Notes: generated by a model not told the origin, from the letters alone. A DNA stretch of 62,195 bases, filler included, from an uncultured bacterium (GCA_964371695.1; 20 parts of 20 records of this genome joined end to end with filler, not necessarily neighbours in it), one strand, 5' to 3'; shown: positions 1 through 62,195, counted from the whole stretch's first letter. Translations and numbers: made by a program.

Positions 1-238
1 GAAGTAATCATAATCCGGGTTGTCTCCGCTATCGTTTGCCAATTGGTTCAGGCCGTACTGAACTTCCCACCCATCAGGCAATACGTCACCATCAGTATCC
101 CACACGTTGATGTTCGTTCCCGCCAGTGCCTCGGCTGAGTTGATCAAACCATCGTTATCGGGATCGCCATTGGGATTGGGGTCAGGTGAATCTGGGTCGA
201 GCGGGTCCCAATTGTTGGCAACTTCCTCACCATCGCCG
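1..238 (-). CDS. Fragment of a bacterial TSP3-like (Ca-binding, Asp-rich) repeat protein; probably foreign to the rest of the contig
   Basis: Manual minus-strand translation GDGEEVANNWDPLDPDSPDPNPNGDPDNDGLINSAEALAGTNINVWDTDGDVLPDGWEVQYGLN matches DxDxDGL..E..GT...DTDGD..DGWE repeats. Runs off the window and has no start of its own. Confidence 0.65.
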
Positions 239-297
239 TGGCCATGGAGCTGGAAAAAGCCTTTGGCGGCTGGGTCAGGCCGCCGGGGCTTGGTTAA
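226..297 (+). CDS. C-terminal fragment of an amidase-signature family protein
   Basis: Manual translation LTIAVAMELEKAFGGWVRPPGLG*, a typical amidase C-terminus. Stop lies 9 nt before the next ATG. Confidence 0.55.
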   Translation, partial: LTIAVAMELEKAFGGWVRPPGLG

Positions 298-306
298 GAT
301 AGCGTC

Positions 307-1416
307 ATGAAATATGTGCGAATGCCCATGGAGGTGGAAAGCCCGGAGGAACTGGGTTATGGAAACCTCAAACAGAATTTGGCCGAAAGCTCCATGCGCG
401 ACACCGTGCTGGGCAGCCTGGGCCTGGACCTGAATGAACTGGTGCTGCTTTATGGCGATCACCGGGGTGTGCCTGAACTGCGGGACTGGCTGGCGCAGGA
501 TGCTGGTCTGAAAGACGGTTATCAGGTGCTGCTCACCGCAGGCGCGGCCATGGCGCTTTTTCTGGTGGCCACGTCTTTTCTGGAAAAAGAAGACCATCTG
601 GTGGTGGTGCGGCCCAACTACGCCACCAATCTGGAGACCCCCCGCGCCATCGGCTGCGGCATTCATTTTGTGGTCCTTTTGTTTGAACGCGGTTTTGCCG
701 TGGACCCCGAAGAAATGGCCGCCGCCATGTTGCCCCAGACAAAACTGCTCAGCGTCACCACGCCCCACAATCCCACGGGCCAGCTCATGACGCTGGACAC
801 CCTGAAGGCCCTCATTGCGCTGGCCGAGAAAAAAGGCGTCTATCTGCTGGTGGATGAAACCTATCGGGAAATGACTTATGGCACGGCCCTGCCCGTGGCC
901 GCCAGCCTCTCACCCCGCGCCATCAGTGTGTGCAGCCTCTCCAAGACTTATGGCATGCCGGGCATTCGCCTGGGCTGGGTGATGTGTCAGGACGAAACCG
1001 TGATGACAAAACTGCTGGCCGCCAAGGAACAGATCGTGATTTGCGGCAGCGTGGTGGACGAAGCCATTGCCCACGAAGCCATGAAACAACGGGCCGACTG
1101 GCTGCCCAGAATCAGAAACGACATCGCCGGGCGATTTGAAATGGTGCAGAACTGGATGCAGGGTCAGCGGCATTTTGAATGGATGCCGCCCCAGGGCGGC
1201 GTGGTGGGCCTGCCACGATTTTGCGAAGGCCTTGAGGTGGACACAGACCGTTTTTACAAAGTGCTGAACGAGGAATATGGCACGTGGGTGGGACCGGGCC
1301 ACTGGTTTGAACTTTCGCGGCGCTTTTTTCGCCTGGGTTTTGGCTGGCCCACGCGGGAGGAACTGAAAACCGGCCTCGAAACCCTGAGTTTGGCGGCAGA
1401 AAAGGCCCTCAAATAG
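307..1416 (+). CDS. PLP-dependent aminotransferase class I/II
   Basis: TTPHNPTG, LVDETY and SLSKTYGMPGIRLGW motifs. Confidence 0.92.
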   Translation: MKYVRMPMEVESPEELGYGNLKQNLAESSMRDTVLGSLGLDLNELVLLYGDHRGVPELRDWLAQDAGLKDGYQVLLTAGAAMALFLVATSFLEKEDHLVVVRPNYATNLETPRAIGCGIHFVVLLFERGFAVDPEEMAAAMLPQTKLLSVTTPHNPTGQLMTLDTLKALIALAEKKGVYLLVDETYREMTYGTALPVAASLSPRAISVCSLSKTYGMPGIRLGWVMCQDETVMTKLLAAKEQIVICGSVVDEAIAHEAMKQRADWLPRIRNDIAGRFEMVQNWMQGQRHFEWMPPQGGVVGLPRFCEGLEVDTDRFYKVLNEEYGTWVGPGHWFELSRRFFRLGFGWPTREELKTGLETLSLAAEKALK

Positions 1417-1455
1417 CTGCGACCGGAATCGGACGACAAGTTCTAGAATGGCAAA

Positions 1456-2694
1456 ATGTTGCGTGGCCCTGGCCGCTGGCTTGTCGTGATGTTTTTGCTG
1501 GGCGCTGGCGCGGCCCCGGCTCAGGCGGCTTTGTCTTTTGACCCGGCCAGGGTTTATCAGGATGCCCGGGCGCTGGCGGTTTCCGGCAAACGCAAACAGG
1601 CCATCACACGTTGCCAAAAAGCGCTGAAGCAGTGCCCCGATTGCCATGATTTGCGGGTTTTGCTGGGGCAGGTGCTTTCGTGGGAAAAACATTACCCCGA
1701 AGCCAAAAGACAGTTGGCGCAGGTGCTGGCGGCCAAACCGGCTTATCACGAAGCCCGCACGGCCCTCATCAACGTGGCGATGTGGTCCCGCGCCAATCAG
1801 GAGGCCCTGGCGCTGATTCAGGAGGGCCTGAAAATCGCCCCCCGCCATGCGGAGTACTGGTATCAGCGCGCCGTGATTTTTGACAGCCTGGGCAAGTCCC
1901 GACCGGCGCTCATCGCCATGCTCAAGGCCCTGGCCCTGTCGCCTGAGGACAAACGTTTTCTGGCCCTGCACCAGCGACTCACCCAAAAAGACCCGCTCTG
2001 GAAAATCACCACCGGCTTCAGCGTGGAGAACTTCGACAAAACATTTGAGACATGGTTCACCCGCAGTTTTTCTGTCAGCAGCAAAACCTCCATCGGCACC
2101 ATTTCGGTTTTTACAAATCACGCCCGGCGCTTTGGCGACGTGGGCACACAGGCGGGTTTTTCGTGGTATCCCAAGCTGGGCCAGAACATTTATGGTTTCA
2201 CCGAGGCGGCGTGGGCGGATGAGTCCTTTTTCCCCCGTGCGTCTTATGGCCTGGAGGTGTATTCGGGCCGCGTGGCCCCCAGCGCCGAGGTGTCTCTGGG
2301 TTTGCGGCACCTGCGTTTTGCCAGCAGCAAAACCACTTTTTACACACTGGGCTGGAGCCAGTTCATAAGAGACTGGACACTGGGTTACCGCACGTTTTAC
2401 ACCCCCAAAAGCGCTGGCGATTCGCTGTCGCACCATTTCAAAATCCGTCACCAGTGGCCCAAAACGGCGTCTCATGTTCAGCTTTCTTTTGGCTTCGGAC
2501 ACTCACCCGATGACCGCCCGACGGTGCTGACAGTGCAACGTTTGCGAAAAACCTCGTGGGGGATTTCCGCCGGGGCCAGGGTGTTTGCCCACTGGTCTTT
2601 TGGCCTGGGATATACACGCGAGAACGAGGAATTTTTGCCCGGCAAACACCGTCAGCGCGAAGCCACCGACTTTTCCCTGACGCATCAATATTGA
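1456..2694 (+). CDS. TPR-repeat plus YaiO-family outer-membrane beta-barrel protein
   Basis: Signal peptide, TPR-like helices, then a beta-strand domain (ARRFG, FFPRASYGLEVY, LGLRHLRF) ending in Tyr. Confidence 0.75.
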   Translation: MLRGPGRWLVVMFLLGAGAAPAQAALSFDPARVYQDARALAVSGKRKQAITRCQKALKQCPDCHDLRVLLGQVLSWEKHYPEAKRQLAQVLAAKPAYHEARTALINVAMWSRANQEALALIQEGLKIAPRHAEYWYQRAVIFDSLGKSRPALIAMLKALALSPEDKRFLALHQRLTQKDPLWKITTGFSVENFDKTFETWFTRSFSVSSKTSIGTISVFTNHARRFGDVGTQAGFSWYPKLGQNIYGFTEAAWADESFFPRASYGLEVYSGRVAPSAEVSLGLRHLRFASSKTTFYTLGWSQFIRDWTLGYRTFYTPKSAGDSLSHHFKIRHQWPKTASHVQLSFGFGHSPDDRPTVLTVQRLRKTSWGISAGARVFAHWSFGLGYTRENEEFLPGKHRQREATDFSLTHQY

Positions 2695-2754
2695 GCAGGC
2701 GCGTTGAAGCAAAGTCAGGCTTGATGCCAACAAATAAGGCGTTGCCGTCATTTG

Positions 2755-2932
2755 CCCTCTCCCTCAGGGAGAGGGCAGCCGAGGGTTGAGCGAAGCGAGA
2801 CCCGAGGCGGGTGAGGGGGAACGACGGGCCTATAAAAAACCCTTGTTTCGGCAGGCGTTTTCTTTCCCCCTCACCCGGACATGGCTTCGTGTTCACTCAG
2901 CCCTGTCCTGCCCTCTCCCTCAGGGAGAGGGC
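2755..2932. repeat. BoxC-like inverted doublet
   Basis: CCCTCTCCC..GGGAGAGGG..GGGTGAGGGG, an AT-rich spacer, then CCCCTCACCC..CCCTCTCCC..GGGAGAGGG. Confidence 0.8.
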
Positions 2933-2961
2933 ATTTTTCAGGCCACTTCCTGAGTCTGCGT

Positions 2962-3072
2962 TCAGGGTGATTTTGCTCTTATGGTCTTGAAGCGTTTTTT
3001 CAGCGCCGGTGTCAAAACTTCGCTGCCGGGGCCATAGACATACCAGGGGCCATCCTGCGCCAGCACCTGCAA
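2962..3072 (-). CDS. C-terminal fragment of an unknown protein
   Basis: Manual translation LQVLAQDGPWYVYGPGSEVLTPALKKRFKTIRAKSP*; cut by the linker. Confidence 0.4.
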   Translation of the reverse strand: MQVLAQDGPWYVYGPGSEVLTPALKKRFKTIRAKSP

Positions 3073-3073
3073 C

Positions 3074-3173
3074 NNNNNNNNNNNNNNNNNNNNNNNNNNN
3101 NNNNNNNNNNNNNNNNNTTAATTAATTAANNNNNNNNNNNNNNNNNNNNNNNNNNNNNNNNNNNNNNNNNNNN
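3074..3173. other. Artificial contig linker (first of 19)
   Basis: N-run, TTAATTAATTAA (stops in all six frames), N-run. Others start at 6241, 9406, 12565, 15709, 18851, 21993, 25132, 28268, 31354, 34467, 37572, 40672, 43772, 46867, 49960, 53044, 56108 and 59153. Confidence 0.99.
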
Positions 3174-4047
3174 CATCCGGCCCGGTATAAAGCCGCACGA
3201 TGGTGGGCAGAATCAGCGCGTTGGCCCCGCCGCCTTCCACCAGGGCGTCGTCCACCAGCATGCGCAGCATCTGCAACTGCATGCTGGCCTGAAAGGGGAT
3301 TTCCTCCAGCAGGTACAGCAGTTTTTTCAGGTGGTCTTCGGCCCGTGCGCTGTTCCACTGGGCGGGGGGGCGGCCCTCGCGGGCTTCTCTTTCGGCGAAC
3401 TGGTAATACAGCACAAACAGTCCCGCCAGTTTCCAGTGGCTTTTTTCGTGCTGAAAAAAATGGCTGTAGGCGCGGGTGAGCACAATCACGTCCGCCGGTG
3501 TCAGCTTCGAGCCGGGGAAATAGCCGGACAACGCTTTTTCGTCCACCCATTCTCCCAGGCTCACCATGTCCAGCGGTTTGTCCGAAAAAAGCAGGTCCAG
3601 CATGTAGTTGCTCGAAAAAAACAGCCCGTCCATGCCGCCGATGCCCGGAATGTACATGGGCTGGCGCGGGAAAACCTGACAGGTGGTGCCCTTGGCCTCA
3701 AAGCCCAGGTGCTGGTGTATCAGGCATTTTTTGTCTTCGGCCAGAAAAGGGCACACGCCTGTTTTTGGGTCCAGGATGATGTGTGTTTCTTCGTGGGTGT
3801 TTTCGCCTTCGCCCCGCGTGACCTTTTGGAAGATTTCCTTTTCCATGGGGAACATGTTGCGGGATTTGAAATAAGCCTCCACGCGTTCGGCCCGGTCCTC
3901 TTCAATGGAAATGCCCCAGGCCCGGCAGCATTCGCCGCAACCGGTGCAGCCCACCTTGGCGGCCTCTGCAAACGACACATAACGTCCATCCTGGGCAGAG
4001 TCGGCATCCTTGTGGTGCGTCTGGCGGGCGAAGATGGGCGAAGCCAT
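3174..4047 (-). CDS. FliB-like flagellin lysine N-methylase / YkgJ-type Cys-cluster protein (3' partial)
   Basis: CTGCGECCRAWGISIE and CPFL..DKKCLIH..LG......CQVFPR motifs. ATG at 4047 has GGAG upstream. Confidence 0.7.
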
Positions 4048-4136
4048 CTCCCAAGTATAGGCAGAAGGTGATTTCTGGCAGGTTTGTGGTGGTTTTGGCC
4101 GTTGACCCTTTTGCAACACCGTGATAAGAAACCTTC

Positions 4137-4715
4137 ATGGCCATGGTGCAGTTATTGACACCCACCTCACCGGACTGGGTGCAGGGGGTGCTGGGCGATT
4201 TCGACGCTTTTCTGGCAGATCACGCCGCCTGCGAGCGCAAGGCCAGCGCCATGGGTGTCTCGCTGGTGCAGAAATACCCCGACCGCATCCCGCTCATCGC
4301 GCCGCTGATCCAGATGGCGCTGGAGGAAATGGAACATTTTCAGCGGGTGTGGGCGCTGATGGAAAAACGGGGCCTGAAGCTGGGGGCGGACACGCGGGAT
4401 GAATACATGGGTGGGCTTTTGCGGCACATCCGACAGGGGCGCGACGAAGGCCTGCTGGACCGCCTGCTGCTGGTGGGTGTGGTGGAGGCCCGCGGCCATG
4501 AGCGGTTTGGTCTGGTGGCCCAGGCGTTGCCGCCCGGCGAACTGAAGGATTTTTATGAGGACATCACGCGGTCTGAGGCCCGCCACATCAGTCTGTTTGT
4601 GGGGCTGGCGAGAAAATATTTTACAGAAGACACCATTCAGCAGCGGCTGGGCCAGTGGCTGGAAGTTGAAGGCCAGATTGTCGCCGCACTGCCGCTGAGG
4701 GCCGCGGTGCATTGA
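4137..4715 (+). CDS. miaE: tRNA-(ms2io6A) hydroxylase
   Basis: DHAACERKAS, EEMEHF, DRLL...VEAR.HERF and SEARH diiron motifs. Confidence 0.93.
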   Translation: MAMVQLLTPTSPDWVQGVLGDFDAFLADHAACERKASAMGVSLVQKYPDRIPLIAPLIQMALEEMEHFQRVWALMEKRGLKLGADTRDEYMGGLLRHIRQGRDEGLLDRLLLVGVVEARGHERFGLVAQALPPGELKDFYEDITRSEARHISLFVGLARKYFTEDTIQQRLGQWLEVEGQIVAALPLRAAVH

Positions 4716-6127
4716 CGCACAACGCTGCTTCCAAAGCCGTGGTGCAATATCTGGCCCGTTACGCCGAGCCGCAGGCCGTGGCGGCGGACAGGGTGAAGGG
4801 GCAGTGGCCCCACGCCGTGGCGGTGCCGCTCTGCGCCGAAGAAGACCTCTGGCCCCAGGCGCTGGCCCATCTGGCCCAGGCGGCGCAGCAGGCGGGTGGG
4901 GCGCTGTGTGTGCTTACGGTCAATGCGCCAGAAGACGCCCCGGAGGATTTTCACGCCGCCAACCAGCGGTTGTTGGCGGTGCTTTTGAACCGCCTGGAAA
5001 ACCTGCGGCCCCTGATGGGCGACGCCCACGGCCCCTGGGCCTGGCTGGGGGTCTGGCCCGGCGGCCTTGATATATTGCTCCTGGACAGGGCCAGTGAAGG
5101 GGGGCGGATGCCTGCGGGCCAGGGGGTGGGTCTGGCGCGCAAAACCGGCGCGGACCTGGCCCTGGCCCTGTGGCAGCAGGGCAAGCTCCTCAGCCCGTGG
5201 CTTTTTCACACCGACGCCGACGCCCTGCTGCCGCCGGATTATTTTTTGGCCGCAGCGGGAGCGCCCGAAAACGCTGTGGCCCTCACGCTGCCCTTTGCCC
5301 ATGGGCCTGCGGCAGACCCGGCGCTGCGCCACCTGTGGCCGCCCTTGGCGCTTTATGAAATCTCGCTGCGTTATTACGTGCTGGGCTTGCACTGGGCCGG
5401 TTCGCCCCACGCCTTTCACACCGTGGGCAGCACACTGGCCACCCGTCACGGGGCCTATGCCGCCGTGCGGGGTTTTCCCCGGCGCAACGCAGCAGAGGAT
5501 TTTTATCTGCTGGACAAACTCAGCGCCCTGGGGCCGGTGTTTGCGCCCGCCTCGCCGCTCATCACGCTGCCTGCGCGGGTCTCGGCCCGTGTGCCCTTTG
5601 GCACGGGGCGGGCGGTGCAGGACATCGGCCAGACACTGGCGCAGGGGGATGATTTCACCCTCTATCACCCGGCGTGTTTTGCCGCGCTCAAAAGTTTTCT
5701 GGAAGTGCTGGAGGAATTTGCCCGCGCACCGGACGGCAGCCGGGCGAGGCGGGGGTTGACAGAATCAGACCCGGCCCTGGGGGCCATGGTGGCGCAACTG
5801 GGAGGCCCTGAGGCGGTGGCCGGTGAGTGGGAAAAACTGGCGCATCAAAACAGCGGCCCGGCTCTGCGCCGCTGGTTGCACGGTTGGTTTGGCGGTCTGA
5901 AAACCCTGCGGGCGGTGCATGCGGTGCGGGACGGGGCATTGGCCAATCTGCCCTGGCCAGAGGCACTGCAGGAGGCGCCCTTCACGGCCTTGGGAGAAAC
6001 CTTTGCCCGTGCGCCAGACAAAGCCCTGCACACACTTTTTGCCTATGAAAAAGCCCGTTTGCACGGCCACAGCGCGGGTGTTTGGGCCTCACCGCCCTTG
6101 CTTTCAGGTCAAGGAAAAACCCCCTGA
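4712..6127 (+). CDS. GT2/GT-A-like glycosyltransferase family protein
   Basis: GVGLARKTGAD, TDADA (DxD), FHTVGS and GFPRRNAAEDFYLLDKL motifs; overlaps the miaE stop. Confidence 0.75.
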   Translation: MTHNAASKAVVQYLARYAEPQAVAADRVKGQWPHAVAVPLCAEEDLWPQALAHLAQAAQQAGGALCVLTVNAPEDAPEDFHAANQRLLAVLLNRLENLRPLMGDAHGPWAWLGVWPGGLDILLLDRASEGGRMPAGQGVGLARKTGADLALALWQQGKLLSPWLFHTDADALLPPDYFLAAAGAPENAVALTLPFAHGPAADPALRHLWPPLALYEISLRYYVLGLHWAGSPHAFHTVGSTLATRHGAYAAVRGFPRRNAAEDFYLLDKLSALGPVFAPASPLITLPARVSARVPFGTGRAVQDIGQTLAQGDDFTLYHPACFAALKSFLEVLEEFARAPDGSRARRGLTESDPALGAMVAQLGGPEAVAGEWEKLAHQNSGPALRRWLHGWFGGLKTLRAVHAVRDGALANLPWPEALQEAPFTALGETFARAPDKALHTLFAYEKARLHGHSAGVWASPPLLSGQGKTP

Positions 6128-6144
6128 TTTCTCGCCCATTTTTT

Positions 6145-6171
6145 GGAGTAGGCGCGGTGTTCGCACCGCGC
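6145..6171 (+). repeat. GTAG-type REP, class A
   Basis: GGAGTAGGCGCGGTG-TTCG-CACCGCGC, with many similar copies in the window. Confidence 0.8.
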
Positions 6172-6453
6172 AACAACCCTAGAGCAAATTCATATTTGAC
6201 GTAGACAAAGGGTGGGGCCAGTCCTTGCCCTCTCCCTGAGNNNNNNNNNNNNNNNNNNNNNNNNNNNNNNNNNNNNNNNNNNNNTTAATTAATTAANNNN
6301 NNNNNNNNNNNNNNNNNNNNNNNNNNNNNNNNNNNNNNNNAAAAAAAAAAGGGTGTGTTTTTTTTAAAACTGTTTCCCCGTTGTCGGGTAATTCACGCCG
6401 GAGCACAAAAAGGGCTTTTATCTTTTCCAGCTTCCTTCCTTCTGTCGTCCTTT

Positions 6454-7596
6454 TCACCCCCGCCGCTGGAGCCACACCAGCACCTGTGTGTCGTTGGTGC
6501 CGCTCAGCACTTCAATGCCGCCGCCCTGGGCCTCGATGAGTTCCTTTGCCAGCGCCAGACCAATGCCCAGCTTGCCGTGGGCGGCGGTGTGTTCATCCAG
6601 CGTGGAAAGGTCTTCGTAGATTTCCGCCACCACTTCGGCGGGCAGGCCCAGGGGGCGCAGGCGCAGGGCCACGCCCTCGGCATTGGCTTCCAGCACCAGG
6701 GCCTGACCGCGCGGGGCGTGCTGAATCAACAGGCGCGCCAGTTCCAGCACCGCCAGTTTCAGCCGCCCGTCGGTTTCCACCTCCAGGCCCACCGGCACGT
6801 TGTTGATCACGCTGAGGCCGTTTTTTGAAGCCTCTTCGGCCACCTGTTCCAGCACCCGCTGGGCCAGGGGGTTCAGGGCCAGACGGCTGATTTGCGGGTG
6901 AAAGTGGCCATAACACAAATCCACCAGCGTGAGCATTTCCTGCACGCTCTGGCTGTAGTTTTCCATTTTGCCGTGAAAGGCTGTGAGCGCCCGGTGGCGT
7001 TCGTCCTGCGAGCCTTCTTCAGAGGCGCTGAGCTGGGTGGATTCTTCTTCGAGCTGGCTCAGAAAAGTGCGCAGGTCGCGGGTGATTTCGCCGCTCAGGC
7101 CGTCGCGCATGGCTTTGAGCTGGTGCTCGGTTTTCAGGGCCTGGGCCATGAGGTCGGCCACGCGGTCGTTGGTGGTGCGGATGCGTAACGAAAGAATGCG
7201 CGAAAGGTTGCGCAACACCACGTTGCCGGTGGCTGGCTCCTGGTTCACAAAGCGGTTAAAGGTTTCGCCGTCAAATTCCACCAGCGTGGCCTGGCTGAGG
7301 GTGCGGGCGCGGGCGCTGCGCAGGCCGCCGTCCAGCAGGGCCATCTCGCCAAAAAAATCGCCGCTTGCCAGAATCGCCAGACACCGCTCCACCCCCCGGC
7401 TTTCGGGGGCCAGTTTGTTGATGGCCACAAAACCGTCTTCCACTACAAAAAAACTGTCGCCCCGGTCGTTTTCTTCAAACAGCAGCACCTGGGCGCTGAG
7501 GGGCCGCACCACACCCACCGACACCAGCGATTGAAGGGCCGGCAGGGGCAGGCCCTCGAACAACGGGCAACGCTGGAGCGCTTGGGCGGTGGTCAT
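6454..7596 (-). CDS. cNMP-binding domain plus degenerate histidine-kinase-like domain
   Basis: GDFFGEMALLDGGLRSA (cNMP motif), H-box-like EITRDLRTFL without His, and G2-like KLGIGLALAKELIEAQGG. Confidence 0.8.
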   Translation of the reverse strand: MTTAQALQRCPLFEGLPLPALQSLVSVGVVRPLSAQVLLFEENDRGDSFFVVEDGFVAINKLAPESRGVERCLAILASGDFFGEMALLDGGLRSARARTLSQATLVEFDGETFNRFVNQEPATGNVVLRNLSRILSLRIRTTNDRVADLMAQALKTEHQLKAMRDGLSGEITRDLRTFLSQLEEESTQLSASEEGSQDERHRALTAFHGKMENYSQSVQEMLTLVDLCYGHFHPQISRLALNPLAQRVLEQVAEEASKNGLSVINNVPVGLEVETDGRLKLAVLELARLLIQHAPRGQALVLEANAEGVALRLRPLGLPAEVVAEIYEDLSTLDEHTAAHGKLGIGLALAKELIEAQGGGIEVLSGTNDTQVLVWLQRRG

Positions 7597-7621
7597 GGGA
7601 AGGGTATTGTAAACTTACTAG

Positions 7622-8041
7622 GTGCTCCGCCGCTTCGCCGTAATGTTTTTGCCGCTGATGTTGCTGCTGGCGGGCGCGGGCTGTGTCAGCAACAACACCA
7701 CCGACTCCAGCCTGAGCGGCAAAGACGCCCCCCCCCGCCGCCTGTGCGACGCCCTGAAAAACGGCCAGTACGAAGTGTTGTTCAAGATGCTGCCGCCCAA
7801 AACGCAGAAGCGGGCCACCCTGCGCACGCTGCCCCTGGACCTGAACCTGCCTCCGGCGCAATACGTGGACCGCTGCCGCCTGATGAAGCTGGAGGAAACC
7901 GCCCGCCAAAAAGGCAAAACCGTGCGGGTCAAGGCCACCTATGTCATCTGGCTGGACGACGGCGGCGCGAACCGCTACGAAATGTATTTCAAAAAAATCG
8001 GCCCCCGGTGGCGGCTGTTGCCCTCGTGGGAAATCCGGTGA
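7622..8041 (+). CDS. Hypothetical lipoprotein
   Basis: Lipobox-like LLAGAGC; host-like codon usage. Confidence 0.65.
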   Translation: MLRRFAVMFLPLMLLLAGAGCVSNNTTDSSLSGKDAPPRRLCDALKNGQYEVLFKMLPPKTQKRATLRTLPLDLNLPPAQYVDRCRLMKLEETARQKGKTVRVKATYVIWLDDGGANRYEMYFKKIGPRWRLLPSWEIR

Positions 8042-8811
8042 AAAAGGCTTTTGCCGCAAGTTTGCTTCTGGGAATGGCCCTGCTGGCGGTGGGGTGTTCC
8101 TCGCGCCGCAACCAGGACATCCGCCTGGGCGAAAAATGGGTGTACCGCTACGAAAAAATCGTCGAGGCCAATCCCCAGTCCATCATGGAGCCGCCTTTTC
8201 AGGAGGGACTGTTTTATGTGCTGGGGGGTGACCTGATGGACGCCAAAACCGCCATCGGCGGCACGGGCAAATCACGGGAATACAAAATCGCCTTTGCCAA
8301 GGGCAAGGCCGACCCAAAGGCCCCCATGGCCTTCACCGCCGGTGCGCTGGTGGATGAAGCCGGTCGCATGAAACCCTATTGGGGTGTGCCGCCGCAGGAC
8401 ATGGACTGGCTGTTTTTTCCGCTGCCTGCAAATTACCGCAACGGTTTCACCGTGGAACTGCCGGGGGCCAAGCTGGTGCGCATGAGCTACAACCCCATCC
8501 TCACCCTTCAGGTCAAACCCTATCAGCCCACCGAAGAAGACCTGCGCAAGAACCCCCTCATGAAAAATGGCCTCGTGTTCAAGTACAAAGGCACGGGCAA
8601 GCTGGATCGTGAAGTGGGGCGCATCGCCAACATCCGGGCCAGGGGGGGCGTTGTGTCCATCGACGGCACACTGGTGGTGGATCCGGATCGCCGCCGCCTG
8701 CTCAGCCGCCACGAATATCACCTGTTGAACATGAACGTGGAAGGCATGGTGGGGGGGCAGGCCATCCGCATTTACCGTCAGGAGATACGCAAACTCGATG
8801 CCGTGTTGTGA
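8038..8811 (+). CDS. Hypothetical lipoprotein
   Basis: GTG start overlapping the previous TGA; signal KKAFAASLLLGMALLAVGC. Confidence 0.7.
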   Translation: MKKAFAASLLLGMALLAVGCSSRRNQDIRLGEKWVYRYEKIVEANPQSIMEPPFQEGLFYVLGGDLMDAKTAIGGTGKSREYKIAFAKGKADPKAPMAFTAGALVDEAGRMKPYWGVPPQDMDWLFFPLPANYRNGFTVELPGAKLVRMSYNPILTLQVKPYQPTEEDLRKNPLMKNGLVFKYKGTGKLDREVGRIANIRARGGVVSIDGTLVVDPDRRRLLSRHEYHLLNMNVEGMVGGQAIRIYRQEIRKLDAVL

Positions 8812-8820
8812 GTCCTGCCC

Positions 8821-9405
8821 ATGACCGGCCAACCCGCCTGCCACCGCTGCGGCGCGCTGCTGAGCGAAGGCAAGAAGTTTTGCGGCAAATGTGGCGCACC
8901 GGTGGCGCTGGTGCCGGCTCAGGTGGCTGCGCCGCTCCAACCCGTTTCGCCTCCCGTTGCAACAAAACCTGCTTCTGTGCCGCCGGTTGTTTCAACACCG
9001 CCGCCCCCTGCGGCAACGCCTGCCCCTGTTGCTTCTGAGGGTTGGGTGGAAACCCGTCTGGCTCAGGCCATGGCGCTGCTGGGTGAGCTTCACGCCCCCC
9101 GTTTGTTGCTGCCCCTGTGGCTGATGGTGTCGGTGCTGGTGTGGGAGGCCGGTGTGGGGGCGGGCCTGCTGCTGCTGTTGGGTCAAAAAAAACAACACCG
9201 CCTGAAACCCCTGGCTGAGTTGTTGCTGATCGCTGGCTTGGCGGGCCTGCTGCTGGCCCGGGCGCTGGTGGACGGACGGTGCCTGCTCAAGGGGGTCCGG
9301 CGTCTGGCCGCGGGCCACCTGCTCCGCCGCGCGGAGGACGGCACGGTCCGCGAGCAGCAGGTCTTCCCGCTCAGGCCCGACGACCGCTGCTTCGACATGC
9401 CCTTC
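8821..9405 (+). CDS. Zinc-ribbon membrane protein (partial; tail probably chimeric)
   Basis: CHRCG..FCGKCG, a Pro-rich linker and TM segments; the last ~45 aa resemble an AsnB-type domain. Confidence 0.65.
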
Positions 9406-9582
9406 NNNNNNNNNNNNNNNNNNNNNNNNNNNNNNNNNNNNNNNNNNNNTTAATTAATTAANNNNNNNNNNNNNNNNNNNNNNNNNNNNNNNNNNNNNNN
9501 NNNNNCCCCCCCCCCCCCCCCCCCAATACTGTTGGCCCCCCGGCTGTTGGCCTTGCCTGGGTGTTTGTCAACACCCTGTACC

Positions 9583-9711
9583 GGAGTAGCGGCGGTGCCC
9601 ACACCGCCGCGAAGGGCAAAAACCCTTTGTTTTGCTTTGGTTTGTGCGCGGTGGGGACACCGCGCCTACTCCAAAATGGTTGTGGTGCGACGGGGGCGTC
9701 GCCGCTACTCC
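9583..9711. repeat. Class A REP inverted pair (REPIN-like) plus a third REP
   Basis: GGAGTAGCGGCGGTG..CACCGCCG at 9583, GCGCGGTG..CACCGCGCCTACTCC at 9646-9672, and a further ..GCTACTCC at ~9711. Confidence 0.8.
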
Positions 9712-9733
9712 CTGGTTTAAACCGGTGGACCCC

Positions 9734-10126
9734 CTACGGCCCGTCCAGCCACAACACGGCGCGGTCGTGGTGGCGAAGTTTTTTGAGCCAGGCCATCAGG
9801 GTTTTGTTTTGGCGGGCCTTGGCGCTGTCGCCCACCACCACGGCCACCACCGGCTCCGAGGGATCCACCGACGCCAGTTTCACCGGCTTCATTATTTTGG
9901 GGAACAGCGTGCCCTGTTCCCGCAGGGCGTCATAGGCCTGTAACACAAAATCATCGGTGGGCGGCGGAGAAAGAGACACCGGCACCGGCTTACCGTCCAC
10001 CGTGGCCACCACCACCGACACATGGGAGGGCATCATCACCGTCAGGGGAGCCAAGTCTTTCATGGTCAGGGTTTTGCCGCTCTGGGGTGGCACAAAAATC
10101 AGAAGCAGTGTGATGACAATGGCCAT
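9734..10126 (-). CDS. Hypothetical exported or membrane-anchored protein
   Basis: 130-aa ORF with AAAGGAG Shine-Dalgarno and a hydrophobic N-terminus. Confidence 0.6.
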   Translation of the reverse strand: MAIVITLLLIFVPPQSGKTLTMKDLAPLTVMMPSHVSVVVATVDGKPVPVSLSPPPTDDFVLQAYDALREQGTLFPKIMKPVKLASVDPSEPVVAVVVGDSAKARQNKTLMAWLKKLRHHDRAVLWLDGP

Positions 10127-10242
10127 GGGTGGCTCCTTTGAGATTTGGGGACAAGGGAAGTGTGCTGAAGTTTATCAACTGCCGGCGCACCTGTTGCTGT
10201 CGGGTTTATGAAAAAGGTTGGGGATTTTCAGGGCTTTTTGAC

Positions 10243-10439
10243 GTAGCCCCGGCGTGCTATCGCCTTCTCGCGGCTGGGTGCCCCAATGGGCACCCAGAAA
10301 GACTCCACTCGAACTGCCGGGGGTTTCAGCCGCGCCACAGGCGCGCACCTTGCCGATTCTTCCCGGTATTCGTCTGAAAAAAGCCTGTTTGGCGCCGCCT
10401 GCGGCGGTTTTTTTGCTCCCGGTGAGATGCCTGGGCTAC
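10243..10439. repeat. Class B REPIN-like element carrying a 60-bp insertion
   Basis: GTAGCCCCGGCGT...GCTCCCGG..GGGCTAC, homologous to 24190-24329 and 28538-28685. Confidence 0.85.
10256..10315 (+). mobile_element. 60-bp hairpin element inserted in a REP
   Basis: 56/60 identical to 37271-37330; absent from the other class B copies. Confidence 0.75.
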
Positions 10440-10494
10440 CGGCAATCTGGCGGCAATGGGCGGCGCACCCGCGTTGGTTTGTTATACTTTTTCC

Positions 10495-10806
10495 ATGCGT
10501 GATGTTGTGGTCAATCCCGGTCACGTGGTGGTTCAGCAGACCAACCGGCGGCTGAATTATCCCTTTGACGTGACTGCCCAGGGCCTGCGGGAACCCAGCG
10601 ACTTCAAGCGCATGGCCGCCCACAGCGGGCAAAACACCGTGATTGGCCGCATGCAGGCGCATGATCAGACGCTGTATGACATGATCCTGCGCGAAAGTCA
10701 CCGCATCCGGTCCATCACCCTGCATCCCGATCACCCGCCGGACCCCTTCAAAAACATCGCGGGGGATATTCCCCTGGGGCCGGGCAAGGTCAATCTGGTG
10801 GTATAA
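10495..10806 (+). CDS. Hypothetical protein (103 aa)
   Basis: ATG start, host-like codon usage, ends 7 nt before fmt. Confidence 0.6.
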   Translation: MRDVVVNPGHVVVQQTNRRLNYPFDVTAQGLREPSDFKRMAAHSGQNTVIGRMQAHDQTLYDMILRESHRIRSITLHPDHPPDPFKNIAGDIPLGPGKVNLVV

Positions 10807-10813
10807 CCGCCCC

Positions 10814-11782
10814 GTGAAACTCGCCTTTTTCGGCACGCCCCCTTTTGCAGCCCGCCTGCTGGACGCCCTGCTGCACAGCAGCCACGAAGTGGTGATGGTG
10901 GTGAGCGCACCCGACGCCCCCGTGGGCCGGGGCCTGCACCTCACCCCCAGCGCAGTCAGCGCCCTGGCCCTGGAAAAGGGCCTGCCGCTGGAACGCCCGG
11001 AGCACGTGGGGGCGCTTGGTTTTCGCCGGGCGCTGGTGGCCTCTGGCGCTGAGGCCGCCGTGGTGGCGGCCTATGGCAAGGTGCTGGGGCCAAAGCTGCT
11101 GGCGTCGCTGCCCCTGGGGTTTGTGAACGTACACACCTCGCTGTTGCCCCGCTGGCGCGGCGCGGGACCGGTGCAGGCCGCCCTGCTGGCGGGCGACGCC
11201 CGCACCGGCGTGAGTTACATGGTGCTGAGTCAGGGCCTGGACGAAGGCCCGGTGCTGAAACAGACCGCCGTGGACATTCAGCCCGAACACAACGCCGCCA
11301 CACTGCTGGCTGAGCTGGGCGAGGTGGCGGCAGCGGAGTTGCCCGGCGTGCTCACCCACTGGCGGGCGGGGCGGCTTTTGGCCGTGCCCCAGACGAGCGA
11401 GGGGGTCACTTATGCCCCGCGCCTCACCAAGGCCGACGGCCATCTCGACTGGCGCGAAAGCGCCCTGCGTCTGCACCACCGGGTGCAGGCGGTCACCCCC
11501 TGGCCGGGGGCGCAGGCGGCGCTGGGGGGCGCGCCGGTGCTGCTGTCGCAAAGCCGCGTGGCCACGCCCGAAGAAGCCGCCGCGCTCGTGGCTGCGCCGC
11601 CGGGGGCGCTGTTGCTGGTGAAGGGCCACGAGGCGGTGCTGGTGAAAACCGGCGAAGGGGCGTTGTGGCTGGGCCGCGCCAAACCCGCCGGAAAAAAGGA
11701 CATGCCCGCCGCCGCCTGGCTCAGGGGCGTGCATGGCCACAGCCCGGTGCTGGATGTGTTGCCCCAGGAGGAAAAACCGTGA
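10814..11782 (+). CDS. fmt: Methionyl-tRNA formyltransferase
   Basis: FFGTPPFA, VAAYG, NVHTSLLPRWRGAGPVQ and TYAPRLTK motifs. Confidence 0.96.
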   Translation: MKLAFFGTPPFAARLLDALLHSSHEVVMVVSAPDAPVGRGLHLTPSAVSALALEKGLPLERPEHVGALGFRRALVASGAEAAVVAAYGKVLGPKLLASLPLGFVNVHTSLLPRWRGAGPVQAALLAGDARTGVSYMVLSQGLDEGPVLKQTAVDIQPEHNAATLLAELGEVAAAELPGVLTHWRAGRLLAVPQTSEGVTYAPRLTKADGHLDWRESALRLHHRVQAVTPWPGAQAALGGAPVLLSQSRVATPEEAAALVAAPPGALLLVKGHEAVLVKTGEGALWLGRAKPAGKKDMPAAAWLRGVHGHSPVLDVLPQEEKP

Positions 11783-12405
11783 CCCAAAAAATCATCTACT
11801 GTTCCGGGCCGCTTTTTTCGCCCGAAGAAACCGCAGGCATGCAGGCGCTGGCGGACGTGCTGGAGGGCGCGGGGTTTGACACCTTTCTGCCTCACCGAGA
11901 CGGCCTGGAACCCCATGTGCTGCCCCTGCTGAACAACCCCGCCGCCGCTTTGCCCGGTGGCCGCGCCGCCGTGGACCGGGCCGTTTTCGCCCTGGATGTT
12001 TTTCAGTTGTTTGAGCGGTGTGCTGCGGTGGTGACCGTGCTGAACGGCCGCACGCCCGACGAAGGCGCGGTGGTGGAGGCGGCGCTGACAAGCGCGGCGG
12101 GCAAGCCGCTGCTGTTTTACAAAAACGACGCCCGCGCCCCCTTTGGCGGACTGGACAACGCCATGATCCTGGGCCTCACGACCACACCCACCCTCAGCCG
12201 TTTGCAGGACATTCCCGCCGCCCTGCACCGTGTGCTGAAAAAAGACGCCGCCAAGCCCCCACCCCTGCCGCCGCACCTGAAAAAAGCCGTGGCCCTGGGG
12301 CGGGGCATCTGGGCGGTGCTGCAGCCCCTTCAGCAGGCCCTGGGAACAAACGGTCCCAACCCCGCCTTGGTGAAAAAGGTGCTGGGTGCGGCGTTGGGGG
12401 CGTGA
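11779..12405 (+). CDS. Nucleoside 2-deoxyribosyltransferase family protein
   Basis: IYCSGPLFS, TFLPHRDG, IFxLD-like VFALD and PDEGAVVE motifs; GTG overlaps the fmt stop. Confidence 0.85.
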   Translation: MTQKIIYCSGPLFSPEETAGMQALADVLEGAGFDTFLPHRDGLEPHVLPLLNNPAAALPGGRAAVDRAVFALDVFQLFERCAAVVTVLNGRTPDEGAVVEAALTSAAGKPLLFYKNDARAPFGGLDNAMILGLTTTPTLSRLQDIPAALHRVLKKDAAKPPPLPPHLKKAVALGRGIWAVLQPLQQALGTNGPNPALVKKVLGAALGA

Positions 12406-12472
12406 AAAGAGAAGGTTGGCGCTGGAAAAAGAAAAGACCCTCGACTCACCCGCATTTTCCCGTGACACCGCA

Positions 12473-12497
12473 GTAGCCACGGGCGTCTCGCCTGTGG
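12473..12497 (+). repeat. GTAG-type REP, class C
   Basis: GTAGCCACGGGCGTCTCGCCTGTGG; inverted copy at 25945-25969 and relatives at 38786 and 50123. Confidence 0.75.
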
Positions 12498-12533
12498 TTT
12501 AAAAACAAAGGTCAAAAAGCCTTTTTAAGTTAA

Positions 12534-12758
12534 ACCCCTCACCCCAACCCTCTCCCCATTAAATNNNNNNNNNNNNNNNNNNNNNNNNNNNNNNNNNNNN
12601 NNNNNNNNTTAATTAATTAANNNNNNNNNNNNNNNNNNNNNNNNNNNNNNNNNNNNNNNNNNNNGTCCCCGCCCGCCTGAAAAAATGGCTTTTTGCTTTC
12701 TTGCTTAAACCCCTCACCCGATGCTTCGCATCACCCTCTCCCCATAAAAGGGAGAGGG
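12534..12758. repeat. BoxC-like half elements at two contig ends
   Basis: CCCCTCACCCCAACCCTCTCCCC before the linker; CCCCTCACCC-GATGCTTCGCATC-ACCCTCTCCCC..GGGAGAGGG after it. Confidence 0.75.
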
Positions 12759-12810
12759 AAACGATGGGCGCTTTTCTTTTACCAACCGCCAACTTCCACC
12801 CTCCAGCCTT

Positions 12811-15651
12811 TTACACGCTGAAGCGGCTCACGCTGTGTTCGAGTTTGCTCATGCTGTCGGTGAGGTCGTTCACCTTGCCCGCCACGCGGCCCAGAGACTT
12901 GAACGTGGTACGGGCGATTTCCCCCACCCCTTCGGCCTTTTGCAGAATGGCCTCGCTCTCTTCGCGCTGCACCTGGGTGCTGCGCACCACCGCCACGGAA
13001 AGGTCCTGCAGCTTGGCCGCGTTGGCCACGATGGCCTTGCTCTTGAGGTTCTGCTCCTGGGCGGCGCGGCGGATGAGATCGGACTGGTTGCGGATGTTCA
13101 GGATGTTCGCCGCCATGCGGTCGGAACCTTCCTTTTGCTGGGCGGTGGCCACGGAGATGTTCTGGATGATGAGTTTCAGCCTGTCCATGGCTTCGCGGAT
13201 GGTGCGGTGTTTTTCTTCGAGGTCCTGGGTGCTGCCCTTCACCCGGCCCAGCACGTTGTCCAGAATGTTGCTGGTGTCGCGCACGCGCTCGGCGGCGGCC
13301 TGCTGGCCCTCGGCGGCGTTTTTGAAGTGATCACTCAGCGTGGCGAAACCCGACATGGTTTCGCGCACCGTCTCGCCCAACTGGGCCTGTTCCTCGGCGG
13401 CGTCATAAATGCTCTGGTTCAGTTCGCGGGTGTGGTCCACGCTGGTGACGATAGTGGTGAGCGCCTTTTTGGCGTCTTCCGCGAGGGCTGATCCGGCTTC
13501 CACCTGCCTGCCCGTCTCCTGCATGGCCAGCACCACTTCTTCGGTGTCGCGGTGAATGTCCTCGATGAGGCGTTTGATTTTTTCGGTGCTGCCCTGGCTG
13601 TCTGCCGCCAGCTTGCGCACGGCGTCGGCCACCACGCCAAAGCCCTTGCCCTGCTGACCGGCGCGGGCGGCCTCGATGGCGGCGTTGATGGCGAGGAGCT
13701 TGCTCTGCTCGGTGATTTCCTCGATGTCCTGCACAATGCGGTTGATCATGTCGCTGCGTTCGCGGAAGTTGGCGATTTTTTCGCCCGCGCCCGCCACGGT
13801 GTCCTTCACGTCCAGCAGGCCGTCGATGGCCCTGCCGATGATGCCCGCCCCGGTCTTGGCCTCCTGAGCCGCCGCGCCCGCGCTCTCCACGGCCTCGGTA
13901 GCGTTTTTGGAGACACGCCCCACGCTGTCCAGAAGCGTGTTCATCACGCCGCTGGCCTTGCCCAGCTCGTTGTCCATGCGCTCGATGTTTTCGCGCATGC
14001 GGTTGATGGCCCGCAGCATTTCGCCCTGGCTGTGATGGGTGTTGCTCACGGCTTTGTCCAGCATGCCCACGTCTTCGCGCAGGTGGCCGGTGGCGCTTTG
14101 CACACCGCTGATGGCGCTGGCGGTGCCCTCGGCGCTGCTGCTCATTTCCCGTGCGCTGTCGTCCATCTGGTGCATGTTGGCGTTGAGTTCCTCAATCACC
14201 GCCGTGATCTCCACAATGGCCTCGCCCAGCACGCTGATGGACTCGTGGATTTCGCCGATGGACTGGTTGATGTGGGTGATGTCCTGGCTCACCAGTTCCA
14301 CCGCGCCCTTCATGTCCAGTGCGCTGGTGCTGATTTCATGCACCTTGGTGCTGAGTCGGCGGGTGCTCTCCACGCTTTCGGCGATGGTGCTCTCCTGCTT
14401 GGTGGCGTCTTCGGCCAGTTCGCCGGAGATCAGGTGAATTTCGCGCGCGCCGCCGCCCGCAGCGCGGGTGCCCACCTTCACCTCGCTGATCATCTGCTTG
14501 AGCGATTGCGACATGGCCCCGATGGAATTGCTCAGCGTGCCGATTTCGTCATAAGGCCCCACCAGCGACAGACGCTTGAAACGGAAATCGATGTCTTTTT
14601 GCAGGTCGCCCCGGCTCACGGCCTTAGCCAGCGCCACCATGGCCTTGAGCGGGCGGCCCAGGGAGCTGGTCATGATGACCATGCTCAACAGGCTCAGCGC
14701 GATGGTACACAGAATGGCGATGCCCAGAATGTTGTAGCTGTGATCAATTTTCAGCGTGTTGCTTTCCAGCAGGCCCTCGATCTCCTGCGAGTTGGCCAGC
14801 ATCAGCAGCTCCAGCGCAGGCTTGAGCGCGCCGTGCCACAGGTTCTGAAACGCGCCGCCCTCCAGCACGATGGGGTTGGCCTTGTCCAGATCGCCGTGTT
14901 TGAGGTGGTTGAAAAAATCCTGCGAAAAACCCTGAAACTCCTCAAATCCCGCTTCGAGATATTTCAGCAGTTCGGCGTTGCCCTGCTGCAGGTCCTGGTT
15001 TTTGTAGTGCCGCAGGCTGTCTTCCAGGTGTGTGGCCATGGCCTTGAGGTTTTTGTCAAACCGTTTGCGGCGTTTGGGGGTGAGTTGCTGGTTGGCTTCG
15101 CCGTCTGAGCCCACGTCGCTGGGGCCAAAGAAATAATTCAGGAAACGCTGGCGATTTTTCTGTTCGGGCGAGGGCTCGCTGGTGAGCGAGTCTCCCCCGG
15201 CGCTGGCGAGTTCCTTGGCGAGCGAGCCATCCAGAGACGAGGTGAGCGTCTGGCTCACGGTGGTCATCTGCCGGAACTCCGGGCTTTCGAGAAACTTTTT
15301 GGAGGCCAGAAACTGAATGGCCGACTCCTGGATATAACGTTCATCCAGTTGGCTGTTGAGCTTGACCATGGCCTGGAGATTGCCGGTTTTTTTGTGAAAG
15401 GCCTGTTTGATGCGTCCCCGCTCGGTCTCCTGAAAAATGGCCGTGCTGGCTTCGTCCAGCAATTTTTCCATGCCGTGCAGGGTGGTGGCGTTTTCGGCCA
15501 TTTTCACCTGTTTGAGGGTCTCGGCGTTTTCCAGCAGGGCTGGCAGCAGCAAAAACCGCGCCGGCGCGCCCGCCAAAGCTGCGGCGGCCAGAATCATCAG
15601 AAAAATGAAAAATCCGATCTTGAATCCGAGATTACTCTCCAGGCTTCTCAT
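12811..15651 (-). CDS. Methyl-accepting chemotaxis protein with a very long cytoplasmic domain
   Basis: TM-periplasmic-TM, HAMP (DEIGTL), and signalling tip QSKLLAINAAIEAARAGQQGKGFGVVADAVRKLA. Confidence 0.95.
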   Translation of the reverse strand: MRSLESNLGFKIGFFIFLMILAAAALAGAPARFLLLPALLENAETLKQVKMAENATTLHGMEKLLDEASTAIFQETERGRIKQAFHKKTGNLQAMVKLNSQLDERYIQESAIQFLASKKFLESPEFRQMTTVSQTLTSSLDGSLAKELASAGGDSLTSEPSPEQKNRQRFLNYFFGPSDVGSDGEANQQLTPKRRKRFDKNLKAMATHLEDSLRHYKNQDLQQGNAELLKYLEAGFEEFQGFSQDFFNHLKHGDLDKANPIVLEGGAFQNLWHGALKPALELLMLANSQEIEGLLESNTLKIDHSYNILGIAILCTIALSLLSMVIMTSSLGRPLKAMVALAKAVSRGDLQKDIDFRFKRLSLVGPYDEIGTLSNSIGAMSQSLKQMISEVKVGTRAAGGGAREIHLISGELAEDATKQESTIAESVESTRRLSTKVHEISTSALDMKGAVELVSQDITHINQSIGEIHESISVLGEAIVEITAVIEELNANMHQMDDSAREMSSSAEGTASAISGVQSATGHLREDVGMLDKAVSNTHHSQGEMLRAINRMRENIERMDNELGKASGVMNTLLDSVGRVSKNATEAVESAGAAAQEAKTGAGIIGRAIDGLLDVKDTVAGAGEKIANFRERSDMINRIVQDIEEITEQSKLLAINAAIEAARAGQQGKGFGVVADAVRKLAADSQGSTEKIKRLIEDIHRDTEEVVLAMQETGRQVEAGSALAEDAKKALTTIVTSVDHTRELNQSIYDAAEEQAQLGETVRETMSGFATLSDHFKNAAEGQQAAAERVRDTSNILDNVLGRVKGSTQDLEEKHRTIREAMDRLKLIIQNISVATAQQKEGSDRMAANILNIRNQSDLIRRAAQEQNLKSKAIVANAAKLQDLSVAVVRSTQVQREESEAILQKAEGVGEIARTTFKSLGRVAGKVNDLTDSMSKLEHSVSRFSV

Positions 15652-15915
15652 GCAGCGTCCTTTCGGGGGGAACCAAACACAGTTCGGGCAAGCTGCCATT
15701 ATAGAGGTNNNNNNNNNNNNNNNNNNNNNNNNNNNNNNNNNNNNNNNNNNNNTTAATTAATTAANNNNNNNNNNNNNNNNNNNNNNNNNNNNNNNNNNNN
15801 NNNNNNNNTCCAAACTGGTTCATCGCTCAGAGTTAATGTTGTTTTGGTTGAAAATTGGTATTAAGACGCAAGAAACCGGTTTGACGCCTGGGGGTTTCAG
15901 AGGCAAATTGACGGC

Positions 15916-16791
15916 ATGTTGCAAGAACTCACCCAAACTGAAAAAACCCTTGAACTGCTGGCGTTATCCAAAGATCCCATGGGCCGCCAAGTGGCCCAGA
16001 CTGCCAAGCTTTTATTTTCACACCGCGTGTTTTCAATGGTGAAGACGCTGCAGGATGCAAAAGTATTCATGGGTTACCACGTTTGGGCGGTGTGGGATTT
16101 CATGTCGCTGGTGAAAGCTTTGCAGCAGGCAGTGACCTGCACCAGCGTGCCCTGGGTGCCTCCCGCCGACGCCAATCTCGCCGCCTTCATCAATGAAATC
16201 GTCACCGGCGAAGAAAGCGACATCACCCCCGGCAAAGACCACGCCAGTCATTACGAACTTTACATCGCCGCCATGCGCGAGGTGGGTGCCGACACAAAAC
16301 CCATTGAAGACTTCATTTCACTGCTTCGCAAAGGTGAAACCCCCGAAATCGCTCTGAAACAGGTGTATGCCCCAGAGGCGGTGCAACGGTTTGTCAACAC
16401 CACCTTAAACCTTGCCGCGGGGCCGCAACACTTGTGTGCTGCGGCTTTTTGTCTGAGCCGCGAAGAACTCATCCCCGGCATGTTTCTCACTCTGCTCAAC
16501 GATCTGCCTGCAGAACAAACCCGCTTTGCCACGTTTCGCTGGTATCTGGAACGTCACGTCGAGGTGGATGGCGAAAGGCACGGCCCTTTGAGCGCCCGGC
16601 TGTTTCAATCTTTGGTTGGCAACGACCCCCATCAGCTTGAAGACGCTCTGAAAGCCTCTCTGGACGCGCTGGAAGCCCGGCATGAACTGCTGGAAGCCGC
16701 CGCCGTCGCCATTGAAAAAAACTGCCGCCGTCTTCATGACGAACAGGAAACCTCTGACGAGATTTCCACCATGGGGTCTGTTAGATCCTGA
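15916..16791 (+). CDS. DUF3050 family heme-oxygenase-like diiron protein
   Basis: HVWAVWDFMSLVKALQ..TC..VPW, INEIV.GEESD, SHYELY and YLERHVEVDG..HGP motifs. Confidence 0.88.
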   Translation: MLQELTQTEKTLELLALSKDPMGRQVAQTAKLLFSHRVFSMVKTLQDAKVFMGYHVWAVWDFMSLVKALQQAVTCTSVPWVPPADANLAAFINEIVTGEESDITPGKDHASHYELYIAAMREVGADTKPIEDFISLLRKGETPEIALKQVYAPEAVQRFVNTTLNLAAGPQHLCAAAFCLSREELIPGMFLTLLNDLPAEQTRFATFRWYLERHVEVDGERHGPLSARLFQSLVGNDPHQLEDALKASLDALEARHELLEAAAVAIEKNCRRLHDEQETSDEISTMGSVRS

Positions 16792-16817
16792 TGGAGCGAT
16801 TATAGATTTTCATCCCC

Positions 16818-18761
16818 CTATGCTTCTTTTTCGACCACCGTTTGCAAGCCGTGTTTTTTGCGGCTTTCCACCACAGATCTTTGAAGCCGCTGGGCCGTCT
16901 CTGGCGCAAGGCCCATGCGCCCTGCAAAAAACGACAGCATCTTTTTCTCAAAACGGTCCAGGCGGCCATCGGCCACTGCCAGAGCTGTGAGCACCCGGTA
17001 TAGATTTTGAGCCTCTTCAGATGAAACGGTTTCACCGGCTGACTCGGCGGTGAGTGAACGGTTATTTTTCACCCACTCCTGAACAAGATTTGGGGCAACC
17101 CCCATCCGCCGGGCCAGGCGATGCAGCAAAGTCATTTCCCGGTGGGTCACCGCGCCGTTCACCGCCGCCACCGACACCGCCTGTTTCAGAAACGCCTCGC
17201 GCCCGCCGGGGCCACCCGCCCACAGCGTCACTTCGTTCAGCCAGTTGACTTCAGCCCCCTCTTCGGGGGCAGCCTGGGGGTGATTTTTGTGGGCCAGATA
17301 GGCGGTGACGCTGTGCAGCACCCAGTCGGTGTCCGCAGCAGAAAAATCGCGCCCGCAACTGTCGCACTGGGGGGTGTCGCTGGCCGAGAGGGGCGCGCCG
17401 CAGGAGGCGCAGGTTTCGGTGCTCAGCCCCTGCGTGGCGGGCGTGCGCACCCCCGCCCCCCGCACCAGTTCAAACACGGTGGTGTGCGAGACCTTGTTCT
17501 CCTCTGGCAAAAGCCGCCCCCCGCGGCGCCCACGGTGTTGCGCCTGCCATTGCAGCACCATCCACAAATGGTCCAGGCCGTCTGGCTCGTTCAGGGCCAT
17601 TTCCTTGAGCCGCACTCCCGCCAGCACAATATCCTCAAACACATCCAGGGCCTCGGCCTTTTTTTCCTGATCAAAAATCGCAGCGATTCTTTGAATGAAC
17701 TCGGCGCTGGCCACCTTTTTGAGGGGCGTGGCCGAAAAATCACGCCGCGCCAGCATCCACCGATAAAAAATCGCCTGGGTGCGGTCCTGCAGGGTGATCA
17801 GGCTGATCTCCGTGTCCCGCTCACGCAAAGTCCCAAACCCGGCCGGGGCTTTGTCTGGCTGAAAAAAGGCGTCGTTGTGGGTGATGGCGGTGAGCACCCA
17901 GTCATGCTGGCCACTGTTGAACAGGTTGCCGCAATATTCGCAGCGCACCGTCTGGCCAGGGGGCGCCTCGGCCCCGCAGCCGGGGCAGCGCCGGTCGCCA
18001 TCGTCTTCGTTTTTGCTCACCGCGCCCCGGCGACGCAGAAGCGTCCAGGTCTCTGAAAAAGGTGTGCGCCCGGCCTGTTGTTTGAGTTTTTCAATCTGCT
18101 CGGGTGTTGCGCCACGGGGCGCGTCAATGTCCACCATCGAGCCGATCATCTGCACATGCACCGCCTCGTGGGTGTTCAGGTTTTCCACCCCCAGCAGCGT
18201 CACCTGATCCACCACCGGCTCAAACACCATGTCCCGCACACCTTCGCCCCGGTGCAGCGCCTGCGCCGCGTTCATCAGGCTGAACAAACCACCGCTCACA
18301 AACCGCTGGGCCTCACCCAAACGCTCCTGGCTCCAGCAGGCCTGAAGCCGCAGGAACAGCGATTTGGCACGCTCCCTGAAATGCCCCAGATCGAAGGCCG
18401 GATCAGCGTTTTTCAGCGCCCCCAGGCGCTCCTGCAGATGGGCCTGTGAAATAGGAGCGGGCATGAGTTGTTGATCCATTTGGCGCAACGCCCCCTGAGA
18501 GCGGCCTTCGGGCATGCGGTAATTCACATACCAGTAACCCACACCGGCCACCACCAGCACCGGCACACCCACCTGGGGGTAATGCCACGCCAGACGCAAC
18601 AGCAGCCAGACGATTTCGCCGCCACCACCGCCACCACCACCGCCCGGCGGCGGACTGTAATGTTCACCGCCCCCCAGCCGCGCCATTGCGGCCTGGCCCA
18701 TCCACAGCACCAGCCCGACGATTGGCCAGAACCCACACCAGTAAAAAATCCTGCGGTTCAC
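16818..18761 (-). CDS. Protein with tandem TIM44-like domains, zinc ribbons and a C-terminal TerB-like region
   Basis: Signal then ARLGGG, two NTF2/TIM44-like units each followed by CxxCG..CxxCG and DWVL, and AVADGRLDRFE at the C-terminus. Confidence 0.8.
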   Translation of the reverse strand: MNRRIFYWCGFWPIVGLVLWMGQAAMARLGGGEHYSPPPGGGGGGGGGEIVWLLLRLAWHYPQVGVPVLVVAGVGYWYVNYRMPEGRSQGALRQMDQQLMPAPISQAHLQERLGALKNADPAFDLGHFRERAKSLFLRLQACWSQERLGEAQRFVSGGLFSLMNAAQALHRGEGVRDMVFEPVVDQVTLLGVENLNTHEAVHVQMIGSMVDIDAPRGATPEQIEKLKQQAGRTPFSETWTLLRRRGAVSKNEDDGDRRCPGCGAEAPPGQTVRCEYCGNLFNSGQHDWVLTAITHNDAFFQPDKAPAGFGTLRERDTEISLITLQDRTQAIFYRWMLARRDFSATPLKKVASAEFIQRIAAIFDQEKKAEALDVFEDIVLAGVRLKEMALNEPDGLDHLWMVLQWQAQHRGRRGGRLLPEENKVSHTTVFELVRGAGVRTPATQGLSTETCASCGAPLSASDTPQCDSCGRDFSAADTDWVLHSVTAYLAHKNHPQAAPEEGAEVNWLNEVTLWAGGPGGREAFLKQAVSVAAVNGAVTHREMTLLHRLARRMGVAPNLVQEWVKNNRSLTAESAGETVSSEEAQNLYRVLTALAVADGRLDRFEKKMLSFFAGRMGLAPETAQRLQRSVVESRKKHGLQTVVEKEA

Positions 18762-18958
18762 TTTTTAGCGAGAAACGGCGGCCACCGCCTGAGCCGACTG
18801 GTTTTGCCACAACACTTTTCCATCGGCATGAGGCATGTCAAAACCCAGCCNNNNNNNNNNNNNNNNNNNNNNNNNNNNNNNNNNNNNNNNNNNNTTAATT
18901 AATTAANNNNNNNNNNNNNNNNNNNNNNNNNNNNNNNNNNNNNNNNNNNNCTATTTGC

Positions 18959-19089
18959 GGAGTAGGCGCGGTGTCCGCACCGCGCAAAAGCCACTGCAAA
19001 AAGGATTGATTTTTTCATTGACGGCGGTGAGGACACCGCCGCTACTCCGGTTAGGTTAACATCTGTGGATGGGGGCGTCGCCGGTACTC
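18959..19089. repeat. Class A REP inverted pair plus a third REP
   Basis: GGAGTAGGCGCGGTGTCCGCACCGCGC and CGGCGGTGAGGACACCGCCGCTACTCC. Confidence 0.8.
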
Positions 19090-19105
19090 AAAGTAAGCAA
19101 CCATC

Positions 19106-20221
19106 TTAAAACTTCCCTAACCCCTTCGCCTTTTTCAGACGGGCCAACACCCTGGGGTTTTTCATCGGCTCCAGAATCCAATCCGGTTGGCCGGGTTGCT
19201 TTACGGTGATGACATAACCCTGCCGGCCCCCCTGCGTGATGGCGTCAAAGGCCATCAGTTCCGCCAGTTCCTCGGCCCAGTTCAGGCTGGCGTATAACGA
19301 CACAAAAGGCTGCTTGCTGAAACGGCCATAAAGTTCCCGCGCATTGGACAGGGGAATCAGCGGCCCTTCGCCAAAACCATAAAACGTGATTTTTTCGCGC
19401 CCCGGAAAGTTGTTCAGAAAATGGGGCACGTTGTAGTCGGCCCACAGCGGCGAAGAAAAATCCTTGCGCCCTTCCTGGGTACGAAAAAGCGTCAGGGCAT
19501 ATTCCATCCACGGCGTCAGGCCCAGCAGCAGGTCTGCCGCGTGGGTGGCCTCGTGGGTGAGGATGTAATCCAGGCCGGTGGCGTTGCTTCCGATCTTTAC
19601 ACTCACCGACACACCCGACCCATCTTCCCTGAACACCGTGATCTCTTTTTTGTTGAGCAGTTCCTGGGCGCTTAAGTCCAGCACCTCGGCCCGCAGAGCC
19701 GTCCAGGCAAACACACGGCCCTGTTCATCCACCACCCAGTCGGTGTAACCAGAGCTTTGCAGCCCCTTCACGAAATACACCCCCAGGAATCTTTCGCGGA
19801 ACGCCACCCCCCACGCGGGCGGAAAAGCCGCCAGCAGCCCCGCCACAATCTGGGCCTGTTTTGCCGTAGGTGTGTGCGCGGCATAGGTGGTGGTGTTGTC
19901 AATTTTCTTCAGATGTTCCAGCACAAAAACAGGGGGCGGCCCCACCCTTTTTTCAAGGGGCGTTTTGGGATCGAAGTGGTATGAAGCAGCCTGCGCCACC
20001 GGGCTGCCCAGGTGGTGCGACATAAAATCCAGCCAGTCCTTTTCCTGTGGATAATTTGTCAGCCGCTGCACCGCCCACGAGGCCGACAGGCCCTCTTTTT
20101 TCAGGCCGTTCACCTTCACCGGGTCGAAATCAATGATCCCTGCGGCCTGCGGCTGCGCAGCCCAGGCCAGCAGCACCAGACAAAAAAAGACCTGTTTCAG
20201 CAATGGAATCCGGCGGGTCAT
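19106..20221 (-). CDS. Exported putative zinc metallopeptidase-like protein
   Basis: Signal peptide, HEATH (HExxH) and downstream YASLNWAEELAE. Confidence 0.7.
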   Translation of the reverse strand: MTRRIPLLKQVFFCLVLLAWAAQPQAAGIIDFDPVKVNGLKKEGLSASWAVQRLTNYPQEKDWLDFMSHHLGSPVAQAASYHFDPKTPLEKRVGPPPVFVLEHLKKIDNTTTYAAHTPTAKQAQIVAGLLAAFPPAWGVAFRERFLGVYFVKGLQSSGYTDWVVDEQGRVFAWTALRAEVLDLSAQELLNKKEITVFREDGSGVSVSVKIGSNATGLDYILTHEATHAADLLLGLTPWMEYALTLFRTQEGRKDFSSPLWADYNVPHFLNNFPGREKITFYGFGEGPLIPLSNARELYGRFSKQPFVSLYASLNWAEELAELMAFDAITQGGRQGYVITVKQPGQPDWILEPMKNPRVLARLKKAKGLGKF

Positions 20222-20231
20222 GGGAATGGCC

Positions 20232-21911
20232 TCATTTTTTGGACTGGGTTTTGAGCAGTTCCTTGGCAAACTGCCGGGCGCTGGTGGCCGAGCCGCCGCC
20301 TTCGCCCAACATGCGCACCAGTTCGTCTTCGCGCTCCTGGGCGCTCAGCCGCCTGAGCGAAATAAAGGTCTTGCCCTTCTCCACCCGCTTGTTCACCGCC
20401 AGATGCTGATGGGCCTGTGCCGCCACCCAATGGTTGTGGGTGATGGCCAGCACCTGACGGTCTTGAGAAAGCGCCACCAGTTGACGGCCCATGGCCATGG
20501 CCACGTCGCCCCCCACGCCCGCGTCCACTTCATCAAATATCAGGCAAGGCGTGTCGAAGTGTTCCGCCAGCACGGCTTTCAGCGCCAGACCCAGGCGGTT
20601 CACCTCGCCACCGCTGGCCACCGTGCCCACGGCGCGGGGCGGCTCACCGGGGGTGAAACTCACCTCGAACATCACCCGCTGATCCCCCGTGTCTTTTTTG
20701 ATCTGCCCCCCCGGCAACGGGTGAAACCCCACCTGAAACCGCACCTGGGCAAAAGCCAGTTCCTTGAGCGCAGCCGCCATGGCTTTTTCAAATGCGGGGC
20801 GGCGTTTTTCTCGTGCTGCCGCCAACGCGGCCAGCACCTTGTCCAGTTCCTTGCGGGCGGCGACCTCTTCGCGCTTCAGCACTTCCGGGTCGTCAAACGT
20901 GTTTTCCAGTTCCGCCACGCGGGCCGCCAACCTCTCCCGGTGGGCCGCCAGGCCCGGCGTGTCCAGGCGAAACCGCTTGAGCAGTTTTTCGTGGGCAAAC
21001 AATTTTTCCTGAATGTCATCCAGATTACCGCCGCCTTCGGTGGCTTCTTCCAGGCGGGTGTGCAGTTCATGGGCCAGTTCCGTGGCCGCCGAACACAAAT
21101 GGTCCAGTCGCCGCGCCGCCCCCTCGAACTCATTCAAAAGCTGAGACAATTCCCCCAGCCGTTTGGCCGCCTCACCCAGGCGGCGCAACGCCCCGCCAAC
21201 GACGCCTTCCAGTGCGTCCAGCCCCGCACCCAACAGTTCCACCAACCGGGCGTGAGATTTCAGCGCCTGTTCCTGACGCCGCAGGTCGTTTTCCTGTTCT
21301 TCACCCAGCGCGCCGTTTTCAATGTCCTTGAGCGAGAGGCGTGAAGAATCCAGTTCTTCTTCCAGCGCCGCCTGATTTTCTTCAAAAGCCTTGAGCGCCG
21401 CCTGGGCGGCCTTCCAGCGGGGCAAGACCTCTTTGAGTTTCTCTTTTTGTTTGCGCACCTCTGGCCCGGCCCAGTGATCAAACAGCATCAACTGGCGGGT
21501 TTCGTCCTTGAGCAAAAGTCGGGCGTCCTGGCTGTGGACATCCAGCACCAGCGCCCCCAGTTCGGCCACCTTGCGCTGGGGCAGCATTTCGCCGTTCACC
21601 TTGCATTGCGACCGGCCGGGGTTGCGCACGTCGCGGCTGAAGAGAACTTCTCCCGGCGCGTCGCCCGGCGTCAGTTCCTTTTCTTCCACCCATTCCGGGG
21701 CCACTTCCATCAACACCTGAGCCAGGGCCTGACCTTGCACCTGATCCAGCATTTCGGCATCGGCCTCTTTGCCCAAGGCCAGGCCAATGGCCTTGAGCAG
21801 CAGGCTCTTACCCGCCCCTGTCTCGCCGGTGATGGCCACCAGCCCCGGTTCCAGTTCCAGGTCTGTTTCATCCAGCAGGCGAAATCCCCGAATAATCAAA
21901 TGGCGAATCAT
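20232..21911 (-). CDS. recN: DNA repair protein RecN
   Basis: TGETGAGKS, ASGGE..R, IFDEVDAGVGG and QVLAITH motifs. Confidence 0.96.
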   Translation of the reverse strand: MIRHLIIRGFRLLDETDLELEPGLVAITGETGAGKSLLLKAIGLALGKEADAEMLDQVQGQALAQVLMEVAPEWVEEKELTPGDAPGEVLFSRDVRNPGRSQCKVNGEMLPQRKVAELGALVLDVHSQDARLLLKDETRQLMLFDHWAGPEVRKQKEKLKEVLPRWKAAQAALKAFEENQAALEEELDSSRLSLKDIENGALGEEQENDLRRQEQALKSHARLVELLGAGLDALEGVVGGALRRLGEAAKRLGELSQLLNEFEGAARRLDHLCSAATELAHELHTRLEEATEGGGNLDDIQEKLFAHEKLLKRFRLDTPGLAAHRERLAARVAELENTFDDPEVLKREEVAARKELDKVLAALAAAREKRRPAFEKAMAAALKELAFAQVRFQVGFHPLPGGQIKKDTGDQRVMFEVSFTPGEPPRAVGTVASGGEVNRLGLALKAVLAEHFDTPCLIFDEVDAGVGGDVAMAMGRQLVALSQDRQVLAITHNHWVAAQAHQHLAVNKRVEKGKTFISLRRLSAQEREDELVRMLGEGGGSATSARQFAKELLKTQSKK

Positions 21912-21991
21912 CCGGGTTTTTTTCCCAGGTGGAACTTGGTGCGCAGGCGGTCAAAAAAGGTGTTTTCGTGGCTCAGGCGCACAAACCAGGC
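21908..21991 (-). CDS. nadK: NAD kinase C-terminal fragment
   Basis: AWFVRLSHENTFFDRLRTKFHLG..*; ATGA overlap with recN, a common gene order. Confidence 0.7.
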   Translation of the reverse strand, partial: AWFVRLSHENTFFDRLRTKFHLGKKPG

Positions 21992-22092
21992 CNNNNNNNN
22001 NNNNNNNNNNNNNNNNNNNNNNNNNNNNNNNNNNNNTTAATTAATTAANNNNNNNNNNNNNNNNNNNNNNNNNNNNNNNNNNNNNNNNNNNN

Positions 22093-22147
22093 TGAATGGT
22101 GCGCGCCTTTGGCGCGGTTGACACTCCCGGCGGGACGCCGGGGCTAC
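22093..22147. repeat. Partial class B REPIN at contig start
   Basis: GGTGCGCGCC..CTCCCGGCGGGACGCCGGGGCTAC. Confidence 0.75.
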
Positions 22148-22191
22148 GTTAAACAACCATTTTTTCTCAACCGGGCTTATGATTTTACCCA

Positions 22192-23685
22192 ATGGTCAAC
22201 TTGCGCCCTCGTTTCCTTAGAACCTGTTTGAAAAGTCCATCGTGGACTTTTCAAACCCAACGCCTTCAGGGGCAAAGCCCCTTCGGCGTGGCGAAACCCT
22301 CAGCTTTTTCAAAGCTTCGGCTTTCGGCGGCGGCCATCCCTGGCCGCAAGAGCCTGTCCAAAGTGCGCCATGTTTCACATGGCGCACTTTATAAACAGGC
22401 TCTTCTGTTTCTTGTTGCTTTGATGGGGGCCTTTGCGTCCACCGCCGCACGGGCCGACACGCCCCTGGACAAAAACGGCCAGCACCGCCTGGGGATGATT
22501 CTGGACCTGCGGGTGGCAGGCACCAGCCGCTGGGCCGTGAGCCGGGCGCGGGGCGTGGGTCTCTTGCGGTTTGGCGGCACGGACACCACCCCCGGCGGCC
22601 CCGGCGAGCGGGGCAAGCTGGCCCTGGGTGTGGGTCAGTTGGGTTTGCAGTTTTCGGGGCGTCTGGGCAGGCGCTGGGGTTATCTGGCCGAGTTGAACAG
22701 CCAGTGGGACGGCCACCAGCGCACCGCCCTGAACGTGCCGGAGGTGTTTCTCTCACACGAGGGCCGCTGGGGCCGGGTGAGCCTGAACCAGCGGCTGGGT
22801 TTTCTGATTCCCCCTTTCAGCCTGGAGCACCCCGGCCTGGCCTGGAGCACGTTTTTCACCCTCACCCCCAGCGCGGTCAACACCTGGCTGGCTGAAGAAG
22901 TGCGGGGCTGGGGAGCCGAGAGCCGCGCCGGTATCCGGCTGGCGCAAAACCGCAAGGCGGCCCTCACGGCGGGGGTCTTCACGGGCAACGACCCCAGCGC
23001 CGTGCTGCTGTCATGGCGAGGCTGGGCCATGCACGACTTGCAGGCGGGTTTCAACGAGCGCGTCCGACTGCGGGGTGGCCCGGCCCTCACCAACCCGGCG
23101 GTGTTCGGCATGCCCCAGGCTTTCAACCGGCCTTTTCTGGAGGTGGACGACCGCTGGGGATTTTACGCCCACGCCCAGCAACAGAGCACCCGCAGCCGCC
23201 TGAGTTATGGTTATTGGCAGAACAACGCCGACCGGGGCGTGCTGGACAAGGACCACGTGTATGGCTGGGACACGTTTTTTCAGCAACTGGCCGGGCGTTA
23301 TGAACCCACTCACCACCGCTGGCTGTTGCAGGGCCAGTGGCTGTGGGGCCAGACCCGCATGGGTAAGGGCCAGCCCGCGCCGGTGGAAAACGATTTTGCC
23401 GCGTGGTATCTGCTTTATTCGCGCCGCGCCGGGGCAAAAGACCGCCTGAGCCTGCGGCTGGACCGCTTCATGGTGAAGGACCACGATTTCAACCCCGGCG
23501 GCGACCTGAACGGCCAGACCGGCCACGCCCTGACTGCCGCTTATCGCCACCCCCTGAACAACCACGCCGACCTTTTTGCCGAGGTGGTGTCGCTCAGCAG
23601 CAAACGCCCCATGCACGCCGTGCTGGGCCTCTCTGCCAGCCAGCACGAAACCCAGTGGCAACTGGGCTGGCGCATGTATCGGTGA
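22192..23685 (+). CDS. Porin-like outer-membrane beta-barrel protein with a MITE inserted in frame in its signal peptide
   Basis: Aromatic-rich beta strands and C-terminal QWQLGWRMYR; removing the MITE restores a classical signal peptide. Confidence 0.7.
   Translation: MVNLRPRFLRTCLKSPSWTFQTQRLQGQSPFGVAKPSAFSKLRLSAAAIPGRKSLSKVRHVSHGALYKQALLFLVALMGAFASTAARADTPLDKNGQHRLGMILDLRVAGTSRWAVSRARGVGLLRFGGTDTTPGGPGERGKLALGVGQLGLQFSGRLGRRWGYLAELNSQWDGHQRTALNVPEVFLSHEGRWGRVSLNQRLGFLIPPFSLEHPGLAWSTFFTLTPSAVNTWLAEEVRGWGAESRAGIRLAQNRKAALTAGVFTGNDPSAVLLSWRGWAMHDLQAGFNERVRLRGGPALTNPAVFGMPQAFNRPFLEVDDRWGFYAHAQQQSTRSRLSYGYWQNNADRGVLDKDHVYGWDTFFQQLAGRYEPTHHRWLLQGQWLWGQTRMGKGQPAPVENDFAAWYLLYSRRAGAKDRLSLRLDRFMVKDHDFNPGGDLNGQTGHALTAAYRHPLNNHADLFAEVVSLSSKRPMHAVLGLSASQHETQWQLGWRMYR
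22220..22402 (-). mobile_element. Multi-hairpin MITE-like element (183 bp)
   Basis: Imperfect terminal inverted repeats GAACCTGTTTGAAAAGT / ACTTTATAAACAGGCTC, flanked by TTA/TTC; homologous to 62031-62195. Confidence 0.8.
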
Positions 23686-23703
23686 GCACCAAGGGTTTCC
23701 TTT

Positions 23704-23735
23704 CAGTGGGGCGGGCGGGGTCGCCCGCCCCACTG
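23704..23735. repeat. REP-like hairpin, possible terminator
   Basis: CAGTGGGGCGGGCG-GGGT-CGCCCGCCCCACTG; related to 56460-56486. Confidence 0.6.
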
Positions 23736-23805
23736 TCACCTACCCCACTGAAGCGACAGGGTGATTCTCAACACCCTGTCAGTCCCCCGGCCTTAAAATT
23801 GTTCT

Positions 23806-24177
23806 GTGTGGGAATATCAAAAGACCCGTCAGGATTCACCAACGCTGAAAAAACGGTGGTTCTATGACAGCGACTGCGATCTGATTCTGTGGCAGGACGA
23901 AGCTGGCGCGATCCACCGTTTTCAGTTCTGCTATGGCAAGGACACGCCCCAGGAGCGGGTGGTGGAATATAAAAACGGCCACCTGATGCAGCACGACGTG
24001 TCCAACCCGTTGAAACCCACCGACCAGGGCAGCCCCACCTTCACCAACACGCAGCACATCGCGGTGGAAGAAGCCCAGCGCCTGCTGCTGCTGCACGCCG
24101 GAGAAATGACCATTGACCTGCTCTATGACATTTTGCAGATACTGCACCAGGAGGGTCTGACACCACCCCCCGGATGA
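23806..24177 (+). CDS. Hypothetical protein
   Basis: 123-aa ORF, RWFYD..CDLILW...FQFCY, host-like codon usage. Confidence 0.7.
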   Translation: MWEYQKTRQDSPTLKKRWFYDSDCDLILWQDEAGAIHRFQFCYGKDTPQERVVEYKNGHLMQHDVSNPLKPTDQGSPTFTNTQHIAVEEAQRLLLLHAGEMTIDLLYDILQILHQEGLTPPPG

Positions 24178-24189
24178 AGGTTTTTTTAC

Positions 24190-24329
24190 GTAGCCCCGGC
24201 GTCTCGCCGGGGGTTTCAAATGCGCTGAAGGCGCGCACCATACAAATTCTTCCACGTCGTTGCCTGAAAGAAACCTGTTTGGCGTCGCCTGCGGCAGATT
24301 TTTTGCTCCCGGCGGGACGCCGGGGCTAC
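24190..24329. repeat. Class B REPIN-like element (no insertion)
   Basis: GTAGCCCCGGCGTCTCGCCGGGG...CTCCCGGCGGGACGCCGGGGCTAC. Confidence 0.85.
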
Positions 24330-24354
24330 AAATTAACTGTCAGCCGCACCGCGC

Positions 24355-25131
24355 CTAACCGGCCCCATGACCGGCCAGCAGCTCTGCCGCCGCCTGGGCT
24401 GCCAAGGGTGAAACATCAATGTGGTTGCTGGCGTGGGGAATGGTGTTGGTGGTGATGACACGCGCTGCGCCCGCCGCCAGCAGCAGGTCGTGGGCTCCCT
24501 GGGCGAACACACCATGCACCGCCACACACCAGGGGGCAGGCAGGCCCGCCGCCAGCAGGTGCGATACGGTTTCGGCCATGGTGTGGCCGGTGGAAAGAAT
24601 GTCATCCACCAGCACGGGGGTGTGCCCCGGCCAGGCCGACACACCGGGCACTTCCACCCGCACTTCGGTGTCGCTCAGGCGAGTTTTCTCGGCGACCACA
24701 AAAGGCGCGTTCGCCCCCAGGGCCACTTCTTTCACCCACTGGGCGCTTTCCATGTCGGGGCCAACCAGCAGGGGGCGGGGCACGTGCTGTTTGATCCAGC
24801 CGCTCAAGAGCGGCGCGGCGTGCTGCACCCGGCAGGGAATGGCGTAGACCTGCTCCAGCCCCAGCAGGCGGTGCAGATGAGGGTCCACCGTCACCAGCCA
24901 GTCAAAGGCTTCGCTGAGAACTTCGGCGAACACGCGGCTGGACAGGGCCTCGCCGGGCTGAAAGCGGCGGTCCTGCCGAAGATAGGCCAGATAGGGAGCC
25001 GCCAGCCCCACGCGCCGTGCGCCCATGTCCCGCAGCGTGGCCGCGAGAAAAAGCAGGCCCAGCAGTTTGTCGTCGGGCTGGTTCAGGCTCTGGCACACCA
25101 CCACGTCGCGGCCCTCGGCGTTGTCCAGCAC
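24355..25131 (-). CDS. prs: Ribose-phosphate pyrophosphokinase (5' partial)
   Basis: APYLAYLRQDRRF, TVDPHLH, VLVDDILSTGHT and VHGVF motifs. Confidence 0.92.
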   Translation of the reverse strand: MLDNAEGRDVVVCQSLNQPDDKLLGLLFLAATLRDMGARRVGLAAPYLAYLRQDRRFQPGEALSSRVFAEVLSEAFDWLVTVDPHLHRLLGLEQVYAIPCRVQHAAPLLSGWIKQHVPRPLLVGPDMESAQWVKEVALGANAPFVVAEKTRLSDTEVRVEVPGVSAWPGHTPVLVDDILSTGHTMAETVSHLLAAGLPAPWCVAVHGVFAQGAHDLLLAAGAARVITTNTIPHASNHIDVSPLAAQAAAELLAGHGAG

Positions 25132-25231
25132 NNNNNNNNNNNNNNNNNNNNNNNNNNNNNNNNNNNNNNNNNNNNTTAATTAATTAANNNNNNNNNNNNN
25201 NNNNNNNNNNNNNNNNNNNNNNNNNNNNNNN

Positions 25232-25767
25232 CGCCAGCCCAGCAGGGCGTGGCCTATGCCTTTTTGTTTTCCGTCAGCGACACGGACAACCTGAACGTGG
25301 TCATCACGCTGGAGGGCATGCCGCCGCCGGGGCTGAAACTGCAACAGGGCCTTCTCAGCGGCACGCCCCAGAAAAGCGGCGACTACCCCATGGTGGTGAA
25401 CGCCACCGACGGCGCGAACACCGTGAGCACCAGCGTAACCATCTCTGTGGCCCCTGCCCCGCCCCCCAATCTGCCGCCGGTGCTGCTCACACAGTCTTTG
25501 CCCCAGGGTCAGGTGGGTGTGGATTATTCAGCCAGTTTCAGCGCCACCGACCCAGAAAACACCCCCCTTGTTTTTGGCCTGGCGGGAACCTTGCCGTCGG
25601 GGCTTGTGCCCGGCGAAACCCTGCTGGTGGGTGTGCCCAGTCAAAGCGGCCTGTTTGAAATCATCCTCACCGTGAGCGATGGCGTAAACACGGTGCAACA
25701 GCCCTTGTCGCTGGAGATTTTGCCCGCGCCACAAACAGGAGTAGCGGCGGTGTCTCCACCGCCGTGA
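25232..25767 (+). CDS. Putative Ig-domain (He_PIG) repeat surface protein (5' partial)
   Basis: Two repeats of the form LP.G..G..Y...F...D......LP.GL.....L.G.P...G.Y......DG. Confidence 0.8.
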
Positions 25768-25823
25768 GGGGCAAAAATTCTCTTTTTCGGGGCTTGTGCG
25801 CGGTGTGGACACCGTGCCTGCTC
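25738..25823. repeat. Class A REP inverted pair
   Basis: GGAGTAGCGGCGGTGTCTCCACCGCCG and GCGCGGTGTGGACACCGTGCCTGCTC; overlaps the upstream stop codon. Confidence 0.75.
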
Positions 25824-25881
25824 AGAATTCGTGAACCGCCCGTGGCGCTTTGCGCTGAAAAATAAAAAACACCCCTCCTGG

Positions 25882-25907
25882 CGTCATTCCCGCGAAAGCG
25901 GGAATCC
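25882..25907 (+). repeat. dRS3-like palindrome
   Basis: CGTCATTCCCGCGAAAGCGGGAATCC (ATTCCC-N8-GGGAAT); further copies at 28708, 38810 and 59342. Confidence 0.8.
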
Positions 25908-26070
25908 AGTGAAAACAAAAAGGTTTTTTGCTTTTGTTTTTATGCCACAGGCGAGACGCCCGTGGCTACTATAAAAAATGGCGGATTGGCTTTCAGCCCT
26001 TGCGATTCTCCCGATGGGGGTGTGGGGTGGCACCCCCCCCCTCAGTTACAAGTGTTACCCACAATCCCTC

Positions 26071-27891
26071 TCAGTCTTCAGGGTGAAAAACCACAAACTC
26101 TTCTTTACCGGCATAAAGTTTGTCCACCTGCTCGGCAAACTTGAGGGTGACGTATTTGATGCGGGTTTTGCCGGTGGCGGTGGCCTCCTGATTGTCAGCA
26201 CTGAAGGGGCGCACATAGAGCGCCTTGTGGATTTTCTCCAGCGGATTGTCGTGCCCCACCAGAGGCTGCACCGCCTCAAATTCGCGCCGCGCCGCCGCCA
26301 CAATGGCTTCGTGATAGACCAGCTCATGAGCGGGCAGGTCGGCGGGCAGGCCCAGTTGGGCGGCCACGGCGCGGGCAATGATGAGGTCTTCGGCCAGTGA
26401 AATGATGGCTACGCAACAGGGCCGGTGTTCGCCCACCACCACCACTTGGCTGAGGAGTTTGCAGTGGCGCAAAAACTTGTCGCCGATTTCCTCCACGTCA
26501 TAAAACTCGCCGTTGGCGAATTTCACCCGGTTGCCCTTGCGACCATAGACCGTGAGGTAACCCTCCCCGTCCAGGCTGGCGCGGTCGCCGGTGTAAAACC
26601 AGCCGTGGCGCAGCACGTCGGCGGTGGATTCGGGTTTGTTCAGATAACCGTGAAACACATTGGGCCCTTGCACCACCAGTTCGCCGATTTCACCCGTGGG
26701 CAGAATTTTGCCCGGATCTTCTTCGTCCACGATTTTCACGTTCATGCCTTCGATCACCTTGCCCACGGCGCCCAGCTTGTATTCCCCCGGGCAGTTCACG
26801 GCGATCACCGGGCTGGTTTCGCTCAGGCCATAGCCCTCCATCAGGCGAATGCCCACCTTGCTCTCCAGCGCCTGGGCCAGGGTCACGTCCAGCTTGGCGG
26901 CCCCGCACACAAAAAAGGTTACTTTGTCCAGACCCGCCGCAGCGCGGATCATCGCCCCCATCTTGGCCCCGTCAAAACTGTCGCTCATCAGGTCCATGGC
27001 CCCGCCGCTCATTTCCTTCACCTTGGCGGCGATGCCCATGAAAATCATTTTGTAGGCCTTGGGCACACCGGGAAAAAGCGTGGGGCGTATCTGCGGCAGG
27101 TCCTGGGCCAGGGTTTTGCGGGCGAGGTAGCCCAGGCACCCCCCCGTGAGCAGCGTGGTGTGGTCCAGAAACATCTGAAACGAGTGGGCGCTGGGCAGAT
27201 AACTGGCCGTGACGCCGTGCTCGGTGTCAATGGTGATGGCGTGGCTGGCGCTTTCGATGTTCGAGCGCACGTTGTTGTGGGTGAGCACCACCCCCTTGGG
27301 GCGGCCGGTTGTTCCACTGGTGTAAACAAGCCGCATGACCGTGTGGGGGCCCACCTGGGCGCGGCGGGCCGCCACGGCGGGGGTCACTTCGGCTTTGGCA
27401 AAGTCGTGGTAGGTGACAAAACGGGGGTCCTTGCTGGTCAGGGCGTCGTCCATGCCCACCACTTTTTCGAGGCAGGGGGCCTGGGCCACCGGCACGGCCT
27501 CCACTTTCTCCAACTGCATCACCGAATCCACAAACAGCACCCGCACCTGGGCATCCATCAGCTTATAAGCCACGTCATCGGGCGTGTCGTTGGCGTAAAA
27601 CCCCACCGTGGGGGCCAGCACCGAGAGCGCCGCCAGGTCCACCTCGTTCCACAGGGGGCTGTTCTCGGCCAGCACGCCCACCCCTTCCAGGGGCCGCAGG
27701 CCAAGGTTCAGGAACGCCTGCGACAGCACATCCACCCGCTGGGCCAGCTCCTGATAAGTGCGGGTGTGCCATTTGTCGTCCTGGCCCTTGAACTTTTGGG
27801 CGATACGGTCGGGATAAAGCCGGGCCACGGTGAAAAACCCCTCGATCAGGTTGGCCGCTTTGTGGATTTCTTCGTGAACAGTGGTGGACAT
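26071..27891 (-). CDS. Long-chain fatty acid-CoA ligase (AMP-forming)
   Basis: YTSGTTGRPKGV, EGYGLSETSP, GELVVQGPNVF.GY and WFYTGD motifs. Confidence 0.93.
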   Translation of the reverse strand: MSTTVHEEIHKAANLIEGFFTVARLYPDRIAQKFKGQDDKWHTRTYQELAQRVDVLSQAFLNLGLRPLEGVGVLAENSPLWNEVDLAALSVLAPTVGFYANDTPDDVAYKLMDAQVRVLFVDSVMQLEKVEAVPVAQAPCLEKVVGMDDALTSKDPRFVTYHDFAKAEVTPAVAARRAQVGPHTVMRLVYTSGTTGRPKGVVLTHNNVRSNIESASHAITIDTEHGVTASYLPSAHSFQMFLDHTTLLTGGCLGYLARKTLAQDLPQIRPTLFPGVPKAYKMIFMGIAAKVKEMSGGAMDLMSDSFDGAKMGAMIRAAAGLDKVTFFVCGAAKLDVTLAQALESKVGIRLMEGYGLSETSPVIAVNCPGEYKLGAVGKVIEGMNVKIVDEEDPGKILPTGEIGELVVQGPNVFHGYLNKPESTADVLRHGWFYTGDRASLDGEGYLTVYGRKGNRVKFANGEFYDVEEIGDKFLRHCKLLSQVVVVGEHRPCCVAIISLAEDLIIARAVAAQLGLPADLPAHELVYHEAIVAAARREFEAVQPLVGHDNPLEKIHKALYVRPFSADNQEATATGKTRIKYVTLKFAEQVDKLYAGKEEFVVFHPED

Positions 27892-28367
27892 GCCGCGTAG
27901 CTTAACAACTGGCAGTGTGATGAGAAAGCCCCTCCTGGCCTTTCTCAATCCATTTTGCTGGGGGTTTTTCAACCCCCCAGCCGAGGTTTTTCTGTCCAGC
28001 GCCCCATGGCGCATTCTTGCCGCACTTTACAAACTCCAATAGAATCCGGCGTTGGAGAATATCTATTAAGTGATTCTTTACAGCCCTCATGTGGATGGCG
28101 CTGCTTTGTGGGCAAATTACGCCCCGGCAGCCCAACAGCCCTCTTTCAGGGCGGGTCGTTTGGCCCCAAAAACACCGCGCCCCCCCCTGGCCCCGCCGGG
28201 CGATCGCGGGTTGAACAAACCTGTGTCATCCAGCCCGGAAGAGGCCCCCGGCTGGAAACCCCGCGTGNNNNNNNNNNNNNNNNNNNNNNNNNNNNNNNNN
28301 NNNNNNNNNNNTTAATTAATTAANNNNNNNNNNNNNNNNNNNNNNNNNNNNNNNNNNNNNNNNNNNN

Positions 28368-28393
28368 TTCAGGAGGAACTTTTGAAACAATCC
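28368..28393 (+). repeat. Right end of a further multi-hairpin MITE-family copy
   Basis: TTC-AGGAG-GAACTTTTGAAACAATCC parallels CCC-AGGAC-GGGATTTTGAGACAATCC at 29350-29375. Confidence 0.6.
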
Positions 28394-28537
28394 TGTGGGC
28401 CGGAGGTGTTCGCGGCGCAAGCTGGCTTTGCCTGCGCCGCGCCGGGCCGTAGCCATTCACGACGAATGGCAAGGCCAATAAAACCAATGAACATTCCTGC
28501 TATTTTGAATGTTCATTGGTATCAAGGGTTTTTTGCA

Positions 28538-28685
28538 GTAGCCCCGGCGTCCCGCCGGGAGGGTAAAACGCGCCGCAGGCGCGCACCATTCCGACTTCGT
28601 ATTTCACTGATGGTATTTCACTGAAAAAAACCTGTTTGGTGACGCCTTCGGCGTTTTATTGCTCCCGGCGGGACGCCTGGGCTAC
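28538..28685. repeat. Class B REPIN-like element (no insertion)
   Basis: GTAGCCCCGGCGTCCCGCCGGGA...CTCCCGGCGGGACGCCTGGGCTAC. Confidence 0.85.
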
Positions 28686-28778
28686 AAATAAACCTGACAG
28701 CAATGGCTTCCCCCCTTCGCGGGAATGACGGCGGATGATCCGCCCTGATGACTGGAAAGTTGCCGTTAAACTGCTCCC

Positions 28779-30815
28779 ATGCAGCAGCCCTGGCGGCGGC
28801 CCCTGGCCATATTTCTGTTGCTGGCGGCGGCGGTGCGCCTGTGGCGCTGGTCTCCTGCGCCAGACTGGATGCTGGGAGGCCCTCTGCCGCTGGATGCCGG
28901 AGCCTGGGCCGCCCTGGCCCTGCTGCGCCGGGGGCCGGTGGGGGGCTGGTTTGCCGCCGCGCCCCATCTGGCCGCCTGGGCCGTGGGCCTGTTGGGTTTT
29001 GGCGCGGGCCTGCTGGTGCTCGGCGCCTGCCTGCGCCTGTCGTGGGCATGGTGGCAAAAAGACCCCCCCGCCAACCACTCGGTCGAAAAATCCCAGGACG
29101 GGATTTTGAGACAATCTGACGCAGGCCAGGGAGGGCCTGCCCCGAAAAGTGAAGGTCGAGAGACCGAAACTTTTCGCGGTGGTTGGCGGGGGAACCCCGC
29201 CAACCACTCGGTCGAAAAATCCCAGGACGGGATTTTGAGACAATCTGACGCAGGCCAGGGAGGGCCTGCCCCGAAAAGTGAAGGTCGAGAGACCGAAACT
29301 TTTCGCGGTGGTTGGCGGGGTTCCCCCGACAACCACTCGGTCGAAAAATCCCAGGACGGGATTTTGAGACAATCCTTATGGTGGCTCGCGCCGCTGATGC
29401 TGGTGGTGTTTCCCGTCGCACGGTTTGACGCGGGCCTGGGGTCGTCTCCCGCGCCGCTGCTGCTGGGGTCCGGTTTGCTGCTGGGGCTGATGGCGCAGGC
29501 GCGGCTGGTGGGCCGGGGCGCTGGTGTGGCCGCCGCGCTGGTGTGTGTGTTGCTGGGGGGTTGGTTGTTGTCGCCAGGCCTGCTGGGGTTTTCTCACGCC
29601 GAGGGGGCGGGCCTCTCCACGCCGCTGCTGCCGGGGGTGGACAAATCTTTCAGCCACCTGTTGCTGCCCATGGGGTTGCTGGGGCCGCTGTTTGTCTTAA
29701 CGCCCCTGCTGTTGTGGCTGGGTGTGCCGGGCCAGGGCCGCCTGCCCGCCGTGTTGATGGGGGTGGGGGTGAGTGCGCTGGCGGCGTGGCAGGCGCGTTT
29801 TTTGCCGCTGGCCGCGCCGTTTTTCGCCCTGGGCCTCACGGGCTGGCTGGTGCGCCTGCAGGGCCAGTTGGCCAGTGTGCCCGGCCCCGGGGCCAAGTGG
29901 CTGCCCGTGGTGCTGGGTCTGGTGAGTCTGCTGCCCTGCCTGCTGGCCCGCCGTGGCCCGCCCCTCTCGCCAGAGCTGGCTGCCACGGGGCAGGTGTTGG
30001 CCCAGGCGCGTCGGGCGGGGCTGACAGGCAACGTGCTGGTTGACCCGGCACTGGATGACGTGGTGCTGGCCCTGAGCCAACTCACCCCCGTTCCCGGCCC
30101 CGAAGCCAGCCGCCACCTGGGTGTATTCGCCACCAAGGACTGTGATTTTTTCGCCCGCGAAATGGACACCCACGTTGCGGATTATTTTCTGGGCACGGCG
30201 GGGCTGTTGCCGCGCCTGCCGCGCCTGATGCAGCAGTCTGGTCTGGTGACAAAGGTGAGCCGGGAGTTCCCCGTGTTTTTTGACCGGCAATATCAGGACT
30301 GGCGGTTTCGTCACCTGGGGGCCGCCACGGTGTATGACCTGTGTCCGTGGCATCTCGTCACGTCGCTGGGCAGCGACATCACGATATTGGACGTGAAGAC
30401 GCCGTCGGTGTCGCAACTGGCCCCGCTGATGGTGAGCGGCGTGATGGAGTCGGTGAACTTTGGCCGGGGCAGACGGGAGGTGGCCGGTGCGGCGTTGTTC
30501 CGGCGGGTTGCCAAACCGGCGGTGGTGCAGGTGAGCGGCCCGCCGGGACTGCTGGTGCTGGGGCGTTTGCCCCTCACCCTCAAAAACGGCCCCAAGCCTC
30601 AGACGGTGTTTTTTGAGACCCGCGCCAAGCCAGACAAATTGGGCCGCGCCACACTGAAACTGCCCTTTGGCGGCCCGGTTCCCAGGGGGGGCATCCAACC
30701 GGCGGGGCCGCTGGTGGTGGTGTGGCAGGACATGCGGTTTGTCTCGACGCCGCTGGTGACTGGCCAAGCAGCTCAGGCCCGTTATGAGAACAGCAGGCCG
30801 TGGAAAAAGGAGTGA
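28779..30815 (+). CDS. Polytopic membrane protein with a soluble C-terminal domain and an in-frame repeat insertion
   Basis: Many TM segments; a hydrophilic 43-aa repeat block interrupts them. Confidence 0.65.
   Translation: MQQPWRRPLAIFLLLAAAVRLWRWSPAPDWMLGGPLPLDAGAWAALALLRRGPVGGWFAAAPHLAAWAVGLLGFGAGLLVLGACLRLSWAWWQKDPPANHSVEKSQDGILRQSDAGQGGPAPKSEGRETETFRGGWRGNPANHSVEKSQDGILRQSDAGQGGPAPKSEGRETETFRGGWRGSPDNHSVEKSQDGILRQSLWWLAPLMLVVFPVARFDAGLGSSPAPLLLGSGLLLGLMAQARLVGRGAGVAAALVCVLLGGWLLSPGLLGFSHAEGAGLSTPLLPGVDKSFSHLLLPMGLLGPLFVLTPLLLWLGVPGQGRLPAVLMGVGVSALAAWQARFLPLAAPFFALGLTGWLVRLQGQLASVPGPGAKWLPVVLGLVSLLPCLLARRGPPLSPELAATGQVLAQARRAGLTGNVLVDPALDDVVLALSQLTPVPGPEASRHLGVFATKDCDFFAREMDTHVADYFLGTAGLLPRLPRLMQQSGLVTKVSREFPVFFDRQYQDWRFRHLGAATVYDLCPWHLVTSLGSDITILDVKTPSVSQLAPLMVSGVMESVNFGRGRREVAGAALFRRVAKPAVVQVSGPPGLLVLGRLPLTLKNGPKPQTVFFETRAKPDKLGRATLKLPFGGPVPRGGIQPAGPLVVVWQDMRFVSTPLVTGQAAQARYENSRPWKKE
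29066..29375 (+). repeat. 129-bp tandem repeat, ~2.4 copies, four hairpins per unit
   Basis: AACCACTCGGTCGAAAAATCCC recurs at 29073, 29202 and 29331. Confidence 0.95.
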
Positions 30816-30836
30816 AAGAAGGGAAAGTTTGGAAAG

Positions 30837-31196
30837 TTATTTTTCCCAAGAAGGGTATGGGATAAACCATTCAGTACTTGATTTGTGTCCTGTTGCGACG
30901 GCAGATTCGAAATCTCTCAACAATGTGCTCACGGCCCGGCTGACAGCGCCTTTCAGCGTGTCATCCCAATCTTTTGAGGTTATATAAGCAGCCATCTGAT
31001 GAGGAGTTTTTATATGATGGCTTTGAGAAAAGTAATACCGAGATTGAAAAGGGTTCAAATAGAACCGTATTCGCACAAGAATGCACCCATCGTCGGTGTC
31101 GACAACAATTTTTAGTTCGGTGACAAAAACATAGGTCTCAATAACATCTTTATATTCCCTTACAGACTCCCACACACTTTGTTCAAGATAATCCAT
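30837..31196 (-). CDS. AT-rich hypothetical protein
   Basis: 119-aa ORF with AGGAGG Shine-Dalgarno; visibly lower GC than its flanks. Confidence 0.75.
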   Translation of the reverse strand: MDYLEQSVWESVREYKDVIETYVFVTELKIVVDTDDGCILVRIRFYLNPFQSRYYFSQSHHIKTPHQMAAYITSKDWDDTLKGAVSRAVSTLLRDFESAVATGHKSSTEWFIPYPSWEK

Positions 31197-31453
31197 ATCA
31201 TCCTCCTTTGAATATGACTATAGTACACATAAACCTACAGTCATGCTCTTTCTTTTTCTAATAGCGATATGATTTTGCGCGAGCATTTGTTTTTTCCCTG
31301 AACCAAATGCCCTACATGGAAGAAGATGGTGCGGCGCAGTGGGGGGGGGGGGGNNNNNNNNNNNNNNNNNNNNNNNNNNNNNNNNNNNNNNNNNNNNTTA
31401 ATTAATTAANNNNNNNNNNNNNNNNNNNNNNNNNNNNNNNNNNNNNNNNNNNN

Positions 31454-32638
31454 CATGATGCCCATGCCCAACGCCACCAGCCAGAAGTGCCAGTCCAGCC
31501 AGCGTACGCTGTACCAACTGCGGCGCGTGAGGCGGGGCCAGAGGTGGGTGATGAAACCCTTGATCCACAGGCCGAACACACCAAACATCACGAGGTGGCT
31601 GTGGCCCACCACCCAGTCGGTGAAGTGGATGATCTTCTGCGCACTCAGGGTGACCTGATAGGCGCACTGCAAACAGGTGGTGAAGTAGTAGATCATGCCC
31701 AGAAAGAACCAGCGGATGGGCAGGTTGTAGAGCACATAGTGGCCGCTGCCCCGTAGGGTCATGAAGAAGTTGATGACCACGCTGGTCACCACCACCTCCA
31801 CCGCCACGGTGCTCACCACCGCGCCATATTGCACGTACATGGGAATGGGGCTGAACATGAAGTGGTGAATGCCGTTGAGCGGATAAAAGAACGCCAGACC
31901 CCAGAAGCCGATGAGTGACAGCGTGTGGCTGTAAATGGGTTTTTTGAGAATCAGCGGCACGAAGTAATACATCAGCCCCCAGCCAAAAGGGGTGACGAAC
32001 AGGCCCACGAGGTCGTGGATGAACAGGCCGCCCACCGCCGCGCCCGACACGCCGGGCACGAAGTATTGCGGAATGTTGCTGCCCATGAGATGCACCAGCC
32101 CCAGCCACAGCAGGCCGGCGGTGAAATACCACAGCGAGACGTACATGGATTTTTCTTTGGCGCGGATGATGGCGGGGTAGATGTTGATGGCCATCAGCAC
32201 CCAGGCCACGGCGATGATGGGGTCTACCCAGGTGGGGTTTTCAGACCATTCCACGGCCTGGGCGTGGCCCGTGAGAATGCCAAACACCGTGAGCGCCACG
32301 GCCAACTGCCAGAGCCAATAGATAAACCAGCCCAAGCTCCGGTTGAGCAACTTTTGGCCCGTGAGGCGGGGAATGGCGTAAATCACGCCCCCTACAAAAG
32401 CGTTGGCGATGAAGCCATAGGCCACCATGTTGGTGTGTACCATGCGCACGCGGCCAGGGCTGAGCAGTTCAATGCCCACAAAGGGGTAGTGCCGCAAAAA
32501 CTGAAAGCTGAACAGAATGCCCCCGGTGAGGGCGACGACAAACCAGAACACTGCGGCGCTGAAGTGTGCGCGCACCAGTCGTTCGTCTACCAGGTCCGCG
32601 ATGACGGGGCCGGGTTCGTGCGGGGCGGCGTGGGCCAT
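31454..32638 (-). CDS. ccoN: Divergent cbb3-type (C-family) heme-copper oxidase subunit I (3' partial)
   Basis: GRVRMVHTN, IHDLVGL, PIYSH.LS...FW...FYPLNGIHH and HFTDWVVGHSH motifs. Confidence 0.85.
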
Positions 32639-32640
32639 GC

Positions 32641-33576
32641 TCAGTGCCTCCCTTCCATATGGATGCTCGGATGCGGCACGCCGCGTTTGGCCAGAATCTG
32701 CTGCTGGCGCTGCTGTATTTTGGTGTCCACGTAATAAACCACCGCCCACAGGTCTTCGGGGGTGTTGAGCTGGTCTTTCCAGCCTGCCATGGCGGTGCCC
32801 TGCACCCCCAGGCTGATGCGCTTGGCCAGATCAGTCATGTTGTAGACGGAGCGCAGGTGATCCTTGGTGAAGTCCGGCGGCAGTGTCTGACCGCCCCAGT
32901 CGTCTTCTTTCCACACGGCCGTCTCTGCGTTTTCACGCATGGGAATGTTCTTGCCGGTGTCGTTGATGGTGTCCAGCCGGGCCTGATCCACATAAGAAAC
33001 GTGGCACGACCAGCACTGGGTCTTGACGTGATAGAGGTATTCGCCACGGGCCAGAATGGCGGCGAGGGTTTCTTCGTCGGCGTCCGAGAAAGGATCATTG
33101 GGGATCGCCAGGGGTTTGCCCTGGGGTTCCTCAAAGGCGGTGGAAAGGGTTTTGATGTATTCCACCAGGGCGAAACGGGTTTCTTCGGGCAACAGCCGCC
33201 AACTGGGCATGGCGCTGCCCCGCAGGCCACGGGTGATGGTTTCAAACAGGTCGTGGTCGGTGGGCAGTTCGCCGGTATCCACGCTGGTGAATTTGAACGC
33301 GCCGCTGGTGAAGTCGCGGGGTTTGGGCTGCATCACGGCAGCGGCGGGGCCTTTGCCGTCGCCTTTTTCGCCATGGCAGCCGCTGCAATAGGTCATATAG
33401 GCCCGTTTGCCCACGGCCAGGGCTTCTTTTTCTTCAAGCGAAAGGCCAGAGAGGGACTGCTGCTGCCGGGGGCCAGACGTGGCCTGATCGGCGCTCACGC
33501 GCAACAGGCCAGCCACACCAAGGGCCGCAGTCAGGCTGGCAGCAGTGCAGATGAGAATCCAATAGGGTTTTTTCAC
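32641..33576 (-). CDS. Diheme c-type cytochrome
   Basis: CSGCHG..GDGKG....PKPRDF and CWSCH heme motifs; N-terminal anchor; directly upstream of ccoN. Confidence 0.9.
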   Translation of the reverse strand: MKKPYWILICTAASLTAALGVAGLLRVSADQATSGPRQQQSLSGLSLEEKEALAVGKRAYMTYCSGCHGEKGDGKGPAAAVMQPKPRDFTSGAFKFTSVDTGELPTDHDLFETITRGLRGSAMPSWRLLPEETRFALVEYIKTLSTAFEEPQGKPLAIPNDPFSDADEETLAAILARGEYLYHVKTQCWSCHVSYVDQARLDTINDTGKNIPMRENAETAVWKEDDWGGQTLPPDFTKDHLRSVYNMTDLAKRISLGVQGTAMAGWKDQLNTPEDLWAVVYYVDTKIQQRQQQILAKRGVPHPSIHMEGRH

Positions 33577-33733
33577 GGGTTCAGGCTCCGTTTATACGGC
33601 ATCACAGATTTCAATTGAGGGCATCGGTGTCCGGAAGTACAGGTCGCAAGGTTAACCACATCCTTAAGCCAGTCAAGCGGGAGTTTTGAGGTAGGACAAA
33701 ACCAACGCCATGAGGACGATTGTTCTGGTGCGT

Positions 33734-34288
33734 TTATTTCTCCAGAATGTCCTTTTCCTTCTCGGCCAGATGGCGGTCTACGTCGGCGATGGCCTTGTCG
33801 GTGAGGTTCTGGATCTCCTTGGTTTGCCGGTTGAGCTGGTCTTCGGCGATTTCGCCGTCTTTTTGCTGGCGTTTGAGAGTGTCGTTGGCGTCGCGGCGGA
33901 TGTTGCGGATGGCGATCTTGGCTTCTTCGCCCTCTTTCTTCACCACTTTCACCAGTTCCTTGCGGCGGTCTTCGGTGAGGGGCGGCAGGTTGATGCGAAT
34001 ACACTTGCCGTCGCTCTGGGGCGTCAGATTCAGGTCACTGGTCATGATGCCTTTTTCGATGGCGTGTACATTGGCCCGGTCAAAGGGTTCCAGCACCAGT
34101 TGGCGGGGGCCGCCGATGCTGATGGTGGCCACGTCACGGATGTGCATGGTGGAGCCATAGGCCTCGACCTGCACGCGGTCCAGCAGGCTCACGTTGGCGC
34201 GGCCGGTGCGGATGCCCGTCAGATTCTGTTCCAGTTTTTCCAGCGCCTTCTGGCTGCGGTGTTTGAAATCGTTGAGCACGTCGGACAT
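33734..34288 (-). CDS. frr: Ribosome recycling factor
   Basis: IRTGRAN, LPPLTEDRRKELVK and AIRNIRRDAN motifs. Confidence 0.97.
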   Translation of the reverse strand: MSDVLNDFKHRSQKALEKLEQNLTGIRTGRANVSLLDRVQVEAYGSTMHIRDVATISIGGPRQLVLEPFDRANVHAIEKGIMTSDLNLTPQSDGKCIRINLPPLTEDRRKELVKVVKKEGEEAKIAIRNIRRDANDTLKRQQKDGEIAEDQLNRQTKEIQNLTDKAIADVDRHLAEKEKDILEK

Positions 34289-34349
34289 GGTTCCTCCTGC
34301 AAGGGCGGCATTATAGGCCAAGGCTGGCCTGATAAACTGATGCCCCTAA

Positions 34350-34435
34350 GCCGGGGTGGCGGAATGGTAGACGCAGCGGACTTAAAATCCGCAGGGCGCA
34401 AGCCCGTGGGGGTTCGACTGACCCCCCCCCCCCCC
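34350..34435 (+). tRNA. tRNA-Leu (TAA); 3' end degraded at the contig end
   Basis: GCCGGGGTGGCGGAATGGTAGACGC, anticodon loop CTTAAAA, long variable arm, GGTTCGA; the 3' acceptor strand is lost in a poly-C run. Confidence 0.88.
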
Positions 34436-34566
34436 AAAGTGGGGGGGCGGGGGGGGGGGGGGCCCCNNNNNNNNNNNNNNNNNNNNNNNNNNNNNNNNNN
34501 NNNNNNNNNNTTAATTAATTAANNNNNNNNNNNNNNNNNNNNNNNNNNNNNNNNNNNNNNNNNNNN

Positions 34567-34690
34567 TCCATGGCGGCTGGTCCCAGGGCATCCATCCATG
34601 GATGCCCGCTCGGCGGGCCAGAGCACCAATGTGCTCTGGCAATGCCCCGCCTCGCCCGGCGGCGGAACGGGCCATCCATGGCCCTTGGCC
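34567..34690 (-). repeat. Multi-hairpin element with ATGGA loops downstream of atpF
   Basis: On the minus strand: GGGCC-ATGGAT-GGCCC, CCAGAGCAC..GTGCTCTGG, GGGCATCC-ATGGAT-GGATGCCC, then GCC-ATGGA. Confidence 0.7.
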
Positions 34691-34727
34691 ACAGATGTAA
34701 CGGCAGATTGTCGGGCGGCTCTGAACA

Positions 34728-35219
34728 TTAATTTGTTTTCTCCAGCAGTTGGTCAATGTACGACTCCACCACTTTCAGGTGTTCGTCTTTGCTCAGGTGC
34801 TGCTGCAGCACCCGCCCGGCCACCTCCACGGTGGTTTCGGCAATGAAGTCCCGCAGGTCCAGCTTGGCCCGGCGCACTTCTTCTGCAATGGCGTTGCGGG
34901 CTTCTTCCTGCTCGCGGGCCGATTCTTCGCGGGCGTCCAGAATCAACTTGTCGGCGATTTCCTGACCCCGTTTGACTTCGGCGGCGAGGCGGTCGTGGGC
35001 CTCCTGCTCGATGCGGCCCAAGTGCTCTTCGTATTGCACCCGCGCCACCTCGGCGGCCTTGAGCGCCTCGTTGGCCTTGTCATAGACATCCTGCACGTCT
35101 TTTGTGCGTTGGTCCATCATGTCGGTGAGGGGTCCCCACGCAAACTTGCGCAGGCCCCAAAGCAATATCAGGAACCCGATGATCTGAAGAATAATTGCCT
35201 TGATGGATAAACCGTCCAT
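34728..35219 (-). CDS. atpF: ATP synthase F0 subunit b
   Basis: N-terminal TM, KFAWGP, coiled coil; follows atpE. Confidence 0.93.
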   Translation of the reverse strand: MDGLSIKAIILQIIGFLILLWGLRKFAWGPLTDMMDQRTKDVQDVYDKANEALKAAEVARVQYEEHLGRIEQEAHDRLAAEVKRGQEIADKLILDAREESAREQEEARNAIAEEVRRAKLDLRDFIAETTVEVAGRVLQQHLSKDEHLKVVESYIDQLLEKTN

Positions 35220-35293
35220 CTGCTCCTCCGTGGCGTGTGGGGACGCCGGACGTGGTCGCCCGTCTCCCCCCGCCGGGGTGGTTTAAGAGAGTC

Positions 35294-35524
35294 TCAGGCG
35301 ACTTTGCCGCTGAGGATGAACACAACCAGCAGCGCGTAAATCGTGAGGGCTTCGATGAACGCCGCGCCGATGATCATACCGGTCTGGATTTTGCCAGCGG
35401 CTTCTGGCTGGCGGCCAATGGCCTCCATGGCTTTGCCCACGGCGTTGCCGATGCCAATGCCGGAACCGATGGCGGCGAAACCCACGCCGAGGGGAAGACC
35501 CAGTCCGAGAAGATTACCTTCCAT
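35294..35524 (-). CDS. atpE: ATP synthase F0 subunit c
   Basis: GxGxGxG, GRQPEA and FIEALTIY motifs. Confidence 0.97.
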
Positions 35525-35568
35525 GATGAAACTCCTTTTGGTTTGTTTTTTCCGAATGTTCAGAGAGG

Positions 35569-36357
35569 TTAGTGATGTTCGCCGTGGCCGTGGTCGTCGT
35601 GGGGCAGCAGCAAAAAGATGTAGATGGTGCTGAGCAGTGAAAATACCATGGCCTGGATGAAACCCACCAAAAGCGCCAGGGGCAGCAACACGGCATGCAC
35701 CGGCAGCGGCAGGGGAAACCAGTCCACACCAATGCTGATGCCCGCGATGAGCGTGATGAAGCCCGCCGCCAGAATGTGCTCGCCGGTGAGGTTGCCGAAA
35801 AGTCGCAGCGACAGCGACAGGGGCTTGATGAACTCGCCCACCACATGCAGCGGCGCCATCAAAGGGGCCATCCACAGTGGCTCACCCAAAAAATGCTTCA
35901 GATAAGCGCCGACGCCGTTGCCCCGGATGCCTTCGTATTGCGCGTAACAGAACACACAAATCGCCAGCGCCGCCGTGGTGTTGAGCACTGCGGTGGGGCC
36001 GTTATAACCGGGCACCAGACCCAGATAGTTCATGGTGAGGATGAACAGGAACAACGTGGCGATGAAGGGGATGTATTTTTTTCCGCCGGGAATCACGCCC
36101 TCCACCATGTCGGTAATGAAACCCAGAAACGTCTCCATGAGCGCCTGAAACCCCGTGGGGATGCGCGCCGGGCGGGCCAGCTTGGCCACCGCCACCAGCA
36201 GCAGCAGGCCAATGGTGAAGAAATACCAGAAGAGATATTCCAGCGAGAGGACTTCCTTGCCGTCTTTCTGGAATTCCATCAGCGTACTCAGGTCCGTATA
36301 CCACGCCGCCTGCTTGAAACCGGTGGCGGAATTGATCCAGTCGAACATCGTGGGCAC
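35569..36357 (-). CDS. atpB: ATP synthase F0 subunit a (true start uncertain)
   Basis: LFLFIL.MN.LGLVPG and [15 protein letters not shown] motifs, and FIQA.VF.LL. Confidence 0.96.
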
Positions 36358-36459
36358 ATGGGGGGGGCCATCGTGGCCTGCACCCTTGTGGCCACCCGCT
36401 GCGTGTTTTCCTTCGGCGGGTGCGCCTTCTTCTGCCCCGGCGTGTTCAGCGCCTTCGGC

Positions 36460-37152
36460 TTAGGCGTTGGCTTCGTGGGTGACCACGGCCATCAGGCCCA
36501 GGTTTGAATGGCGGGCGGGGACGCCCGCCCCACTTCGCAGTTCCCGTGCCTTCACACCCGCCATCAGACCCAGGGGCAGCATCAGCATCACCAGCGCGCC
36601 CATCACCCGTTTGGCCGGGCCAGCGGGGGCGGGGGCCTCTGTTTTGGTCGCCACCGGGGCTGATACGGTTTTGCCGTCAAACAGAAAACGGCCTGCGGCC
36701 TTCAGCACCAGAATCACCAGCGGATAGGAATAACCCGCCAGAAAACCTTTGGCGTTCACCACAAACAAAAGCGGAAAAATGGCCGTGAGACTCAACAGGT
36801 GCCCCAGGGCATATTTGACAGCCGCCCTGCGGTCCACCGCTTCGGCGTCTGCTGGCCGGAGCACCATGGGCACCAGTTTGCCCAGGGTGAAAAGACCCAC
36901 CAGGTTCAGCACCAGACCCGCCAGCGCCCCCAGGGCGGCGTCGGGACTGATGCGCACAAACAGCGCCACCAGCACCAGACCACTGGCCGCCGCCAGGGTC
37001 ACGGTGCGGGACACCAGACCCTCGATGGGAAGTGTGTCTTGGGGAGGAACGGAAACCGTCTGCGGCATGGGGGCCACAGGCGAGGGGGGCAATTGGAGTG
37101 AATTGTCCTGCATTCCGGCGCGCTTTGTACCTTCCTTCACAAGGTCTGTCAA
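36460..37152 (-). CDS. AtpI-like membrane protein, in frame with atpB
   Basis: About four TM helices in the atpI position, plus an extra hydrophobic tail. Confidence 0.65.
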   Translation of the reverse strand: MTDLVKEGTKRAGMQDNSLQLPPSPVAPMPQTVSVPPQDTLPIEGLVSRTVTLAAASGLVLVALFVRISPDAALGALAGLVLNLVGLFTLGKLVPMVLRPADAEAVDRRAAVKYALGHLLSLTAIFPLLFVVNAKGFLAGYSYPLVILVLKAAGRFLFDGKTVSAPVATKTEAPAPAGPAKRVMGALVMLMLPLGLMAGVKARELRSGAGVPARHSNLGLMAVVTHEANA

Positions 37153-37257
37153 CTAAATCGTCTGGATAACATTCAAAAAAAGCCTCCTTATAAGAGGAGG
37201 ATCAGATAACCCACTTTTCTTGACAGGGAGAAAGGCCCATGGCTGCTAACTTTTTTC

Positions 37258-37404
37258 GGAGTAGCGGCGGGCTATCGCCTTCTCGCGGCTGGGTGCCCCA
37301 ATGGGCGCCCAGAGAGCCTCCGCTCGAACTCCCACCGCCGTAAAAGGCAAAAACTTTTTGATTTTGGAGAGGTTGTTGCGCGGTGCGGACACCGCGCCTA
37401 CTCC
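37258..37404. repeat. Class A REP pair carrying the 60-bp insertion
   Basis: GGAGTAGCGGCGG[60 bp]CCCACCGCCG, then GCGCGGTGCGGACACCGCGCCTACTCC. Confidence 0.85.
37271..37330 (+). mobile_element. 60-bp hairpin element inserted in a REP
   Basis: Near-identical to 10256-10315. Confidence 0.75.
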
Positions 37405-37444
37405 TGCCTCGGCCATGGACTGAACCGCCCGTTCCCTGCCACCG

Positions 37445-37570
37445 TCAACCCTTGTTCAGCGTGTCGAGCATGGCCTTGATGGCCCCCATGAAACCCACCA
37501 TCACGCCCCCCACCACGCCCCAGGGAGCCTCGATGTAATGGGCCGCCACCCACCGCCCCGCCACATAACC
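37445..37570 (-). CDS. AtpZ/AtpI-family (ATPase gene 1) C-terminal fragment
   Basis: GYVAGRWVAAHYIEAPWGVVGGVMVGFMGAIKAMLDTLNKG*; sits upstream of the atp genes. Confidence 0.65.
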   Translation of the reverse strand, partial: GYVAGRWVAAHYIEAPWGVVGGVMVGFMGAIKAMLDTLNKG

Positions 37571-37672
37571 CNNNNNNNNNNNNNNNNNNNNNNNNNNNNN
37601 NNNNNNNNNNNNNNNTTAATTAATTAANNNNNNNNNNNNNNNNNNNNNNNNNNNNNNNNNNNNNNNNNNNNG

Positions 37673-38602
37673 GGTTGCCCCTACAAGTGCAGTTATTGCT
37701 TCAACGACGCGTTCAACGACATGTACAAAGGCAATGGCAGGGTGATAAGGGGCCGCAGCGTGGGGCACGTGATTGACGAGATCAATGAAGTGCGCCGCCG
37801 CTGGCCGTTGGGTTACGTCAAGTTTGCCGACGACATTTTCATCATGCGGCGGGATTTTCTGGAGGAGTTCGCCGAGCGGTATCCCCGCGAGGTGGGGCTG
37901 CCCTATTTCGGCAACGTGAAAGCGCTGATGATTAACGAGCGCACGGTGCATCTGCTGAAAAAAAGCGGGTGTTATTCGGTGTGCATGGGCATAGAGGCGG
38001 GCAACGACCGCGTGCGCCAGCAGATGCTGAAAAAAAAGGTGCGCAAAGACCAGATTGTGGAAGCGGCGCGGCTCATCAAGGGCGCGGGCATCAAGCTGGT
38101 GACCACCAACATCATCGGCACCCCCGGCGGCAGCATCGAAGACGATTTTGAAACCGTGCAGCTCAACGCCGACTGCAAGGTGGACTACGCCTGGGTGAGC
38201 CTGCTCAACCCCTATCCCATGACACCCATCCGCGACGAACTGGCCAGCATGGGATTTGAAATGCCTGAGCCCCAGCAATACGAACCCAGCTACTTCCGCG
38301 ACACCCCCGTGTCCCTGCCCGACAAACACCAATACCAGAACCTGCACAAACTCTTCAGCCTGCTGGCGAGCCACCCGCGCCTCATTCCCCTGTCGCGGCG
38401 CATGATCGGCACGCGCTCCAAACCGGTGCAGTTCTTTTATGTGATGCTGTTCGGATTCTGGAAGCTCTATTGCTACGAGGTGAAGATTTTTCGCGATCAC
38501 TCCCTGGCGGGCATGTTCAGCAAGGATTTTGTGGGGCGCTTTGTGAACTACATCTTTTTGGGCTGGCGCATGATGTTCACCAAAAAGAAGTATGTGGTGT
38601 AG
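37673..38602 (+). CDS. Radical SAM protein, likely B12-binding class (5' partial)
   Basis: GCPYKCSYC, FADDIF, GIEAGN and NIIGTPG motifs. Confidence 0.9.
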   Translation, partial: GCPYKCSYCFNDAFNDMYKGNGRVIRGRSVGHVIDEINEVRRRWPLGYVKFADDIFIMRRDFLEEFAERYPREVGLPYFGNVKALMINERTVHLLKKSGCYSVCMGIEAGNDRVRQQMLKKKVRKDQIVEAARLIKGAGIKLVTTNIIGTPGGSIEDDFETVQLNADCKVDYAWVSLLNPYPMTPIRDELASMGFEMPEPQQYEPSYFRDTPVSLPDKHQYQNLHKLFSLLASHPRLIPLSRRMIGTRSKPVQFFYVMLFGFWKLYCYEVKIFRDHSLAGMFSKDFVGRFVNYIFLGWRMMFTKKKYVV

Positions 38603-38623
38603 AGCGGGCGCAGGAAGAAAATC

Positions 38624-38834
38624 CTCCTCTCCCCCACTGGGGAGAGGGTTGGGGTGAGGGGTCCAATATGAATAAAAAATCCAGATAGAAATTTGGTTTT
38701 TTGTTTTTTTGCTTAACCCCTCACCCGATGCTTCGCATCACCCTCTCCCCATAAAGGGGAGAGGGGAATAGGGTGGTTTTTTTTTCACAGGCAGGATGCC
38801 TGTGCTACTGATTCCCGCTTTCGCGGGAATGACG
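38624..38834. repeat. Cluster of a BoxC-like doublet, a class C REP and a dRS3-like palindrome
   Basis: Three repeat types stacked between convergent genes. Confidence 0.8.
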
Positions 38835-38847
38835 TCAGGCGAAAAGC

Positions 38848-40656
38848 TCACCCCGCCTGTTCGCCTTCTGTGGCGGGGGTTCCGGTTTCGTCTTCGGCGC
38901 TGGCCACACTGGCCCATTCCTTCGCCAGTTTCAGGGGCGCGTTGTGGTGCAGGCTGCCGGGTTTTTTGTGGGCGGCTTCTTTCAGGCCGGCCACCGCCAG
39001 ATTTTCCATGAGGGCTTTTTTGCGCAGCAGGCGGTGATAGTTCACTGCAAAGCGGTGTACCTCGTCGCGCATTTTCACCAGCAGGGCCAGGCCTTCGTGA
39101 CCAGCCCGCAGCCGCAGGGGTTCTTTGCGCCCCCACACATACACCAGTTCCTCACGCTTCGCCAGACTGATGAGGCAGGTGCTGAAGCCGCTCGTGTTCA
39201 CCACCTCGGCGGCGTGGCTCAGTTGCCCCGGCCCGCCGTCAATCAGCATGATGTCCGGCGGCGGCTCCGGGGGCGTGTCGCCGCTGGGGTAGATGCGCCG
39301 GGTGAGCACCTCTTGCAGGCTTTTGTAATCGTCCTGCCCATGCACGGTGCGCAGCAGATATTTGCGATAACCCTTTTTGAAGGGCCTGCCGTCTTTGAAG
39401 CACGAGCGCGCTCCCACCGTGAAGGCCCCCTGCAGGGTGCTGATGTCGTAGGCCTCCATCACACGGGGTGGGGCGGGCAGTTCCAGCAGGTCCATGAGCA
39501 GTTTCAGTCCCAGGTCCCGCAGGCTTTTCAGTCCCATTTCCTGGCGCAGGCGTTCCTTCAGGTTTTCGCGCACCAGTTCCATCTGGGCCAGTTTGTCGCC
39601 CCGCTGGGGCACGTGCAGGTTCACCGCCTTGCCCAGGGTTTCGCGGAACCATTTTCCCAGCAGCGGGCCGTTGGTCAGGGCAAAGGGCAGCACCAGTTCG
39701 CGGGGCAGGTCCAGCGTGCGGGGGTAATAACGCAGCAGAAAATGTTCCAGGGCTTCTTCTTCAGACTGCCGGTGCAGCTTGACCTCGCCGTGGTGCTGTT
39801 CGGTGAGGCGTCCGGCGCGGATTTTCCAGAGTTGCAGGTGCAGGGAATCGTCCTCGGCCAGGGTGGCCACGATGTCGCGGTTCACCGGCTCGGCGCTCAC
39901 CACTTTCTGCCTGTCCGCCAGGTGGTTGATGGTGAGGAGCGCCTGCTTGAACTCCTGGGCTTCTTCAAACCGCAGTGCGTCAGAGGCTTCTTTCATGCGC
40001 CCGGTGAGTTGTTCCGAAACCTCGGTGGTGCGCCCCTTGAGGGCGGCCTCGAAACGGGCCGCGTCTTCGCGGTAACGGGCGTCAGAAACCGCGCCGATGC
40101 AGGGGCCGGTGCAGCGGCCAATCTGATATTCCAGGCAGGGGCGGGCATAGTCGGCCTGCACGTCGCCCGCGCAGGTGCGCAGGCGAAACACCCGGTGCAA
40201 CTGGGCCATGAGGTGGCGGATGGTGGTGACATCGGTGAAAGGGCCGTAATAACGGCAGCCCTTCACGCCGGTGGTGCGGGTGAGGAAAATGCGGGGGAAC
40301 CGCTCTGCGGTGACCACGACAAAGGGGTAGGTCTTGTCGTCTTTCAGAGCCACGTTGAACGGGGGCTTTTCCTGTTTGATGAGGGAGTCTTCCAGCACCA
40401 GGGCTTCCAGTTCACTGCCGGTGACGATGGTCTCGATGTGGGTGATGCGGCTGCGGAAAAACAGCACCTTTTCGTTGTCCTGGCTGGCCTGGAAATATTG
40501 GCTCACCCGGCGGCGCAGGTTGATGGCCTTGCCCACATAAAGCACCTTGTGCTGGGCGTCCTTGAACAGATACACGCCGGGGCGCTCTGGCAGGGCGTGG
40601 GGGTTTAGGGTTTGCCGGGGCGATTTTTCAGGCGTATGGGCGGGTTTTTTCGCCAT
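38848..40656 (-). CDS. uvrC: Excinuclease ABC subunit C
   Basis: GIY-YIG domain (PGVYLF..VLYVGKAINLRRRV), EAYDIS, LIDGGPGQ and RDEVHRFA motifs. Confidence 0.96.
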   Translation of the reverse strand: MAKKPAHTPEKSPRQTLNPHALPERPGVYLFKDAQHKVLYVGKAINLRRRVSQYFQASQDNEKVLFFRSRITHIETIVTGSELEALVLEDSLIKQEKPPFNVALKDDKTYPFVVVTAERFPRIFLTRTTGVKGCRYYGPFTDVTTIRHLMAQLHRVFRLRTCAGDVQADYARPCLEYQIGRCTGPCIGAVSDARYREDAARFEAALKGRTTEVSEQLTGRMKEASDALRFEEAQEFKQALLTINHLADRQKVVSAEPVNRDIVATLAEDDSLHLQLWKIRAGRLTEQHHGEVKLHRQSEEEALEHFLLRYYPRTLDLPRELVLPFALTNGPLLGKWFRETLGKAVNLHVPQRGDKLAQMELVRENLKERLRQEMGLKSLRDLGLKLLMDLLELPAPPRVMEAYDISTLQGAFTVGARSCFKDGRPFKKGYRKYLLRTVHGQDDYKSLQEVLTRRIYPSGDTPPEPPPDIMLIDGGPGQLSHAAEVVNTSGFSTCLISLAKREELVYVWGRKEPLRLRAGHEGLALLVKMRDEVHRFAVNYHRLLRKKALMENLAVAGLKEAAHKKPGSLHHNAPLKLAKEWASVASAEDETGTPATEGEQAG

Positions 40657-40771
40657 TGCCGTGATTGTAGCNNNNNNNNNNNNNNNNNNNNNNNNNNNNN
40701 NNNNNNNNNNNNNNNTTAATTAATTAANNNNNNNNNNNNNNNNNNNNNNNNNNNNNNNNNNNNNNNNNNNN

Positions 40772-42178
40772 GAAGGTGTGCTCAAACACGTGGCCTTTGT
40801 CCATGATGGGGCTTTGCAGGGGGCCGGTGGGGTCCAGGTCGGTGCCGCCCTTGCTGCTGGTGACGGTGTGGGCCGCGCCGTCTTTGTTGATCCACACCAC
40901 TCGCTCGCCCTTTTTCACTTTCAGTTGCATGGGTTTGTAGGTCATGTTTTCGATGACCACCACGTGGGTGCCCGCCGGGGGGTGTGCCGGGTCAAAACCC
41001 AGGCCCGTGGGGGCTGCGCCGTGGGCGTTCATGGAAAGCCGCTGGGCCGTGCGCTCGGCATAACCCTGAAACGCCGCCTCCAGCGACTGTTTCACAAAGG
41101 TGTCCCGGTCTCCCTGGCAGGGGGGCAGGCTTTTGGCCCCCAACATGCGGGTCATGCCGGGCACGGGGTTGATGCAGTTGCCCTTGCCCGCGCCCACCAC
41201 TGCCACGTCAGCCCCCTTGGGGGACATGGCCTTGAGCATGCCATGGGTTTGTGTGCCGTTGTTGAGGTAATAGTTTTCTTCGATGCGGTTGTTGTCGCTG
41301 TTGGGGTCGATGAGGGGGTCTTTTTTGATGTCGTCCACGAGGTCCAGCCCCACCACGGCCACACCAAAACTCTGGTTGCCCGCGATGTAGTTCCCGGCCA
41401 CCACGCTGCTGTCCTGCGCCACCAGCAATATGCCCGTGCCCACCGGCACGCGGGCCACGATGCCCTTGGGGTCGGCAAAGTTGGGGTGATTGTTGTCCAC
41501 GATAAAGTTGTTCAGGATGCGCGTGGTGTTGCCGGTTTTTTCTTTCAGCCCAGGCAGCGTAAAGGCCAGAATGCCGCCGGTGTTGTTGTAGGTCATGTTG
41601 TATTCCACCAGGGCGTTTTCGCTGTTCTCGATTTCGATGCCCGCCACGCTTTCGGTCACCACGTTCCAGCGCACGATGATGTTGCGGCTCTGGCCCACAT
41701 ACACCCCTGCGTCGGCAATGCGCCGGGTGCGGGTGTGCTCCACTGTCACGCCGTCGCAGTTCACGGGATAAATGCCGTAGATGCCCGACTTGTCCACGTC
41801 CAGGTCGCCGATGTAAATGTTCTTGGCCCCCTGCACTGTCACGCCGTTGCCCTTGTAGCCCGTTACCCTGAAACCGGTGATGCGGAAGAAGTCGCCGCTG
41901 GCAATCACGCCGTCGGAAAGTTTTTCATCCCCCATCAGGATTGGGCGCTTGTCGCCGTTCACCACGCCCCGAAGGGTGATGAAGGGTTTGTCCACGCTGA
42001 TGGATTCGTGATATTCCCCCGGCTCCACCACAATCACGTCGCCGGGCTTGGCGGCGTTCACCGCGTCAAGGATTTTCTGCCCCGGCTTGACAATGATTTC
42101 GGCAGCCCGTGCGCCATGGCACAGGCCCATGGCCGCAGCAAGGCCCAGGAGGGTGAGGGTGCTTTTGAGGGGAGTCAT
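40772..42178 (-). CDS. Parallel beta-helix protein fused to a cupredoxin domain (3' partial)
   Basis: YGIYPV, DAGVYVGQS, AGIEIENS and NNTGGIL motifs; C-terminal YKP..LKVKKG..V.WIN.D...HTVT. Confidence 0.85.
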
Positions 42179-42213
42179 GGTGCGCTGAGTTTAGCGCGAA
42201 TGGGCGGTGGCGC

Positions 42214-42915
42214 TTAAATCTTCTGATAGGCCGCAGCGCGTTTGAGCTGGCTGATGGCCTTGGTGATGTCAATGCCCTTGGGGCAGGCTTCGACACAGTT
42301 GAAGATGGTGTGGCAGCGCCACGCGCCGTTGCGGTCGTTGACCACTTCCAGCCGTGCGTCGGCCCCTTCGTCGCGGCTGTCATATACAAAGCGGAAGGCC
42401 TTCAGCAGCGCCGCCGGGCCCAGATATTCGTCGTTGGCCCAGAAGCTGGGGCAACTGCTGGTGCAGGCCCCACACAGAATGCATTTGCTCGCGTCGTCAA
42501 TCAGGGCGCGGTCTTCTTCGCTCTGCAACCGCTCGGTGGCGGGGGGCGGCTGGCTGTTGACCAGAAAGGGTTTGACGGCGCGGTATTTGGCCCAGAAACC
42601 CTCCTGGTCCACAATCAGGTCGCGCACCACGGGGAACCCCTTGAGCGGCTCCACCGTGATGGTGCTTGCGCCCAGGTTCTCCACCAGTATCTGGCACGCC
42701 AAGCCGTTTTTGCCGTTGATGGACATGGCGTCGGACCCGCACACGCCGTGGGCGCAACTGCGGCGAAAGCTCAGTGTGCCGTCCTGCTCCCACTTGATGG
42801 CGTTCAGGCCGTCCAGCACCCGGTCCTTGGGGTCCATCTCCACCTTGTATTCCTGCCAGCGGGGAGCCTTGTCGGTTTCGGGCATGAAGCGTTTGATTTT
42901 GAAGGTGACCAGCAT
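42214..42915 (-). CDS. sdhB: Succinate dehydrogenase iron-sulfur subunit
   Basis: SCAHGVCGSD, CILCGACTSSCP and CHTIFNCVEACPK clusters. Confidence 0.96.
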   Translation of the reverse strand: MLVTFKIKRFMPETDKAPRWQEYKVEMDPKDRVLDGLNAIKWEQDGTLSFRRSCAHGVCGSDAMSINGKNGLACQILVENLGASTITVEPLKGFPVVRDLIVDQEGFWAKYRAVKPFLVNSQPPPATERLQSEEDRALIDDASKCILCGACTSSCPSFWANDEYLGPAALLKAFRFVYDSRDEGADARLEVVNDRNGAWRCHTIFNCVEACPKGIDITKAISQLKRAAAYQKI

Positions 42916-42924
42916 GATGACCTC

Positions 42925-43771
42925 TCAGTATGTCCGGGGCTTGGGCTGAAACCGGGTGATGGAAACCGGCTTGTAGTCGAGCTTCACGTCGTCGGTGACG
43001 GGGCTGCCAAAAGATTCCGCCTCGCGCCACGCCAGCGTGTGTTTGAGCCAGTCGGCGTCGTTGCGGTCCTTGAAATCTTCGCGGTAATGCGCCCCCCGGC
43101 TTTCGGTGCGCTCAAGCGCGCTTTTGACCACGGCGGTGGAAAAGTCCAGCAGATAACCCAGCTCGATGGCTTCCATCAGCTCCAGGTTGAACACCTTGCT
43201 GTTGTCTTTCACCCGCACGTCGGCGTATTCCTGCTGAAAGGTCTTGAGGTCTTCCAGGCAGTCCCGCAGGCCTTCGTCGGTGCGGAACACGCCGCATTTG
43301 TCCATCATGCTGTCTTGCAGGCGGGCGCGGATTTCACCGGCCTGTTTGCCGCCGCCGGGGGAATAAAGGCGGTCGATGAGGCCCCGTGCGTCCGTCTGGG
43401 GGTCGTCGGGCAGGTGGGTCCACTCCACACCGGCGGCGTATTCGGCGGCGGCTTCGCCGCTGCGCCGACCAAACACCACCAAGTCCAGCAGGCTGTTGGT
43501 GCCCAGGCGGTTGGCCCCATGCACCGACACGCAGGCCACCTCGCCGCAGGCGAAAAACCCCGGCATGGGTGTGTTCTTGCTGTCTATCACCACGCGGCCA
43601 TGGATGTCGGTGGGAATCCCCCCCATGGCGTAGTGGGCCGTGGGCTGAATGGGAATGGGGGCCTTCACTGGGTCCACGCCCAGATAGATGCGGCTGAAGC
43701 TGGTGATGTCGGGGAGTTTTTCTTCGATGACTTCGCGGGGCAGGTGGGTGAGGTCCAGGTGAACGTAATCC
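42925..43771 (-). CDS. sdhA: Succinate dehydrogenase flavoprotein (5' partial)
   Basis: PTAHYAMGGI, SVHGANRLGTNSLLD and ESRGAH motifs. Confidence 0.96.
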
Positions 43772-43871
43772 NNNNNNNNNNNNNNNNNNNNNNNNNNNNN
43801 NNNNNNNNNNNNNNNTTAATTAATTAANNNNNNNNNNNNNNNNNNNNNNNNNNNNNNNNNNNNNNNNNNNN

Positions 43872-45521
43872 GTCCAGAATCGCCCTGGCGGTGGGTTCGT
43901 CAAACAGATCCGTGGCCAGCCGTGAGAGTTCCTGCACCGTGTTGAAACCCAGCAGACGCAGGGCCGCCTGATTGGCGTAGGTGGCCATGCCCTCCGGGCT
44001 GAAGAGCACCACCCCTTCATCCACCTGTTCCAGGGCCAGTTGCTGCACCAGGGTGTCCCGCTGTTCGGCGGTGGTTTCTTCACCCAGAAATGACGAAAGG
44101 GAGTGCATCACCGGGTCAGCCCCCTGCGAGAGGCGCGCCCCCAGTTCCTGCCGCAGCGCCTCCAGCGTGCGGCCCAACTGGCCGAGTTCGTCGTCATAGG
44201 GATGCACCACGGGGTGGTCGAAGTGGCCCAGGCGCAGTTCCGCCGCCGCGCCTTCCAGCTCTTTCAGCGGGTGGATCACCCGTTCCAACACCAGCCGTCG
44301 GCCAAAAAAAGTGGCCCCGCCGCTGAGAATCACGATCAGGAACGCAAAAATGGAAAAAAGCATGCTCTTGCGGTGAATGGCTTCACGGACTTCCTGATAA
44401 TCGCGGTTGCGGTTGGTATAGAGCCTGCCGGGCATTTGCAGCAGGTCGGCCCGCCAGGGGCTTTCGCGGGCTTCCTGAAGTTTTTCGTTGGCTTCTTTCA
44501 GTCGGGGGGGGGTCTGGCTGGCCAGTTGTTTGGCCCCAATGAGAAAAGCCGCGAACTGGTGATGGGCTTCTTCAAGTTGTCCCAGCAGGGCCTGGTCTTC
44601 TTCGGTTTCGGGCAGGGCTGATTTGAATTTGTCCACCGATTTGACAAAGGTGTTCAGGGCCAGTTCGTAGCGTTTTTCCTTGTCGCTGCCCGCCGGTGCG
44701 CCCAGGGAATCTCCAGCGGCGGCTTCAAAGTCCAGCGTCGCGTTTTTGATGCCGTCCAGCAAACGGGCCAGTTCCCAGTCGTTGCCATACAGGTCCAGGC
44801 TGGGGCGCTGCACCGAGCCGAGGGTCCACACCGCCGAGAGGGCCAGCAGGCCCAGGGCTGCCAGCCACACACCGCCGGTAAGCGAAAAAAAGTGCGCCAG
44901 CCGTTTGACCTTGGGCAGGTGCTGATGCACAGCGGCGTACACCCACAGGCCAGCCGCCACCAGCAGCATCATCAGGCCCGTGAACAACTGAAAAGGAGCC
45001 CACACCATCTTGCTCAGGTGTTTGCGGCTCTGGAACTCCAATTCGGCCAGTCCCTCTTGCGAGTTGATGTAATAACCCAGCAGGTTCACCTGTTTGTCTC
45101 GCTCGCTGGCGGCGGGGGGCTTGCCGCCGGGGGTGGCGGGCTGGCCGCTCACCGTCTGACTGAGCTGATACAGGTTGTCCAGGAAAAGTTTCAGGGGTTT
45201 TCGCTTGGTTTCGTCTTTTTGCGCCTCAAGGCCAGCGGGGGCGTGTTTCTGCAAAAGGGATTCCTTGCAGTGGTCCAGGCGGCGGGTGGCGTCGTTGACG
45301 GCTTTGGCGGGGGCGCGCTCCACGGCATGGCGATAAAGGGTGGTGAGTTCGGCCTGGCAGTTTTTGTGCAGGTTCAGTTCCAGGCTCACCGCGCCGATGG
45401 AGGACATGCCCCGCATGGCCTTGAAGCACAAGAACAGGCCCAGGGCGGCCATCACCACGGTGATGGCCATGACAGAGGCGGAACGGGGGCGCGCCAGATG
45501 GGGGGGGTGAATGGAAACCAT
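43872..45521 (-). CDS. Membrane sensor with four TM helices, HAMP and PAS domains (3' partial)
   Basis: HAMP (PLKEL..DDELGQL) and PAS start (EGVVLFSPEG..TYANQAA). Confidence 0.8.
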
Positions 45522-45699
45522 GTGAAAGCCGGGCGCATTCGCGCCAAAGGGGGAGCTATTTTAGCACCGATGGCCCTCCGGGGGAGGTGCTCAGGCGGCA
45601 AGAATGGCTGAACGCTCCGTTCCCGGTCAAGTCTGTTTGCCTTACCTCCGGGCCGGTGTTAACCTCCCATGCCTAATTTAACGAGGGCAGGGGAAGACT

Positions 45700-46017
45700 G
45701 TGCAACAATATGAACTGATCGAAATTCTGGACCCAAGCTTGACGGCTGACGCCGTGAAAGCCCACGTAGAGCGCGTAGACGGCCTGATTGGCCGCCTGGG
45801 TGGTTCTGTGCTGCGCCGACAGGACCCCCATCGCCGCCGTCTGGGCCACGCCATGAAGAAAAACGCCGACGGTGTTTTTTGTGTGGTGAACTTCACCGCG
45901 CCCACGGCGGGCATGAAGGAACTGACCCGTGTGCTGAATCTGGACCAGGAAACCCTGCGCCACGTCGCCACCCTGTATACCCCTCCCAAACCCAAGGCCC
46001 CCAAGGCCGGAGCATGA
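45700..46017 (+). CDS. rpsF: 30S ribosomal protein bS6
   Basis: YELIEILDP..., RRL...MKK...G; followed by ssb. Confidence 0.9.
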   Translation: MQQYELIEILDPSLTADAVKAHVERVDGLIGRLGGSVLRRQDPHRRRLGHAMKKNADGVFCVVNFTAPTAGMKELTRVLNLDQETLRHVATLYTPPKPKAPKAGA

Positions 46018-46487
46018 ACCGCGTCATCATCATCGGCAACCTCACCCGCGACCCGGAGGTGCGTTATACCGCCAAGGGCACGGCGGTGGCCAAGTTTGGT
46101 GTGGCGGTGTCGCGCCGGTTTAAAGACCAAAACGGCCAGGAAGTGACCGATTTTTTTGACGTGGACGCCTGGGGCAAGCTGGGCGAACTGGTGGGCAACT
46201 ATCTGGCCAAGGGCCGCAAGGTGTGTGTGGAAGGCGAAATGCGGCAGGAACGCTGGGAAGACCGCGAAGGCAACAAGCGGGTGACCTGGAAGATTCACGC
46301 CGAGAATGTGGAGTTTCTCTCCCCCCGTGGCGAAGGCGGTGGCGGTCAGAGCCGTGGTCCTGGCCCCGGTGGCGGCGGTGGCGGTGGCAAAAAGCCCGCT
46401 CCGCCCGACGACGACATCCAGTTCAACGACATCGACGATCAGGACATCGAAGAAGAACTGGGCATGAACCAGCCCTACGGGTTTTAA
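46014..46487 (+). CDS. ssb: Single-stranded DNA-binding protein
   Basis: MNRVIIIGNLTRDPEVRYT, KGRKVCVEG, Gly-rich acidic tail. Confidence 0.97.
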   Translation: MNRVIIIGNLTRDPEVRYTAKGTAVAKFGVAVSRRFKDQNGQEVTDFFDVDAWGKLGELVGNYLAKGRKVCVEGEMRQERWEDREGNKRVTWKIHAENVEFLSPRGEGGGGQSRGPGPGGGGGGGKKPAPPDDDIQFNDIDDQDIEEELGMNQPYGF

Positions 46488-46535
46488 AGCCTGTTTGGGC
46501 GGTTCCCTTGACGGCCAGGGGTTGGGTTGCCGACA

Positions 46536-46781
46536 ATGAAACAGATCATGATGAGCGTGAAGCTGCATGTGGAGGTTTCTAAGGAGCACACTGCATGGCT
46601 TCGGTTGCCGGATGAAGTGCAGCCAGGCCCCCATGAACTGGTGGTGGTGTTGGCCTCTGCCGAGGCTGCACCGGCAGCAGACAACAGTGCGGCGCTTCAG
46701 GGGCTTTCCGGCTCTGTGGAGGTGTTTCAGAAGATAGACCCCATGCAGGTGCAAAATCGCCTTCGCGCCGAATGGCCATGA
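46536..46781 (+). CDS. Putative type II antitoxin
   Basis: 81 aa ending DPMQVQNRLRAEW, with an ATGA overlap to MRYLL. Confidence 0.6.
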   Translation: MKQIMMSVKLHVEVSKEHTAWLRLPDEVQPGPHELVVVLASAEAAPAADNSAALQGLSGSVEVFQKIDPMQVQNRLRAEWP

Positions 46782-46819
46782 GGTATTTGTTAGCAGGGCG
46801 TTTATCAGCACCCTGCTAA
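46778..46819 (+). pseudogene. Probable VapC/PIN toxin remnant cut off by a palindrome
   Basis: MRYLL (compare MRYLLDTN) runs into the GCAGGGCG..CACCCTGC hairpin and stops after 13 codons. Confidence 0.5.
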
Positions 46820-46966
46820 ATCCATGAGTTTGCGGGGGTTCTTTCCAGATGCCCATTGGGGCATCTNNNNNNNNNNNNNNNNNNNNNNNNNNNNNNNNNN
46901 NNNNNNNNNNTTAATTAATTAANNNNNNNNNNNNNNNNNNNNNNNNNNNNNNNNNNNNNNNNNNNN

Positions 46967-47368
46967 CCCGGCGAAGACAACACCGTGCTGTTGCTGTACC
47001 CCGACAGACACCGGCGGGAAAACCGGGCGGGCCTTTGGAAATCCATGGGCTTTCAGGTGATGGAAGCCGACAGTTCACGCAAGGCGCAACTCATGGCCGA
47101 AGCCGCCGCCCCCACGGTGCTGGACGGCATGGCAGCGTTGGGCGAAGGCGATAACCTGCTGGTGCTGGAACTGCTGAAGCACCAGGGCAGCCTGGGGACC
47201 TGTCCGCTGGTGATCAACCGCCTGATTCCCCAGGAGTTCAGCCGCCGCGAGCGCCTGAAACTGGCGCTGGGGCGGTTTGTGGAACGACACCCCCTGCCAT
47301 TCAAGGAAACAGCGGGCCAGGCACACGGACATTTACTGAAACTGGCCCGGGTGCTGCCCAAAACATGA
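46967..47368 (+). CDS. Hypothetical protein, weakly receiver-like (5' partial)
   Basis: VLLLY..., GFQVMEADS; open from the contig start. Confidence 0.5.
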   Translation, partial: PGEDNTVLLLYPDRHRRENRAGLWKSMGFQVMEADSSRKAQLMAEAAAPTVLDGMAALGEGDNLLVLELLKHQGSLGTCPLVINRLIPQEFSRRERLKLALGRFVERHPLPFKETAGQAHGHLLKLARVLPKT

Positions 47369-47375
47369 CGCCGCC

Positions 47376-48809
47376 ATGAGCACACCTGCGTCAACCTTCT
47401 TGCCCGCCTCGCCCCATCCCCCAGTGCAAAATTTGGCGCGCACCAGCCCACCGCTGTTTTTTCTTTCCAGCCTGGTGTTTGTACTCACCGTTTATTCCAT
47501 GCTCCCCACCATGGCCACCCCCGTTTACCTGGGGGGTGGGGTTTTGTTTTTTTACCTGGTTTTTTTCAAACAGCTCACGTCGCTTTATATGTTGTTGTTG
47601 ATGCTGCCCTTCACCGCCCTCAGCCTCTGGCTGGGGTCAAACTTCATTTTTATCGGAGAAGTGTTGTTTGGCGTGCTGTTTTTCGGCTGGTTTGTCCAGA
47701 ACGTGTTTCTGGGAAAACAACCGTTTCAGACCATCCCCAATGCCGCACTTTCCTTCCTCTTCATATTTCTTTCCCTTGTCTCCACCTGGGGATCCTCCGG
47801 CACCGTCATCAACGAAATATTCCAGACCATGGGCATTTTTCTGTGGGCGCCGCTTTTGTGCATGAACCTTGTCAAGGATGAAAAAACCCTTTCAAAAGCC
47901 ATGACGGCCGTCATGATTTCGGGCATTTTGGCGGCGGCCTTCGGCATCCTGGAACATTACGCCGTGGGAGGGCGGATCAAGGGTTTCCTGGGAGAGCCCA
48001 ACAACGCCGCCGCCTACTTCCTGATGAGCATGGCGTTTGTCCTGGGCCGGTTGCTGAATGAACCCCGCCTTTTACAGCGAATCCTGCTCCTGGGAGCCGC
48101 TTTCATGATTTCCACGGCCGTGGTCTGGACCAGTTCACGGGCGGGCATGGTGGGGGGCCTGGCGCTGTTGGCAGCCATCGCTTTTCAACGAGGCCCGAAA
48201 CTGCTTTTTCCTTTGATTCTGGTCAGCGTGGTGGCTTATTACTTTCTTCCTGATCTTGTTTCTCCGGAAGTCATCGAACGGTTCATGAGCATCACCGACA
48301 CCTCCACCGAAAACATCGGGGCGCGAGACTTTCAATACCGCACCGCACTGATTGTGATTGGGCGGGAGCCGCTGCTGGGGGCAGGACCAGGAAATCTCCT
48401 CAACTACACGCTCCAGCACCGAGATGCTGAACTTACCAACTGGGTGGGTCTGGTTCACAACGTTTTTCTTCACATCGGCGCGGAGCGGGGCATCCCGGCC
48501 CTGCTGTGTTTTGTCCTGATTTATATCAACCTGCTGATCAACACCACCCGCGGCATCGCCACTGCCCAAACACTTATCCTGAGACAGGCTTATTTCTCTT
48601 GTTTTGGCTTTTTCTTTGTGTTTCTCGTGGTCAACCAGACAGCTTACTTTCTTTATAAAGGCACCGGCCTGCTCTTTGGTCTGAGCATGGGTCTGGTGGG
48701 CGTGGCCAATCGCATGAGCCAGGAACAACAGGCAGAAACCCTTCGGCTACACGAAGAAACGCTGAAAGAAAGCGCCCCACAGCCCACCCCTGTCCTGTAT
48801 CCGTTTTAA
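47376..48809 (+). CDS. O-antigen ligase family (Wzy_C) protein
   Basis: R..G...PN, TSSRAG, PLLGAGPGN and HNVFL...AERG motifs; multiple TM segments. Confidence 0.9.
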   Translation: MSTPASTFLPASPHPPVQNLARTSPPLFFLSSLVFVLTVYSMLPTMATPVYLGGGVLFFYLVFFKQLTSLYMLLLMLPFTALSLWLGSNFIFIGEVLFGVLFFGWFVQNVFLGKQPFQTIPNAALSFLFIFLSLVSTWGSSGTVINEIFQTMGIFLWAPLLCMNLVKDEKTLSKAMTAVMISGILAAAFGILEHYAVGGRIKGFLGEPNNAAAYFLMSMAFVLGRLLNEPRLLQRILLLGAAFMISTAVVWTSSRAGMVGGLALLAAIAFQRGPKLLFPLILVSVVAYYFLPDLVSPEVIERFMSITDTSTENIGARDFQYRTALIVIGREPLLGAGPGNLLNYTLQHRDAELTNWVGLVHNVFLHIGAERGIPALLCFVLIYINLLINTTRGIATAQTLILRQAYFSCFGFFFVFLVVNQTAYFLYKGTGLLFGLSMGLVGVANRMSQEQQAETLRLHEETLKESAPQPTPVLYPF

Positions 48810-48811
48810 AA

Positions 48812-48849
48812 CCCCTGACAAAACTCCCTCCGTGGAGTTTTGTCAGGGG
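48812..48849. repeat. Perfect 16-bp-stem hairpin (terminator or MITE remnant)
   Basis: CCCCTGACAAAACTCC-CTCCGT-GGAGTTTTGTCAGGGG; the minus-strand loop reads ACGGAG. Confidence 0.7.
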
Positions 48850-48895
48850 ATCTTAATGGCGTTGCAGCCCACGCAGCCTTGCATTATGTTCCTGC

Positions 48896-49348
48896 ATGAT
48901 GGAACAAAACCGCCGCCCCAAAACCTATGAGGGCCTTCAGGGCCACGTGCGGGATCTGAAGCTGCCCCGTCTGGCCACCTGGGCCAACCAGTATCCTGAC
49001 CGGGATTACGAAATCATCTTTCACGTGCAGGAGTTCACCTGTGTCTGCCCCAAAACAGGCCTGCCCGATTTCGCCACCTTCACCATCCGTTATGTGCCAG
49101 ACAAAAAGTGCGTGGAGCTGAAGAGTTTCAAGCTTTATCTCACCGCTTTCCGCGACGTGGGCATTTTTCACGAGCACGTCACCAACCGGATTCTGGATGA
49201 TCTGGTGGGCACCCTGCGCCCCCGGCGGATGCTCATCACCGGGCGGTTTCACACACGGGGCGGCATTCAAACCGACGTGGCCGCCGCCTACCCCACTCTG
49301 GAAGATTTCCCCCCGGCGCTCCGCACGGACAGCACCCAGGGTTTTTAA
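48896..49348 (+). CDS. queF: PreQ0 reductase, type I
   Basis: [27 protein letters not shown] and RGGI motifs. Confidence 0.96.
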
Positions 49349-49444
49349 CCCGCCCGCGCTGTCGCCCGCCCTGATTTGACGTTAATCTGGCCATCCGCAG
49401 CCCATACACCGGCTGGCGAATCTGCATTTCTGACGGTCCCCCAC

Positions 49445-49959
49445 ATGAGCCAATTCCTGAAATCATCTCTTTCAAGCGCCTGCCAGAAGGCCCTGGGCCA
49501 CACCCCGGAGGAACTGCATCTGGAGCTTTGCAAAGACCCCGCCCACGGTGACCTCGCCAGCAACGTGGCCATGCAACTGGCCTCTTCGCTCAAAAAGAAT
49601 CCCCGCGAAATCGCCCAAGCCATTCAGGGGGTCTTTCAAGACGAAAACGTGGCCAGTGTGGAAGTGGCCGGGCCGGGGTTTCTCAACTTCCGCCTCACCC
49701 CCCAGGCGTTGTTCAGCATTTTCTCAACCCCCCTGCCCACACGGCCTGCGGTGAATCCCGCTGGCCCCCGCGTGAACATCGAGTTTGTGAGCGCCAACCC
49801 CACCGGCCCCCTCACCCTGGGCAACGGACGCCTCGCCAGCGTAGGCGACACCCTGGCCCGTTGTTATGAAACCCTGGGCTGGCAGGCCGACCGCGAGTTT
49901 TACATCAACGATTATGGCAACCAGGTGAACACCCTCACCGAAAGCATCCTGGCCAAAAT
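49445..49959 (+). CDS. argS: Arginine-tRNA ligase (3' partial)
   Basis: HGDLASNVA, VAGPGFLNF, EFVSANPTGPL and EFYINDYGNQ motifs. Confidence 0.96.
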
Positions 49960-50188
49960 NNNNNNNNNNNNNNNNNNNNNNNNNNNNNNNNNNNNNNNNN
50001 NNNTTAATTAATTAANNNNNNNNNNNNNNNNNNNNNNNNNNNNNNNNNNNNNNNNNNNNATCGCTGCTGTATTGGTGCGGTGGGGACACCGCACCTACTC
50101 CGCATTTTTAACCAAATGAACCAGTAGCCACGGGCGCGCCCGGCGGCATATTGATGCTGCCACTATTCCAAAAACCAAGCCGCGCCCA

Positions 50189-52510
50189 TTAACCCGGCAC
50201 GGCCTGGGCCTGGGGGGCGGGCAGAACCGGGGACAACGGCTCGCCGGTGGCGGCGGCGGGGGAAAGCGGCGGCGCCTGGGGGCTGAGGGCTTCGTAATAC
50301 ACCGCCAGGGTCTGGGCCGCCATCGCCCCCAGGTCAAAACGCCGCCGCACGTCCACGCTGGCGAAATCCGCCACCTGCCGGGCGCGGGCTGGGTCTTCGA
50401 GAAACCAGCGGATGGCCTCGGCCAGGGCCGGGGCGTCACCGGGGGGCGTGAGGCGGCCGTTCTGTTTGTCCTGAATGATGTCGTTCACCGCGCCGCCGCT
50501 CGCGCCGATGACGGGGGTGCCCATGGCCATGGCCTCCAGCAGCACGCGGCCAAAGGGTTCCGGGTCGGTGCTGCAATGGGCCACCACATCCAGCTCGCGC
50601 ACCACGGCGGGCACGTCGGCGCGGAAACCCACAAAGTGCACGTGTTTTTCAAGGCCCAGCCGCCGGGCCTGTTCCCGCAGCGCCGCCGCCAGATTCTCTT
50701 TGCCGGGGCTGGCTTCGCCCACCACCGCCACGTCCACCACAAACCCCTGGCGGTGCAGAAGCGCGGCGGCCTCCAGCAACACGGCGTGGCCTTTCCAGTG
50801 GGTGATGCGCCCCAAGATGCCCACCAGCCGGGCCGGGTTGCCCAACTGGGCGCGCAAACCGGCGGGGGGGGTGATGGCGGGGTCGAACTGTTCAAAATCC
50901 ACCCAGCGGTGTACCTGACGCAGGCGGTGTTCGGGCACGCGGAACTCGCGGCGCATCTTTTGCGCGATCATGCCGCTCACGGCGATCACCCTGTCTCCCC
51001 AGGCCATCACGCGGCTGCCCACGTGGGCGCGGTAATCGCCGTGGGCGGTGGTGACAAACGCCACCCGACGTTCAAACTTGCAGGCCAGCCACGCCACCCA
51101 GGCAGGCACGCGGCTGTGGGCGTCCACCACATGCACCGCCCGCTCGCGCATGAGCCGCACCAGGGGCCATACGGCCCTCAGGGCAATCCACGGTGATTTG
51201 CTGTGAACGTTGAGCACCACGTGGCGCGCCCCGGCCAGTTCGATTTCCTCCACCAGCCGCCCGCCGTGGCTCACCACCGTCACGGCGTGGCCCTGTTGCA
51301 CCAGCCAGCGCGAGAGGTCCACCACGCCCCGCTCGTTGCCGCCCATTTTCAGTTCGGGAATCAGTTGCAGCACGTGCAGTTTGTCGTGGGCGAGACGGGC
51401 TTCTGCCAGCGCGCGGCGATACACCGCCTCGGTGCCCGCCGCCATGGCTTCAAGTGAAAACAGGCGCGTGGCTTTTTCCACCGCCAGGGCGGCCAGGTGT
51501 TCGCGCCGGGGCGCGTTCTGGCTCAGGGCCAGCACCGCTCCCGCAAAAGCCACACCGTCTCGCGGCTCCACCAGACAACCCACGGATTCATCCACCAGCT
51601 CCATCAGCCCCGGCACCCGGCAGGCCACCACGGGCACACCCATCAGCATGGCCTCCAGGGCCGCCAGCCCCAGGCCCTCGCTGATGGAGGGCAGGGCAAA
51701 CAGGTCCATGGCCTTCACGGCGGGGCGGGCGTCCACCACGCCGTCGAGCAGGCGCACGCGGTCTTCCAGCCCCAGCTCGGCCATGCGGTGCAGCAGGTGG
51801 CGGCGCTCCGGGCCTTCGCCGATGAGCACAAAACGGATGGGCGCGGCGGGCTGGTGCTGTTTGAGCCAGGCGGCGGCCTCCAGCAGTGTGTCCAGCCCCT
51901 TGAGTTTGCTCAAACGGCCCAGGTTGCCCACCAGAAAACCCCCCGGCGGCAAAAACCCCTCGGCGGTGAGTTGCTCGCGCAACGGCCCCGGCACGGCGTG
52001 GGCAAACTGGGCCAGGTCCAGACCGTTGTACACCACGTCCACGCGCCCAGCGCTCACGCCCAGGTTGCGCACCACGTGGTCGCGCACGCTGTGGCTGATG
52101 GCGATCACCCGCTGGCCCTCGCGCACCACCCGGCTGCCCAGGTGGGCGTTGTAATGGCCGTGGGCCGTCACCACAAACGCCACGCGGGGCAGGCCGCGGG
52201 TGGCGAGAAAACCAATCCAGGCGGGAACGCGGCTGTGGGCATGCACCACCTGAAACCCCCGCTCGCGCACCAACCGGCGTATGGCGGGCACCAGCGCCAG
52301 CATGGTGAACAGGTTTTTGCGGTGAACGGGCAGGGTGATGTGCTCCACGCCCAGGGCCTCCAGGCGCGGCGTGAGCGCCCCGCCACCGCTGAGCACGGTC
52401 ACCTCGTGGCCCCGCTGTTTCAGCCCCTGGGCCAGGGCCAGGGTGTGGGTTTCCACGCCCCCCATGTCCAGTTGGGGCAGCGTGAGCAACACACGCAGGG
52501 GCCGAGCCAT
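50189..52510 (-). CDS. Tandem two-domain GT4 glycosyltransferase
   Basis: Two full GT-B units, each with GGxE, HSRVPAW, VTxHG and Ex7E. Confidence 0.92.
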   Translation of the reverse strand: MARPLRVLLTLPQLDMGGVETHTLALAQGLKQRGHEVTVLSGGGALTPRLEALGVEHITLPVHRKNLFTMLALVPAIRRLVRERGFQVVHAHSRVPAWIGFLATRGLPRVAFVVTAHGHYNAHLGSRVVREGQRVIAISHSVRDHVVRNLGVSAGRVDVVYNGLDLAQFAHAVPGPLREQLTAEGFLPPGGFLVGNLGRLSKLKGLDTLLEAAAWLKQHQPAAPIRFVLIGEGPERRHLLHRMAELGLEDRVRLLDGVVDARPAVKAMDLFALPSISEGLGLAALEAMLMGVPVVACRVPGLMELVDESVGCLVEPRDGVAFAGAVLALSQNAPRREHLAALAVEKATRLFSLEAMAAGTEAVYRRALAEARLAHDKLHVLQLIPELKMGGNERGVVDLSRWLVQQGHAVTVVSHGGRLVEEIELAGARHVVLNVHSKSPWIALRAVWPLVRLMRERAVHVVDAHSRVPAWVAWLACKFERRVAFVTTAHGDYRAHVGSRVMAWGDRVIAVSGMIAQKMRREFRVPEHRLRQVHRWVDFEQFDPAITPPAGLRAQLGNPARLVGILGRITHWKGHAVLLEAAALLHRQGFVVDVAVVGEASPGKENLAAALREQARRLGLEKHVHFVGFRADVPAVVRELDVVAHCSTDPEPFGRVLLEAMAMGTPVIGASGGAVNDIIQDKQNGRLTPPGDAPALAEAIRWFLEDPARARQVADFASVDVRRRFDLGAMAAQTLAVYYEALSPQAPPLSPAAATGEPLSPVLPAPQAQAVPG

Positions 52511-52591
52511 GGGAGGATTGTAAAAGAAGTTCAGCGGCAGGAGGGAGGAAGTTGAAGATGGAAGCTGGAAAAAGAAAAAGCTTCCATCGTT

Positions 52592-52730
52592 CCCTCTCCC
52601 CTTTATGGGGAGAGGGTTAGGGTGAGGGGTCAGATACAGGCAAAAAATCCAAACAGAAATTTGGTTTCTTGCTCTTTATTTAACCCCTCACCCGGCCTAC
52701 GGCCACCCTCTCCCCATAAAGGGGAGAGGG
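52592..52730. repeat. BoxC-like inverted doublet
   Basis: GGGAGAGGGTTAGGGTGAGGGG, a spacer similar to 38662-38715, then CCCCTCACCC-GGCCTACGGCC-ACCCTCTCCCC. Confidence 0.85.
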
Positions 52731-52824
52731 GAATAAGGTGATTTTTCTTTTTTGTTTCAGGCAGGCAGGATGCCTGCCCCACCAAAAGAAAAAACACCAC
52801 CAGACCTACAGCCTCAAGCCGCTC

Positions 52825-52974
52825 TCAAAACACCGCCTGCACAAGCAGCGCCTGTTGCAGGCGGTGGAGGTATTCGGCGCGGGGTATTTCCACCGCGCCC
52901 ATCTGCACCAGCACCGGTGTCACCATCTGGGTGTCCAGCAGCACAAAACCCTTTTCTTTTAACCGGCCCACCAG
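52825..52974 (-). CDS. aat: Leucyl/phenylalanyl-tRNA-protein transferase C-terminal fragment
   Basis: LVGRLKEKGFVLLDTQMVTPVLVQMGAVEIPRAEYLHRLQQAL. Confidence 0.85.
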   Translation of the reverse strand: MVGRLKEKGFVLLDTQMVTPVLVQMGAVEIPRAEYLHRLQQALLVQAVF

Positions 52975-53143
52975 CGNNNNNNNNNNNNNNNNNNNNNNNN
53001 NNNNNNNNNNNNNNNNNNNNNNNNNNNNNNNNNNGGGGGGGGGNNNNNNNNNNNNNNNNNNNNNNNNNNNNNNNNNNNNNNNNNNNNTTAATTAATTAAN
53101 NNNNNNNNNNNNNNNNNNNNNNNNNNNNNNNNNNNNNNNNNNN

Positions 53144-54194
53144 TGTCACGCCCCTTGTGGTGCGCCTGCTGGGAAGCGTGCGGGGGGGCGTGGGGGCCGC
53201 CTCGGTGCTCACCTGCGGATTTTTCTCGGCCCTGTCCGGCTCCAGCCCCAGCGCCCTGGTGGCGGCGGGGGGCATGTTGCGCCCGGCGCTGCTCAAAGGC
53301 GGCATGGACGACCGCCGCGCCGTGGGCCTGCTGACGGTGGCGGGCAGCCTGGGGGTGCTGCTGCCCCCCTCGGTGCCGGTCATCATTTATGGCGTGGTGG
53401 CCCGGCAAGACCCGGTGGACATGTTCCAGGGCTGCGCCGTGGCCGCCGTGGGGCTGCTGGTGCTGTTTTCGGTCATGGGGATGATTTATGGCCGGGGGAA
53501 ACCGGCCCCGGGCGCTTTGCAGGAAACCCAACCAGCGCCCCTGCCCTGGCTGCTGCTGAAAACCATCCCGGTGCTGTTGCTGCCGGTGGGCACGCTGGGG
53601 TTGGTGGCCATGGGTTGGGCCACGGTGCAGGCCGCCTCGGCCCTGGGTGTGTTTTATGTGCTGCTGGTGGAGACCCTGCTTTTTCGCACCCTGTTGGCCA
53701 AAGGGGGCCTGAGCCTGCTGGGGCGATCCCTGCAAAGGGCCGCCTCCATGACCGCCGCCATTCTTTTCATCGTGGCCATGGGCGGCGCGCTCAACCTGCT
53801 CACCACCGAGCTTCAGATCGCCGAACAGGTCACCCAGTTCCTCACCCGACATTTCAAAAACCCCTGGAGTTTTTTGATCGCGGTGAACGTGCTGTTTCTG
53901 GTAGCGGGGGGGCTAATGGACATCTACGCCTCGCTGCTGTTGTTCGTGCCCCTGCTGCTGCCCACTGCCGAGAGCCTGGGCCTGAACATGGTGCATCTGG
54001 GCGTGGTGATTCTGCTGAATCTGGAGGCCGGTTTTGTCACGCCGCCCTTTGCCCTCAACCTGTTCGCCGCCAGCACGTTTTTTGACCTGCCCCTGATGGA
54101 AGTGGCCCGGCGGTGCGGCCCGTTTTTGCTGGCCATGCTGGTGTGGCTGCTGGTGCTCACCTTTGTACCGGGTCTGGTGACCTGGGTGATGTAA
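53144..54194 (+). CDS. TRAP transporter large permease DctM (5' partial)
   Basis: FSALSGSS, GSLGVLLPPSVP and HLGV...NLE.GFVTPP motifs. Confidence 0.92.
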
Positions 54195-54237
54195 AAACCC
54201 TTCGGACCCTCACCTCACTTTCATATAACATCCCGCC

Positions 54238-55293
54238 GTGAGCAAAAAACCGGCCCCCCAAGACACCCCCATGACCTATGCCCAGAGCGGTGTGGACATT
54301 GAACGTGGCGACAGGTCGGTGCAGGCCATCAAGACCATGGTGGCCAGCACCAAAAGGCCCGGTGTGAAAAGCGGCCTGGGGGGCTTCAGCGCCGTGTTCG
54401 ACCCAAAACTCAAGCCCGGCGAACTGCTGCTCAGCACCACCGACGGCGTGGGCACCAAGCTGATGATCGCTCAGCAGATGGGTATGCACGACACGGTGGG
54501 CATTGACTTGGTGGCCATGTGCGTGAACGACCTCACCGCCCAGAACGCCGAGCCGCTGTTTTTTCTCGATTACATTGCAGGCGGGCGGCTGGACACGACG
54601 CTGGTCGCACAACTCATCAAGGGCATGACCGAGGGTTGCAAACAGGCCGGGTGCGCCCTGGTGGGGGGCGAAATGGCCGAGATGCCGGGGTTGTATTCAC
54701 CTGAGCATTACGATCTGGCGGGTTTTGCCGTGGGCAAGGTGCATCAAAAGGAACTGGTGGACGGGCGGCGCATCCGCCCCGGTCAGGTGCTGGTGGGCCT
54801 CGCCGCCAGCGGCCACCACAGCAACGGTTTTTCACTCACCCGCGCCATTCTCAAAAAACATCGCCTGAAACTGAGCCAGCACAATGTTGACCTGGGCTGC
54901 ACTTGGGGCGAGGCGCTGCTCACCCCCACCGCCATCTATCACCCCGCCCGCGCCGCGTGGCAAGGGTTGGGCGTGACGGGCCTCAGCCACATCACCGGCG
55001 GCGGCCTGCCGGGCAACCTCTCACGCATCTTGCCCAAGGGTGCTGGCATCGAAATTTTCACCCACACCTGGGCCCCTTCCCTCATTTACCCCCTGCTGCA
55101 AAAACTGGGCAATGTCTCCCAGTCTGAGATGTTCCGCACCTACAACATGGGTGTGGGGCTGGTGGCCGTGCTGCCCGCCAAACACGCGCCCACCCTGCTC
55201 AACCGCCTGAAGCGCAAAAAAATCACGGCCTTTGAAATGGGCCGCGTGGTGGCGGGCAAAGGGGTGAAATTGCTGCGGGGGCAGGCCCCGTGA
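54238..55293 (+). CDS. purM: Phosphoribosylformylglycinamidine cyclo-ligase
   Basis: TYAQSGVDI, TDGVGTK, GGEMAEMPG, HITGGG and TYNMG motifs. Confidence 0.97.
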   Translation: MSKKPAPQDTPMTYAQSGVDIERGDRSVQAIKTMVASTKRPGVKSGLGGFSAVFDPKLKPGELLLSTTDGVGTKLMIAQQMGMHDTVGIDLVAMCVNDLTAQNAEPLFFLDYIAGGRLDTTLVAQLIKGMTEGCKQAGCALVGGEMAEMPGLYSPEHYDLAGFAVGKVHQKELVDGRRIRPGQVLVGLAASGHHSNGFSLTRAILKKHRLKLSQHNVDLGCTWGEALLTPTAIYHPARAAWQGLGVTGLSHITGGGLPGNLSRILPKGAGIEIFTHTWAPSLIYPLLQKLGNVSQSEMFRTYNMGVGLVAVLPAKHAPTLLNRLKRKKITAFEMGRVVAGKGVKLLRGQAP

Positions 55294-55889
55294 GTTTTTT
55301 CGACACCCTCAAACCCTGGCGCAGGCTGGGGGTGCTGGTGAGCGGCAAAGGCAGCAATCTGACGGCAATTCTCAGCGCCATCGCCGAAGGCCAGCTCATG
55401 GGCGAGGTGGCCTGTGTGCTAAGCGACTCCCCCAGCGCGCCCGCCCTGGAACACGCCAAAAACCATGGTGTTTCTACCCACATTTTCAGACAGAAGGATT
55501 TCTCCAGTCGGCGGGACAGGGACGCCGCCATGGCGCAGTATCTGCGGGAGCAAGGAGTGGACCTGGTTTTTCTGGCCGGTTACATGCGGGTGCTGGACCC
55601 GGTATTTCTCGAATCCGTGGGCGCGCCGGTGTTGAACATTCACCCCTCGCTGCTGCCCAGCTTTCGGGGGTTGAACGCCGTGGAACAGGCCCTGGCGGCG
55701 GGGGTGAAAATCGCCGGATGCACCGTGCATGGCGTGGTTCCAGACGTGGACGCCGGCCCCATCCTGGCCCAGGCCGCCGTGTCGGTAAAAGAAAACGACA
55801 CCGCCGAAACCCTGCACCAGCGTATTCAGGCGCAGGAGCACCGGATCGTGCTGGAAACCCTCTGGCGGTTGCAGCAGAAAGATGGCTGA
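55290..55889 (+). CDS. purN: Phosphoribosylglycinamide formyltransferase
   Basis: VSGKGSNL, LAGYMR, LNIHPSLLP and DAGPI motifs. Confidence 0.97.
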   Translation: MSFFDTLKPWRRLGVLVSGKGSNLTAILSAIAEGQLMGEVACVLSDSPSAPALEHAKNHGVSTHIFRQKDFSSRRDRDAAMAQYLREQGVDLVFLAGYMRVLDPVFLESVGAPVLNIHPSLLPSFRGLNAVEQALAAGVKIAGCTVHGVVPDVDAGPILAQAAVSVKENDTAETLHQRIQAQEHRIVLETLWRLQQKDG

Positions 55890-55944
55890 AGCATTTTCAG
55901 AATTGATGGAGTACGCATCTGGGAGCGGCCAAAGGCCATGTTCA

Positions 55945-56103
55945 CCCCCTCTCCCCTTATAATGGGGAGAGGGTTGGGGTGAGGGGTTTATACAAAAGCA
56001 AAAAAGCCAAAAAAGGTCTTTGTTTTTTGTTTGAACCCCTCACCCGGATGGATTGGCCCCAAAAGGCCAAGCCATCCGACCTCTCCCCATAAAGGGGAGA
56101 GGT
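55945..56103. repeat. BoxC-like inverted doublet with a GGATGG..CCATCC cassette
   Basis: Inverted homolog at 60187-60344. Confidence 0.85.
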
Positions 56104-56207
56104 GAAGNNNNNNNNNNNNNNNNNNNNNNNNNNNNNNNNNNNNNNNNNNNNTTAATTAATTAANNNNNNNNNNNNNNNNNNNNNNNNNNNNNNNNNNNNN
56201 NNNNNNN

Positions 56208-56405
56208 GTGGTGGCCAAGCAGGGGGGGGATTCCTATATCTCTCACCCCGGTCGGCGTCTGGGAGGTTGGGCCACGTTTCAGCCGGTGCTGCGCTGGCAC
56301 CAGCGGCACCTCACCAAACTGGCGTCTGCTCAGTTCCCGGCTGACTGGAAGGTGTTGTCGGCCCCCCCGGCGGACGTGGTGAAAAAGTCGTTGGCAAGTC
56401 CCTGA
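56208..56405 (+). CDS. C-terminal fragment of an unknown protein
   Basis: Open frame from the contig start with host-like codons. Confidence 0.45.
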   Translation: MVAKQGGDSYISHPGRRLGGWATFQPVLRWHQRHLTKLASAQFPADWKVLSAPPADVVKKSLASP

Positions 56406-56440
56406 GAGCTTGGTCGGTTTTATAAGGTGTGTCTAAAACG

Positions 56441-56534
56441 CCCTCACCCGGCTTTCGCGCTTCGCGCTCAGGCGGGCGGGGACGCCCGCCCTACTGCATC
56501 GGCCACCCTCTCCCATGCAAAACACGGGAGAGGG
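56441..56534. repeat. BoxC-like half element with a nested GTAG REP
   Basis: CCCTCACCC-GGC[...GGCGGGCGGGGACGCCCGCCCTAC...]GCC-ACCCTCTCCC..GGGAGAGGG. Confidence 0.7.
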
Positions 56535-56595
56535 AGATTGGCCCGTTTTTTGCGCTGGATTTAATTCGGCTCCCCGCCAGGCCGAAAACAACATC

Positions 56596-57174
56596 ATGGA
56601 ACTCCAGAACCTGACCAATGTCATGAGCATGTTGTCTTCGGCGGGGTTGTACCGCGCCCCTGCTGAAAACAATCAGGTGGCTCTTTTTACCCAGGCCATG
56701 ACCCAGGCCAACGCCAAACAGGCGCTGTCGGTGATCAAGGCCAGCAGCCGCGAGGATTCCCCCAACAGCGTCACCCAGAATCTGCGCGAAAAACTGACCT
56801 CTTATTTTGAGGGAGTCCTGAGCGGCGAAGTGCAGACAAACGGACCCACCGATTTTGAACCCACACCAGAGCTGGAAGGGCTGGTGGAGCGGGTGATCGG
56901 CGGTTCGTTGCCCTACAGCGAAAAGCAGTCGTTCATCAGCCAGACGGTGCGGGAATTTGCCCAGACAGAGCCCAAGGCGCAGGCGGCTTACCTGAAATCT
57001 GCGGCCGAGCGGCTGGTGCAGGCCGAAATTGACAATCCGCAGGAGGAAGAAGCCCTGCCCTCGCAGGTGAACCGCCTGCGGGAGTTTTATCAGGGTCTGG
57101 TCAGCACACTGCAAAGCGCCAGCCAGATGGGTCTTGGTGGCCTAAACAGTTCGCTGCTGGACATTTTTGCTTAA
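56596..57174 (+). CDS. Hypothetical helical protein, paralog 1
   Basis: ATG at 56596; ends SSLLDIFA. Confidence 0.7.
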   Translation: MELQNLTNVMSMLSSAGLYRAPAENNQVALFTQAMTQANAKQALSVIKASSREDSPNSVTQNLREKLTSYFEGVLSGEVQTNGPTDFEPTPELEGLVERVIGGSLPYSEKQSFISQTVREFAQTEPKAQAAYLKSAAERLVQAEIDNPQEEEALPSQVNRLREFYQGLVSTLQSASQMGLGGLNSSLLDIFA

Positions 57175-57232
57175 ACCAAGCGTGCTGAACCTTCTGCTTC
57201 AGTTTTTGGCCAAACCGCCGAAAACCTGACTG

Positions 57233-57766
57233 ATGAACCTTTTGGGCGTGATGCAGCAACAACAGGCGGGGACCAGCTATTTCGACACGCTGGCCCGGTT
57301 TCACACGTCCCGTTCGCTCCAGATATTTGAAAACGCCCAGAAACAACCCCTCAGCGAAGCGCAAAGCAAGATTCGCGAAAGCACCCTGGCGCTCTATCAG
57401 GGCATGGCCAGCGACCTGGGCATGGCGACCTATTCCGCAGGCGGCAGCGCCACGCAGGAGCGACAACCCATCACCGACCGGCGTTTGACGAAGGTGGTGG
57501 ACAAGATCATCAACGCCGAACTTTCATTCGGCGAAAAAAAGATTTTCATGGATGAGTTGCTGGCGGAGTTCGAGGCGACCGCCAATGGCAAAAAAGAGGC
57601 GTTTCTGGCCAAGGTGGATGACCTGCTGAAAGCGGCTGAGAAAAAAAGTGAATTTGAAGGTTCGGTCACCACGCAGGAAAAACAACTGTTGCGTCTTTAT
57701 TACGCACAGCAAGCCTCTGGCGTGGACACCACCCAATCCATGTCGTTACTGGATTTTCTGGGCTGA
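57233..57766 (+). CDS. Hypothetical helical protein, paralog 2
   Basis: Shares its core with paralog 1; ends MSLLDFLG. Confidence 0.7.
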   Translation: MNLLGVMQQQQAGTSYFDTLARFHTSRSLQIFENAQKQPLSEAQSKIRESTLALYQGMASDLGMATYSAGGSATQERQPITDRRLTKVVDKIINAELSFGEKKIFMDELLAEFEATANGKKEAFLAKVDDLLKAAEKKSEFEGSVTTQEKQLLRLYYAQQASGVDTTQSMSLLDFLG

Positions 57767-57791
57767 AACGGTCGGGGTGGCGCGCAGGTGA

Positions 57792-58424
57792 TTACTGGCC
57801 CATGGCCTGTTGCGCAAAGGCCATCATCACCCGCACACCCACGGAAATGAACACCACACTGGCGGCTATGGCCAGGGGCATGGTGATGTAGTTCTCCTGT
57901 TGCCGCCACTGAATGGCGGTGTGGACCGGGGGGAGATTCAGCTTTTCCAACAAGTTTTTTAACCACCTGGGAAATTTTTTAAGCAGGACGAGCGCCAGCA
58001 CCAGAGAGAGGGCAGGGGGAAGGACGCCGCCCATGGAAAACCTCAGCGGCGGAACCACAAAAAAGAGGAAGCGGGCCGTCCACCGCCCCGCGAGCCAGCA
58101 AATTGCCCCCAAAATCAGCATTGAGAAGATCGTGAGACTGAAGGTGGCGCTGTGACGGGCCACATTCAGTCCCTCTTTTTTGAGAAACAGTTCCAGGTGC
58201 TCCAGCAAGTTGGTCGGGCCGGTTTCTGATGGATCCTGCGTGTCCTGATGGTCTGCGCCTTTTTCAAGCCGGGTGTTTTCCACCTCGGTTTCAATGAAGA
58301 AATCCTCGGTCACGCTTTCCCCCACGTGGCGCAAGGGGTCGTCGCCATGCAGAAAATGACCGCAGTAGAGGCAAAAACGCGGGTTGCCCTTGGCGAAGTT
58401 TCCACACCGGGGGCAGGCATGCAC
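57792..58424 (-). CDS. Zinc-ribbon membrane protein
   Basis: CPRCG..FCLYCG followed by TM helices. Confidence 0.7.
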   Translation of the reverse strand: MHACPRCGNFAKGNPRFCLYCGHFLHGDDPLRHVGESVTEDFFIETEVENTRLEKGADHQDTQDPSETGPTNLLEHLELFLKKEGLNVARHSATFSLTIFSMLILGAICWLAGRWTARFLFFVVPPLRFSMGGVLPPALSLVLALVLLKKFPRWLKNLLEKLNLPPVHTAIQWRQQENYITMPLAIAASVVFISVGVRVMMAFAQQAMGQ

Positions 58425-58473
58425 GGTGTGAGTGTAAAGGTAACCAATGCGCCCAAAAAGAAGGGGCGCGGGA

Positions 58474-59152
58474 CTACACGATTTCCAGCATCCGCTCGAT
58501 GGAAAGCCTGGCGCGGTCGCGGATGTCTTCGGGCACGTCCACTTCGTACTGGTTTTTCTGAAGGGCTTCCAGGGTGTCTTCCATGGTGATCTGGTTCATG
58601 TGGGGGCATCGCACGCTGCACAGTCGCAGCACGTCGCGGTCGGGATTTTCGGCAATGATGTTGTCGCCCATGGCGCACTCGGTGAGGATGAGATAGTGCG
58701 GCGCGAGGTGTTCTTTGACGTATTTGATGATGCCGCTGGTGCTGCCCGAAAAATCTGACGCGGCCACCACTTCGGGGCTGCATTCCGGGTGGGCCACCAC
58801 CACCACGTCGGGGAACTGCCGCCGCACGTTGGTCACGTCTTCTACCGTGAACTTTTCGTGTACTTCGCAGCGCCCCCGCCAGGCCAGCATCACGCGGTGC
58901 AGGTTTTTTGGGTCTTCGCCGTTCTGCTTGCGGGAAAGATCGGGCAGAACAATGGTTTTGCCGGTTTCGTGGGCCACGTTGCGGGCCAGATATTCATCGG
59001 GCAGGAAGATCACCGTGTCGCTGCCCACGGCATTCACCACCCGTGCGGCGTTGGCGCTGGTGCAGCAATAATCGCTTTCGGCCTTGACCTTGGCGGAGGT
59101 GTTGACGTAGCTCACCACCACCGCTCCGGGATGCCGGGCCTTGAGCTCGGCC
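58474..59152 (-). CDS. nadA: Quinolinate synthase (5' partial)
   Basis: VSYVNTSA, CCTSANA, FLPDEYL, CEVH, AHPEC, GSTS and CPHM motifs. Confidence 0.96.
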
Positions 59153-59433
59153 NNNNNNNNNNNNNNNNNNNNNNNNNNNNNNNNNNNNNNNNNNNNTTAA
59201 TTAATTAANNNNNNNNNNNNNNNNNNNNNNNNNNNNNNNNNNNNNNNNNNNNCGGATTCCTCCCCGGCCCCCCCCCCCCCTGCGGGGGAGTGGGTTGGGG
59301 TGAGGGGTCAAACATAAACAAAAAACCTTTTGGTTTTGTCTGGATTCCCGCCTTCGCGGGAATGACGGCGGGGGGCGATGAGGATTGGCGTGGTGCCTTA
59401 TTCTTTTTCAGCCGCCAACCACCAACTTCCGTC

Positions 59434-60108
59434 TTACACCACCAGCACCACCATCAGGGCGTAATGCAGGCCGCTGCCCAGCATCACCAGCACGTGCCAC
59501 AGTTCGTGGTGGCTGAAGCGCCCCGGCCACAGGCGGGGTTTGCGGGTGGCGTAAATCACCGCCCCCAGCGTATAAGCCAAACCCCCGGCAAACAGCAGCC
59601 TCAACGCGGCGGGCTCCATGGCCTGACGCAACGGGCCAAGGCCCAGCACAGCCATCCAGCCCATCACCAGATACAGCAGGAACGACAGGGGATTGTCGGG
59701 GTCTTTCTGGAAAATCTTCATGAGAATGCCCACCCCCGCCAGCGCCCACACACCGCCGAACATGGCCCAGCCCAGGCTCCCCCCGATGGCCCCCAGGCAG
59801 ATGGGGGTATAGGAACCGGCGATGAGCAGGTAAATCGCGCCGTGATCAAGCCGCTGGAACACCTGCCGCAGCCTGGGGTGGTCAACATGGCAATAGAAGT
59901 GATAGATGGAGCTGGCCACATAAAGCAGCACCAGCGTGACGCCGTACACCCCAAAAGCCATGAGATAAACCGTCTCGCGCCGCCAGGCCGCCAGCAGCAG
60001 CAGGGCCACCAGCCCCACCAGGGCCAAGCCGGCCCCCGTGGTGTGGCTGATGGTGTTGAACAGTTCGTTGTTGAGCGCCGGGGCGCGTTTTTTGCGGACG
60101 AACGCCAT
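59434..60108 (-). CDS. Hemolysin III / PAQR family membrane protein
   Basis: NTISH, SSIYH, LDHGAIYLLIAGSYTP and HELWH motifs. Confidence 0.93.
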   Translation of the reverse strand: MAFVRKKRAPALNNELFNTISHTTGAGLALVGLVALLLLAAWRRETVYLMAFGVYGVTLVLLYVASSIYHFYCHVDHPRLRQVFQRLDHGAIYLLIAGSYTPICLGAIGGSLGWAMFGGVWALAGVGILMKIFQKDPDNPLSFLLYLVMGWMAVLGLGPLRQAMEPAALRLLFAGGLAYTLGAVIYATRKPRLWPGRFSHHELWHVLVMLGSGLHYALMVVLVV

Positions 60109-60186
60109 GGTGATCCCTGCCTTCCAGAATATTTTGACTGACTTTTCAGTATGGATGGCCCCCCAGTGGGAGACGGTGTGTTTTTC

Positions 60187-60344
60187 ACCTCTCCCCCTGA
60201 GGGAGAGGTCGGATGGATTGGCGTCTTTTTGGCCAATCCATCCGGGTGAGGGGTTTAAACAAAAAAAAAAAACATCTGATTGGTTTTTTTGTTTTTGAAT
60301 AAACCCCTCACCCCAACCCTCTCCCCATTAAAAGGGGAGAGGGG
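60187..60344. repeat. BoxC-like inverted doublet
   Basis: GGGAGAGGTC-GGATGGATTGGC..GCCAATCCATCC-GGGTGAGGGG, a spacer, then CCCCTCACCCCAACCCTCTCCCC. Confidence 0.85.
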
Positions 60345-60368
60345 GTGATGATCGAAAAATCAATTCAT

Positions 60369-60851
60369 CTACAGGTGTTTCACCAGGGCCACGGCCTGGG
60401 CGCTGATGCCTTCTTCGCGGCCCACAAAACCAAGGCCGTCGGTGGTGGTGAACTTCACGCTCACCCTGCAGCCGGGCAGGGCGCGGCCAAGAGACTCCTT
60501 GATGGCCGCCCGGTGGGGCGACAGGGCGGGTTTTTCGGCCAGCACCACGGCGTCTACCTGCATGGGCCGCAGGCGTTCCTTGCCCAGCACCGTGAGCACC
60601 TGTTTGAGCAGGGCAATGCTTTCCACACCCTTGAAGCTGGCGTCGCTGCTGGGGAAATGGTCTCCCAGGTCGCCCTTGTCGGCGGCGCCCAGCAGGGCAT
60701 CCATGATGGCGTGGGTGAGCACGTCGCCATCGGAATGCCCCACCAGTCCCTGGTCGTGGGGAATGTTCACACCCCCCAGAATCAGTGTTTCGCCGGGGGC
60801 GAGCCGGTGCGTGTCCACGCCAATGCCTACCGAAAAATCCTGCTGTGTCAA
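60369..60851 (-). CDS. ispF: 2-C-methyl-D-erythritol 2,4-cyclodiphosphate synthase
   Basis: GIGVDTHRL, GHSDGDVLTHA..DALLGA and GFVGREEG motifs. Confidence 0.96.
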   Translation of the reverse strand: MTQQDFSVGIGVDTHRLAPGETLILGGVNIPHDQGLVGHSDGDVLTHAIMDALLGAADKGDLGDHFPSSDASFKGVESIALLKQVLTVLGKERLRPMQVDAVVLAEKPALSPHRAAIKESLGRALPGCRVSVKFTTTDGLGFVGREEGISAQAVALVKHL

Positions 60852-60852
60852 A

Positions 60853-61962
60853 TCAACCCGCCTGTGTGGTGGGCGCGTGGGGGGGCGCGCCGGGTTGGGG
60901 TGAGGGGGCCTGGCTGGCGAAAACCAGCCTGCCGCCGAGGGTCTGAATGATACTCGTCACTTCCACCCACGCCTGTTCACCCACCAGATCACTGCCGCCA
61001 TCCACCACCACCATGGTGCCGTCTTCCAGATATCCCACACCCTGGCCGTTCTCTTTGCCCAGCTTGATGATTTTCAGGTGCATGGTCTCGCCGGGCAGAA
61101 TCAGGGGCTTGAGCGCCGCCGCCACTTCGGCCAGATTCACGGCGATCACACCATTCACACCGGCCACCCGCGCCAGATTGTAATCCACCGTGAGGATTTT
61201 GGTGTTGGTGAGTCCCGCCAGTTCCACCAGTTTGTCGTCCACCTCGGCGGCCCGCAGCAGATGACCGGCGGGTTCCACCTTCAGGGTCACGCGGGGCGAC
61301 AGGTGCTTGATTTCCTCCAGGGCCTGCAAACCCAGGCGGCCCCGGTTGCGGCGCAGGGGCTGGCGGCTGTCGGCCAGATTGTGCAACTCCTTCACCACAA
61401 AATCGGGCACAGCCAGGTCACCCTCGATAAGGCCCTGCTCCACCAGCGTCAGCAGGCGGCCATCCATGATGGCCGAGGTGTCCAGCAGCCAGCGGCGGGT
61501 GCGGTGTTCGGCCAGCCAGTGGCCCTTGCTGGCGCTGCGGAAAAGGTCCATGCGCAGAAACACCGCCGCCATGAGCGGGCCAAAGATGAGGCTCACCACC
61601 GCGCTGATCACGCCGGGCAGGGCCGGGCTGTAGGCGTGCATGGCGATCATCAGGGGCAGGGCAAACAGGTTTCCCAGCAACATACCCACCGTGAGGCCGC
61701 TCAGCGCGCCCGCCACCGAGCCGGGGGGGTATTGCTGAAGGGTCAACAAAAGCGACTGGTAAAGCCGCCGGAAACCCCGGTGAAGCGGCTCGCCCATGAG
61801 CCAACCGCTCAACAACCCCAGGCAGAGAAAGCTCACCCAGTTCATGATCTGCTGCTGGGTGTTTTCTGCCGCCACCGAGGCGTTCATGGCAGTGGCCAGC
61901 GCCAGCGACACCACGCTGGCCCCCAGCATGGCCAGCAGTCTCGCCACCAGCAGTCCCAACAT
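60853..61962 (-). CDS. PIN/TRAM-domain membrane protein (YacL-like)
   Basis: LLDTSAIMDGR, RGRLGL, T.DYNL and GKE..QGVGYLEDGTMVVV motifs. Confidence 0.93.
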   Translation of the reverse strand: MLGLLVARLLAMLGASVVSLALATAMNASVAAENTQQQIMNWVSFLCLGLLSGWLMGEPLHRGFRRLYQSLLLTLQQYPPGSVAGALSGLTVGMLLGNLFALPLMIAMHAYSPALPGVISAVVSLIFGPLMAAVFLRMDLFRSASKGHWLAEHRTRRWLLDTSAIMDGRLLTLVEQGLIEGDLAVPDFVVKELHNLADSRQPLRRNRGRLGLQALEEIKHLSPRVTLKVEPAGHLLRAAEVDDKLVELAGLTNTKILTVDYNLARVAGVNGVIAVNLAEVAAALKPLILPGETMHLKIIKLGKENGQGVGYLEDGTMVVVDGGSDLVGEQAWVEVTSIIQTLGGRLVFASQAPSPQPGAPPHAPTTQAG

Positions 61963-62030
61963 GGGTTTATTGTGAACCAAGTTCAAATCGGCGTCCATAT
62001 AAAGGAGGGAATGTTGGAAGGTGGAAGTAA

Positions 62031-62195
62031 GAGCCTGTTTATAAAGTAGCCAAAAAACCGACCAACAGGCTCTTGCGCTCATGGATGAGCGCACACGAAA
62101 GCCGAAACTTTGAAAAAGTTGAGGTTTTCGCCATCAGGGGCGGGCTTTGCCCGGACCTGATTGGGTTTATAAAGTCCAGGAGGGACTTTATAAAC
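62031..62195 (+). mobile_element. Multi-hairpin MITE-like element (truncated at the window end)
   Basis: TAA then GAGCCTGTTTATAAAGT; colinear with the reverse complement of 22220-22402. Confidence 0.8.

Follow-up and report, generated by a model that had tools for sequence, protein, structure and literature searches.

A 60-nucleotide gene-less hairpin repeat in the tips of about eleven classes of host hairpin in an uncultured sediment bacterium

Small palindromic repeats nested in other palindromes are known in a few species according to the available text of PMC3733652, where a GTAG or CGTC REP (or a dimer of one) is the insert, each species has one host palindrome, and Thermomicrobium roseum also has hundreds of target palindromes that are empty. 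How REPs and gene-less hairpin repeats enter new sites is an open question; RAYTs do cleave single strands in vitro and also join them, and the integration of REPs is given only as models in the available portions of PMC3333891 and PMC8266576. As described in those portions and in the corresponding ones of PMC3479197, RAYTs act on either side of the hairpin, cutting ssDNA after a C (between C and T or C and A, or between C and C when the tag is GTGG), and can join strands; the C at which cleavage occurs is chosen by pairing with the tag, and the E. coli RAYT needs an irregularity in the stem. Ton-Hoang et al. proposed that trimming of a free 3'-OH before integration creates junction variants (PMC3333891, text available in part). 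REPs are also targets in their own right. Insertion sequences of five families, with IS1397/ISKpn1, ISPsy8, ISPa11 and ISRm22 among the REP-targeting elements, enter at fixed positions, each in one REP (PMC1525189, in the text available), and the ssr9 A'-B' module of ISPpu9 in Pseudomonas putida enters REPs and has a conserved AG core at both ends (Pares-Guillen 2025, PMC12288879, likewise seen in part).

In this work we describe a 60-nt repeat (the 60-mer) in one MAG of an uncultured sediment bacterium, a genome of 3.43 Mb in 672 contigs, with 61% G+C and 83% completeness. As in the nesting of PMC3733652, so far as its available text describes it, a palindrome lies between the arms of another palindrome, and the insert is high-copy, intergenic and gene-less. 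In contrast to that nesting, REPs are here the hosts, and the insert is a tag-less unit of 60 nt, with two helices and a bulge, that occupies approximately 11 host classes and replaces three bases; the same portions of PMC3733652 contain no comparable junction rule. Nesting of palindromic repeats is already known, and what would be new is the many-host, tag-less insert with its three-base swap, a combination that our searches of open-access text did not find. The 60-mer shares with REPs an imperfect palindrome, a high copy number and an extragenic location, but it is longer than the usual 20–40-nt REP. Like the insertion sequences that target REPs it uses REP hairpins as landing sites, and one of them, ISRm22, enters at the palindrome axis; unlike the 60-mer, those elements are autonomous, 1–2 kb in length, and mostly make 2–6-bp duplications (PMC1525189, in the portions available). 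Elements derived from IS200/IS605, for their part, have two subterminal hairpins and a fixed 4–5-nt left motif, whereas the 60-mer has one composite hairpin and a left flank that varies.

The 60-mer family and its predicted fold

The window, by which we mean the whole stretch of 62,195 nucleotides that was analysed, consists of 20 size-ordered contigs (C422–C441) of approximately 3 kb each, joined by linkers of the form N44-TTAATTAATTAA-N44, the first at 3074–3173 and then one per approximately 3.1 kb, and any feature that crosses a linker is an artefact. A complete 60-mer lies on the plus strand at 10256–10315 (G000:C425:751-810), where it was found both as a genome match and by the profile search described below. 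It interrupts a class-B REP that extends over 10243–10322 on the same strand, with GTAG at 10243–10246, the 5' arm CCCCGGC at 10247–10253 and a residual loop GT at 10254–10255 to its left, and the 3' arm GCCGGGG (10316–10322) to its right; the loop bases CYC are absent. A second complete copy, 56/60 identical to the first, lies at 37271–37330 (plus strand; G000:C433:2705-2764) and interrupts a class-A REP at 37261–37340 (plus strand), between GTAG (37261–37264) with the 5' arm CGGCGG (37265–37270) and the right side CCCACCGCCG (37331–37340), with TGTC absent relative to empty copies. Both belong to the subfamily that we call V1 and have the same orientation relative to GTAG. The two copies are on separate contigs, C425 and C433, with different unique flanks, and thus do not represent a single misassembled locus. 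Empty REPs of both classes are also present in the window. The five of class B lie at 24190–24211 (plus strand, loop GTCTC), at 28538–28559 (plus strand, loop GTCCC), and on the minus strand at 22126–22147, 24308–24329 and 28664–28685, and the three of class A at 9586–9609 and 25741–25764 (both plus) and at 19022–19045 (minus); 100 shuffles produced no match to either REP pattern. As regards the two copies, their common orientation relative to GTAG and the presence of empty REPs of both classes, the preliminary description of this DNA was borne out. It had further reported a diverged third copy at 46827–46866 on the minus strand; this copy is real and belongs to the second subfamily, V2, with compensatory stem changes as claimed, but it is not diverged; it comprises positions 21–60 of a V2 copy that is cut by the end of contig C436 (its host is a class-8 AAAATC..GATTTT palindrome).

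Across the genome, a BLAST-type search returned 41 matches to the 60-mer, and an nhmmer profile built from 44 copies returned, in the whole MAG, 78 matches at E<=1, of which 74 have E<1e-5. These 74 copies comprise 57 that are complete, 14 cut by contig ends and three that are internally truncated. The two subfamilies, V1 (GCTATCGCCTTCTCGCGGCTGGGTGCCCCAATGGGCACCCAGAAAGACTCCGCTCGAACT) and V2 (GCTATCGCCTTTGCTCGGCCAGATGCCCCAATGGGCATCTGGAAAGACTCCTCGCAAACT), are set apart by compensatory stem changes, their differences being nearly confined to paired positions, and the copy on contig C40 is intermediate between them. The commonest 59-mer occurs in 11 identical copies, distributed over host classes 9, 10, 11 and A2. 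The 60-mer is gene-less, and by a crude ORF test it is intergenic, with 67 of the 74 copies outside stop-to-stop high-GC3 ORFs. The depth of the organism in contigs from four metagenome runs of one study is approximately 3–6x, and at such depth bubble-popping or variant collapse by the assembler may have caused the identity between copies to be overstated; the junctions of the 60-mer are unaffected by such collapse. A contig end lies within 150 nt of 24 of the 74 copies, and the 60-mer is consequently one cause of the fragmentation of this MAG, which makes the case a caution to annotators of MAGs assembled from short reads.

The predicted fold consists of a tail (1–9), a helix P2 (10–18/50–58), a helix P3 (19–28/33–42) closed by the loop CAAT, and a 7-nt bulge (43–49); the hairpin as a whole is an imperfect one of 19 bp, in which P2 and the bulge are followed by the 10-bp P3, with a CT dinucleotide at the 3' end. 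The single-stranded 5' tail, GCTATCGCC, is present in the 57 complete copies and nearly invariant (positions 1–11). The unit begins GCTATC and ends AAACT, so that CT stands at both 2–3 and 59–60, and GTAG occurs on neither strand of the 57 complete copies. In 32 copies representing 17 distinct sequences, 98% of cells in P3 are paired and four pairs are changed on both sides. P2 has one pair changed on both sides and keeps a 2x2 TC/TC mismatch, whose position in V1 differs from that in V2 by two base pairs. The observed covariation was reached in 0 of 500 shuffles, and controls in which the partner was slid were 24–47% paired, versus 87.6% observed. Almost no variation is seen in the loop or at the last four positions, whereas the bulge differs between members of a subfamily, and an invariant tail beside so variable a bulge indicates that a recognition motif is under selection. 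When five V2 copies in four host classes were folded as ssDNA together with their hosts, the host stem, P2 and P3 were predicted in each, with z of −2.2 to −4.0.

Several copies depart from this plan and are recorded here in their own right. In one copy of each subfamily (G000:C12:176-235 and G000:C538:1709-1768), the P3 loop is inverted from CAAT to ATTG with the stem intact, which is a signature of intrastrand template switching or of hairpin flip-flop. At G000:C64:154-182 (minus strand) a 60-mer is split on the P3 loop side by an unrelated element of approximately 100 nt with terminal inverted repeats (AGTTCATTTTGAAG...), a conventional MITE with eight copies in the genome, and at G000:C387:2300-2321 (minus strand) an internally deleted 60-mer runs from its bases 1–20 straight into the host REP's 3' arm. 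A repeat containing GGAATGTTCATTGG, of which the genome holds 26 copies, often abuts REPs and 60-mers, for example to the right of 1768 on C538 and to the left of 709 on C228. Two partial copies were considered as ends of a longer element and rejected as such: the copy on C162 (positions 1–36) is followed directly by an ordinary gene's 3' end, and the copy on C188 (36–60) lies 64 nt from the contig start. None of the profile matches presents a 5' part of the 60-mer followed by a separate 3' part on the same contig. The longer element with the same ends that the preliminary description had suggested looking for did not materialize, as no full-length parent was found in the contigs of the MAG.

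Beyond this genome, the 60-mer was found in 0 of 40 other genomes of the same domain. An exact-pattern scan of a collection of genome contigs gave two loci, both chance matches in unrelated sequence; two 60-mer patterns gave 0 and 0 matches in metagenome contigs; and there were 0 matches in viral contigs and 0 by blastn against plasmids. A permissive cmscan of 10100–10450 against Rfam produced five weak matches, all far below threshold and with no meaningful overlap with the 60-mer. The metagenome contigs from the four runs contain, for the two-copy contig C8, no joint that skips either 60-mer, although such contigs stop at repeats and cannot show absence. On that contig a separate stretch, G000:C8:14077-14449 (L037), has a summed contig depth of up to 323x and is replaced in metagenome contigs by at least five different fillers of 7–18 nt; it is either another multi-copy element or a variable hotspot.

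Host hairpins and the junction rule

All copies with readable flanks lie between the arms of another repeated hairpin, that is, in a hairpin tip. By their flanks 70 of the 74 copies were assigned to 11 host classes (the remaining four are partial or like known classes), and these represent at least seven unrelated junction contexts. Among the hosts are two REP families found beside RAYT genes, together with four tag-less palindromes. Class B (GTAG-CCCCGGC/GCCGGGG) is filled nine times, as against 134 empty copies genome-wide, of which 69 have the loop GTCCC and 58 the loop GTCTC, and a second site in the same REP is filled once, in C40. Among the other classes, class A (GTAG-CGGCGG...) has eight filled and 26 empty copies, class A2 13 and 95, class A3 two and 13, class 5 six and 24, and class 11 (AGTGG-GGCGGGC/GCCCGCC) five and 50. 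The tag-less classes have the centre CC-ATCC-ATGG; class 9 has six filled and 21 empty copies, class 8 six and 36, class 3 two and 16, and class 10 has 12 filled copies. Among the 53 copies with both flanks, 35 have flanks that pair perfectly over at least 5 bp within 8 nt of the junction, versus 10% of 2000 random positions, and 31 have flanks that do so over at least 6 bp, versus 3% of random positions; when the right flanks were shuffled among copies, the mean with a stem of at least 5 bp fell to 14.5 of 53. Thirteen of the 18 copies below the 5-bp cut-off have shorter or imperfect host stems, and the right flank of each of the other five (C381, C98, C306, C292 and C538) belongs to another repeat, owing perhaps to a genuine rearrangement or else to an erroneous join in the assembly. 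The host stems are unrelated in sequence, and stem sequence is immaterial to insertion.

The loop is another matter. On the plus strand of the 60-mer every host loop is C-rich (GTCYC, TCCY, GTCCYC, CCCC or ATCCAT), and in all 11 host classes the plus strand of the 60-mer is on the strand of the C-rich loop. In the tagged REPs, 38 copies have a GT[AG]G tag upstream of them on their own strand, and seven seeming opposites are CCAC inside the right arm of class A. Hairpins of the CGTC type (TTCCCGC-GAAA/TTTC-GCGGGAA) contain no 60-mer in any of their 160 copies genome-wide, versus approximately 14% filled for hairpins of the TCC type, and we estimate the chance of 0/160 to be approximately 3e-11. 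Targeting is therefore directed to a hairpin tip together with a short C-rich loop motif, and not to structure alone. The preliminary description had proposed recognition of REP structure in place of exact sequence, which holds for the host stem and fails for the loop. Relative to neighbouring genes the orientation is random (29 same, 26 opposite), and relative to contig GC skew it is 26/21 (p=0.56), both tests being weak on such short contigs; these results speak, weakly, against a sense-specific role as RNA and give no sign of a replication-strand bias. Random orientation to genes and GC skew, together with fixed orientation to the host, argues for a feature of the DNA over one of the transcript.

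Empty paralogues, defined as the same 8-nt flanks without the 60-mer in a genome-wide search, exist for 21 of the 41 distinct flank pairs, and comparison with them yields a simple rule, in which the 60-mer replaces three loop bases (four in one class), the last two of those lost being TC or CC in nearly every case. The replaced bases are ATC in 24 of 25 fillers of classes 9 and 10, CCC or CTC in 123 of 127 for the main flank pair of class B, GTC in 71 of 78 for the second class-B site, and CCC, rarely CTC, in class 5; classes A2 and A3 lose CCC or CTC, with a few cases of CAC, TCC, CGC, TTC and TTA, and class A loses TGTC in 16 of the 17 empty paralogues that have these flanks. In class 11, C-GTC-CYC becomes C-CA-60-mer-CYC; in class 3, C-ATC-CAT becomes C-CC-60-mer-CAT; and in class 8, TCC-ATC-CAT becomes TCT-60-mer-CAT in one lineage and TCC-60-mer-CAT in the other. 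The 3' junction is clean, and the 5' junction sometimes has one or two odd bases (CC, T or CA). As we read the host palindromes, one junction is at the dyad axis or next to it. The ends G1 and T60 are identical across the at least seven unrelated contexts, while the last three bases of the left flank take the forms CGT, CGG, CCC, GTC, GCC, TCT, CCA, GTT and GGC. In every host class with empty paralogues, 3–4 nt are replaced with neither target duplication nor terminal inverted repeats, as had been claimed from the copies in the window alone.

Several schemes of insertion were compared with this arithmetic and set aside. Loss-free insertion anywhere in the loop fails, as no split of the 3-nt filler agrees with how the 60-mer begins and ends. 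If bases 3–59 were excised and inserted in the manner of a RAYT, with cleavage between C and T, GCT scars would be expected, and none occur among the empty-site fillers, bar one GCTACCGCC remnant. Recombination at a shared core would have left the target's own copy of it in place. A type-IA topoisomerase (C at −4) fits, by our reading, eight of ten target junctions and not the element ends. Last, derivation from a MITE or other DDE element is discounted because the ends are not inverted repeats and 3–4 target bases are lost in place of a duplication.

The copies bear on whether insertion has happened repeatedly. A class-B REP has been entered at two points, as GT-60-mer-GCC in nine copies and as GGC-60-mer-CCG in C40, which has its own variant of the 60-mer, and class 8 contains two lineages of filled hosts; these are independent events. 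Filled class-B REPs also occur in both of the larger contexts of that REP, and an identical 60-mer is present in four unrelated host classes. At the same time, all six class-5 copies have GCCTCAATAGGC plus T60C, with the compensatory pair C28T/G33A private to that class, and five class-8 copies have the private bulge GAACCC, from which it follows that composites of host and insert have spread as units. Part of the copy number is plainly due to multiplication of such composites. In so far as these sequences can be read, the 60-mer would seem to have moved INDEPENDENTLY of its hosts.

Proposed mechanism and competing explanations

The reading that we prefer, with a probability of about 0.5, is that the 60-mer is a non-autonomous, REP-like single-strand hairpin, mobilized in trans, that enters the tips of other hairpins; the assignment of its mobilization to an enzyme of the RAYT family is a tentative part of this reading. 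Insertion would take place on folded ssDNA, in one fixed orientation, into the TCC- or CCC-like loop of another hairpin. We infer a nick directly 3' of YC in the host loop, after which three loop bases would be replaced by the 60-mer and the joining would be performed by an enzyme supplied in trans, the likeliest class being an HUH/Y1 (RAYT-like) nuclease-ligase; some host-plus-insert composites would later multiply as larger REPs. The single-stranded tail at the 5' foot, the kept irregularity of the stem, the strand specificity and the lack of terminal repeats resemble the features of Y1 HUH substrates. Comparison with REPtrons, as the available portions of PMC3333891, PMC3479197 and PMC8266576 present them, extends this likeness to an imperfect hairpin with a conserved single-stranded motif at its 5' foot and a conserved stem irregularity, to dinucleotides of the form CN on both sides of the hairpin, to strand specificity without inverted repeats or duplications, and to the three RAYT genes of this genome. 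Unlike a REPtron, the 60-mer has no GTAG and flanks no RAYT, and its ends G1 and T60 are not ends produced by cutting between C and T.

The three RAYTs, of 148–168 aa, score 79.9–80.8 bits against NCBIfam REP_Tyr_transpos, for which the cut-off is 80, and are the sole HUH enzymes detected in the MAG. Downstream of the RAYT on C53 lies an inverted pair of class-B REPs, of which one is filled, an arrangement that is not above chance (rough estimate ~0.09). A search with the C53 protein gave 663 proteins at E<=1e-10, the nearest of them 58% identical to it. The RAYT on C29 has class-11 REPs upstream, and the REPs beside the one on C11 are of a third, GGCGCAGGC type; none of the three is flanked by 60-mers as such. 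Upstream of the C29 gene (G000:C29:3776-3990, minus strand) three degenerate 5' halves of its REP (TTTAGTGGGGCG...) stand in tandem ahead of one complete REP, and downstream of it (G000:C29:3100-3268) there are long alternating runs of G and C that are probably low-quality assembly. In this 83%-complete MAG no matches were found to TnpB (PF07282) or reverse transcriptase (PF00078); the search for IS91 Y2 (PF04986) gave no match and is uninformative, since its control matched nowhere. Matches to GIY-YIG comprise UvrC and one small ORF (G000:C176:5814-6029; L040:1501-1716), the flanks of which are CGTC-type palindromes, CGTCATTCCCGC-GAAA-GCGGGAAT..., and not 60-mers. The earlier view of the 60-mer as a non-autonomous inserted element stands as regards an inserted, gene-less unit that is constant between unrelated arms; no dedicated enzyme was found in the MAG.

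Action by a RAYT would be consistent with a nick after YC, with a precise junction on the protein-linked side and with loss on the side of the free 3' end; the proposal of 3'-OH trimming likewise fits a clean right junction, which would be the protein-linked side, and a left junction that loses approximately 3 nt and sometimes gains odd bases. Against it, an exact loss of 3 nt is odd for random trimming by a nuclease, and the invariance of G1 is unexplained. Furthermore, one enzyme would need to use the hosts of several RAYTs or of none, when each RAYT would be expected to prefer its own REP. Against the preferred reading as a whole it must be said that, in this one MAG, no event was caught in progress and neither a full-length parent nor a dedicated enzyme was found. 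The location of the insert can be read and its enzyme cannot, and the 60-mer is thus a record of where repeats land and not of what moves them. It is possible, although we hold this only tentatively, that the reaction is a previously undescribed one on ssDNA, in which a RAYT working beyond its own REP, or a nuclease-ligase that was not assembled, would recognize the tip of any folded hairpin with a TCC-type loop, cut after YC and swap three loop bases for a tagged hairpin of 60 nt.

The strongest competing explanation dispenses with dedicated mobility, and supposes that rare template switching or microhomology-directed copying between hairpin tips, in replication or repair, was followed by RAYT amplification of the loaded REPs, to which nearly all copies would be due. 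Inversion of a loop is a classic mark of template switching in quasi-palindromes, and both C12 and C538 have one. The private variants of class 5 and of one class-8 lineage, 8(i), are what spreading composites would leave, the shared centre CC-ATC-CATGG of classes 3, 8, 9 and 10 offers short homologies that could steer a transfer, and donor flank could be the source of the odd bases (CC, T, CA) at the left junction. Copying of this kind would, however, be expected to leave ragged ends, and G1 and T60 are uniform in at least seven contexts; nor does it readily account for an identical 60-mer in four unrelated host classes, for the recurrence of the same junction in class-B REPs of two larger contexts, or for the combination of an invariant tail and a variable bulge, which points to selection. 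The empty 160 hairpins with GAAA/TTTC loops and the fixed strand would not be expected from replication errors alone. We consider this explanation to be a serious minority view, about half as probable as the preferred reading of a hairpin mobilized in trans.

It is improbable that a cellular function keeps the 60-mer in multiple copies, whether as a structured RNA or as a protein-binding DNA module, and that its copy number is not a matter of selfish spread. Some E. coli BIMEs carry an IHF-binding linker, which provides an analogy for the latter, and the compensatory changes that preserve both helices, the conserved tail and loop, and the intergenic position of 67 of 74 copies by the crude ORF test are all features that a functional module might present. 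A function would nevertheless give no reason for the nesting of all copies in the tips of other repeats, and the lack of an Rfam match at 10100–10450, the random orientation to flanking genes (29/26) and the failure to find the 60-mer beyond this genome in the collections searched all speak against it.

The least probable explanation, by a small step below a cellular function, is akin to the IS621 precedent that the preliminary description had cited, namely that the 60-mer is a mini-derivative of an IS110/IS1111 element consisting of ends only and moved in trans by a DEDD recombinase guided by a bridge or seek RNA, after the manner of the ISPpu9 ssr9 A'-B' module. That module also lacks a transposase, has defined short ends (the end boxes of ISPpu9 are 43 + 16 bp), circularizes, and lands in REPs with its enzyme encoded elsewhere (PMC12288879, in the text available), the IS110 family as a whole lacks inverted repeats and long duplications and several of its elements target REPs (PMC1525189, likewise), and CT at 2–3 and 59–60 is readable as a repeated core. 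The analogy fails on junction arithmetic, as a CT core would need a target-derived G1 and no empty loop reads GCT among the empty paralogues of 21 of 41 flank pairs, and core-based recombination keeps all target bases where three are here lost; in addition, the hosts share no 11–14-nt target sequence, and DEDD_Tnp_IS110 (PF01548) and Transposase_20 (PF02371) gave 0 matches each, in an 83%-complete MAG in which a multi-copy IS may be unassembled. ISPpu9 itself differs, in the portions of PMC12288879 available, in using one conserved REP position, where the 60-mer has unrelated hosts, keeps no core and loses three bases, with no IS110 gene found.

Implications for the entry of hairpin repeats

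The genome of this bacterium constitutes a natural data set on the entry of repeats into new sites, with one constant insert, approximately 11 kinds of hairpin, hundreds of empty paralogues and 160 hairpins that were never filled. The rule that describes the junctions is a simple one (the tip, the C-rich loop strand, three bases replaced and a clean 3' side), and it enables oligonucleotide assays with the three RAYTs. If the reaction is indeed an undescribed one on ssDNA, the 60-mer would provide dozens of before-and-after sites for REP-like integration, a step that has never been directly observed.
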